A DNA stretch of 32,000 bases from an uncultured bacterium (GTDB lineage Bacteria; Patescibacteriota; Gracilibacteria; UBA1369; PNNO01). How positions within the stretch are numbered: position 1 is the first letter of the stretch; every line of letters begins with the position of its first letter. Position numbers and translations under genes: made by a program. Shown piece by piece: positions 1-32,000 of the stretch. The notes below the pieces were generated by a model that saw nothing but the letters and a program-made list of their open reading frames with translations, had not been told where the DNA came from and did no database searches. The stretch is from NCBI GenBank assembly GCA_963704705.1, contig OY969931.1:1260001-1292000 (forward strand), read 5' to 3'.

Positions 1-426
1 TTTTTCAATCAGTCCTTTCAGCCTTTCTTCTTCTTTGTCTTTTTCCTGCTGAGCTTTTGCTGGGCCTTTTTCTGCCACAAATTTTTCTTTTTTTGCTTTA
101 TAAATCACGCCTCTTATTCCATCCAAAAGTCTTTCCCTTTCCTGTGCGCTTGATTCCTTGGCTTTTTCAATAAATTCATTTGTTTTTTTACCTTCGTATG
201 AATCCAAAAAATTCATTAACATCGGTTTTTGATACCATTCACTATTTTCTTTAACAAAACTTCTTAAATTTTTTGTATCTTTCAATTTAAGTACATTTTC
301 CATTCTATAAACCTGATACTGCATTTCTTTTGCGAACAGGTTTTTTGACTCAGGAGCCTCTACGCCCTTTTCAACTGCTCCAACTGCTTGTTCTGCGCCT
401 TTTTTTAATGCTGTTACCGGAGGCAT
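1..426 (-). CDS. hypothetical protein, partial (C-terminus beyond left window edge)
   Basis: Absent from the ORF track because no stop is reached. Hand translation of the minus strand from ATG (426-424) stays open to base 1 (MPPVTALKKGAEQAVGAVEKGVEAPESKNLFAKEMQYQVYRMENVLKLKD...). It is Lys/Glu-rich and starts 2 nt after the stop of the upstream 429..737 ORF. Confidence 0.5.
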   Translation of the reverse strand, partial: MPPVTALKKGAEQAVGAVEKGVEAPESKNLFAKEMQYQVYRMENVLKLKDTKNLRSFVKENSEWYQKPMLMNFLDSYEGKKTNEFIEKAKESSAQERERLLDGIRGVIYKAKKEKFVAEKGPAKAQQEKDKEEERLKGLIEK

Positions 427-428
427 TT

Positions 429-737
429 TTATTTTTGATTAACAGATATTTTTAAAACATCTCTCTCATCTTTGAAGACTGTTTTAAGAGCGTGCATTTG
501 ATATTCATCCAAATCTTTCATTACATCCGGAAACTGAGCGGACAAATCATTAAGTATATTGTCGGTTCGTCTTTTTGAACCCAAAAGAAGCTGGAATAAT
601 TCAGTTAGTTCCTGCTTGTTCAAAAGCGGCATTAACTCAGAAATATCCCGCTTTTCTTCCAAAGATAAAAGCAAAGAATTATCAAGAAGTAATTTCACAA
701 CTTCGCGAAGCGCTTTTTCAGTATCTGTATTTTCCAT
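429..737 (-). CDS. hypothetical small protein (102 aa)
   Basis: Intact ORF, tightly packed with the downstream partial ORF. No motif recognised. Confidence 0.5.
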   Translation of the reverse strand: MENTDTEKALREVVKLLLDNSLLLSLEEKRDISELMPLLNKQELTELFQLLLGSKRRTDNILNDLSAQFPDVMKDLDEYQMHALKTVFKDERDVLKISVNQK

Positions 738-806
738 TTTTTTTGTATTTGTTATTTTTGATTTTTATTAATTTATTATACCAAAAAATCGCCTTTTTCT
801 CAAGCC

Positions 807-1679
807 CTAAGTGAAGGCATGCTTGTATCTCCTGAATTTTTTATCGATCAACAAGTCGCCCTGATGCTCGAGTTCATGGTGGCCTTTGCACAATGCTTTT
901 AAGTCATCATGCTTTTTAAATATAGCCCATGGTTTTGTATGATGAATTTCTTCAGCCGGTTTATTGCAGCCCGGAACTTCGCAAATTTTTGGCATTTCTC
1001 TCTTTTGTTTGGCTGACGCATTTCGTGATTTGTTCAGCCGTTGTTTATACTCGCGTATTGGTGCTTCAGATAATAATTTATCTGCAACCATTCTAATAAC
1101 TTCATCCCAGCCCAAGGCTTCACCCTTTTCTTTTTCAAATTTCTGCTTAATGAGTCTTAATTTAATTATTGTTTTCGGATCCAAATCCATTCCAAACCTT
1201 TCACGATTTGACATATATCGATTTTGCGTTTTCAGGTCCTGCTCCTCCGACTCCATGTTTTGCTCATCAAATAAAGAAAAATTGGCATTTTGATCCTGCT
1301 CCGTCCCGGGACGGATATCTTTAATATAAGTCGAAAGTGCATTTCTTGTCATTGTTTTCGCTTTATTGGCCCAAAATGAATCGGTTTCTTTTTTGGCAAC
1401 ATTTTCAACAACCCTGAGTTTGCTTAAACCAACTTCAGAAATTAAAGCTTTTAATTTCGGCATCTCTTTAAATTTCTCATCGAACCGAATAACTTCATCA
1501 ACAACATTATGGCTAACACCTGCCATTTTTGCCGCAAATTCATAAATCGAACAATAACCGCGCTTTTTATACAATCGTCTTCGGTATACTTCCGGAAGCA
1601 AAGCAACAAATTTATTTTTCCATTTACGCGCCTTGCGGCCATATTCCTGACAAAGTTTATATAGTTCTTTATCCGTCAT
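807..1679 (-). CDS. HNH endonuclease domain protein
   Basis: The C-terminus CEVPGCNKPAEEIHHTKPWAIFKKHDDLKALCKGHHELEH has the Cys pair, His-His and H..H layout of HNH nucleases. The N-terminal helical region resembles DUF222-type HNH proteins. Confidence 0.8.
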   Translation of the reverse strand: MTDKELYKLCQEYGRKARKWKNKFVALLPEVYRRRLYKKRGYCSIYEFAAKMAGVSHNVVDEVIRFDEKFKEMPKLKALISEVGLSKLRVVENVAKKETDSFWANKAKTMTRNALSTYIKDIRPGTEQDQNANFSLFDEQNMESEEQDLKTQNRYMSNRERFGMDLDPKTIIKLRLIKQKFEKEKGEALGWDEVIRMVADKLLSEAPIREYKQRLNKSRNASAKQKREMPKICEVPGCNKPAEEIHHTKPWAIFKKHDDLKALCKGHHELEHQGDLLIDKKFRRYKHAFT

Positions 1680-1793
1680 GTTTATTTTGTTAAATTTATG
1701 TTTGAATTATATCAAAAAAGCCAATTGATTTCATGTATTTCAGCTGGACTTTTTAGGATAAATGGTGTGCAGATACTCACCTAAAATTTATCG

Positions 1794-3365
1794 CTAAATT
1801 TTATCAATAACCTGAGCAATTATATATGCTGCCTCACCTCTGCCGATTTCTTCTTCAGCAACAAAAGTCGAGCCGTTATATAATCCGTTGCTAACCGCCC
1901 AATCCATATAAGGCTTATACCACTCCTGGCCAGGCTTAACAGTTGGCAAACTAATTCCCGCGCTTTCCAAAGCCATTTTTATTGCTTCGACACGATTGAC
2001 TTTTTGATCCGGTTTAAATGTCCCGTCCGGATATCCCTGAACCATTTTATAAGCCACTCCGCTTAAAACATAAGGGAAATACCACTCGCCATCGTTCGTA
2101 TCTTTAAACGGATTAACAAAATCACTACCGCGCGTTTCAGCAAACCAGTATTTGGATGTATCGCGCGCAAAACTATTCAATGCCATTTTTAAAATTTCCG
2201 CTCTGTTAACTTTATCAACCGGCTTAAAAAGCAGACTATCGCCCTGACCTTTAACAATTCCAAGGTCAGCAAGATAAGTAATTGCATTATTAAAAATCGT
2301 ATTAATATCCACATCTTTAAAATATAAAACCGGCCCAAAATCTTTATCTTTTAATACATCCTTTATCACTCTCCAGTTCATTTTATCTTCTTTTCCGAGT
2401 CTCCAAATTGCAATTCCTCCCAAATCATATTTTTCAACAAGATCGAGTTTCGGCTTAATACTGACATGATTTTCAAACCAAACTTCATGCGGTATTTTTG
2501 GATCTCTCTCGTCAAATTCACTTATGTAAAAAAGTCTGTTTGTTTGTGTCGCGGGATCATACTGAAAATCCACACCATATTTGCTTAAAATAAGCTGGAT
2601 AGTGTCGTATGTATAGCTTGCAAAATAATCTCCGCTCCATCCATATCCATAAAAAGGAATGCCCAAATAAATTTTTTCTTTTGGTACATTATCAACCGCA
2701 TACTGAACAACTTCTTCCACCCAGTAATAAGGCGCTACAGGCCTTGGCACACTTCCGCTCCATCCATAATCATAAGTCATAATTCTGAACTCATCCACGT
2801 ATTGAGATAGAGCTTTCCAGTCCTGACCCCTGTCTCCAAACTTTAATAAAGTGGGATAAGATTTTGCCTGAATCGCAATCGTAAGTTTTTTATTATAATG
2901 ATTGAGTTCTTCGCGAAGATCCTTGATAAAAGCCGTAAAAGCCTCCTTGTCTTCGCTGTGGAGTCCTTCGTAATCTATATCGATCCCGTCATAATTAAAT
3001 TTTCGAACCAGGTCCACAATATTTTGAATACTAGATTTTTTTATTTCAGGATCATTAATAATTCCGCTTACCAAATCGCCGCTAAAAGAATTTGATATTG
3101 TTGGAATAATTGTTACACCATTATCTTTCGCAAATTTAATCAACTCCTGATTCTCACCATCCTTTGGTGGAGCCAAAGTGCCATCATTATTCAGATGATA
3201 CCAAAAAGGCGAAATTGTATTTATTGTATCCACATTATCTTTAAACGATTGAAATGCTTCATCGGTTTCCCACGATGGAAGCCATGCAGAAACATTGTAT
3301 TCTTTTGCCAAAGCAGTTGGAGCAATGAGCGCAAAAGCGCAAATAACAAGAAGTGTTTTTTTCAT
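1794..3365 (-). CDS. secreted glycoside hydrolase family 18 (chitinase/peptidoglycan hydrolase-like) with C-terminal SLH repeats
   Basis: Track ORF 1794..3617 trimmed to the internal ATG at 3365 (MKKTLLVICAFALIAPTALA, a signal peptide) because the extension overlaps the PBP gene. GH18 catalytic motif DGIDIDYE. Three C-terminal SLH-like repeats (FKDVDINTIFNNAITYLADLGIVKG.., FKDTNDGEWYFPYVLSGVAYKMVQGYPDGTFKPDQKVNRVEAI.., YKPYMDWAVSNGLYNG..). Confidence 0.85.
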   Translation of the reverse strand: MKKTLLVICAFALIAPTALAKEYNVSAWLPSWETDEAFQSFKDNVDTINTISPFWYHLNNDGTLAPPKDGENQELIKFAKDNGVTIIPTISNSFSGDLVSGIINDPEIKKSSIQNIVDLVRKFNYDGIDIDYEGLHSEDKEAFTAFIKDLREELNHYNKKLTIAIQAKSYPTLLKFGDRGQDWKALSQYVDEFRIMTYDYGWSGSVPRPVAPYYWVEEVVQYAVDNVPKEKIYLGIPFYGYGWSGDYFASYTYDTIQLILSKYGVDFQYDPATQTNRLFYISEFDERDPKIPHEVWFENHVSIKPKLDLVEKYDLGGIAIWRLGKEDKMNWRVIKDVLKDKDFGPVLYFKDVDINTIFNNAITYLADLGIVKGQGDSLLFKPVDKVNRAEILKMALNSFARDTSKYWFAETRGSDFVNPFKDTNDGEWYFPYVLSGVAYKMVQGYPDGTFKPDQKVNRVEAIKMALESAGISLPTVKPGQEWYKPYMDWAVSNGLYNGSTFVAEEEIGRGEAAYIIAQVIDKI

Positions 3366-3369
3366 ATAA

Positions 3370-5643
3370 TTACTTATCAGGTGGAATATTATAGTAATCA
3401 AAAAGGAAACTTGCAATATCACTAAAAATCGGCGCAGCGGTTTCAGATCCCCATTCACTCGCGCGCGGTCTGTCCAGTTTAACCAAAACAACAAATCTCG
3501 GGTTATCCACAGGCCCATAACCTGCAAAAGATGCGATTGTTGTACCTGCACCTTCCAGAGGTTCACCCCATTTATAAGTTTGGGATGTCCCTGTTTTTCC
3601 GGCAACATAATGGCCATCTACCTGACCTTTTTTAGCAACACCATTTTCAACTGAACTCACAAGCATTGCGGTAATTTTATTTGAAGTGTCTTCGCTGATC
3701 GCCTGCCCGATTACAGCTGGTTCAGTATATACGGTTTTCCCGCTACCATCAGTGATTGAATCTACAATATAGGGCTGCATAAGTGTTCCCTTATTGGCCA
3801 AAGCAGCATAAGCATTAACCATTTGCAAAGGTGTAACAGCAATACCCTGTCCAAATCCATGAGTGGCCAACTCAGAATCAGCCCATTGTGTAAAATATTC
3901 AACCTTTCCGGCTTCTTCTGTTTCAAATTCAATACCTGTTTTTTCTCCGAGTCCGAATTTCATCATATAACTGTAAAACAAATTTCTTCCGATTTTCTTG
4001 GCTACATAAGCCATTCCCACATTTGATGACTGTTCCAAAATGTTTGTCATTGTCTGAGTTCCCCTGTATTCGTTTGTTGAATTTCTGATTTCAAATTCAT
4101 CTACTTTAACCGGACCCGATTCGTAGAAAGTGCTGTTAGGAGTAACATCGCCATCATCAATTGCAGCAGCCATTGCAATAGGTTTAAATACTGAACCCGG
4201 TTCATAAATAGCAGCTACTATTTTATTTTGATAAACCTCCGGACCGAACCAATTTTCATATCTTTCATAAACAGGTTCTTTGCCTTCTTCAATATCCTTA
4301 AATACCTGAAATTTATCATCAGTATCATAATTTCTGTAAAAATTAAATTGAGTTTCGCTTTCATCAATTGGAACCAAACTATCCACTTCTTCCGGAGTAA
4401 ATTCCACATCAACCTTTTTAAATGCCTCAGAATAATTATTCGGATCAAACGTAGGATAATGTGCCATTGCAATAACTTTTGATGTTTTTGGATCAAGTAT
4501 CACAACCTGGCCGCTGTTTGCATTGTAGCGTTTAACTCCTGCGGCAAGTATTCTTTCGACTTCAAGCTCGATGGTTCTATCAATTGTTAACGTAATATTA
4601 TCACCATTAACAGCAGGCTCAATTACACTGTCGCCAACGGTAATCTGGCGGTTTTCAGCATCTTTTTGAGCTTTAAAAACACCATTTTTACCTCTCAGTA
4701 ATTTATCAAAACTTTCTTCAAGTCCATATTGTCCATTCCCCTCTGTATCAACAAATCCCAAAATATTAGCGGCTAAACTGCCTTCAGGATAAAATCTGGA
4801 ATACTCCTCTTTAAATCCTATACCCAAATAGTTGTGTTCACCGGGATGCTCGTCTTCATCTTTTTGAATTATCTCCCTTAGTTTTCGTGACCTTTCAGCT
4901 TCAACTTTTGTTGCGATAATTTCATATCTGTCTTCACCAATAAGTAATTGTTCAAGCCATGGAGCAGCAACGCCTAAATCTTCACTTAAAGCAATTGCCG
5001 TGTATCTTTTATCATAAATTCTTGCTGGATAGGCATATAAATTTCCTCCTCTGATTTCAATTCCATTTAGATTTTTTTTTGCAATGCCATCCAAGATATC
5101 TTGGGGTAAAGTATCATCAAGTAGAATTTCATCTCGTATTTCCATACTAACTTTCTTCAAAATAGTCTGATAAAATGAAGCTTTAAGTTCTTCATCTGAA
5201 AGCGGCTGAACACGATCATACGCTTCCATGTTACCTGTTCTTTTAAACTCACGTTTTTCTTCAATCATTCTTTGATTATCCTTTTCGCGTTCAGTATTCA
5301 AATCAAATAATGTTTCAGCCAATGCGCTGGCAACCATAGTTTTGTTAACGATTTGCTTCGGATCAACAAAAACAAGATCCAATGTTGTATTTGATGCAAC
5401 TGTGTAAGTTTCTCCATTTGTGTAGTCGTTAACTAAAATCTCTCCTCTTTTTGCAGGAAGTTCCGTATAACCCTGATGCGCTTTTGCCGCTGCATCATTA
5501 TAAAAATCATACCTTATAACCTGCAGATAAAATAACCTTATCATAATAATAAAACAGGAAACCCCAACTATTACCATTAAAAAAGTAATGGTATTAAATT
5601 GAAGTGTTCGCGCTGATTTTCTTCTATTGGTAGTGTAACTCAT
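3370..5643 (-). CDS. class B penicillin-binding protein (PBP2/FtsI-type transpeptidase)
   Basis: N-terminal membrane anchor (ITFLMVIVGVSCFIIMIRLFYL). Transpeptidase motifs SVFK (SxxK), SSN (SxN) and KTGT (KTG) occur in the canonical order. The stop lies 4 nt upstream of the GH18 start. Confidence 0.9.
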   Translation of the reverse strand: MSYTTNRRKSARTLQFNTITFLMVIVGVSCFIIMIRLFYLQVIRYDFYNDAAAKAHQGYTELPAKRGEILVNDYTNGETYTVASNTTLDLVFVDPKQIVNKTMVASALAETLFDLNTEREKDNQRMIEEKREFKRTGNMEAYDRVQPLSDEELKASFYQTILKKVSMEIRDEILLDDTLPQDILDGIAKKNLNGIEIRGGNLYAYPARIYDKRYTAIALSEDLGVAAPWLEQLLIGEDRYEIIATKVEAERSRKLREIIQKDEDEHPGEHNYLGIGFKEEYSRFYPEGSLAANILGFVDTEGNGQYGLEESFDKLLRGKNGVFKAQKDAENRQITVGDSVIEPAVNGDNITLTIDRTIELEVERILAAGVKRYNANSGQVVILDPKTSKVIAMAHYPTFDPNNYSEAFKKVDVEFTPEEVDSLVPIDESETQFNFYRNYDTDDKFQVFKDIEEGKEPVYERYENWFGPEVYQNKIVAAIYEPGSVFKPIAMAAAIDDGDVTPNSTFYESGPVKVDEFEIRNSTNEYRGTQTMTNILEQSSNVGMAYVAKKIGRNLFYSYMMKFGLGEKTGIEFETEEAGKVEYFTQWADSELATHGFGQGIAVTPLQMVNAYAALANKGTLMQPYIVDSITDGSGKTVYTEPAVIGQAISEDTSNKITAMLVSSVENGVAKKGQVDGHYVAGKTGTSQTYKWGEPLEGAGTTIASFAGYGPVDNPRFVVLVKLDRPRASEWGSETAAPIFSDIASFLFDYYNIPPDK

Positions 5644-5722
5644 GGACTCACATTGTAATAAAAAATATTAGTAAAGGAAAGAGATCAATGTTATCCTCAA
5701 ATAAGTAATTAATTCAAATACT

Positions 5723-6985
5723 ATGCATAAGAAAATCACCCTTCCAAATAATTTAAGAATTATCACTGAAAAACAAGAAAGCACAAAGGCGGTAACAATC
5801 CTTATTCTTGCCGGTGCAGGCTCGCGATACGAATCAAAAGATATTTGCGGGATCTCGCATTTTCTTGAACACATGTTTTTTAAAGGAGCAAAAAAATTTA
5901 AAAATACCAAAGAAGTAAGCGAAGCAATTGATTCTATAGGTGGAGATTTCAATGCGTTCACAGGCAAAGAATATGCTGGTTATTACGTTAAAGCCGCCAG
6001 CGACCAAATAGAAGTTGCTATGGATGTTCTTTCAGACATGCTTCTTCACGCACGTTTCGATCCAAAAGAAATCGATAAAGAACGCGGCGTGATTCTGGAA
6101 GAATACAATATGTATCAAGATACCCCTATGTATCAAATAGGATGGGATTTTGAAAAACTTGTATTTGGCGACCAGCCGCTGGGCCGCGACCAAATCGGCA
6201 CTCCGGAATTTATAAAATCCGTGACTCAGGAGCAGTTTCAAACTTATAAAAACAAACTCTACACGCCCGACAATATAGTATTAACATTGGCTGGTGATAT
6301 TGATTATGACAAAATGATGCCGCTTCTTGAAAAATATTTCGCATTCGAAAACGAAGCAAAATCATATAATTTTGACCCATACAAAAAGCCTGAGAATAGC
6401 CGTAAAATCTATCTTCATGAAAAATCCACAGAACAAGCGCATGTTGTTGTGGGCGGCCAATCCTACAAAGAAACTCACCCAATGCACTGGGCTGAAAAAC
6501 TTCTCGCAGTAATTCTCGGCGGAAACATGAGCTCACGAATGTTTCTGAATGTCCGCGAAGCAAAAGGCCTTTGTTATTACATAAGTACAAGCGCTGACAA
6601 TTTTATTGATACTGGAATTTTTTCAACCAGCGCAGGTGTTAATGTTGATGGAATTGATGATGCAGTCAAAGGAATCCTCGTTGAATACTCAAAAATCCGC
6701 GAAGATCGCGTTGATGAAAAAGAGCTGCAAAAAGCCAAAAACTTCATGAAAGGCAAAATGGTTCTTCGCCTCGAAGACTCAGAACAGCAAGCTCACATCC
6801 TCGGCAAATACGAACTTTTGCACGGCAGAATCATGACATTAAAAGAAATAATGGACGAGCTCGATAAAGTAACCATAGACCAAATCCAGCAGGTTGCCCA
6901 AGACATTCTTGCACCTTCGAATCTGCACATCGGAGTTATCGGCCCTTACGGAGATGCTTCGCGATTTGAGAAAATGCTTAATTAG
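5723..6985 (+). CDS. M16 family zinc metallopeptidase (pitrilysin-like)
   Basis: Inverted zincin motif HFLEH near the N-terminus. The ~420-aa two-lobed length is typical of M16B peptidases. Confidence 0.85.
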   Translation: MHKKITLPNNLRIITEKQESTKAVTILILAGAGSRYESKDICGISHFLEHMFFKGAKKFKNTKEVSEAIDSIGGDFNAFTGKEYAGYYVKAASDQIEVAMDVLSDMLLHARFDPKEIDKERGVILEEYNMYQDTPMYQIGWDFEKLVFGDQPLGRDQIGTPEFIKSVTQEQFQTYKNKLYTPDNIVLTLAGDIDYDKMMPLLEKYFAFENEAKSYNFDPYKKPENSRKIYLHEKSTEQAHVVVGGQSYKETHPMHWAEKLLAVILGGNMSSRMFLNVREAKGLCYYISTSADNFIDTGIFSTSAGVNVDGIDDAVKGILVEYSKIREDRVDEKELQKAKNFMKGKMVLRLEDSEQQAHILGKYELLHGRIMTLKEIMDELDKVTIDQIQQVAQDILAPSNLHIGVIGPYGDASRFEKMLN

Positions 6986-7406
6986 ACCACAAATACGGCC
7001 ATTTATAATATCTATCAACCAAACCTGCCTTAACAGGATTATTCAAGATATACTTTTTTACTCTAGCCAATTCAATCCCTACATTTACTTCTTTGTGACA
7101 AAATCTTCCCTCGAAAACATGACCTGTATGATTCCTTGTTCTATTAAAATATCTTGCATATGAATACTGTAAAACCTGACTGAATTTTGAAATATTTTTA
7201 GCAAAATGATCGCTTCTTAACAAGATATGAAAGTGATTTGGCATCACACAACCCACTTGAGTTTCAATCAAATACTTTTTTGCAAATTGACTTATTTTAA
7301 ACAAAAAAAAGCGATAATCCTGGTCGTCTCTGAATATTAACCTTTTAGAAACAGCTCGATTATAAATATGATAGTACGTATTTTTTCGCAAAGAAGGATA
7401 CCTCAT
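6978..7406 (-). CDS. IS200/IS605-type Y1 (HUH) transposase, REP-associated tyrosine transposase (RAYT)-like
   Basis: 142 aa. Contains YYHIYNRAV.., the HUH motif in PNHFHILL, and C-terminal YILNNPVKAGLV characteristic of the Y1_Tnp family. Its 3' end overlaps the convergent M16 gene by 8 nt. Confidence 0.75.
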   Translation of the reverse strand: MRYPSLRKNTYYHIYNRAVSKRLIFRDDQDYRFFLFKISQFAKKYLIETQVGCVMPNHFHILLRSDHFAKNISKFSQVLQYSYARYFNRTRNHTGHVFEGRFCHKEVNVGIELARVKKYILNNPVKAGLVDRYYKWPYLWSN

Positions 7407-7476
7407 GGCAATATTATCCCAAATAAAAATTAAAAAAATCTAAAATTTTTTTAAAATTTTTCTCCTCAAATCAACC

Positions 7477-7505
7477 TCGTCGCACGAACTGTGTTCGTGC
7501 GACGA
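7477..7505. repeat. GC-rich perfect hairpin (13-bp stem, 3-nt loop) upstream of the Y1 transposase gene; REP/IS200-end-like
   Basis: TCGTCGCACGAAC-tgt-GTTCGTGCGACGA, with every stem position checked as complementary. It lies about 70 nt upstream of the transposase ATG in otherwise AT-rich spacer and has no flanking T-tract. Confidence 0.6.
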
Positions 7506-7641
7506 ATCCACTTCGACGGGAAAACCAAAACATATCCACAAAAAACCGCAACCTACACAAGCCACGGTTGTTATTGTAAGTGCAAGCCAAATAAGGCACA
7601 CTTAATTTTAGGCATATTAATTCATACTAATCCTTATAAAT

Positions 7642-8220
7642 ATGAACACAACCGACCTTTCCGAGAAGGTCCAGCAGGAAATAATTGAGGAGTTCAAGAA
7701 TAACCCCGACGCGTTCGAAAAAATTTACAATTTTTACTACGAGCGCATCCTCAAGTATTTACTTAAAAGGACCGCTTCAGCTGAGGCCGCATACGACCTC
7801 ACAGCTGACACCTTTATAAAAGCGTTCGAGTCATTTCATAAGTTTAAATGGACCGGCATTTCTGTAAAAGTCTGGCTTTACCGCATTGCAATAAATGCAT
7901 TGAAAAACCACAGAAGAAAGCCACAAAGCCAAGTTCTTACTGCTGAGATGGAAGGCATGGAAATCCTTGCGACAAATGCAAAAGAAGAACTCGAAGAATT
8001 AGACAAGGCAATGCACGGAGACGAAGACCTAAGCAAGCTGAGTGATGCAGTGGCAACTCTAAATCCAAAATATCAAAACATAGTTTCTCTGCATTATTTC
8101 GAAGGAATGTCACACAAAGAAATCGCGCACACAATACAAAGATCAGAAAGTGCAGTTAAATCAATGATGCACAGAGCACTTGAAAATTTACGTCAATTAT
8201 TAGCAACTAACACTATATAA
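7642..8220 (+). CDS. ECF-type sigma-70 family RNA polymerase sigma factor
   Basis: Region 2-like AAYDLTADTFIKAFESFHKFKWTGISVKVWLYRIAINALKNHRRK and region 4 HTH-like LNPKYQNIVSLHYFEGMSHKEIAHTIQRSESAVKSMMHRALENLR. 192 aa. Confidence 0.85.
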   Translation: MNTTDLSEKVQQEIIEEFKNNPDAFEKIYNFYYERILKYLLKRTASAEAAYDLTADTFIKAFESFHKFKWTGISVKVWLYRIAINALKNHRRKPQSQVLTAEMEGMEILATNAKEELEELDKAMHGDEDLSKLSDAVATLNPKYQNIVSLHYFEGMSHKEIAHTIQRSESAVKSMMHRALENLRQLLATNTI

Positions 8221-8222
8221 CA

Positions 8223-11200
8223 ATGGAAAATAACTATACAAACAGGAAGGTCGACCGTATTGAGGTCGATAAGTCCCAAAAATATCTCTGGAAGTATATC
8301 CAGGAAAAAAAGCATCTTGGCCTTAGCCAGCAAACAGCAAAAGCCAAAAAGGCGCATAATTCTTCTTGGTTCACGCCTAAAAAGTTTGCTTGGCTAGGAA
8401 CAATTGCGGCGCTCACAATTATTGCTGTTCTTGTCGTGCCAAATCTGCAAAATTTACTAAAAGGTGACATTACCGGCCAATCGATGATTGCAAATGCGCA
8501 TTTTACAATGACCGCAGACTCGCAGGATTCAGCCGGAATCGACAGCAAATCTTCTTTCACGCTCACCTCTGATGTTGATTTGGATGCTGCGTTGATTGAA
8601 GCGAATTTGGAATCGCTGCCAACCATTGATCTTAATGTTACTAAGATTGAAGCAGGAAAATATAAAGTGGAACCAGCGCAAAATCTTGAATCAAATACTA
8701 TATATAACTTCACGATCACAAGTGTTAATGAAGGCAAAACCGAAGAATTCAGCTGGGCTTATCAGGTTAAAGATGAATTTAAAATTTACGGATCAATGCC
8801 GGGTGACAAAACAACAAGCGTGCCTATTAATAGCGGAATCGAAATCGCATTCTCGCATGAAAATTACGACACAGAACAAGTAAAAAATTATTTTGAAATT
8901 TCACCTGCAACCGAAGGTTCATTTGAAAAACACAACAGAGTATTGGTTTTTGTTCCGACAAAAGGCTTAAATCCAAGCACAATTTACACTGTAACCGTTA
9001 AAGCAGGTTTACCTTTAAAAGATTCAGATAAAAAACTCGCTGAAGATTTCTCATTCAGTTTTGAAACTTCTAATGTAAGTTCAACAGGCGGTACAAACTT
9101 TTATTTTAATCAGGATTATTACGAGATCGGCACAAACATGCCGGTTGCAATGGGAGCTGCATGGTATGGCATGACTGATGAAGCAACTGACAACACTGTA
9201 AATGTTAAAATCCACAAATTTAAATCTGAAGAAGATTACATAAAAGTAGTTAAAGAGCGAAACGAAATTCCTTCATGGGCTCGCTATGCAAAAGAGAATT
9301 ACGCTTACAATCGTGATCAAATGAATTATATGGGTGAGTTCGACGGCACCATTGAAGAAATTGAATACAGCAAATTTATTTATGTCCCAACTGCCCAGCT
9401 TGAGCCTGGATTTTACCTGTTCACAGCCCAAAACAACGATAAAGTTTCAACCACACTGGTTCAGATCACTGATCTTTCAAGCTATATCAATCTTACAAAA
9501 GACGGCAATTTGGTTTGGGTAAATGATGTTTCAACAGGACAGCCTGTTAATAACGCAACTGTTGAATTATTGGATGAAAATAAATCAATCAAAACAAATG
9601 CAGATGGTATCGCTACATTTAATATGGATTTCTCAGATACTGGAAGCATTATTATAAAAGTCACTTCTCCTGACGGAAAAGTTCAGATTTCAAACTTATA
9701 TATTAATGAATACCAAAAAGAAGCAGCGAATTTAGCTGATTACTGGTATACATTTACAACTGACAGACCAGTTTACCAGCCCAGTGATACAATAGAATTC
9801 TGGGGCTTCTTAAAGCCTAAATCAGGCGACACGCAGGTTGGTGAAATTAAGGCTGAATTATATCAGGGTGGATATTTCTGGAACCTCGGAACTTATAGCG
9901 AAGAAGTTATCGCTGAAAAAGGCAATAACAATACTTTCCATGGAAATCTAGAAACTCAGGATCTGCCACCGGGTTATTACACACTAAGTATATATAATGA
10001 CGACGAGTTAATTTCGCAGGAATATATTGAAATTGTCAGTTATGCAAAACCTTCATATCAAATAGATGTGACAACTGATAAAAGAGCTATTTTCTACGAT
10101 GAAAAAATCAAAGTTGATATTATAAGCAGGTTCTTTGATGGTACGCCTGTGCCATTCCTTAAACTTTATTATAATGTTGCAGATCAGCTTACCACTGATG
10201 CAAACGGCAAATACAGTTTTGAATACACTCCTAAATCAGACTTTTATTGTTCTGATGACGGGCAATCTTGCGAAAATTTTCGCAATGAATATTTAACTTT
10301 TGATCCGGTTCCAAAAGAAGATTCCATGATTTCGGGTAAAGCCAATGTTAGGGTTTTCAAATCGCGTATTGCAATTAAAGCTAAGACTAAAACTGAGAAC
10401 AATATTGCGAATGTAAAAATCACAACTAATAAAGTTGATTTAACACCTTTAAATGAAGATGAAAACGCAGGCTACAACGATTACCTGGGAGAAGCAGCGC
10501 CAAATAGAGATATCAAAGGAAAACTAATTGAATTTTGGTGGGATAAAATCGAAACCGGTGAACATTATGATTTTATAAATAAAATTACAGTTAAAGAATA
10601 CAGATATGAAACCAGAGAAAATATTGTTGGCGAAATAAGTCTTTCTTCAGATGCAAACGGTGAAGCAGAATATAATTTTGAAATGCAGCCAAATAAACAT
10701 TACAGAGTAGTTCTAAATGCTGCTGATGATCAGGGTAAACTTTCTCATACAACCGCTTACGCTTATGGCAAAACAACAAACAATGATGAGTACAAAAGAA
10801 TAAAAATATTAAATTCAGAAGAAGAATACGGCCCTTATAAATTTGAGCTTGGCAAAGCAGTTGAAACCGCGATTGTTGCGCAGGACAGCGTTATCACACC
10901 TAAAGAGAATGAAAAATACTTATTCATGCAGCTAAATAACGGCTTAACCGAATATGCTGTTAAAGCCAGTCCTACTTACAACTTCACCTTCAAGCAGGCG
11001 CAGGTTCCTGGTGTTAGAGTTGAGGGCATAATTTTCACAGGTAAATATTATGAAACTGTGTGGGGTGATACTGTTATGTATGATCCAAAAGAAAAAACAA
11101 TTAATGTTGAGGTAAAAGCTAACAAAGATACTTTTGAACCCGGCGAAAAAGCCACTTTAACAGTTAAAACAACAGACCTAAACGGAAAACCTGTTTCAGC

Positions 11201-13544
11201 TGAAGTTCTGCTGGATCTTGTTGATGAAGCTTATTATGAACTCTTCTGGGATTCGCTTGAAAATCCATTGGACGAACTTTATAGATTTATTAATGACGGA
11301 GTTTATTCAACTTACAGCACGCATGAAAATCCAATGGTAAAAACAGAAGGAGGTTTAGGCGGATGCTTTAAAGAAGGAACAAAAATATTAATGGATGATA
11401 TGGGTTATAAAAATATTGAAGATATCGAAGTTGGTGATTTTATTACAACAAAGGAATCTGCCTTATCTGACCGTTTTGTTAAAGCAAAGGTTCTTAAATT
11501 GCAAAAGCACACTGTTAGCGCGTATCTTGTAATTAATGAGGATTTGGAAGTTACACCTGAACATGTTGTGTTTGTTAACGGTCATTTTGACCTGGCAGGC
11601 AAAGTTAAAGTTGGCGACACTATGCTGGATAAAGACGGTAATTCAATTGAGGTATGGGGTGTGCGCAAAGTTTATGAGCCAACTAAAGTTTATAATTTTG
11701 AAGTTGAACACTACCACACTTACTTTGCAAATAATTACTATGTTCATAATGACAAAGGCGGTGCGCGAAGCGAATTTAAAGACACTGCTTTATTCAAATC
11801 TGTAACTACAAACGGCAGTGGTGATGCGCAAATTACTTTCGAACTTCCTGATAACATTACCAGCTGGCGTGTTACAGCGCTTGCAATTGATTCGGATCAA
11901 ATACGTGCGGGTCGTGGCGGCGGCAACATAATTGTAACTAAACCGTTCTTTGCAGACCTTGTAATGAACAAAGAATATTCAATAAAGGACGAACCTAATA
12001 TTGGCTTAAGAGCATACGGAAAAGAAATAACAAAAGACGACAATGTTACCTTTACTGTTGGAGACGATGTAATTAACGGCAAAGCTTATACAGCTGTTGA
12101 TTACAAGCTTCCTAAACTTGAACTTGGCGAACATGAACTTAGACTTGATGCAAAATCAGGCAACTACGAAGATGCGCTAATTGAAAAATATGAAGTTGTC
12201 GGCTCTCGCCTAAAACAGACTAATGTTGAAATTTTACCTACCGTAACCGAAGAAACAGACTTCCCAATGCCGAGTGAAGGCTATGCGAAAGTTTACTTCT
12301 TAAATGCCGGACTTGCAGGCCACTACGGACAATTACTTTCACTTTATTATACAAATGGCGAACGACTTGACCAAAAATTATCAGAACAAATTGGCAAAGA
12401 TTTAATTAATGAATATTTTGATTTGGGATTTGTTGATAGAACGGTTTTTGATCCGGCAGATTATCAAAATTTTGATGGCGGATTAAAACTACTTCAATAT
12501 GCTGACCCTGATTTGAAATTAACAGCCTTGGCAACTGCTGTTGATCCAAAAGATAACAGGTTTTCAAAAGCGAGTCTTAAATCATATTTCTATCAAAAAT
12601 ATATGGATAAAGACGCAAATCTCGAAGAAGTTGTTCTTTCATTACTTGGATTGGCCAGTATTGATGAGCCTGTTCTTCAAAGTCTTCAAATCATAAAAGA
12701 TGAACCAAAATTAAGCCTGGAAGATAAAATTTATATTGGTCTTGCATTTGCCGAACTTGGAAGCAAAAACGATGCATCACAAATTTATAATGAAGTTAAA
12801 GGTTCGTTTATGAATGATAACCCTGACCAGACCGCTCTTGGAACAGTGCTTGCTGCTGCGGTTGGAGAAAAAGACGATGCATTCAAATACTGGGAATATG
12901 TGGGACGAAAACAGTTAAAAGATGATATTCCAAACATTTATTTAATGGGATATTTAAAATATTCATTAAAAACAGCTGACCCTGACAGTGTTAAGTTTAC
13001 GGCACGAATCGGCGATACTGAAAAAGAAGTCGAGCTTGATAAATGTGAAACTTTCAACACTCTTGCAAGCAGCTTTAAAGGTTTAAGTGTTGCAAATGTT
13101 GATGGCGATTTGGCTGCGGTTGTTGTGTACGACGAAGCAATTGAACCAAGTGAATTTAAAAGATCCGATATAATAAATATTAGCAGGTCATACAAAGTTA
13201 ATGGCGTAGAAACAACCGATTTTACCGAAGGTGATTTGGTTGAGGTAAACCTTGCAATAAATTATTCAGGTGAAGGCGACGCTTACTTCCAAATTACAGA
13301 TGTGCTGCCTAGCGGACTTAAAATATTAAGCAGTTCAGGTGCACCATTTGGAACAAATGGCCAGGAAGTTTTCTATGGCTGGTCTACCAAAACTCCGCGA
13401 AACATAAGTTATTATGCAACTGTTGTTAATAGCGGTAAGTTCTATGCTGACCCAGCGCGAATATCAAAATATGATGACTGGGAAATCGCAAATATATCTG
13501 AACCTGTATTTATAACAATTTCGAGTTATAATGAGGCCCCATAA
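8223..13544 (+). CDS. membrane-anchored alpha-2-macroglobulin-like giant surface protein (thioester motif absent) with inserted Hint domain
   Basis: The ATG lies 2 nt after the sigma stop. A ~55-aa N-terminal cytoplasmic segment precedes one TM helix (FAWLGTIAALTIIAVLVVP). Ig-like repeats follow, then an MG-domain signature TDRPVYQPSDTIEFWGFLKP. The A2M-family signature is RSEFKDTALFKSVTTNGSGDAQITFELPDNITSWRVTALA, and the C-terminus carries ITDVLPSGLKILS. The protein has only 4 Cys and none sits in a CxEQ context. Confidence 0.75.
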   Translation: MENNYTNRKVDRIEVDKSQKYLWKYIQEKKHLGLSQQTAKAKKAHNSSWFTPKKFAWLGTIAALTIIAVLVVPNLQNLLKGDITGQSMIANAHFTMTADSQDSAGIDSKSSFTLTSDVDLDAALIEANLESLPTIDLNVTKIEAGKYKVEPAQNLESNTIYNFTITSVNEGKTEEFSWAYQVKDEFKIYGSMPGDKTTSVPINSGIEIAFSHENYDTEQVKNYFEISPATEGSFEKHNRVLVFVPTKGLNPSTIYTVTVKAGLPLKDSDKKLAEDFSFSFETSNVSSTGGTNFYFNQDYYEIGTNMPVAMGAAWYGMTDEATDNTVNVKIHKFKSEEDYIKVVKERNEIPSWARYAKENYAYNRDQMNYMGEFDGTIEEIEYSKFIYVPTAQLEPGFYLFTAQNNDKVSTTLVQITDLSSYINLTKDGNLVWVNDVSTGQPVNNATVELLDENKSIKTNADGIATFNMDFSDTGSIIIKVTSPDGKVQISNLYINEYQKEAANLADYWYTFTTDRPVYQPSDTIEFWGFLKPKSGDTQVGEIKAELYQGGYFWNLGTYSEEVIAEKGNNNTFHGNLETQDLPPGYYTLSIYNDDELISQEYIEIVSYAKPSYQIDVTTDKRAIFYDEKIKVDIISRFFDGTPVPFLKLYYNVADQLTTDANGKYSFEYTPKSDFYCSDDGQSCENFRNEYLTFDPVPKEDSMISGKANVRVFKSRIAIKAKTKTENNIANVKITTNKVDLTPLNEDENAGYNDYLGEAAPNRDIKGKLIEFWWDKIETGEHYDFINKITVKEYRYETRENIVGEISLSSDANGEAEYNFEMQPNKHYRVVLNAADDQGKLSHTTAYAYGKTTNNDEYKRIKILNSEEEYGPYKFELGKAVETAIVAQDSVITPKENEKYLFMQLNNGLTEYAVKASPTYNFTFKQAQVPGVRVEGIIFTGKYYETVWGDTVMYDPKEKTINVEVKANKDTFEPGEKATLTVKTTDLNGKPVSAEVLLDLVDEAYYELFWDSLENPLDELYRFINDGVYSTYSTHENPMVKTEGGLGGCFKEGTKILMDDMGYKNIEDIEVGDFITTKESALSDRFVKAKVLKLQKHTVSAYLVINEDLEVTPEHVVFVNGHFDLAGKVKVGDTMLDKDGNSIEVWGVRKVYEPTKVYNFEVEHYHTYFANNYYVHNDKGGARSEFKDTALFKSVTTNGSGDAQITFELPDNITSWRVTALAIDSDQIRAGRGGGNIIVTKPFFADLVMNKEYSIKDEPNIGLRAYGKEITKDDNVTFTVGDDVINGKAYTAVDYKLPKLELGEHELRLDAKSGNYEDALIEKYEVVGSRLKQTNVEILPTVTEETDFPMPSEGYAKVYFLNAGLAGHYGQLLSLYYTNGERLDQKLSEQIGKDLINEYFDLGFVDRTVFDPADYQNFDGGLKLLQYADPDLKLTALATAVDPKDNRFSKASLKSYFYQKYMDKDANLEEVVLSLLGLASIDEPVLQSLQIIKDEPKLSLEDKIYIGLAFAELGSKNDASQIYNEVKGSFMNDNPDQTALGTVLAAAVGEKDDAFKYWEYVGRKQLKDDIPNIYLMGYLKYSLKTADPDSVKFTARIGDTEKEVELDKCETFNTLASSFKGLSVANVDGDLAAVVVYDEAIEPSEFKRSDIINISRSYKVNGVETTDFTEGDLVEVNLAINYSGEGDAYFQITDVLPSGLKILSSSGAPFGTNGQEVFYGWSTKTPRNISYYATVVNSGKFYADPARISKYDDWEIANISEPVFITISSYNEAP
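11364..11750 (+). other. Hint (mini-intein / bacterial intein-like) domain embedded in the A2M-like ORF, residues 1048-1176
   Basis: Starts with Cys (TGC 11364-11366) in CFKEGTKILMDDMGY (block A-like). Contains LEVTPEHVVF (TxxH, block B-like) and VYNFEVEHYHTYFANNYYVHN (block F/G-like, ending His-Asn at 11745-11750). At 129 aa there is no room for a homing endonuclease. The +1 residue is Asp, and the flanks are Gly-rich (EGGLGG / DKGG). Confidence 0.8.
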
Positions 13545-13555
13545 CTTATAATATT

Positions 13556-14182
13556 ATGAAGAAATTTATAGTAACAATACTTGCGTTAAGCCTTTTAACA
13601 GCTTGTAATTCTCCGGCACAAACTACCGAAGGCACTCAGGAATTAAATATTGATCTTGCTAAAATACAAATGCAGATTCCATCTAATTTGCATATCGAGA
13701 TTCAGCGAAAACCTAATTCGGAACCAAGAATATATGTTGTTTTAGGCGAAGAATATTACACAAACGGAGAAATAAACCCATTGATAAGATTTACAATTGA
13801 AGAAAAGAATTTTGAGGAATGGATGACTGAAAACTGGGATGCTCCTTTCTACCCTCTTGAAAATTCATGTGAGGTTGAAAAGCCGATGATAGGTGAAATT
13901 TTCGGTTGTGAACAATCCGCTGATAACATTACCTCATACTATCAAACCAATAAAATGGGTGAATTGAGTGCTGTTAAAAAATATTATTTTGAACGTGAAG
14001 GAAATGATTGGCCGAAAATTGAAATTTGGGTTGATCTATACACTGATGATTTCAAAGAAAAACTCGGACCAAATCCAACTTATGAATCAATGAAAGCAGA
14101 ATTTGCAAAATTGCAGCTTACTGCAGAGCAAAAACATCGCATTAAATTAGCTGAGGATATTATAAAATCGATGAAATATTAA
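13556..14182 (+). CDS. predicted lipoprotein, function unknown
   Basis: MKKFIVTILALSLLTAC has a lipobox (L-T-A-C). It starts 11 nt after the A2M-like gene on the same strand. Confidence 0.65.
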   Translation: MKKFIVTILALSLLTACNSPAQTTEGTQELNIDLAKIQMQIPSNLHIEIQRKPNSEPRIYVVLGEEYYTNGEINPLIRFTIEEKNFEEWMTENWDAPFYPLENSCEVEKPMIGEIFGCEQSADNITSYYQTNKMGELSAVKKYYFEREGNDWPKIEIWVDLYTDDFKEKLGPNPTYESMKAEFAKLQLTAEQKHRIKLAEDIIKSMKY

Positions 14183-14227
14183 TTACTAAGTAATTGGTAC
14201 TTACTAAGTAACCCCGCCTTACTAAGT
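14181..14227. repeat. three copies of TTACTAAGT phased at exactly 18 bp, with palindromic cores
   Basis: Copies lie at 14183-14191, 14201-14209 and 14219-14227. Copy 1 sits in a 15-bp perfect palindrome AATTACTAAGTAATT (14181-14195) that overlaps the lipoprotein stop codon. Copy 2 sits in TACTTACTAAGTA (14198-14210, 6-1-6 palindrome). Confidence 0.7.
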
Positions 14228-14238
14228 GGGGTTATTTT
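14209..14238 (+). terminator. possible intrinsic terminator of the sigma/A2M/lipoprotein operon
   Basis: Stem TAACCCC (14209-14215) pairs with GGGGTTA (14228-14234), a 12-nt loop contains repeat copy 3, and TTTT follows. The large loop makes it weak. Confidence 0.4.
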
Positions 14239-14244
14239 ATATAC

Positions 14245-14272
14245 TTGACTTTTTTATAAATTATGTTAGAAT
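14245..14272 (+). promoter_or_regulatory. sigma-70-type promoter with extended -10
   Basis: TTGACT (14245-14250), a 16-nt spacer, then TGtTAGAAT (TG 14264-14265, TAGAAT 14267-14272). It points into the leader of the Cys-rich ORF. Confidence 0.5.
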
Positions 14273-14431
14273 TTACATCTTGCCCTTTAAAAACTACGAT
14301 TATTCGTAGCTTTGGAGTAATCCAAGTTAAAAGTCCTATCCGTTTTCTTTATGAATGATGGAGAGGCTTTAAAATGGACCTCTCTAAAGCTATTTGCTTA
14401 CAACCCACACCCATTTAAGGAGGTGACACAC

Positions 14432-14659
14432 ATGTCGATGCATCAGCAGACCGAGCTATCCCTGGACGCCCAGACCGTGCACGACCTCATCAAGGGCACA
14501 CTAACGGACCTCGTTTGCCAGGACTCCGAGTTCTGTGACGAGCCGGATCCCTGCCCACTGACCGGCCACCCCAAGGAGCAGACGCCGAAGCGCAAGTGCG
14601 ACGCGTGTATGGACTACTCCTGCGATAACCACCCCATCAACAACTGCCATAGCAAATAG
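14432..14659 (+). CDS. small Cys-rich protein (75 aa), unknown family, compositionally foreign
   Basis: AAGGAGGTG (14417-14425) lies 8 nt before the ATG at 14432, which is in frame with track ORF 14351..14659. The product is MSMHQQTELSLDAQTVHDLIKGTLTDLVCQDSEFCDEPDPCPLTGHPKEQTPKRKCDACMDYSCDNHPINNCHSK, with 7 Cys. By hand count, 63 of 75 codons end in G/C and the first 60 nt are 60% GC, in an AT-rich genome. A terminator hairpin follows. Confidence 0.6.
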   Translation: MSMHQQTELSLDAQTVHDLIKGTLTDLVCQDSEFCDEPDPCPLTGHPKEQTPKRKCDACMDYSCDNHPINNCHSK

Positions 14660-14672
14660 AACGAGAGGGATC

Positions 14673-14707
14673 GGCTCGGCTGACTTTACATCAGCCGGGC
14701 CTTTTCC
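14673..14707 (+). terminator. intrinsic terminator after the Cys-rich ORF
   Basis: GGCTCGGCTGA (14673-14683), loop ctttaca, then TCAGCCGGGCC (14691-14701). This is an 11-bp stem with one G.U pair, followed by TTTT (14702-14705). It abuts the stop of the convergent DUF134-like gene. Confidence 0.65.
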
Positions 14708-15165
14708 TAATTATTGGCATTTCCGCGACCTAAACCGCGTCCTTGCCCGCGGCCAGGACCGCGACCCTGTCCTCTAGCCAAAGGTTTTTGCTGCATAGGC
14801 TTTTTTGCTCCTTCGCATTTTCCATATCCTCTGCCTGTCATTGGACCTTTGCCTTCCGGACCGGTACCATCAAGATTTGGCATGTTATTTATTGTTAAGA
14901 TTTTAATTGCTTGTCCTTTAAATATTGCTTTCGCAACTTTGTGCCGACCCGAATTTACCATTCTGCAAATTGTCGGTTTTGAAATATTCATTTCTTTTGC
15001 GGCTTCATCCATATTCATATTTAGATAATCAACAAGGCGCATCGCTTCAACTTCATCTTCAATTAATTCAACTTCTTCAAGGTTCCTAAGAGGGATTCCC
15101 TGCGGTTTATAATAATTTACCTTAAGCTCATTGGTTATTCTTCTAAGTTTTTTTAAAGGCGGCAT
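14707..15165 (-). CDS. DUF134 (UPF0251) HTH protein fused to a DUF5320-like segment with a C-terminal Arg-Gly repeat tail
   Basis: YYKPQGIPLRNLEEVELIEDEVEAMRLVDYLNMNMDEAAKEMNISKPTICRMVNSGRHKVAKAIFKGQAIKI matches the DUF134 pattern as I recall it. MPNLDGTGPEGKGPMTGRGYGKC matches the DUF5320 pattern. The tail is RGQGRGPGRGQGRGLGRG. Confidence 0.7.
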   Translation of the reverse strand: MPPLKKLRRITNELKVNYYKPQGIPLRNLEEVELIEDEVEAMRLVDYLNMNMDEAAKEMNISKPTICRMVNSGRHKVAKAIFKGQAIKILTINNMPNLDGTGPEGKGPMTGRGYGKCEGAKKPMQQKPLARGQGRGPGRGQGRGLGRGNANN

Positions 15166-15181
15166 ATTTAGTTGGATTTAA

Positions 15182-15199
15182 TATGAAACATATTTCATA
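15182..15199. promoter_or_regulatory. 7-4-7 palindrome in the divergent DUF134 / sigma-2 intergenic region (candidate operator)
   Basis: TATGAAA-cata-TTTCATA. The AT-rich composition means chance occurrence is plausible. Confidence 0.25.
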
Positions 15200-15215
15200 A
15201 CAATAATAAACTTAT

Positions 15216-23515: not shown

Positions 23516-24682
23516 TCAATCCACGGCTTTAACAAATTTCCACCTCCGAAGCAACCATGAGAAAAGAAGAGGAACAATAAATTTAAATACAATACTTGAA
23601 GCAATTATAACTGAAAATAAATCAGAACCAATCACTTCTGCTTCATAAAGTATTTTGATTATAATAATACTTGTGCTGAATCTTACAGATAAGCCAATCC
23701 CCAGTAAAACAGATTGTTTAACTCCGAGCTCTTTTCTTCCCATTATATAACTGCCCAATAACTTTGCACTGTTAGATACAGCTACAACTAAAAGTACAAG
23801 CAGCGGAAATTGGATTAGATAATGAACATCCATTTCAAGACCTACCTGCAAAAAGAAAAGTGGTGCAAAAAACCCGTAGCACATGGTTTTTATTTCACTG
23901 TCAATTAACTTGAGCCTATCTTCCGGCACAAATGTTTTAATTGCTAACCCGGCAAGTAACGCTGCCACAGGCATTGAATGTGCAAATTCGCCAATCCCCA
24001 AAAACAAAAAGAATATAAATAAAGAAAAAAGAAATATGATATTTACAGATAGATGCATAAATTTTATCCCTCTTCTGCGTAAAAAGGTCATTCCAAAAGA
24101 TAATCCAAACAATAACGCCAAAGAACCAAGCACAGAAATAATATCAAAATTGGTTGTAGAATTTTTCATTAAAAAAACCACCATTATTAAGGTAATTAAT
24201 TCAATGATGTCATCAAGAGTGCCGATTCCAAGTATACTTTGTCCGAGTTTTGTATTTATTATTTTGAATTCATCCAGAATAGGAATTAAAATCGCCTCTC
24301 CTACTGTTGCAAAAGATAAAGATACAACAAATGAAACAAACCATTCATAACCGAATACAAAATGAATTAATAATGTCCCGACAATTCCTTCAAGAAATAT
24401 TATAAAAAATGTTGATTTAACAATAAACTTACCCGACTTTTTAAGCTTAGATAAATCCAATTCAAGCCCAATCATAAACAAAAGAAAGTACATTCCGAGT
24501 TTTGCCAGAAAATCAAAAGTCTCACTCGAAGTAATTTCAATAAAAGGGTTATAAAAAGCCAAAACAGCGCCTAAAAGCAATGCCGCGAATACCCATGGTA
24601 CCCGTACTTTTTCAATAATTCTTCCCAGGACAAATGTAAGAAGAAAAACTAAACTTAAAAATAAAAAAATATTAAACATCAC
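23516..24682 (-). CDS. cation:proton antiporter (CPA2 family), paralog B
   Basis: 388 aa, colinear with and clearly similar to 20584..21750 (for example YNPFIEITSSETFDFLAKLGMYFLLFMIGLELDL, FATVGEAILIPIL, IGIGTLDDIIELITLIMV). Confidence 0.8.
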   Translation of the reverse strand: MMFNIFLFLSLVFLLTFVLGRIIEKVRVPWVFAALLLGAVLAFYNPFIEITSSETFDFLAKLGMYFLLFMIGLELDLSKLKKSGKFIVKSTFFIIFLEGIVGTLLIHFVFGYEWFVSFVVSLSFATVGEAILIPILDEFKIINTKLGQSILGIGTLDDIIELITLIMVVFLMKNSTTNFDIISVLGSLALLFGLSFGMTFLRRRGIKFMHLSVNIIFLFSLFIFFLFLGIGEFAHSMPVAALLAGLAIKTFVPEDRLKLIDSEIKTMCYGFFAPLFFLQVGLEMDVHYLIQFPLLVLLVVAVSNSAKLLGSYIMGRKELGVKQSVLLGIGLSVRFSTSIIIIKILYEAEVIGSDLFSVIIASSIVFKFIVPLLFSWLLRRWKFVKAVD

Positions 24683-24704
24683 AAAAATTTACTTTTATTA
24701 CAGC

Positions 24705-25301
24705 TTATATTTTTATTCCAAGATGCTCAAGCAAAAAGGTATACGAAAGAATAATTATCGCAATTAATATAATAAAACAAACAATAATAATTTTATGCTT
24801 AAGCCCATGTTTTATAAATTTTTTCCTACTCTTGTTTTTAATTACATCAATCAGTTCATCTCCGAAATAAATGGATAAATAAGTACCCAATGCAGAAAGT
24901 ATTATAATCGACCAAAATGGAAACGGATTGGTAAGAATATGTTTAAATATCTTAAGCAATCCTGTTTTTTCATATATACCCTGATTAAAGAAAATAGAAT
25001 ATAAATTTATCAGTGTAGCTAGTGTCCATACAAACATTTCTGAAAAAATCATGCGCATTTTAGTGATTAGTCTGACTGGAAAATCAAGTAAAAATCCCGC
25101 ATCTGCGATTGGAGTGCAAAAAACAAAAAATGACCAAGTAAGAATGGTTGCTGAAAGACCATCTTTTAGTCCATATTTAAAAGCCAGAAATATAAAATAA
25201 GAAACCAGAACCAACAAAAGCAGAACGAACTTAATCAAGACTTTACGCTTGGTTTCATGATGAAAATAAACGTTATTTTTAATTTTTTTAAAAATAGACA
25301 C
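24705..25301 (-). CDS. hypothetical polytopic membrane protein
   Basis: 198 aa with about 5 hydrophobic segments. It lies 22 nt upstream of CPA2 paralog B on the same strand. Confidence 0.5.
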   Translation of the reverse strand: MSIFKKIKNNVYFHHETKRKVLIKFVLLLLVLVSYFIFLAFKYGLKDGLSATILTWSFFVFCTPIADAGFLLDFPVRLITKMRMIFSEMFVWTLATLINLYSIFFNQGIYEKTGLLKIFKHILTNPFPFWSIIILSALGTYLSIYFGDELIDVIKNKSRKKFIKHGLKHKIIIVCFIILIAIIILSYTFLLEHLGIKI

Positions 25302-25344
25302 GTTTTTATTATACCAAAGTTAAAAATAATTAATACTCACCTTA

Positions 25345-25372
25345 TTGACCAATATTTTATTTATGGTATAAT
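25345..25372 (+). promoter_or_regulatory. sigma-70-type promoter with extended -10
   Basis: TTGACC (25345-25350), a 16-nt spacer, then TGgTATAAT (TG 25364-25365, TATAAT 25367-25372), about 44 nt upstream of the ATG at 25416. Confidence 0.5.
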
Positions 25373-25415
25373 GTATATAAGTAAAAAACCATTTTATTAT
25401 TTAACAAAAACAAAA

Positions 25416-26378
25416 ATGGAACAAAAAGTTGTTAAGCTTGAAATCGGCAAGCTTATAGCAATCATTATCGGGGTTGCTGTAATTGCTATTCTTGCGACAA
25501 TGGTGCTTCAGGGGGGATATTTCAAGGGACAATTAATCGAAACTGACAGAGATGCTCTTAGCGTCTTCCAGTCAAACATTGAAAAGGGTATAGATGCAAA
25601 TATGGTTGTTAATGATTATCTAGCCACTACAGGCAAAACACTTAATACTGCTGATCAGGATTTACTTATTAAACGTGTTGAATCTGATATAAGCGCAAAT
25701 ATTGAGCCTTCTATGATTGCTTCAGACTTTAATTCAGATATCTATGCAATTGAAAGCGGCATAAAAGTAGCTGAAGTTAATCATGATGCTGAAATTGAAA
25801 TTGAAAACCTTCTTAAAAATTTCGATTCAGGTATGGCTAAGATTGAAACTGACCGGGAAAGCTTCCAGATTGAAACTGTTGGGAAGTCAATTCCTCAATT
25901 TAGTGATAAACTAATCGGTTTATTAAAAGGCAGTGAATTTGAAAAAAGTATTGATATCGTCAAAACAGATATAGATGCAAAATTAAAGGAATTTAATGCT
26001 GCAATTGATAAAGGAATCGAATTTGATGCTGCTTTTGATAAATATTTCGGCTCTATGACTCTTTCTGACTTTGGAATTGAAAAACCAAATGATGAGTTAC
26101 AAAAAGGATTCGATATAATTAAACGTGATTTCGGCATTGTAGTTGGAAAAGCAATTGAAAGCCGGGACTTTAGCGTTGATGTTGATAAAGTTATTATTGA
26201 ATTTGAAAAGGGTCTTGATTCTGTTATGAGTGACGCTCCATCTGTAGATACTAAAGTATTAAATGATTTTTCAGTAGGATTGGATAAACTTAAAGTAGGA
26301 CTTGATTCAGGAGTATCTATTCCTGCATATCAACGTGATGTAGATGTATTTGCAAGGGACTTTGGATTTCAATTCTAA
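25416..26378 (+). CDS. membrane-anchored acidic repeat protein, function unknown
   Basis: Track ORF trimmed to MEQKVVKLEIGKLIAIIIGVAVIAILATMVL (N-terminal TM anchor) downstream of the promoter. A short motif recurs, [IFL][ED][KS]G[ILM]: IEKGID, IESGIK, FDSGMA, IDKGIE, FEKGLD, LDSGVS. Confidence 0.55.
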   Translation: MEQKVVKLEIGKLIAIIIGVAVIAILATMVLQGGYFKGQLIETDRDALSVFQSNIEKGIDANMVVNDYLATTGKTLNTADQDLLIKRVESDISANIEPSMIASDFNSDIYAIESGIKVAEVNHDAEIEIENLLKNFDSGMAKIETDRESFQIETVGKSIPQFSDKLIGLLKGSEFEKSIDIVKTDIDAKLKEFNAAIDKGIEFDAAFDKYFGSMTLSDFGIEKPNDELQKGFDIIKRDFGIVVGKAIESRDFSVDVDKVIIEFEKGLDSVMSDAPSVDTKVLNDFSVGLDKLKVGLDSGVSIPAYQRDVDVFARDFGFQF

Positions 26379-26394
26379 TTTATAAGGTTTCATT

Positions 26395-26425
26395 AAAAGC
26401 CCTGTATTAAATTGCGGGGCTTTTT
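26395..26425. terminator. bidirectional intrinsic terminator between convergent genes
   Basis: AAAA, then GCCCTG (26399-26404), a 10-nt loop, CGGGGC (26415-26420) and TTTTT. The stem includes one U.G pair. Confidence 0.6.
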
Positions 26426-26444
26426 ATTTAAAGTAAATATTGAA

Positions 26445-28649
26445 TTAAGCTAATACATCTTCTTTGGTGGAATCCGCAACAAATAAGAAAGACTTATTTT
26501 TATTTTTTGGAAGTTCCTGAATCAGCTTAATATCATCTTTCGTTGTTGAAACAATGTGAATATCTCCTTGCGGAGCATTTTTAACTGTTGTTCCAAGTGT
26601 GTCAGTTGAAATTTTCACTTCTGTTGAAGTGGGGAATCTGGCTTCATAAACCAATTTTTGAAGGTAATAACGCGCTTTGTCAGTATTCTGTTTGCTTGTA
26701 CACATCCATAAAGTGATTTTTCCGGACCAATTTCTGTAAAGCTGATATGCAACCAGCATTGCCAGGTCGAATTTCCTGTCATCCCTGAATTCCTCTTTAA
26801 GTATCTTTGGTGAAATCCAGACATGAATATCTTTTTCTGATCCCATACCCGCTTCTTCATCTTTATCGAATAATAAAATCCCGATTTTTTGTTTAAGTGT
26901 ATTTTCAAATAATTTTTCAAGATTTGTTTCAGACATTCTGTCAGATCTAAAAGGCAAAAAAAGTATATTTGGATGGAAAACCTGGCTTCCTATAGCCTCC
27001 AGAGAAACTATAACTCCCTCTGTATAATCATCGGTTTCAATTATTGCAGATGACGTAAAAATGCCTTCATTTGAAAACTTATCCACCATTTGAGGAAGTT
27101 CTAAAAGCTCTTCTTTGATTTCTTTTGTTGTAAGATCGTCTGCATCCGGAACTTTTTTATTGTCAGTTAATTTGATTCCAAGCACTGTCATTGTTCCGGT
27201 AGGATATGCGATTGCTTTAATTAAAGGAAAGTTGCCCAGTAAAGTTCGGGTAAGCACAACAGGCACAAGAATATTCGGCTTCCATGTATGCTTTGTTGAC
27301 TCAGGCAAAGTAATAATTTTTTTAGCTGCCCATTCAGCCAAAGTCACAAAAAGGCCTGATCTTAAATCCCCTTCTTCTGCTTTTAATTTTCTTTTAACAA
27401 GCCAGAAATACAGAGCAACCAGGAATATTAAAGCTATGAATCCGGCAATCGGATTAATAACAAACATAAAAACTATGGCAGCAACAAATCCATATAAAGC
27501 AACAAATTTAGGCACTTTGATTCGTGGCCTGAAACTAACCATTCCAAGTGACTGTTCAATATATACCGACATATTTATTAATGAATATGTTATTAAAAAA
27601 AACATTGTCAAAAGCGGAGCAATCGTGTCCAGACTTCCCAATGTAAGCGCGATAAATATAACAATTGTTGAAAATAAAATTGCAAAATAAGGCTCTCCTT
27701 TTTTGCTTTCTTTGACGAATAATTCGCTAAAAGGCAAAATTTTACTTTTTGACATTGCATTCATTAAACGCGGAGCAGCAATAAATGTTGTTAAGCCGCT
27801 TGAAAATGTCGCAGCCAAAATCCCACCAAGAATAAGTGGCCCATAAAACGCCTTATCAACCATTATTAAATTATTGCTTACCAACTCATCGGCCGTAGCA
27901 ACCGTGCCTAACCAAAAAGCAACTGCAATATAAATTAAAGTTGTAAGACCGATTGCCCATAAAACACCTTTACCAATCTGTCTTTTCGGATCAGTAAGCT
28001 CACCAGAAAGGCCTATGCCAGCCTGAAGCCCTGTCATTGCAGGAAAAAATAAAGCGAAAAGCCACCAAAACGAACCCCATGCTTCAGGGTTTATGTAATT
28101 AGCAGTGCCAATATTATTCCACCATGTTCCACCCCCCATAAATAACATCACAATCGAAGCAACTATTAGTACAAACACAATCATTTGCACTCTAATAGCA
28201 AATGAAACACTGATGATATTAAGTAAAAGCAAACAAGCTAAAACTATATAAACAACAAGTAAAAACGGATGGCTCGGGAAAATAAAAGTCCATGCTTCGG
28301 CAAAACCGAAAATATAAAATACAACTGACAAAATTTGCGCTAAAACAAGCGGAATCCCCACGCTTCCACCTACCTCGAGGCCGAGTGTTTTTTTGATAAT
28401 TGAATAAGCTCCGCCTGCCTCAATTTTAAGATTTGTTGTGATCGAACTTAAAGATAAAGCAGTTGCAATAGTCACAGTCGCGGATAGCAAAATAATTAAA
28501 ATAGTTGGAATAATACCAGCTGTACCAACAACATAACCCAGCCTTAAATAAAGAATTACACCAATAATACTTAAAAATGTTGGCACAAAAACCCCATTAA
28601 ATGCATTAAATTTTTGTTTTGTTTGTGTTTGAGTTTGTTCTTTTTTCAT
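26445..28649 (-). CDS. SLC12-like cation:chloride cotransporter / APC-superfamily permease with C-terminal cytoplasmic domain
   Basis: N-terminal FNAFNGVFVPTFLSIIGVILYLRLGYVVGTAGI matches the TM1 signature of SLC12/CCC transporters. About 12 TM helices precede a ~280-aa soluble C-terminal domain. TAATG stop/start overlap with the upstream FMN reductase gene. Confidence 0.75.
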   Translation of the reverse strand: MKKEQTQTQTKQKFNAFNGVFVPTFLSIIGVILYLRLGYVVGTAGIIPTILIILLSATVTIATALSLSSITTNLKIEAGGAYSIIKKTLGLEVGGSVGIPLVLAQILSVVFYIFGFAEAWTFIFPSHPFLLVVYIVLACLLLLNIISVSFAIRVQMIVFVLIVASIVMLFMGGGTWWNNIGTANYINPEAWGSFWWLFALFFPAMTGLQAGIGLSGELTDPKRQIGKGVLWAIGLTTLIYIAVAFWLGTVATADELVSNNLIMVDKAFYGPLILGGILAATFSSGLTTFIAAPRLMNAMSKSKILPFSELFVKESKKGEPYFAILFSTIVIFIALTLGSLDTIAPLLTMFFLITYSLINMSVYIEQSLGMVSFRPRIKVPKFVALYGFVAAIVFMFVINPIAGFIALIFLVALYFWLVKRKLKAEEGDLRSGLFVTLAEWAAKKIITLPESTKHTWKPNILVPVVLTRTLLGNFPLIKAIAYPTGTMTVLGIKLTDNKKVPDADDLTTKEIKEELLELPQMVDKFSNEGIFTSSAIIETDDYTEGVIVSLEAIGSQVFHPNILFLPFRSDRMSETNLEKLFENTLKQKIGILLFDKDEEAGMGSEKDIHVWISPKILKEEFRDDRKFDLAMLVAYQLYRNWSGKITLWMCTSKQNTDKARYYLQKLVYEARFPTSTEVKISTDTLGTTVKNAPQGDIHIVSTTKDDIKLIQELPKNKNKSFLFVADSTKEDVLA

Positions 28650-29161
28650 TAAATTGATGATTTTAGTTCTTCAAAAAATTTTTGTGTTCTTTTAATATAA
28701 GCTTCATCTGTAATTTTGCCTTGTTCATTAAATAAATCTTTAACATTAGAAAAGTAAACAGCATTGTTTATTGGAAGCATATGAAATGCAATTGCTACCT
28801 GGCGAAGTTGTTCAACCACTCGCGCACCTCCTATTCCGCCTGATGAAACTCCGCAAATTCCAAGCGGTTTGCTAGAAAACTGCTTATATATCATGTCGAG
28901 CATCATTTTAAGTTCTCCTGGGTACCCATGATTATATTCCGGTGAAACAATAATAATTGCATCGGCTTTGCTTACTTTTTCTCCAAGTTTTTTTGCTTCT
29001 GGAATTTCTTCCGTGTTATTTGTAGCCTGGATTCGATAATCACGAACATCTAAAATTTCGCTTTCAAAACCAGCATTTTTAGATTGTTCTAATAAAAATT
29101 TTGCTGCTTTTTCAGATTGCCTGCCTTCTCGTGCCGTTCCTAAAATAATGGGAATATACAT
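28649..29161 (-). CDS. NAD(P)H-dependent FMN reductase (flavodoxin-like fold)
   Basis: MYIPIILGTAREGRQSEK (phosphate-binding loop-like) and IIIVSPEYNHGYPGELKMMLD are typical of the FMN_red family. Confidence 0.75.
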   Translation of the reverse strand: MYIPIILGTAREGRQSEKAAKFLLEQSKNAGFESEILDVRDYRIQATNNTEEIPEAKKLGEKVSKADAIIIVSPEYNHGYPGELKMMLDMIYKQFSSKPLGICGVSSGGIGGARVVEQLRQVAIAFHMLPINNAVYFSNVKDLFNEQGKITDEAYIKRTQKFFEELKSSI

Positions 29162-29225
29162 AATAATATAATTTATTTAATATCCATTATATTATTATAC
29201 AATAAAATAAAGAAAAATGCATTAT

Positions 29226-30650
29226 TTATCCTTCTTCAATCATTGATTCTTTAACAACTTCAGTTTCAAGTGTATCTTTTTCAATTATCTTTTTCTTCTT
29301 CCAGTCACCTTTCATATACCAAATTATTGCAAGTATTGTTGTCAGGACATTCGCGATCGGCAAAGCCAACCATATTCCCACCTCAGCCAATCCAGTGTGT
29401 TTTGATAGTATGTAAGCCAAAGGAAATTGAAATATCCAAAAGGACACAATAGAAATCATCATTGAAACCCCTGTATTGCCGGAACCTGTAAACGTTCCGT
29501 TGATTGTAAACTGCACTCCCACAAATCCAAAACTAAGCGCCATAATTTTAACAAAAAGCGAACCTGAAGCAATAACCGCAGGATCATTTGGAATAAACGC
29601 TGCTGTAATCGGTTCAGCAAAAATAAAGAAGACTATCCCGATCACAGTTAATCCCACAAATGAAATAATTGTACTTAAACGTGTGATTTTTTCAGCTCTT
29701 TCAATCTTCCCTGCTCCGATGTTTTGTCCGACAAGCGTTGAAGCTGCCATTGATACTCCAACTGCCGGAATAATTATAAAACTGAAAATTCGCGCTCCGA
29801 TACCATATGATGCAATAACCATAGTTCCAAAAGTCGCAACTAAAAATGCCATTACTGTTAATCCGAGCGCCCTTGAAGATTGTGCAATTGAAGCCGGAAA
29901 TCCAAGTAAAAACATTTTTTTAAACATTTTGAAATTAAGTTTCATGTTTTTCAATTTCAGATGGATTCCGTATTTACCGCTGAATAACAGAATTAAACCA
30001 ATTATTGCTGCAAGCCCTTGTGTTCCGACTGTTGCGATTGCAGCGCCACTAACACCGTAAGCCGGTATCGGACCATATCCCAAAATAAATAAAGGGTCCA
30101 AAACCAGATTCAAAAGAACAGTTCCAAACACTATATATAACGGAGTTTTAACATCCCCAACCCCGCGCATAAGTGACTGAAAAACAAAATATGCGAACAT
30201 GAAAGTTAAACCGATGAATGAAATCTGCAAATAAGAAACAGCATTTGGCAAAACATCAGCTGCCGCTCCCATAAGCCCCATAATTGGCGCTGAGACAAAA
30301 TATCCAGCAACAGAACCAATAATAGAAACAATAATCATCATTAATAAAGTCTGACCCGAAACATAATCAACCTGCTCCAAATCTCCTTTCCCTTTATATT
30401 GAGCAACCAAAATCGTACCAGCAATCGCGAGCCCGCCTCCAAGAGAAATAAGTAAAAATAATATCGGAAAACTCAAAGATACTGCTGCCACAGCCTCTGC
30501 GCCAAGTCTTCCAACCCAAAAAGTATCAACAAGTTGATATGCGGTTTGAAGAATATTTGCAAAAACAATCGGCAGAGCAAGACCGATTAATGATTTTAAT
30601 ATGGGACCGGATGTAAAATCGGGCAGTGTTTTTTGTTTAATAGAAGCCAT
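29226..30650 (-). CDS. MATE family efflux transporter
   Basis: N-terminal ILKSLIGLALPIVFANILQTAYQLVDTFWVGRLGAEAVAAVS matches the MATE/NorM consensus. 12 predicted TM helices, 474 aa. Confidence 0.85.
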   Translation of the reverse strand: MASIKQKTLPDFTSGPILKSLIGLALPIVFANILQTAYQLVDTFWVGRLGAEAVAAVSLSFPILFLLISLGGGLAIAGTILVAQYKGKGDLEQVDYVSGQTLLMMIIVSIIGSVAGYFVSAPIMGLMGAAADVLPNAVSYLQISFIGLTFMFAYFVFQSLMRGVGDVKTPLYIVFGTVLLNLVLDPLFILGYGPIPAYGVSGAAIATVGTQGLAAIIGLILLFSGKYGIHLKLKNMKLNFKMFKKMFLLGFPASIAQSSRALGLTVMAFLVATFGTMVIASYGIGARIFSFIIIPAVGVSMAASTLVGQNIGAGKIERAEKITRLSTIISFVGLTVIGIVFFIFAEPITAAFIPNDPAVIASGSLFVKIMALSFGFVGVQFTINGTFTGSGNTGVSMMISIVSFWIFQFPLAYILSKHTGLAEVGIWLALPIANVLTTILAIIWYMKGDWKKKKIIEKDTLETEVVKESMIEEG

Positions 30651-30670
30651 TTCGTGACATTGTTAAATAA

Positions 30671-30910
30671 TTACTGATTTTCTTTCATTATGTTTTGAAG
30701 CGATTCCAGCTTTTTCGACATCGCAGTTGTTAATTCTGCAAGTTTTGAAGGTTTTGCAAACATAATTGTTTCGTTATCCAATGAAAAAGCCAAAAGTTTT
30801 TCACCTGAATTAAGGTGCATGACTTTTCGGGCTTCAACCGGAATAACAATCTGCCCTTTTTCACCTACTGTAGCGCTGCCGTAGAACTGCATAGCACAAT
30901 GTCCTTTCAT
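30671..30910 (-). CDS. AbrB/MazE/SpoVT-type DNA-binding protein
   Basis: The GEKGQIVIPVEARKVMHLNSGEKLLAF swapped-hairpin motif is typical of SpoVT-AbrB domains. 79 aa (or 73 aa from the second Met), 20 nt upstream of the MATE gene. Confidence 0.7.
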   Translation of the reverse strand: MKGHCAMQFYGSATVGEKGQIVIPVEARKVMHLNSGEKLLAFSLDNETIMFAKPSKLAELTTAMSKKLESLQNIMKENQ

Positions 30911-30917
30911 AATAAAT

Positions 30918-30956
30918 AAGTTAAATCATATTTGTAGGAAAAGTATGATTTAACTT
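30918..30956. promoter_or_regulatory. 13-bp perfect inverted repeat immediately upstream of the AbrB-like gene (candidate operator)
   Basis: AAGTTAAATCATA (30918-30930), a 13-nt spacer, then TATGATTTAACTT (30944-30956). It begins 8 nt upstream of the AbrB-like start codon. Confidence 0.5.
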
Positions 30957-31136
30957 ACCCAAGAAGTCAAGTTCCGTCCCGGGACAATATGCTTGCAAAA
31001 CCTCGATTTACGACTTTCTTATACAAAAATTCATGCATTAAAAATACAGAACTTCAAAACGCACAATAATAATCTGTCAAATCCAGGCGATTTGGATTAC
31101 TGGTGATTATCGATTTTGAAAACAATTAAATTCTCA

Positions 31137-31925
31137 TCATCTTTGTAAACTTAAACCTGCATACTTTATTATTTCTTCAAATACTTTCTTTTCTTGCGTA
31201 TTCATTGAAGGTTTTATGTAACGTGAACCCAAATAAGTCCTGAGTTCTCGTGAAAATTCGTTAAGACATTTATTATAAGCTTCCTTAAGGTGCGTTCCTT
31301 TTGCAGTCTTGAACAACTTCAGATATTTACCCTTATTTCTGGTGTACATTATTAAAAAAGCCTCTTTAAATATTTTATTTAATGATAGAGCCTGCCCTTC
31401 CTCCGATCTCCATTCAAGTCTGAAATTAATTCTTTTAAACTCATCTCCTCCAACTTGACCCTGCATCCATTTATATAAAACTTTTTTTATTTTTTTCAAA
31501 GCATTTTTATTGGTTGGCTCACGTTCAATTTTTTTCAAATGGGCAATAAAAGGATCTTGAGTTTTAAGCTTGTTCTCAGCATTTATAATTATTTTTTTAA
31601 TTAACTCCAACTGTTTTTGAGTAATTAAACCTAATGCTCTGGCTATTTCAAATTCAGGTAACTTTTGTTTTAAAGTCTTCAGCACTTCTTGTGTAATTTC
31701 TAATTTCTTTTCGACTACATCCATCATGTATTTCATCGGATATGGATCGTCTTTATTGGCTTTTTTCAGCTTATCCAGCAAGAGTTTCACATTTTGAGTT
31801 TTTGGAGTTATATATGCAGATAATCCATTAATTATCGCCCCGTTAATATTTCTGTTAAATTCTGATTCGGATATCTTTCTTCTTCTAGCCTCTCTTACTA
31901 ATTTGTAGTTGCCAAAAGTATACAT
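31137..31925 (-). CDS. hypothetical protein (262 aa), Lys-rich helical
   Basis: Intact ORF. No motif recognised. Confidence 0.5.
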   Translation of the reverse strand: MYTFGNYKLVREARRRKISESEFNRNINGAIINGLSAYITPKTQNVKLLLDKLKKANKDDPYPMKYMMDVVEKKLEITQEVLKTLKQKLPEFEIARALGLITQKQLELIKKIIINAENKLKTQDPFIAHLKKIEREPTNKNALKKIKKVLYKWMQGQVGGDEFKRINFRLEWRSEEGQALSLNKIFKEAFLIMYTRNKGKYLKLFKTAKGTHLKEAYNKCLNEFSRELRTYLGSRYIKPSMNTQEKKVFEEIIKYAGLSLQR

Positions 31926-32000
31926 AAAAAATTTAACTTCTTTAAATAGATCATTTAATTTAGGTTGATTGTTATATCTTATTCGTAATCTTTGGAATTC

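Follow-up and report, generated by a model that had tools for sequence, protein, structure and literature searches.

Three genes follow one another on the plus strand of the window, by which we mean the whole 32,000-nt stretch of DNA that was analysed, from an ultra-small groundwater bacterium of a CPR/Peribacteria lineage: an ECF sigma factor gene (7642-8220), a gene for a 1773-aa protein resembling alpha-2-macroglobulins (A2Ms; 8223-13544) and a lipoprotein gene (13556-14182). The TAA stop codon of the sigma gene ends at 8220 and is followed by CA and then by the ATG of the giant gene at 8223, a gap of 2 nt, and 11 nt separate the giant gene from the lipoprotein ORF; both spacings had been given by an earlier reading of this DNA made without database searches (the sequence-only reading), and the ORF coordinates agree with them. 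A consensus scan found no terminator-like site on the plus strand between 7642 and 14182 and placed a terminator-like hairpin with a T-run at 14216-14232 (plus strand), which likely marks the 3' end of the operon. An ECF-type promoter, AAAACCGCAAC-N17-GTTATTGTAA (7542-7579, plus strand), lies 63 nt 5' of the sigma start codon, with a -35 core of CCGCAAC (7546-7552) and a -10 core of GTTATTG (7570-7576). We predict that the three genes form a single autoregulated ECF sigma operon.

The 192-aa product of 7642-8220 (plus strand) matched the Pfam models Sigma70_r2 (PF04542; 47 bits, cut-off 24) and Sigma70_r4_2 (PF08281; 56 bits, cut-off 25.7) as well as TIGR02937 (99.2 bits, cut-off 42.9), and no match to region 3 was found in it. 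Having regions 2 and 4 but no region 3, it belongs by these profile matches to the ECF (group 4) sigma-70 factors. Each of the three other ECF sigma genes in the genome is followed by a gene for a membrane protein with a cytoplasmic N-terminus, two of these partners being single-pass and one apparently multi-pass.

The lipoprotein (208 aa, plus strand; lipobox LLTAC, LPAM_1 match) had only three homologues in a database of 5.8 billion proteins. Its structural model was of moderate confidence (pLDDT 73) and gave a weak match to a Mog1p/PsbP-like fold (E 4e-4, TM 0.45). In genomes G011 and G010, a separate copy of the sigma-type promoter precedes the gene that occupies the lipoprotein position. 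Outside the window's family, f17 and G046 the lipoprotein is not found, and we therefore do not regard it as a core part. A module of sigma factor, A2M and lipoprotein had been proposed; the sigma/A2M pairing is conserved and stands, and the lipoprotein drops out of the core for its narrow range.

The A2M-like ectodomain and its Hint insert

The N-terminal half of the ectodomain (8442-11363, plus strand) consists of Ig-like/MG domains and a bait-region domain, with Pfam matches to Big_5 (aa 186-282), bMG3 (415-469), MG2 (511-592) and A2M_BRD (886-1007), and ends in a flexible Gly-rich loop (aa 1020-1047; model residues 156-167 have pLDDT <50). In the C-terminal half (11751-13544, plus strand), Pfam (A2M, aa 1188-1248), AlphaFold and Foldseek indicate the order MG7, CUB, a TED-like helical domain (aa 1362-1584) and MG8. 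The AlphaFold model of aa 880-1773 reached a pLDDT of 89 and contains a helical toroid at model residues 483-705; its best Foldseek matches in the PDB were E. coli ECAM (4rtd, 5a42 and 4ziq), Salmonella A2M (4u48), CD109 and A2ML1 (E ~1e-27). The features that define the A2M superfamily, namely MG domains, a bait-region domain and CUB-TED-MG8, were all recognised by Pfam, AlphaFold and Foldseek, and by sequence and model the ectodomain is a complete A2M/TEP-type scaffold.

The thioester of this scaffold is absent, as had been deduced from the Cys content: the protein has four Cys residues (676, 683, 1048 and 1608), none of them in a CxEQ context. Alignment with thioester-bearing paralogues placed ERLDQ at the GCxEQ site, which reads R-L-D-Q at aa 1381-1384 (nt 12363-12374), so that Arg stands where the thioester Cys would be; alignment A2 shows no variation at G1379 or R1381.

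Between the two halves, in the loop after the bait-region domain, sits a BIL-type Hint (intein-like) domain (aa 1048-1176; 11364-11750, plus strand; Pfam PT-HINT, 2.4e-12). It is an exact insertion (AEGGG/C...VHN/DKGG), Hint-less homologues being contiguous at this point, and AlphaFold modelled it confidently (model residues 169-297). The domain has Cys1, TPEH (TxxH) and a C-terminal VHN, and its +1 residue is Asp; homologues have D, E, N, Q, S, K or A there. We considered a canonical (class 1) intein and, despite Cys1, TPEH and VHN, rejected it because the +1 residue is Asp. BIL domains are defined by a Hint fold, an N-terminal nucleophile, a terminal HN, the lack of a +1 nucleophile and a secreted or surface host protein (PMC7664689); as far as sequence and model can tell, the insert has the nucleophile and the HN, lacks the +1 nucleophile and lies in a surface protein. 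Since Cys1, TxxH and HN are intact and the +1 nucleophile is missing, the domain probably cuts its own chain at the bait-loop position, the two fragments staying associated non-covalently.

We also considered and rejected a pairing with PBP1c, as the only nearby PBP gene (3370-5643, minus strand) encodes transpeptidase and dimerisation domains only. The ECAM/YfhM type, with a lipoprotein anchor and a pbpC neighbour, was not found at this locus; the giant protein starts with a tail-bearing TM anchor and shows no lipobox.

Tail, sigma factor and promoter across relatives

A single TM helix (aa 55-73; 8385-8441, plus strand) anchors the giant protein. Its Kyte-Doolittle value of 2.27 marks the sole segment at or above 1.5 in the 1773 aa (runner-up 1.41), and in the alignment it is followed by a conserved extracytoplasmic PNLQNLL. 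The topology first drawn for this protein, with a cytoplasmic N-terminus of about 55 aa, one TM helix and a huge exterior, holds, the tail measuring 54 aa. This tail (aa 1-54; 8223-8384, plus strand) is a candidate minimal anti-sigma segment on the evidence of its charge, its conservation and its co-occurrence with the sigma factor. It contains 13 K/R against 5 D/E (net charge +8) and no Cys, so a ZAS motif (HxxxCxxC), already noted as not visible, is impossible in it. A conserved motif, NRKVDx5-6KSxKYLWKYIQ at aa 7-27, is followed by a variable Lys-rich linker and then by membrane-adjacent WFTPKKFAW. Over 39 homologues, mean identity was 56% in the tail motif (aa 6-29), 43% in the ectodomain and 13% in the linker, and few segments of the giant protein are better conserved than the motif. 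The layout expected of a functional anti-sigma factor, a single-pass N-in protein encoded next to the sigma gene, is found here (2-nt gap, one TM helix, N-terminus of charge +8, co-transcription predicted).

Profile searches recognised no known anti-sigma family in 42 tails (Pfam, E up to 1) or in 10 further tails (Pfam, E up to 10), and a PDB profile search with the tail returned no anti-sigma chain. The tail has no recognisable four-helix domain of class I (ASDI; zf-HC2, RskA, RseA_N and others). Two weak matches, DUF3176 and DUF7203, were discarded since neither is an anti-sigma family. In profile-profile comparisons, the tail of the window's own clade matched neither the tails of FecR-type partners (E 0.32) nor those of other A2M clades (E 0.56) significantly, so that the anti-sigma argument for this clade is a contextual one. 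The FecR/DUF5667-type sigma partner of the order does, at its N-terminus, match the tail profile of three other sigma-linked A2M clades (hhalign score 28.7, E 6.6e-5; reversed control 12.3, column shuffles <=9.0).

We surveyed 41 A2M-like loci from the same order or class. In 28 of them the TM helix of the A2M-like protein starts at aa 38 or later, and an ECF sigma gene immediately precedes every one of the 28, with gaps of -38 to +41 nt (222 nt at L018); in another 11 it starts at aa 12 or earlier, as a short signal anchor, and none of these has an upstream ECF sigma gene. The remaining apparent exceptions, L038 and L051, look like over-extended start codons. Since the loci are related, the independent events behind the 28-versus-11 table are fewer than the loci themselves; at least three subfamilies show gains or losses of tail and sigma, and the rule is valid in Hint-bearing, Hint-less and thioester-bearing (~2100-aa) subfamilies. 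Among the first loci collected, the sigma gene was directly upstream of the A2M gene in 18 of 19, with sigma identities of 67-91% in the 10 closest (L002-L010) and 28-60% in the other eight. Three genomes with a tail-less A2M (G030, G060 and G051) have a best sigma match at paralogue level only (30-34%); the best match is 24% in G046, whose Hint-bearing A2M is tail-less, and 28% in G006, which has no such A2M. The adjacency that the sequence-only reading had singled out for comparison in relatives is thus conserved well beyond chance, and tail and sigma are lost together, as would be expected of an anti-sigma factor. In a sigma tree, four well-supported clades of A2M-linked sigma factors parallel the A2M subfamilies and tail types; the tree does not resolve the A2M-linked sigma factors as one clade apart from two other ECF sigma factors of the genome.

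No fixed coupling ties the sigma link, the Hint domain and the thioester to one another. Sigma-linked A2Ms without a Hint domain were found at seven loci (L028, L030, L033, L040, L041, L044 and L045), a Hint-bearing A2M without a sigma gene at one (L020), and sigma-linked A2Ms that keep the CxEQ thioester at five (L033, L040, L044, L045 and L036). Hint cleavage is therefore not an obligatory signal, and the idea that its relay to the sigma factor forms the core of the system did not survive the comparison; the Hint domain is an optional add-on rather than the signalling core.

The promoter pattern AACCGCAAC-N16/17-GTTATTG is kept 5' of the sigma gene in 11 orthologous loci, with a spacer of 16 or 17 nt. 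The window's promoter is the best PWM site of its genome (39.4 against <=27.7 in shuffles, the matrix including this same site), and the PWM scan gave no copy of the promoter within the A2M gene. We found 27 matches to the pattern in 12 of the 13 family genomes and none with the reversed control; G006, the sole family genome without a sigma orthologue and without such an A2M, has no such motif. Most distinct family sites (24 of 26) lie 3-120 nt 5' of a gene for a sigma factor, a lipoprotein or an SLH protein; of the remaining two, L079 precedes an unclear ORF and L081 lacks any ORF of 50 aa or longer within 220 nt. Apart from the sigma gene, the promoter in relatives precedes almost exclusively lipoprotein and SLH envelope genes. 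An AAC-containing -35 element and a fixed spacer of 16-17 nt characterise ECF promoters; both are present in the sequence, and the sigma factor would be expected to use these sites.

Signalling readings and known systems

The co-occurrence of tail and sigma, their co-loss and the conserved promoter and regulon lead us to conclude that the A2M-like protein is most likely the cognate anti-sigma factor. Taken as a whole, we think it probable that this is an autoregulated ECF operon in which the A2M-like protein acts as anti-sigma, damage to or a change in its ectodomain is the trigger, and the freed sigma factor turns on an envelope regulon; besides its role as a trap, the A2M may be the sensor through which envelope genes are turned on. 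The giant protein, a type II single-pass membrane protein, would bind and sequester the sigma factor through its 54-aa basic tail. Damage or a conformational change of the ectodomain would most likely start the signal, for example when a foreign protease cuts the exposed loop beside the Hint domain. By analogy with RseA, RsiW and RsiV, regulated intramembrane proteolysis by the genome's site-2 protease (Peptidase_M50, PF02163; 196.8 bits, G000:942308-943864) would then follow. A distance of ~970 residues separates the bait/Hint position from the membrane; a cut so far out would not by itself create a site-2 protease substrate, and the scheme requires an additional site-1 step. The freed sigma factor would transcribe its own operon from AACCGCAAC-N16/17-GTTATTG and, to judge from the promoter sites, a small envelope regulon of two SLH-domain proteins and several lipoproteins.

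The lack of a detectable anti-sigma domain in the tail, and of profile similarity between the own-clade tail and other sigma-partner tails, would fit mere co-transcription, in which the A2M is a sigma-regulated surface defence, the tail serves anchoring, sorting or another partner, and the sigma factor is controlled otherwise, for example by transcription or turnover. CPR A2Ms have been read simply as protection from host proteases (PMC9793634). This account is unlikely in our view: it leaves unexplained the joint gain and loss of tail and sigma in three A2M subfamilies and a 24-aa cytoplasmic motif better conserved than the ectodomain, and the genome's other ECF sigma factors share the layout of a sigma gene followed by a membrane protein gene. 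If the protein is an anti-sigma factor, its signal could instead be the state of the envelope or S-layer, host-cell contact or the binding of a ligand, with the Hint domain doing no more than maturing the protein. An SLH and lipoprotein regulon suits envelope homeostasis as well as defence, the thioester that is the hallmark of protease trapping has given way to a conserved RLDQ, the Hint domain and the sigma link are mutually independent, and a long stretch of chain separates the cleavage point from the membrane. Against such a signal, which we hold to be quite improbable, the protein keeps the full domain set of a native A2M, with both the bait-region domain and an exposed, flexible loop, and sigma-linked paralogues in the same order keep an intact CxEQ thioester, suggesting that the ancestral form was a trap with genuine thioester chemistry.

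A polymorphic-toxin or adhesin-type surface protein, in which a pretoxin-Hint frees a C-terminal effector, is suggested by the insert's best Pfam match (PT-HINT) and by database names such as 'polymorphic toxin-type HINT domain-containing protein'. We rejected this identity, to which we give hardly any credence, because the part after the Hint domain is an A2M by AlphaFold and Foldseek: MG7-CUB-TED-MG8, modelled at pLDDT 89 and matching solved A2Ms, with no toxin domain. Hint-less homologues are contiguous A2Ms, and no immunity-type gene was recognised downstream. The anti-sigma reading can also be carried further, to a self-contained sense-and-respond immune circuit. Here a complement/A2M-like trap at the surface would also be the receptor; an attacking protease, from a host or a competitor, for example, would spring or cut the trap, the change would be relayed through the membrane and the tail would free the sigma factor, so that the trap is re-made and the SLH/lipoprotein envelope remodelled. 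In the branch that has a Hint domain and lacks the thioester, the Hint domain may create a Gly-Cys thioester in the bait loop, a possible reactive group that would take the place of the lost TED thioester and couple the membrane-bound half to a target. We put forward this fuller circuit tentatively and consider it doubtful.

To our knowledge, the in vivo role of bacterial A2Ms is largely unknown, and the sigma link offers a genetic read-out, with a defined promoter and a small regulon, through which activation of an A2M trap could be measured. For sigma-factor biology, the locus adds a very large, structurally understood sensor domain and, in the window's clade, a candidate 54-aa sigma-holding segment that current models fail to recognise. 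CPR bacteria, as far as we know, cannot be grown alone; this is among the few CPR signalling circuits that could be fully rebuilt in E. coli, from sigma, tail, promoter and ectodomain. The different combinations of sigma link, Hint domain and thioester among relatives amount to a natural experiment in which each module's contribution becomes visible. We found no paper describing a sigma-linked A2M of anti-sigma design, as judged from the titles and opening abstract lines of anti-sigma papers that mention macroglobulin, and none joining anti-sigma, alpha-2-macroglobulin and ECF, or bacterial intein-like and macroglobulin; the main text of the ECF re-classification paper does not mention macroglobulin.

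RpoE-RseA, SigW-RsiW and SigV-RsiV likewise pair an ECF sigma gene with a following gene for a single-pass N-in membrane protein, and the likeness extends to an ECF-type autoregulated promoter with an AAC -35, an envelope regulon and a site-2 protease in the genome. Unlike RseA, RsiW and RsiV, the window's protein has a tail of only 54 aa with no detectable class I domain (four-helix, ZAS or non-ZAS), and its sensor is an A2M scaffold of ~1700 aa. Class II anti-sigma factors (CnrY, NepR-like) also have a very short sigma-binding part that standard models miss; CnrY and NepR are, however, small, without a large sensor domain, and no sequence similarity to them was found. Short two-helix class II anti-sigma factors do exist, and anti-sigma domains of <50 aa escape standard models (PMC7406223). 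The FecR/DUF5667-type partners of the same order are likewise encoded directly after an ECF sigma gene and are single-pass, but the window's ectodomain is unrelated to theirs and its tail type gave no significant match (E 0.32).

The insert shares with A-type BIL domains Cys1, TxxH, a terminal HN, a +1 residue other than Cys, Ser or Thr, the lack of an endonuclease and an extracellular host protein; A-type BIL domains mainly give N- and C-terminal cleavage (Amitai 2003, cited in PMC7664689). We did not find a BIL domain in an A2M bait loop, or an A2M as BIL host, described in the literature. Among bacterial A2Ms, E. coli ECAM/YfhM and Salmonella SaA2M are reportedly of the thioester type and YfaS/MagD thioester-less. 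In the window's protein the MG domains, bait-region domain, CUB, TED and MG8 succeed one another just as they do in these bacterial A2Ms, and like MagD it has no CxEQ. It differs from them in its anchor, which is an N-terminal TM helix carrying a cytoplasmic tail instead of a lipobox, and in its partner, a sigma factor in place of PBP1c or a mag operon; it also has a Hint domain in its bait loop and RLDQ at the thioester site.

The tail of the giant protein and its sigma factor

The host genome is complete, on a single contig of 1.37 Mb, and the names carried by homologues assign it to the Peribacteria within the Patescibacteria/CPR. ORF calls returned the three-gene layout of the sequence-only reading at exactly the positions it had given: the ECF sigma gene (7642-8220, +) ends in TAA, with only 'CA' between this stop and the ATG that opens the 1773-aa ORF of the giant protein (8223-13544, +), and the lipoprotein ORF (13556-14182, +) starts 11 nt past the end of the giant ORF. 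We found no terminator-like sites on the plus strand within this unit and one just 3' of it (14216-14232, +). By its domain matches, the sigma is a plain ECF factor, with regions 2 and 4 both exceeding Pfam cut-offs and TIGR02937 scoring 99 bits (cut-off 42.9). The giant protein has a sole hydrophobic window (aa 55-73), and the 54 residues before this transmembrane (TM) helix hold 13 Lys/Arg versus 5 Asp/Glu and no Cys. The topology is therefore single-pass with the N-terminus inside, as had been suggested, and the lack of Cys in this cytoplasmic tail (aa 1-54) excludes a zinc-binding anti-sigma (ZAS) motif, which the sequence-only reading had also failed to see.

We gathered 45 loci resembling alpha-2-macroglobulin (A2M) from the order and class, leaving 41 after removal of three truncated ORFs and one duplicate. 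For each locus, we scored the start of the first TM helix and the presence of an ECF sigma ORF directly upstream on the same strand. In 28 loci the first TM helix begins no earlier than aa 38, leaving a long tail, and every one of them had a sigma directly upstream; the gaps run from -38 to +41 nt, except in L018 (222 nt). None of the 11 loci with a short signal anchor, in which the helix begins by aa 12, had one. All of these loci are relatives, and the counts overstate independent events. Two loci with a long open frame and no upstream sigma (L038 and L051) have an internal Met right before the hydrophobic stretch, and their starts are most simply explained as over-extended calls. The sigma-A2M adjacency first noticed in the window is thus conserved in its relatives.

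This rule holds separately in three subfamilies. It holds in the Hint-bearing proteins of ~1800 aa. Among the Hint-less proteins of ~1650 aa, those of genomes G054 and G042 have tail and sigma, and those of G060, G051, and G030, genomes from the same two families (f19 and f15), have neither. Among the thioester-bearing proteins of ~2100-2200 aa, five loci have both (L033, L040, L041, L044, and L045) and three are without (L034, L035, and L037). Where the tail is absent, the sigma orthologue is absent genome-wide (G030, G060, G051, and G046): the G054 sigma found a 55-61% orthologue in G042 and only paralogue-level matches (30-34%) in G030, G060, and G051. G046, a complete single contig, encodes a Hint-bearing A2M with a short anchor, and its best match to the window sigma is 24%; in G006, from the window's own family, this A2M is missing and the best match is 28%.

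The tail carries a motif, NRKVDx5-6KSxKYLWKYIQ (aa 6-29), with 56% mean identity among 39 homologues, compared with 43% for the ectodomain and 13% for the Lys-rich linker in the same comparison; judged from sequence, the tail is under selection. Searches for anti-sigma families detected none in 42 tails at E values up to 1 and none in 10 further tails, and a PDB profile search with the tail returned nothing relevant. For the window's clade, homology by family models and PDB profiles therefore gives no answer on anti-sigma identity. Comparative genomics does, and argues for the giant protein as an anti-sigma factor, the case for the window's clade being contextual. Three other sigma-linked clades share a two-helix tail (…LxxLxxxLKK… then P..(E)FKxxLRxxLL). 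By profile, this tail matches the N-terminus of the FecR/DUF5667-type sigma partner found in the order, with an hhalign score of 28.7 (E 6.6e-5); a reversed control scored 12.3, and none of twelve column shuffles exceeded 9.0. The same kind of comparison between the window's own tail type and FecR/DUF5667-type partner N-termini fell below significance. An ECF sigma with a single-pass FecR + DUF5667 partner (~600 aa) is nearly universal in the order, occurring in 53 of 61 genomes (L084-L113).

Known sigma-binding segments can be as short as one or two helices, and anti-sigma domains of <50 aa have been set aside as a possible class II (PMC7406223), so a short sigma-holding segment in the tail is permitted. 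Behind each of the host's other three ECF sigma genes lies a gene for a membrane protein whose N-terminus is cytoplasmic (two single-pass, one apparently multi-pass), layouts that agree with an anti-sigma reading of the giant protein. A second ECF sigma gene in the window (15216-15842, +) overlaps the start of a gene for a 244-aa membrane protein (15826-16560, +). This protein appears to be multi-pass, its cytoplasmic N-terminus is short, and Pfam gave no match. Orthologues of the second sigma are likewise found immediately 3' of the A2M operon in G011 and G009.

Promoter copies and a candidate regulon

The pattern AAAACCGCAAC-N16/17-GTTATTG precedes sigma in 11 orthologous loci and forms an ECF-type promoter in the window (7542-7579, +), 63 nt 5' of the sigma start codon. 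We scanned the host genome (G000) with a position-weight matrix built from these 11 sites. Sigma's own site scored 39.4 (site part of the matrix), followed by sites upstream of a 317-aa lipoprotein (G000 1210901, +; 37.2), a 533-aa SLH protein (573863, -; 36.7), a small lipoprotein (1205117, -; 32.2), a 625-aa SLH paralogue (96466, -; 30.5), and, 220 nt off, lipoprotein-like ORFs (188094, -; 29.9); mononucleotide shuffles peaked at 27.7, 23.3, and 19.9, and the lowest-ranked genomic sites are only marginally above chance. These five are candidate regulon promoters of the window sigma, and the two SLH-domain proteins are paralogues with 52% identity.

Across the window's family, the exact pattern matched 27 times, with 12 of 13 genomes represented, and a reversed control gave no match; G006, the sole genome without it, has neither the sigma orthologue nor this A2M type. 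Of 26 distinct sites, 24 lie 3-120 nt 5' of a sigma, lipoprotein, or SLH-domain gene; of the other two, L079 lies before an unclear ORF, and no ORF of 50 aa or longer occurs within 220 nt of L081. From this distribution, the sigma appears to be functional, autoregulated, and dedicated to envelope proteins. In G011 and G010, an extra promoter copy follows the A2M stop codon and precedes the lipoprotein gene; this places the lipoprotein position in the regulon, on sequence grounds, even where it is not translationally close.

Several other elements lie around these promoters. Palindromes (GGTTACTAAGTAACC and TTACCAGGTAAG) abut the -35 element directly upstream in L008 (G009) and L005 (G008), and the same TTACTAAGT word occurs 3' of the lipoprotein gene in the window (compare 14183-14227); such palindromes may serve as an operator or represent a repeat element. 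Right before the ATG of sigma (7625-7641) and of regulon genes (G000 573797 and 1210969) stands a shared leader word (ACTAATCCTTATAAAT, ACTAACCTTAAAAT, and ACTAACCTAATAAT), with no classical Shine-Dalgarno sequence at these start codons; it may be a lineage-specific translation signal. An IS200-like Y1 transposase gene (6978-7406, -) and a GC-rich hairpin (7476-7506) separate the M16 peptidase gene (5723-6985) from the sigma promoter. The same insertion is present in G004, the end of the M16 gene directly abuts the promoter in five relatives (L004, L005, L006, L008, and L009), and three more diverged copies (43-55% identity) occur in the host genome. The minus strand 2 kb upstream encodes an SLH-anchored GH18 hydrolase (1794-3617, -) and a penicillin-binding protein (3370-5643, -), which is a PBP2-type transpeptidase, not the PBP1c that accompanies classical bacterial A2Ms.

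The A2M scaffold and its Hint insertion

Pfam assigned Big_5, bMG3, MG2, A2M_BRD (aa 886-1007), Hint (aa 1045-1176), and A2M (aa 1188-1248) to the giant protein. The predicted structure of aa 880-1773, from a 64-sequence alignment, has a mean pLDDT of 89 and runs from the bait-region domain through a disordered loop, Hint, a second short disordered stretch, beta domains, and a helical toroid (model residues 483-705) to further beta domains. Its top PDB matches were E. coli ECAM, Salmonella A2M, human CD109, A2ML1, and A2M, insect TEP1, and complement C5, with E values of about 1e-27 to 1e-22. Domain order and matches identify the protein, as modeled, as a complete A2M/TEP scaffold. The thioester is missing, as had been claimed: the site reads NGERLDQKLS, versus PYGCVEQTMS in thioester-bearing paralogues of the same order, with Arg aligned in place of Cys, and alignment A2 shows no variation at G1379 or R1381.

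In ~60 homologues, Hint is an exact insertion into a Gly-rich loop (…AEGGG/CF…YVHN/DKGG…R) that is contiguous in about a dozen homologues without it (…AEGGGGGGD…R). Cys1, TxxH (TPEH), and the terminal HN are conserved, and the +1 residue is Asp in the window protein and D/E/N/Q/S/K/A in others. Bacterial intein-like (BIL) domains, in the passage of PMC7664689 that cites Amitai et al., have no +1 nucleophile and give mostly N- and C-terminal cleavage products. The insert bears this BIL signature in its sequence, sharing intact Cys1, TxxH, and HN residues and the absence of a +1 nucleophile. Hint conservation (55%) equals that of the best-conserved parts of the giant protein, so the domain is probably active; autoprocessing would yield two chains, cut at the bait-loop position.

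The sequence-only reading had proposed that cleavage by Hint might be relayed to the sigma. Sigma link, Hint, and thioester occur in varied combinations among the compared loci: Hint and sigma with no thioester (the window and its kin), all three with a CVEQ thioester (L036), Hint with no sigma (L020), sigma and thioester with no Hint (L033, L040, L044, and L045), sigma only (L028, L030, and L041), and thioester only (L034, L035, L037, and others). Hint cleavage therefore cannot be an obligatory signal, and thioester loss is not tied to the sigma link. L036 (G026:C14, ORF 2637-7913; 1758 aa), which overlaps its upstream sigma (ATGA), carries Hint, and keeps the CVEQ thioester intact, has the look of an intermediate.

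Proposed signal relay and known systems

In the mechanism we propose, the tail would bind sigma. An ectodomain event, most plausibly proteolysis of an exposed loop or a large A2M-type conformational change, would lead to removal of the ectodomain, and intramembrane cleavage would then release sigma; the host genome encodes a site-2 protease. The scheme also has to include a separate site-1 step, given the ~970 residues between the bait/Hint site and the membrane.

We regard the lipoprotein as an accessory member of the regulon. Among 5.8 billion proteins it has just three homologues, and its model (pLDDT 73, moderate) weakly matches the Mog1p/PsbP fold. Lipoproteins in this downstream position are a common feature of the window's family, family f17, and G046, and not beyond.

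In related CPR lineages, A2M genes have been described as coding for giant proteins of the cell surface with a possible role in protection from host proteases (PMC9793634). Our literature search found no paper tying A2M to a sigma or anti-sigma factor and none tying a BIL domain to A2M.

Follow-up and report, generated by a model that had tools for sequence, protein, structure and literature searches.

Alpha-2-macroglobulins (A2Ms), complement proteins and TEPs have in common that cleavage of a single loop fires them. In A2M the trigger is a discontinuity in the bait region, the C-terminal end of which then retracts from a channel (PMC9352918). The human bait region comprises residues 690-728 (PMC8267569), and in the bacterial protein ECAM the bait is disordered at R923-L942 (PMC4498604). 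The type-A bacterial intein-like (BIL) domains end in His-Asn and have no nucleophile at +1; cleavage is their main activity, and such splicing as they do proceeds by aminolysis (PMC4031507). The Tetrahymena domain BIL2 makes an isopeptide between the C-terminus of its N-extein and a Lys, and also conjugates to other substrates (PMC8616854). Finally, there are precedents for anti-sigma factors that are autoproteolytic (PMC10328401). A literature search found no paper describing a Hint domain at the bait position of an A2M, which is the architecture that we analyse here.

The window, by which we mean the whole 32,000-nucleotide stretch of DNA that was analysed, encodes on its + strand a 1773-aa A2M-like membrane protein (8223..13544), assigned from the ORF list, translation, Pfam and Foldseek, within which the Pfam models Big_5, A2M_BRD, PT-HINT and A2M all find matches. 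A structural model of aa 601-1773 retrieves ECAM (5A42) in Foldseek with E 3e-45, values for the bacterial A2Ms (ECAM/YfhM and Salmonella A2M) ranging from 3e-45 to 5e-44, and the family profile matches ECAM with E 1e-29. Pfam, profile, Foldseek and DSSP evidence together recover the layout of the A2M superfamily, with its ring of MG domains, bait-region domain, A2M domain, TED and C-terminal MG domain. The initial annotation had recognised an A2M-family signature after the Hint module, and profile searches found A2M-family matches on both sides. An A2M_BRD match (28.5 bits, cut-off 22.7; aa 886-1007, 10878..11243, +) represents the MG5/MG6-beta/LNK side of the bait and aligns by profile to C5 526-629 and to ECAM, and a Pfam A2M match (34.3 bits, cut-off 21; aa 1188-1248, 11784..11966, +) contains the PDNITSWRV signature. 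Further downstream are a helical TED-like domain (aa 1365-1583, 12315..12971, +; DSSP helices in model residues 765-983), which has GHYGQ at the start of its first helix and lacks a thioester motif, and a C-terminal MG-like beta domain (aa ~1590-1767, 12990..13523, +; DSSP strands in model residues 990-1167), which aligns by profile to the C-terminal region of ECAM (43.8 bits) and weakly matches bMG10. The CxEQ thioester motif occurs in none of the homologues P0001-P0097 and is present in the distant A2Ms P0098-P0111; L059 is the sole locus with a CxEQ string, scored anywhere in the sequence with no position in the TED implied. Near the other end of the protein is a single predicted TM helix (aa 55-73, FAWLGTIAALTIIAVLVVP, 8385..8441, +; hydrophobicity scan and sequence), the N-terminal side of which is rich in Lys, and the protein is therefore oriented N-in with its ectodomain outside. 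The host of the Hint domain is a thioester-less, single-pass, N-in protein of the alpha-2-macroglobulin fold from an uncultured member of the Patescibacteria (CPR).

Translation of 11364..11750 (+), in frame within the host gene, gives CFKEGTKILMDDMGY ... LEVTPEHVVF ... VYNFEVEHYHTYFANNYYVHN, which is exactly the 129-aa module (aa 1048-1176) first reported, with EGGLGG before it and DKGGARSEFKDTALF...PDNITSWRV after it. Its description as a Hint domain without an endonuclease holds: PT-HINT matches the whole protein with E 2.4e-12 and 47.7 bits (cut-off 27.7) and the isolated module with 54.6 bits, and Hom_end_hint matches the latter with 34.8 bits (cut-off 32.1). The fold is predicted with high confidence both in the model of the module alone (AlphaFold, pLDDT 90.7) and in that of aa 601-1773. 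The initial annotation had also placed the module among the BIL-type domains, and its nearest solved relatives are indeed BILs. The best sequence match of known structure is the C. thermocellum BIL 2LWY (E 8.5e-9, or 2.4e-17 with a profile), and the best Foldseek superposition is with BIL2 (6Y75, TM 0.80), 2LWY giving TM 0.78/0.84 and rmsd 1.9 A. These two rank above all inteins both by sequence profile and by structure, the next structural matches being canonical mini-inteins and Hedgehog. All of the catalytic positions named at the outset are present, namely the block A Cys (Cys1048, Hint residue 1, 11364..11366, +), the predicted nucleophile of an N-S acyl shift; the block B TxxH (Thr1111-Pro-Glu-His1114, Hint Thr64 and His67, 11553..11564, +); and the terminal block G His1175-Asn1176 (11745..11750, +), where Asn cyclisation is predicted. 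Block F has its Asn (within VYN) in 59/60 sequences, and 2LWY has Asn at this position too. On the strength of curated profiles, fold, block A nucleophile and block B TxxH, the module is a member of the Hint superfamily. It combines an N-terminal Cys and C-terminal His-Asn with the lack of a +1 nucleophile, as type-A BILs do; it has the terminal HN of class 1 inteins but not their Cys, Ser or Thr at +1, which here, as originally noted, is Asp (Asp1177).

The module is embedded in short, flexible linkers. On its N-terminal side is a disordered Gly-rich segment ending ...MVKTEGGLGG (aa 1035-1047, 11325..11363, +; pLDDT <50 in model residues 435-447), and Gly precedes Cys1 at -1 in 162/166 homologues and at -2 in 152/166. 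The C-terminal linker, Asp1177-Lys1178-Gly-Gly-Ala (11751..11765, +), is likewise modelled with pLDDT <50 (model residues 578-585). Among the 166 homologues the +1 residue is D in 91, E in 29, Q in 23, A in 9, N in 6, S in 5, T in 2 and I in 1, so that Ser or Thr occurs in 7/166 and Cys in 0/166. A Lys lies within +1 to +3 in 165/166, here at +2 (Lys1178), and in tandem-Hint relatives a Lys likewise stands directly after the HN. The linker leads into RSEFKDTALF (11766..11795, +), a motif resembling the post-bait alpha'NT/MG6a segment by alignment to human A2M and CD109, in which R is conserved in 60/60, F in 58/60 and D in 60/60 sequences. This motif starts 3-11 residues past the HN in all homologues, and here the Hint ends 5 residues upstream of it. 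When the Hint is deleted, the family profile sets RSEFKDTALF on human A2M 729-814 (ETVRKYFPETWIW...), directly past the human bait region, and the segments that flank the Hint bracket the bait segment of ECAM. The bait-region position suggested initially is thereby borne out: as judged by these alignments, the loop that holds the Hint corresponds to the bait region in A2M and the ANA/alpha'NT junction in C3.

The orthologue comparison that had been recommended uncovered Hint-less homologues in which the junction is intact and occupied by a short Gly-rich loop (AE.GG motif), for example GAEGGG-EGGSER. The Hint-in-A2M architecture itself is common, occurring in hundreds of machine-annotated database proteins that form hundreds of clusters at 50% identity, and all of the labelled clusters are from Patescibacteria. 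With so many relatives sharing this undescribed layout, a plausible role is that of a self-triggering protease trap or sensor. The Hint is more conserved than its host (mean identity 49% versus 36%), and the divergence of the two is correlated (r 0.80). Cys1, TxxH and HN are kept throughout the 60-166 sequences that were compared, even where the hosts share only ~29% identity; this pattern (C1 166/166, HN 166/166, TxxH 60/60, with conservation exceeding that of the host) indicates that the Hint is under purifying selection. Inactive Hint-fold domains are known elsewhere, and the module could in principle have been kept as an unreactive spacer or binding domain. We give this idea almost no credence, given that the catalytic residues are invariant over such a range of divergence. 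From that invariance we infer that the module processes itself, and the further expectation that it would autocleave at both junctions, with splicing as a minor outcome, is drawn solely from the same residues.

The neighbouring gene encodes an ECF-type sigma-70 factor (7642..8220, +; Pfam Sigma70_r2, r4_2 and Sigma70_ECF), and its stop and the start of the co-oriented A2M-like gene are 2 nt apart. An ECF sigma gene also lies upstream of homologues in L001, L002 and many species-representative loci, and some half of the genes that carry a Hint, this one among them, come directly after such a gene and encode a protein of anti-sigma-like topology. Possession of an N-terminal extension ahead of the first TM helix is associated with an upstream ECF sigma gene (22/28 versus 1/46, Fisher p 2e-12). 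In the present protein this extension is the cytoplasmic segment aa 1-54 (8223..8384, +), with the motif NRKVD..KSK.YLWKYIQ that is common to P0001-P0040. No Pfam anti-sigma family matched any of seven N-termini; on context, the segment is a putative sigma-binding, anti-sigma part. The context is that of ECF anti-sigma factors, with an adjacent co-oriented sigma gene, an N-in single-pass topology and a cytoplasmic N-terminal segment. Sigma coupling is seen in Hint-bearing and Hint-less members alike and is therefore not specific to the Hint.

Our best reading, to which we assign a probability of roughly 0.55, is that the module is a type-A BIL that would break or religate the bait loop without any attacking protease and, in sigma-coupled members, would prime or fire a transmembrane signal. 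Type-A BIL chemistry would begin once the host has been exported and folded. A thioester would form by an N-S acyl shift at Gly1047-Cys1048, and cyclisation of Asn1176 would cut the Asn1176-Asp1177 bond. Because there is no Cys, Ser or Thr at +1, no branched intermediate would arise and the thioester would be resolved mainly by hydrolysis, the main products being a two-chain protein and free Hint. A minor route would be aminolysis, either by the new alpha-amine of Asp1177 (a peptide splice) or by the conserved Lys1178 (an isopeptide). Placed in this loop, such chemistry would let the bait break without a protease having to attack it. Cleavage on the C-terminal side would expose a new N-terminus immediately ahead of the alpha'NT-like plug, and this would be the sort of discontinuity that triggers the conformational change in A2M and C3. 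Together with the ECF sigma neighbour and the anti-sigma-like topology, this means that self-processing probably primes or fires a transmembrane signal, as in RsgI and FecR.

Against a self-trigger, type-A BILs can splice, and efficient splicing would restore the continuity of the loop and give no trigger; furthermore, the Hint-less relatives with the same loop evidently work without a Hint. A rival explanation is an old, vertically inherited intein-like insertion that excises itself and religates the loop by type-A BIL aminolysis, plays no regulatory part and leaves a mature protein equivalent to the Hint-less form. The Hint is inserted precisely, at a loop that is intact in Hint-less homologues; the GG-DKGG junction left by excision would resemble their GG-EGG; the Hint co-diverges with its host and has no compositional anomaly; and splicing is within the capabilities of type-A BILs (PMC4031507). 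Splicing also requires both termini, which are invariant, and a neutral splicing element predicts invariant catalytic residues just as a self-trigger does, since failed splicing would cripple the host. Selection for efficient splicing would, however, favour Cys, Ser or Thr at +1, which in 166 lineages is never Cys and rarely Ser or Thr. The type-A BILs tested so far predominantly cleave, and that of M. magnetotacticum spliced only after its Tyr+1 had been changed to Cys (PMC4031507). The module has, moreover, been retained across hundreds of clusters despite having no homing endonuclease. Inteins typically occupy conserved active-site positions, and the flexible, poorly constrained loop in question is unlike such sites. 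We regard this explanation as possible but clearly less probable than cleavage of the bait loop.

Another idea, raised by the residues around the two Hint junctions, is that a Lys epsilon-amine attacks the Gly-Gly-Cys thioester that the Hint forms, this Lys being either the conserved one at +2/+3 in cis, giving an isopeptide 'splice', or belonging, in trans, to a bound target, for instance a protease. The Hint would in this way supply covalent capture to an A2M that lacks CxEQ. The near-universal Lys at +1 to +3 (165/166), the Gly-Gly ahead of Cys1, the Lys directly after HN in the related tandem-Hint proteins, the missing CxEQ and the closeness of Tetrahymena BIL2, the best structural and second-best sequence match, are all consistent with it. 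Yet the Hint-less sisters also lack CxEQ, so the two features show no complementary pattern; the similarity to BIL2 amounts to only 23-24% identity; and the conserved Lys could instead serve solubility or catalysis. We consider it unlikely, above all where conjugation in trans is supposed. Were it true, a thioester-less A2M would have regained covalent capture, or ubiquitin-like isopeptide ligation, by means of intein chemistry, with attack either by the near-universal +2/+3 Lys or by a Lys of some protease or host-cell protein that docks at the bait, and sigma-coupled members would report the event across the membrane.

In the A2M superfamily, strands from before and after the bait together make up MG6, and the two chains left by cleavage would thus probably stay together. 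This bears on whether the Hint might free the C-terminal 597 aa from the membrane-anchored half as a diffusible effector, in the manner of polymorphic toxins, where the C-terminal domain that is released comes right after HINT (PMC3482391). PT-HINT is the best Pfam match and the N-terminal half is anchored, as this would require. Such release is nevertheless very improbable: what follows the Hint is the usual C-terminal half of an A2M (A2M, beta domains, TED-like helices and C-terminal MG) with no toxin, the neighbouring genes show no immunity-like pattern, and the shared MG6 should hold the chains together.

If cleavage of the bait loop by the Hint is correct, a self-cutting domain in this loop would be a natural experiment on the trigger mechanism and its plug-in-channel model. 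BIL/Hint chemistry would gain a host context that is new, fixed and evidently under selection, and a large conserved surface protein of the Patescibacteria, whose cell-surface biology is mostly unknown, would gain a candidate function. The ECF sigma link hints at extracytoplasmic sensors of a new class, namely anti-sigma factors of the A2M fold that undergo autoproteolysis of the intein type. The Hint with its short Gly-rich exteins is also small and easily expressed, and may be of use as a protein-engineering tool.

Among characterised Hint domains, the C. thermocellum BIL shares the N-terminal Cys, TxxH, terminal His-Asn, absence of both +1 nucleophile and endonuclease, location in an exported protein and a common VYNF..HTY..VHN block (32% identity, TM 0.78/0.84). 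Described BILs, however, reside in the variable parts of proteins that are secreted or adhesin-like, whereas this one is found in a single critical loop of the A2M fold, fixed and vertically inherited across a large clade. BIL2 of the Tetrahymena thermophila BUBL system (6TMM/6Y75; TM 0.80, profile E 8.8e-18) has an N-extein ending in Gly-Gly and a C-extein Lys nucleophile (PMC8616854), echoed here by the Gly-Gly before Cys1 and the Lys at +2/+3, for which attack is putative, but it comes from a eukaryote, has ubiquitin-like domains on its flanks and is only ~24% identical. PT-HINT (PF07591), the best Pfam model and above its curated cut-off, has a proposed role in autoproteolytic processing (PMC3482391); in polymorphic toxins, though, it directly precedes a C-terminal toxin and is accompanied by an immunity gene, neither of which is present here. 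The class 1 mini-inteins (gp41-1, Ssp DnaB, Mtu RecA) have the same fold and A/B/F/G blocks and differ in their Cys, Ser or Thr at +1, where this protein has Asp, in block F, which has Asn here and Asp in many inteins, and in host site, which here is a flexible loop in a surface protein that is not essential.

As for the host, ECAM/YfhM and Salmonella A2M share its fold, domain order, bait loop inside an MG domain and membrane anchorage. They differ from the present protein in that it has no CxEQ, is held by an N-terminal TM helix rather than a lipoprotein anchor, has a short conserved Gly-rich loop with a Hint in place of a long variable bait, and is encoded next to an ECF sigma gene. RsgI and FecR/FoxR resemble it as single-pass anti-sigma-like proteins in which extracytoplasmic self-cleavage is a prerequisite of regulated intramembrane proteolysis (PMC10328401); they cut at an Asn-Pro site or by an N-O acyl shift at Gly-Thr, with no Hint and with sensor domains unlike A2M, and the anti-sigma role of the present protein is a putative one, suggested by context only. 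A further parallel is with the ANA domains of C3, C4 and C5, globular domains at the same topological site, immediately before alpha'NT (RSEF... in both), where cuts on either side yield a two-chain molecule and a conformational change (PMC9352918). The ANA and Hint folds are unrelated, and while the complement proteins are cut there by furin and convertases, the Hint would cut itself out.

The 129-aa module singled out in the initial annotation is the in-frame translation of window 11364-11750 (+), and comprises aa 1048-1176 of the 1773-aa alpha-2-macroglobulin (A2M)-like membrane protein encoded by ORF 8223-13544 (+). Its resemblance to Hint domains goes well beyond chance: in a Pfam scan of the host protein it matched PT-HINT at 47.7 bits against a curated cut-off of 27.7, and bacterial intein-like (BIL) structures were matched both by sequence and by model. 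The top solved-structure match by phmmer was the Clostridium thermocellum BIL domain (2LWY; E 8.5e-9), which shares with it the block VYNF..HTY..VHN, and a family profile searched against solved structures placed Tetrahymena BIL2 (6TMM/6Y75; 8.8e-18) and 2LWY (2.4e-17) ahead of every intein. An AlphaFold model of the domain with 10-residue flanks (pLDDT 90.7) superposed best on BIL2 and 2LWY (TM 0.78-0.84), with mini-inteins and Hedgehog next. Judged by sequence and predicted fold, the Hint has all the characters of a type-A BIL domain. It lacks the +1 nucleophile of canonical inteins and also the architecture of PT-HINT toxins, and we regard a PT-HINT-like release of the C-terminal half of the host as very improbable.

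The Pfam scan flanked the Hint with A2M_BRD (aa 886-1007) and A2M (aa 1188-1248), both above their cut-offs, and placed a Big_5 domain toward the host N-terminus; no NCBIfam family matched the protein. A phmmer search of the whole host against the PDB returned Hint matches only and none to A2M, for which a family profile was required; this matched ECAM, the E. coli alpha-2-macroglobulin (YfhM), at 1e-29. An AlphaFold model of aa 601-1773 (window 10023-13541; pLDDT 87.3) gave Foldseek matches to ECAM, Salmonella A2M, complement C3/C4/C5, CD109, TEP1 and human A2M, with E-values down to 3e-45. In this model the Hint is well folded between linkers (aa 1035-1047 and 1178-1185) with pLDDT below 50. 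The same model has a TM of 0.55 to trypsin-activated ECAM (4ZIQ), as against 0.27-0.28 to native ECAM and Salmonella A2M; this A2M-like family could have been modelled in an 'activated-like' state, or the difference could be artefactual, the N-terminal MG domains having been left out of the model.

The proposal that the Hint sits at the bait position is upheld by profile alignment. With the Hint deleted, the junction profile aligned the downstream motif (RSEFKDTALF...) to residues 729-814 of human A2M (ETVRKYFPETWIW...), whose bait region is formed by residues 690-728, between LNK and MG6a (PMC8267569). In ECAM, the segments aligning to the two flanks of the Hint enclose the bait, which is disordered at R923-L942 (PMC4498604). 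In C3, C4 and C5 an anaphylatoxin domain lies at the topological site taken here by the Hint. The host has the fold characters of the A2M superfamily and not its thioester: the CxEQ motif is absent from the Hint/A2M family and present in the more distant A2Ms from the same homologue search. The idea that the Hint replaces a lost CxEQ specifically in the proteins that bear it does not hold as a pattern, since CxEQ is equally lacking in Hint-less sister proteins, and was rejected. Overall, the ectodomain has an A2M fold without a thioester, and its bait-equivalent loop carries an intact type-A BIL-like Hint with a flexible Gly linker on each side.

Among 166 A2M-type proteins with a complete Hint, Cys1 (here Cys1048) and the terminal His-Asn (His1175-Asn1176) are invariant, and the residue at -1 is Gly in 162. 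The +1 residue, here Asp1177, is Asp in 91, Glu in 29, Gln in 23, Ala in nine, Asn in six, Ser in five, Thr in two and Ile in one, and never Cys; a conserved R..F.D motif begins 3-11 residues past the His-Asn. TxxH was present in 60 of 60 proteins. That the Hint is an inert module seems to us hardly credible. In the window protein Gly-Gly immediately precedes Cys1, and the post-Hint segment (window 11751-11765) reads Asp1177-Lys1178-Gly-Gly-Ala. A Lys falls within +1 to +3 in 165 of the 166 proteins, which may indicate that a lysine acts as nucleophile, as it does in Tetrahymena BIL2; that domain joins the C-terminus of the N-extein to Lys as an isopeptide (PMC8616854). Given this precedent, a Hint thioester directed at lysine, whether the conserved +2/+3 Lys in cis or one on a target in trans, deserves mention as a rather doubtful alternative.

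At the very junction, Hint-less proteins have a short loop rich in Gly (e.g. GGAEGGG-EGGSERKDF), as expected if the module is an insert. On such grounds the Hint could be a resident splicing element, neutral in effect and restoring this Hint-less loop; we consider this unlikely without dismissing it. The AE.G motif N-terminal to the junction occurs in 58% of Hint-bearing and 58% of Hint-less proteins, and Hint-less loops have no fixed Lys at the junction. Whereas the bait of classical A2Ms is long and hypervariable, the loop of the Hint/A2M family (e.g. window 11340-11363; proteins P0060-P0085; loci L037-L085) is short with a recurrent G-A-E-x-G-G, and may be a specific processing site.

A whole-protein search returned 60 Hint-bearing homologues (~1750-1930 aa, 29-74% identity), those named being from Patescibacteria (CPR), and 37 Hint-less homologues (~1600-1740 aa). 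An exhaustive search with aa 990-1250 recovered the representatives of 350 clusters (50% identity) at E<=1e-30, and in about 140 of the best 150 the match ran unbroken from one flank through the Hint into the other; a word-index search with the Hint alone found three short proteins only. In 80 species-representative genomes, Hint-bearing genes occur in CPR (Peregrinibacteria, Peribacteria, Parcubacteria, Collierbacteria, Saccharibacteria and others, a few bins being doubtfully labelled) and Hint-less genes in Firmicutes, Dehalococcoidia and some CPR. In a rough neighbour-joining tree with the Hint masked, Hint-bearing proteins largely cluster, with a few long-branch Hint-less lineages nested among them, and a single gain is plausible from these sequences. 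Mean pairwise identity is 49% for the Hint versus 36% for the host, the two co-vary (r 0.80), and the GC and GC3 of the Hint match those of the host gene; on the co-variation and the matching composition, a recent horizontal insertion was rejected. An apparently degenerate Hint at one locus (L023) was an artefact of masked bases. Taken together, the conserved catalytic residues, the co-variation and the host-like GC and GC3 argue that the Hint is an old, vertically inherited insertion that is predicted to be catalytically intact. Its closest non-A2M relatives (P0226, P0170, P0138, P0141 and P0233) are proteins with three to five Hints, which in P0226 and P0170 are spaced by only KG, KGG or GKGGGG where they adjoin (…VHN-KGG-CF…); related tandem-Hint proteins also have K immediately after HN.

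The A2M-like gene starts 2 nt after an ECF sigma gene ends (window 7642-8220, with the next start at 8223), and its product begins with a ~54-aa Lys-rich segment with a conserved motif, followed by one transmembrane helix (window 8223-8441). The same sigma gene is kept at this place in L001 and L002, and many A2M-like genes of the family, with or without the Hint, directly follow an ECF sigma gene (L001, L002, L006-L008, L012, L018, L019, L022, L025, L028, L030, L032, L035, L036, L051, L052, L057, L077, L083 and L085). Across 80 loci, an upstream sigma gene goes together with an extended N-terminus ahead of the first transmembrane helix (22/28 versus 1/46, p 2e-12); in sigma-following members this is a cytoplasmic segment of 45-110 aa ahead of a single helix. 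A Pfam scan of the N-terminal cytoplasmic segments found no anti-sigma families, and we therefore infer an anti-sigma function for the host from topology and context. Hint-bearing members show sigma coupling (~16/34), and so do Hint-less ones (7/45); the trait belongs to a subset of the family and is not tied to the Hint. These proteins may form a class of anti-sigma factors whose sensor domain has the A2M fold, and we found no such class described in the literature.

Just upstream of the sigma/A2M pair lie a divergently oriented gene for a PBP2-like transpeptidase and a gene for an M16 peptidase (window 3370-6985; 734-4329 in the syntenic locus L001, whose A2M is 44% identical), recalling the yfhM-pbpC pairing of E. 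coli; the PBP2-like/M16 pair was not seen in L002 or L003. An IS200/Y1-type transposase ORF (window 6978-7406 (-)) sits between the M16 and sigma genes, overlapping the M16 ORF end, and looks like a recent insertion; in L001 the two genes adjoin directly. About 1.7 kb downstream lies another ECF sigma gene, overlapping with a gene for a 244-aa protein (window 15216-16560), a pair kept in L001 (12789-14080); the 244-aa product has no Pfam match and is probably the anti-sigma of the second sigma factor. In one Hint-bearing and one Hint-less locus (L002 10635-11543, L004 8839-9732), though not in the window, a Memo-family gene comes immediately after the A2M-like gene. Genes for SLH-domain surface proteins, GH18+SLH and SLH+CAP, lie nearby (window 1794-3617 (-) and 17557-18681 (-)) and also flank L001, as would fit a monoderm-type CPR cell envelope with an S-layer.

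Our full-text literature searches found no paper that connects macroglobulins to Hint, intein or BIL domains, none that connects anti-sigma factors to A2M-like domains, and nothing relevant on CPR; a polymorphic-toxin survey does not mention macroglobulin. Automated annotations already list the Hint and A2M domain combination. The chemistry and the fold are known; their combination we rate, on sequence comparisons, as undescribed, widespread and evidently selected.

Type-A BILs form an N-terminal thioester and are cleaved C-terminally via Asn cyclisation; their products are mostly those of cleavage, and splicing proceeds via aminolysis because the +1 nucleophile is missing (PMC4031507). In A2M the trigger is a discontinuity in the bait, after which its C-terminal end retracts from a channel and the conformation changes; if the bait is made longer during synthesis, the collapsed form is favoured, except where the added residues loop out (PMC9352918). 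Our preferred reading, to which we give a probability of roughly 0.55, is that the Hint would break the loop even when no protease attacks, that the cut at its C-terminal end would free a new N-terminus just ahead of the alpha'NT-like plug, and that in sigma-coupled members this self-processing probably primes or fires a transmembrane signal. The proposed C-terminal cut would have its analogue in removal of the anaphylatoxin domain from C3, and the sigma-coupled Hint proteins would have theirs in RsgI and FecR, in which autoproteolysis primes or fires the signal.

What the first reader, a model, noticed from the sequence alone, without database searches (positions are those of the whole stretch)
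14401..14707. Roughly 300-bp compositional island encoding a 75-aa, 7-cysteine protein with foreign codon usage
Seen: sequence composition switches abruptly within an AT-rich genome. By hand count the first 60 nt of the ORF are 60% GC, and 63 of 75 codons end in G or C. The GC enrichment is specific to codon position 3 in this frame. That argues for a real coding sequence from, or optimised like, a high-GC donor rather than a structured RNA. The unit is fully equipped: a near-consensus AT-rich promoter upstream, a consensus AAGGAGGTG 8 nt before the ATG, and a GC-rich terminator hairpin. Consensus Shine-Dalgarno sequences are not obvious for neighbouring genes. The product has a polar, acidic N-terminal half (..TELSLDAQTVHDLIKGTLTDLV) and a C-terminal half with Cys at 29, 35, 41, 56, 59, 64 and 72 plus His residues (CDAC..C..NNCH). 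Inference: it could be a horizontally acquired small metal-binding or redox protein, an orphan RiPP-like precursor (leader plus Cys/Ser/Thr-rich core, but no maturase gene in the window), or a small regulator. I recognise no family.
Basis: partly seen in the sequence, partly recalled or inferred. Interest (0 to 1): 0.8.

Follow-up and report, generated by a model that had tools for sequence, protein, structure and literature searches.

The report
Orphan GC-rich cysteine mini-gene cassette
A tiny, self-contained gene for a cysteine-rich protein sits in an AT-rich, ultra-small (CPR, Peribacteria) bacterial genome, and three related lineages have kept its "silent" codon positions GC-rich and its ribosome-binding site unusually strong, although neighbouring genes have neither feature, so it is a real and odd gene rather than a leftover of foreign DNA.

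Summary
Window 14432-14659 (+) is a real 75-codon gene with GC3 0.84, against 0.20-0.42 in neighbouring genes. It is the only GC island in the 32 kb. It is the only frame without stops, and dN/dS is 0.22.

It forms a complete cassette: a σ70-type promoter, a ~150-nt leader with a conserved 86-89-nt hairpin, the SD-like sequence AAGGAGGTG, the ORF and a terminator. The cassette occurs at the same site in three Candidatus Peribacteria lineages (window, L001, L017). It is absent from the nearest outgroup (L004). Searches of 5.8 and 1.84 billion proteins, Pfam, NCBIfam, PDB and Rfam found no other homologue.

GC3 is 0.84-0.92 in all three lineages. Synonymous sites change at the neighbours' rate, but mostly between G and C. 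This does not fit passive decay of foreign DNA, so GC-richness is being actively maintained.

None of 53 other genes in these genomes has a Shine-Dalgarno sequence. This ORF has an exceptional one (-17.8 kcal/mol).

Five cysteines are conserved (C-x5-C-P-x-T-G…C-x2-C-x4-C), and no RiPP maturase is nearby. My best guess is a small metal- or redox-binding protein with specially gated, SD-dependent expression. Its function remains inferred.

Two of the three copies are not annotated in public records.

The parts
14183..14229 (.). Three direct copies of TTACTAAGT spaced 18 bp apart, each the core of a near-palindrome TTACT-A-AGTAA. Candidate operator upstream of the cassette promoter. The third copy lies in the loop of the upstream gene's terminator (14206-14237).
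   Evidence: family D1; inverted repeats I3, I4; exact copies occur only here in the window. L001 has 18-bp-periodic palindromes at the same place with symmetric changes (TCACTCGGTGA, TTACTCGGTAA). L017 has one copy next to the -35. Function is inferred only.
14245..14272 (+). σ70-type promoter: -35 TTGACT, 16-nt spacer with TG extension, -10 TAGAAT.
   Evidence: 10 of 12 matches, TG present. Conserved in L001 and L017 (alignment A5). Transcription itself is not shown.
14279..14431 (+). AT-rich 5' leader of about 150 nt (35% GC). The start point is inferred from the -10 element. It includes a CA-rich linker (14399-14416) between the hairpin and the SD.
   Evidence: 149/155 nt (96%) identical to L001, while neighbour 4-fold sites are only 58% identical. 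Folds better than shuffles: z = -4.2, -3.5 and -2.8 in window, L001 and L017. The in-frame upstream AUGs are not conserved in L017 and run into a stop in L001, so a leader peptide is unlikely.
14307..14392 (+). Conserved 86-nt imperfect hairpin (P1 11-12 bp, P2 4 bp, P3 5 bp, variable apex), ΔG about -33 kcal/mol. The 5' arm contains UUGGAG (SD-like). The 3' arm contains ACCUCUCU (anti-SD-like).
   Evidence: The same architecture is predicted independently for all three leaders. P2 A-U changes to G-C as a compensatory change, and the apical helices differ in sequence but stay paired. A covariance model finds only these three copies in 141 kb of related DNA. The 3' arm can pair with the SD region at -10 to -11 kcal/mol in all three. 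There is no Rfam family.
14417..14425 (+). Exceptionally strong Shine-Dalgarno-like sequence AAGGAGGTG, 6 nt upstream of the ATG.
   Evidence: Duplex with a canonical 16S 3' tail is -17.8 kcal/mol (L001 -15.9, L017 -9.5). The best of 53 other genes in window, L001, L004 and L017 is -6.8.
14432..14659 (+). 75-codon ORF plus stop. It encodes an acidic (pI 4.9), hydrophilic protein with an N-terminal amphipathic helix and a Cys-rich C-terminal half. GC3 is 0.84 and U is only 15% of the mRNA.
   Evidence: Homologues are P0001/L001 (74% identity) and L017 (46-54%). Five Cys are invariant (35, 41, 56, 59, 64) within CDEPDPCPxTGxPK and CxxCxDxSC.
14666..14708 (+). Intrinsic terminator: GC-rich 11-bp stem (14673-14701) extended by GAGAGG/UUCCU pairing, with a T-run. 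It ends at the stop codon of the convergent DUF134-DUF5320 gene.
   Evidence: terminator scan; I2; fold. Conserved with compensatory variation in L001 and L017.

Best explanation
SHOWN. Window ~14183-14708 is an autonomous, lineage-restricted gene cassette in a Candidatus Peribacteria (CPR) genome. It consists of a σ70-type promoter, a ~150-nt AT-rich leader with a conserved 86-89-nt hairpin, an exceptionally strong SD-like sequence, a 71-75-codon ORF and an intrinsic terminator. The ORF is a genuine protein-coding gene under purifying selection. It encodes a soluble orphan protein with five invariant cysteines. Its synonymous sites are held GC-rich (GC3 0.84-0.92) in three diverged lineages while still changing. 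It is the only gene seen in these SD-scarce genomes with a Shine-Dalgarno sequence.

INFERRED. The GC-richness is maintained by selection acting on composition or codon class in this one gene. It is neither a fading signature of a high-GC donor nor a specific RNA fold.

MOST LIKELY MECHANISM (inferred, moderate to low confidence). The product is a small cytoplasmic thiol-based metal (Zn or Fe-S) or redox-binding protein. Its expression is separated from the host's default SD-independent translation of A/U-rich mRNAs. Initiation would depend on SD:anti-SD pairing. It would be gated by the leader hairpin, whose 3' arm (ACCUCUCU) can pair either with the hairpin's SD-like 5' arm (SD free, ON) or with the real SD (OFF). 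The U-poor, GC-rich coding region would stabilise or insulate the mRNA. This would allow strong, conditional production of the protein.
For: Coding:
- It is the only frame free of stops in both sequences and has the lowest omega, 0.22.
- dS is 0.70, comparable to neighbours at 0.37-2.3.
- Five Cys and two motifs are invariant at 46-54% identity.

Cassette and distribution:
- Same position, order and signals in window, L001/L002 and L017.
- Absent in L004-L006, where the two flanking stop codons are 3 nt apart.
- M16 identities place L004 outside the three carriers.
- No homologue elsewhere.

GC maintenance:
- GC3 is 0.84/0.88/0.92 against 0.26-0.46 in flanking genes.
- A GTR model built from 1574 neighbour 4-fold sites predicts GC4 of at most 0.70 and 0.60 even from a 100% GC ancestor. 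Observed GC4 is 0.83/0.93/0.96 (P = 8e-3 to 1e-5).
- C<->G accounts for 5/11 and 4/7 of 4-fold differences, versus 7.5-8% expected (P about 1e-3).
- ORF RNA fold z-scores are -0.4 and -0.8.

SD:
- -17.8/-15.9/-9.5 kcal/mol, against -6.8 or weaker for 53 other genes.
- Ca. Peribacter riflensis is listed with 7% SD genes (PMC10783764).
- Precedent: a lone extended SD on rpsU in SD-blind Flavobacteriales drives specialised translation (PMC9976891).

Leader:
- 96% identity to L001, against 58% at neutral sites.
- Conserved architecture with compensatory changes.
- Unique to the cassette.

Protein: no signal peptide or transmembrane segment, and acidic. No RiPP maturase in 32 kb.
Against: - Nothing shows transcription, translation or metal binding.
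- The structure prediction failed (pLDDT 42), so the metal/redox assignment rests only on Cys spacing.
- There are only three members, two of them close relatives. Covariation support for the hairpin is therefore thin (one clean compensatory pair in the unbiased alignment). The neutral-model tests use small site counts (12-29 four-fold sites).
- The anti-SD pairing is in the minimum-energy fold only for the window.
- Ca. Peribacter riflensis is reported to lack a conserved CCUCC in its 16S rRNA. If this lineage also lacks it, the 'SD' cannot act through the ribosome and must have another role.
- SD scarcity also holds in L004, which lacks the cassette, so the protein is not what makes the ribosomes SD-independent.
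Confidence: 0.5

Rival explanations
1. Passive relic of horizontal transfer. A small gene came from a high-GC, SD-using donor and has not yet drifted to the host's AT-rich composition. The GC3 and the SD are leftovers with no present function.
For: The composition and SD are atypical for the host. The cassette is absent from the outgroup L004, which is consistent with a gain. Other Peribacteria are 58.5% GC (PMC4736985).
Against: - No donor homologue in 5.8e9 or 1.84e9 proteins, GTDB genomes, phages or plasmids.
- The inserted unit includes a 35-40% GC promoter and leader, so the GC contrast lies within the cassette.
- GC4 stays at 0.83-0.96 although synonymous sites diverge as fast as in neighbours. 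Changes are mostly G<->C, and T is nearly absent.
- The most diverged copy (L017) has the highest GC3, 0.92.
- GAGGTG is kept in all three.
- GC-rich Peribacteria are themselves SD-scarce, so they would not supply the SD.
Confidence: 0.2
2. RiPP precursor. An N-terminal helical leader peptide would be recognised by a maturase encoded elsewhere, and a Cys/Asp-rich core would be cross-linked, as in ranthipeptides, sactipeptides or lanthipeptides.
For: The layout is a conserved amphipathic N-terminal helix (V..LI..TL..F/L) followed by a Cys-, Asp/Glu-, Asn- and Pro-rich C-terminal half. The protein is small and acidic.
Against: - No radical-SAM, SPASM, LanB/C/M, YcaO, peptidase or ABC exporter in the 32-kb window or in the 20-kb L001 locus.
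- No NCBIfam or Pfam precursor family, including SCIFF, at E<=10.
- No double-glycine motif is conserved.
- The cassette is monocistronic with its own terminator.
- The genome is only 1.37 Mb.
Confidence: 0.1
3. GC-rich structured non-coding RNA or dual-function RNA. The GC island would be an RNA gene, as GC islands often are in AT-rich genomes, and the ORF would be incidental or secondary.
For: GC islands in AT-rich genomes are a classic sign of RNA genes (own knowledge). The transcript has a structured 5' part. An antisense frame shares third codon positions and is partly open.
Against: The ORF region folds no better than dinucleotide shuffles (z = -0.41 and -0.77). There is no Rfam match at E<=10. 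GC enrichment is confined to codon position 3, and dN/dS is 0.22 only in the + frame. Synonymous sites change freely among G and C, which does not fit a conserved fold. The antisense frames contain stops.
Confidence: 0.04
4. Assembly chimera or contaminant insertion.
For: The composition changes abruptly at both ends.
Against: The identical sequence with the same flanks is in an independent Logan assembly (L003). Diverged orthologous copies with the same flanks are in three JGI metagenome contigs from different samples. Divergence of the ORF tracks that of the flanking genes.
Confidence: 0.01

Closest known systems
rpsU (bS21) of Flavobacteriales: the single gene with an extended Shine-Dalgarno sequence in an SD-blind bacterium, translated preferentially by ribosomes with a free anti-SD (PMC9976891, PMC7797042, PMC13000453)
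   Same: The genomes are SD-scarce: 0 of 53 other genes here, and Ca. Peribacter riflensis has 7% SD genes. One gene carries an exceptionally strong SD, at -17.8 and -15.9 kcal/mol, beyond the -13 kcal/mol mark used in that work. The SD is conserved across relatives.
   Different: The product is an acidic Cys-rich orphan protein, not basic ribosomal protein bS21. The phylum is different (CPR). Whether this lineage's 16S rRNA has a usable or sequestered anti-SD is unknown. L017's SD is weaker (-9.5). 'Lone' is established only for about 50 genes, not for the whole genome. No GC-rich recoding or long leader hairpin is described for rpsU.
Horizontally acquired genes with atypical base composition that drift towards host composition (amelioration concept, Lawrence & Ochman; own knowledge)
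   Same: The composition and codon usage are atypical, the distribution is patchy (absent from outgroup L004), and the protein is an orphan.
   Different: There is no sign of drift towards host composition across three lineages, although synonymous sites have turned over. The AT-rich leader belongs to the same insertion. No donor is known.
Selection on genic G+C content independent of codon adaptation (Kelkar, Phillips & Ochman 2015, PMC4478552, and the earlier E. coli work cited there)
   Same: A force favours G/C at synonymous sites against an AT-biased mutational input, and it is not explained by the host's preferred codons.
   Different: Those cases concern genome-wide trends or experimental gene variants in GC-rich or GC-neutral hosts. 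Here the effect is confined to one 75-codon gene in a ~36% GC genome. The selected property (mRNA level, stability or decoding) is unknown.
Small Cys-rich metal/redox proteins: WhiB-like [4Fe-4S] proteins, zinc-binding anti-sigma factors (RsrA/ZAS), bacterial metallothioneins
   Same: The size is similar (70-110 aa), the protein is cytoplasmic, and it has clustered Cys including C-x14-C-x2-C-x4-C. ECF sigma factor genes lie nearby.
   Different: No Pfam, NCBIfam or PDB sequence match at permissive thresholds. It lacks WhiB's C-x5-C spacing and G[VI]WGG turn and ZAS's H-x3-C-x2-C. Its Cys content (7-9%) is well below that of metallothioneins.
SD-sequestering 5' leaders (riboswitch expression platforms, RNA thermometers, ribosomal-protein leaders)
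   Same: The leader is long, conserved and structured, and it contains an anti-SD-like segment able to pair with the SD.
   Different: It matches no Rfam family. No ligand, protein partner or switching has been shown. The stable state predicted is the hairpin with the SD free.

Membership tests
WhiB-like (Wbl) Fe-S proteins (Pfam PF02467) | Sequence match to the Whib profile | tested here: not met
   Pfam scan at E<=1 returned 0 families. NCBIfam at E<=10 returned 0.
WhiB-like (Wbl) Fe-S proteins (Pfam PF02467) | Cys-x14-22-Cys-x2-Cys-x5-Cys motif followed by a G[VI]WGG turn and a basic tail (own knowledge) | tested here: not met
   The spacing is C41-x14-C56-x2-C59-x4-C64. There is no GVWGG and the protein is acidic.
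Zinc-binding anti-sigma factors (ZAS, zf-HC2 PF13490) | H-x3-C-x2-C motif and a profile match | tested here: not met
   There is no His at -4 from C56 in any member, and no Pfam hit.
SCIFF/ranthipeptide or other RiPP precursors | Match to a precursor family model (e.g. TIGR03973) | tested here: not met
   NCBIfam at E<=10 returned 0 families for both proteins tested.
SCIFF/ranthipeptide or other RiPP precursors | Maturase (radical SAM/SPASM, LanM, YcaO) encoded next to the precursor | tested here: not met
   None among about 26 window genes or 19 L001 genes.
Bacterial metallothionein (PF02069 and similar) | Profile match and very high Cys content | tested here: not met
   No Pfam hit. Cys is 5-7 of 71-75 residues.
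Known structured RNA families (Rfam 15), including riboswitches and leaders | Covariance-model match | tested here: not met
   No match at gathering score in the window. Only chance-level matches at E<=10 for window 14150-14800 and L017 1700-2285.
Lone-SD gene under specialised-ribosome control (Flavobacteriales rpsU type) | Host genes generally lack SD sequences | tested here: met
   0 of 53 other genes are better than -6.8 kcal/mol. AGGAGG occurs at chance frequency. Literature on Ca. Peribacter riflensis agrees.
Lone-SD gene under specialised-ribosome control (Flavobacteriales rpsU type) | Extended SD with predicted pairing below -13 kcal/mol | tested here: inconclusive
   -17.8 (window) and -15.9 (L001) meet the mark; -9.5 (L017) does not. 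The values use a canonical 16S tail, not this organism's.
Lone-SD gene under specialised-ribosome control (Flavobacteriales rpsU type) | The product is bS21, closing an autoregulatory loop | tested here: not met
   No ribosomal-protein family hit. The protein is acidic. SD scarcity persists in L004, which lacks the gene.
Lone-SD gene under specialised-ribosome control (Flavobacteriales rpsU type) | The anti-SD is present in 16S rRNA but sequestered on the 30S platform | not testable with these tools
   No rRNA gene lies in the window or the loci. The remainder of the genome could not be fetched.
Recently transferred foreign gene | Atypical composition and patchy distribution | tested here: met
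Recently transferred foreign gene | Identifiable donor lineage or homologues elsewhere | tested here: not met
   The only non-clade 'hits' were spurious repeat proteins.
Recently transferred foreign gene | Composition decaying towards the host's at the neutral rate | tested here: not met
   GC4 is 0.83-0.96, against 0.60-0.70 or less expected. There is a C<->G excess.

The most novel reading that the evidence does not exclude
In an SD-independent CPR bacterium, this cassette could be a private translation channel. One non-ribosomal gene carries an extended SD, a leader hairpin built from SD and anti-SD mimics, and a selection-maintained GC-rich, U-poor coding region. It would be translated only when the 16S anti-SD (or a ribosome subpopulation) becomes available. 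This would be a second, independent natural case of specialised-ribosome or SD-gated control, outside the Bacteroidota, and coupled to gene-specific selection on synonymous GC content.
Probability: 0.15. Interest if true: 0.85.

Novelty: new variant of a known kind. Interest (0 to 1): 0.66.

Why it matters
1. It is a clean natural example of one gene's synonymous sites being held GC-rich against a strong AT mutational bias. This bears on the long-running question of whether, and on what, selection acts when it shapes base composition. The example is small enough (75 codons) to recode and test.

2. It pairs that feature with the only Shine-Dalgarno sequence seen in SD-scarce Peribacteria genomes. 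This suggests that CPR bacteria may use SD pairing as a selective switch rather than a general signal, as was recently shown for rpsU in Flavobacteria.

3. It adds an orphan Cys5 small-protein family and an unclassified conserved leader hairpin to the poorly known regulatory repertoire of ultra-small bacteria.

4. Two of the three copies are missing from public annotation. Atypical codon usage may therefore hide such genes from gene callers trained on the host genome.

Tried and rejected
- Structured-RNA reading of the GC island: rejected (Rfam; fold z-scores; frame analysis).
- tRNA or tmRNA: none.
- Antisense ORF sharing third codon positions: it has stops and a higher omega.
- Leader peptide (uORF at 14351): not conserved. 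There is a stop in L001 and no AUG in L017.
- Distant protein homologues: a profile search of 1.84e9 representatives gave only long repeat proteins with many weak stretches. Inspection showed these to be spurious. A word-based search with the 3-sequence profile added nothing.
- PHROGs, PADLOC and PDB profile searches: empty.
- Phage and plasmid tblastn: empty.
- Viral contig scans: empty.
- GTDB genome scan with protein patterns: empty.
- Metagenome scan with a 20-nt leader word: empty.
- Degenerate CDEPDPCP scan: 11 hits, of which only L017 is real.
- AlphaFold2 on the 2-sequence alignment: pLDDT 42, so no fold search was run.
- Synteny walk through DUF134-DUF5320 homologues (L007-L010, L023-L025): different neighbourhoods and no cassette.
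- Covariance model of the hairpin against 141 kb of related DNA: no further copies.
- Translational-selection explanation for the codon bias: rejected, because GAG, AAG and CAG are preferred over the A-ending codons.
- Rho-utilisation-site idea (C>G skew): dropped, because the skew is not conserved in L017 and nothing lies downstream to regulate.
- Integron attC-like reading of the hairpin: dropped. There is no integrase, no R'/R'' core sites, and the hairpin lies upstream of the ORF.
Full report

Yes. In 200-nt windows, GC rises from 0.29-0.33 to 0.60-0.61 between about 14400 and 14700 and then falls back. These are the only windows in the 32 kb above mean + 3.5 sd. Its GC1/GC2/GC3 is 0.55/0.38/0.84. 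All other ORFs of 100 aa or more have GC3 of 0.20-0.42. A CAI-like index against 7,824 neighbour codons is 0.42, versus 0.60-0.77 for every neighbour.

The promoter (TTGACT-16-TAGAAT, with a TG extension) and the terminator (11-bp stem with 8 GC pairs, then TTTT) are found by the scans. AAGGAGGTG lies 6 nt before the ATG, not 8.

A chimeric assembly is excluded. The identical sequence with the same flanks is in an independent Logan assembly (L003). Diverged copies with the same flanks are in three JGI contigs.

**2. Coding gene or RNA?**

It is a coding gene.
- There is no Rfam match at gathering score or at E<=10, and no tRNA or tmRNA.
- The ORF RNA folds no better than dinucleotide shuffles: z = -0.41 in the window and -0.77 in L017.
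- Against the L001 orthologue (74% amino-acid identity, 81% DNA identity), differences fall 15/5/22 on codon positions 1/2/3. dN/dS is 0.22 and dS is 0.66-0.70.
- Of the six frames, only this one lacks stops in both sequences, and it has the lowest omega.
- One antisense frame shares its third positions with the ORF. It therefore also shows high GC3, but it contains stops.

**3. What surrounds it, and where else is it found?**

The neighbouring DUF134-DUF5320 protein is 100% identical to a protein from an NCBI/ENA genome with a 1,374,545-bp contig. The only related GTDB species genome is an 'uncultured Candidatus Peribacteria bacterium' (lineage).

The ORF has one database homologue, P0001. 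P0001 sits in the same place in a 161-kb JGI contig: ECF sigma, then a 1773-aa A2M-like protein, then a lipoprotein, then the cassette, with a convergent DUF134-DUF5320 gene downstream.

A degenerate DNA search for the invariant CDEPDPCP motif found a third, more distant member, L017. It is 46-54% identical and has the same flanks, promoter, leader, SD and terminator.

In the next relative (L004-L006), the stop codons of the lipoprotein and DUF134 genes are 3 nt apart, so the whole ~500-bp unit is missing. M16 peptidase identities are 0.97 (window-L001), 0.83 (window-L017) and 0.75 (window-L004). These place L004 outside the three carriers. The simplest reading is one gain at the base of a small clade, or a loss in L004.

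More distant DUF134-DUF5320 loci are not syntenic and lack the cassette.

No other relative was found. I searched 5.8e9 clustered proteins with a single sequence and with a profile. I also ran full HMMER over 1.84e9 representatives, where the extra hits were spurious repeat proteins. GTDB genomes, viral contigs, phages and plasmids, and Pfam, NCBIfam, PHROGs, PADLOC and PDB all returned nothing.

No start variant of the window ORF is in the 15-billion-protein collection, and neither is the L017 ORF. The ORF was also not called in the Logan copy. Two of the three members are therefore unannotated.

**4. Is the GC-richness a relic or is it maintained?**

GC3 is 0.84, 0.88 and 0.92 in window, L001 and L017. 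Flanking genes have 0.26-0.46, and the leaders are 35-41% GC. The compositional contrast therefore lies inside the inserted unit. It persists at 46-54% protein identity.

I estimated the local neutral process from 1,574 four-fold sites of ten neighbouring gene pairs (window versus L001). Equilibrium GC4 is 0.32 and the distance is 0.65 substitutions per site. Even from a 100% GC ancestor, this process predicts GC4 of about 0.70 since the window/L001 split. It predicts about 0.60 since the split from L017. Observed GC4 is 0.83, 0.93 and 0.96, with P = 8e-3, 1e-4 and 1e-5 against 0.60.

The ORF's four-fold sites are not frozen. Their p-distances are 0.44 and 0.58, against 0.42 and 0.52 in neighbours. 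But 5 of 11 and 4 of 7 differences are C<->G, where 7.5-8% is expected (P = 8e-4 and 1e-3). T is essentially absent. Two-fold codons show the same bias: C over T at 21:6, 22:3 and 16:2, and G over A at 13:1, 12:3 and 16:3. Neighbours show 586:1302 and 449:1337.

The sites turn over but stay G or C. This indicates a force acting on composition or codon class in this gene. It does not indicate a specific RNA fold, and it is not the usual bias of highly expressed genes, because GAG, AAG and CAG are preferred. The site numbers are small and the model is simple, so I treat this as strong but not conclusive. Experimental work shows that selection on genic GC content independent of codon adaptation exists (PMC4478552).

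**5. The Shine-Dalgarno anomaly**

None of the 25 other window genes has more than a 4-nt SD match. AGGAGG occurs six times, which is the chance expectation, and only the copy at 14418 precedes a start codon.

Using a canonical 16S tail as a yardstick, the small ORF pairs at -17.8 (window), -15.9 (L001) and -9.5 (L017) kcal/mol. The best of 53 other genes in window, L001, L004 and L017 is -6.8, and most are weaker than -3.

Ca. Peribacter riflensis is listed among 'SD-scarce' organisms, with 7% SD genes and no conserved CCUCC (PMC10783764). The closest precedent is rpsU in Flavobacteriales. It is the one gene with an extended SD (< -13 kcal/mol) in SD-blind bacteria, and it is translated preferentially by ribosomes whose anti-SD is free (PMC9976891; PMC7797042 and PMC13000453).

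Here the product is not bS21. L004 is SD-scarce without the cassette, so the analogy concerns the mode of control, not family membership.

**6. The leader**

From the -35 element to the end of the hairpin block, window and L001 are 149/155 (96%) identical. The genome average is 84% and neutral four-fold sites are 58% identical.

All three leaders fold better than shuffles: z = -4.2, -3.5 and -2.8. Each independently gives the same 86-89-nt hairpin of -33 to -36 kcal/mol. It has P1 of 11-12 bp, P2 of 4 bp and P3 of 5 bp, with a variable apex.

P1 is almost invariant in sequence. P2 shows an A-U to G-C compensatory change in the unbiased alignment. The apical helices differ in sequence but remain paired. 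With effectively two independent sequences, this is suggestive rather than statistically firm.

A covariance model finds no other copy in 141 kb of related DNA. The upstream in-frame AUGs are not conserved, so a leader peptide is unlikely.

The hairpin's 5' arm contains UUGGAG(G) and its 3' arm contains ACCUCUCU. The 3' arm can pair with the SD region at -10 to -11 kcal/mol in all three. The 5'-proximal CUUGCnCUUUAAA can also pair with the SD region, at -6 to -9 kcal/mol. That pairing appears in the consensus fold and in the window's minimum-energy fold only. A switch between 'hairpin closed, SD free' and 'anti-SD on SD' is therefore possible but not shown.

Upstream of the promoter, TTACTAAGT occurs three times with 18-bp spacing, as near-palindromes. 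L001 has symmetric variants at the same place, and L017 has one copy. This is a candidate operator.

**7. The protein**

It is 8.2-8.4 kDa, with pI 4.6-6.5. It is hydrophilic and has no signal peptide or membrane segment.

The invariant features are an N-terminal amphipathic segment (Q..V..LI..TL), CDEPDPCPxTGxPK, and CxxCxDxSCxxxPxN. Five cysteines are conserved, spaced C-x5-C-x14-C-x2-C-x4-C. Cys29 and Cys72 are not conserved.

AlphaFold2 gave pLDDT 42, with only a helix at 13-30, so no fold comparison was attempted. The spacing resembles that of WhiB-type Fe-S proteins, but it fails their defining features and profile. The same holds for ZAS anti-sigma factors, metallothioneins and SCIFF (see the membership table).

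No RiPP maturase is present in the window or the syntenic loci. The neighbourhood holds two ECF sigma factors, envelope proteins and ion transporters, which gives no direct functional link. A thiol-based Zn, Fe-S or redox role is my best guess, at roughly one chance in three.

**8. Verdict**

This is an unannotated, clade-restricted orphan gene cassette. Three features are each atypical for the host and each conserved: GC-rich synonymous sites, an exceptional SD and a structured leader. The coding status, the distribution and the persistence of GC3 are shown. Selection on composition is strongly inferred. SD-gated or specialised translation and a metal/redox function are hypotheses. The decisive data could not be obtained with the tools available: the 16S tail, the genome-wide SD census, the tRNA set, expression data, recoding experiments and metal analysis.

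Noticed in passing
window 14183-14229 (also L001 9748-9783; L017 ~1729-1740): TTACTAAGT occurs three times at exact 18-bp spacing, each within a near-palindrome TTACT-A-AGTAA, just upstream of the cassette promoter. L001 has the same periodic palindromes with symmetric base changes (TCACTCGGTGA, TTACTCGGTAA). This looks like an operator for a dimeric DNA-binding protein. The third copy forms the loop of the upstream terminator.
   Followed up: partly
window 1-32000; L001, L004, L017: These Peribacteria genomes appear essentially free of Shine-Dalgarno sequences. Of 53 genes other than the small ORF, none pairs with a canonical anti-SD better than -6.8 kcal/mol. Upstream regions are A/T-rich instead.
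   Followed up: partly
window 8223-13544 (+): A 1773-aa alpha-2-macroglobulin-like protein (Big_5, bMG3, A2M domains) carries an internal Hint/PT-HINT (intein-like) segment around residues 1047-1180 (GGCFKEGT…VHNDKGG). It is conserved in L001 and L004 and is preceded by its own ECF sigma factor gene (7642-8220).
   Followed up: no
window 14707-15165 (-): A DUF134 (UPF0251) HTH domain is fused to DUF5320, with an Arg/Gly-rich C-terminal tail (GRGPGRGQGRGLGRG). The tail causes the second, smaller GC bump at 14707-14800. In other lineages, homologues sit next to Fur/Zip, FeoB or ArsP genes, which hints at a metal-related regulator.
   Followed up: partly
window 6978-7406 (-); L001 1760-2197; L017 463-906: An IS200-like Y1 transposase (Y1_Tnp) gene is conserved at the same position in the three cassette-bearing lineages (64% identity). 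It is absent from the corresponding place in L004, which instead has a Na+/H+ antiporter gene there.
   Followed up: no
L001 9074-9748 and 10240-10455: L001 has an extra, divergent paralogue of the lipoprotein gene (35-39% identity to the others). It also has about 230 bp of extra AT-rich spacer with small hairpins between the cassette terminator and the DUF134 stop codon.
   Followed up: no
window 20584-21750 (+) and 23516-24682 (-): Two paralogous 388-aa Na+/H+ exchanger genes flank a CitMHS/TrkA_C transporter gene in inverted orientation. MgtE, a cation-chloride cotransporter and MatE genes lie nearby, forming an ion-transport cluster.
   Followed up: no
window 14432-14659; L017 1947-2162: Public gene calling misses this family. 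No start variant of the window ORF (ATG at 14351, 14432 or 14438; GTG at 14423) is in the 15-billion-protein collection, and neither is the L017 ORF. Only the JGI call for L001 exists. Atypical codon usage may systematically hide such genes.
   Followed up: yes
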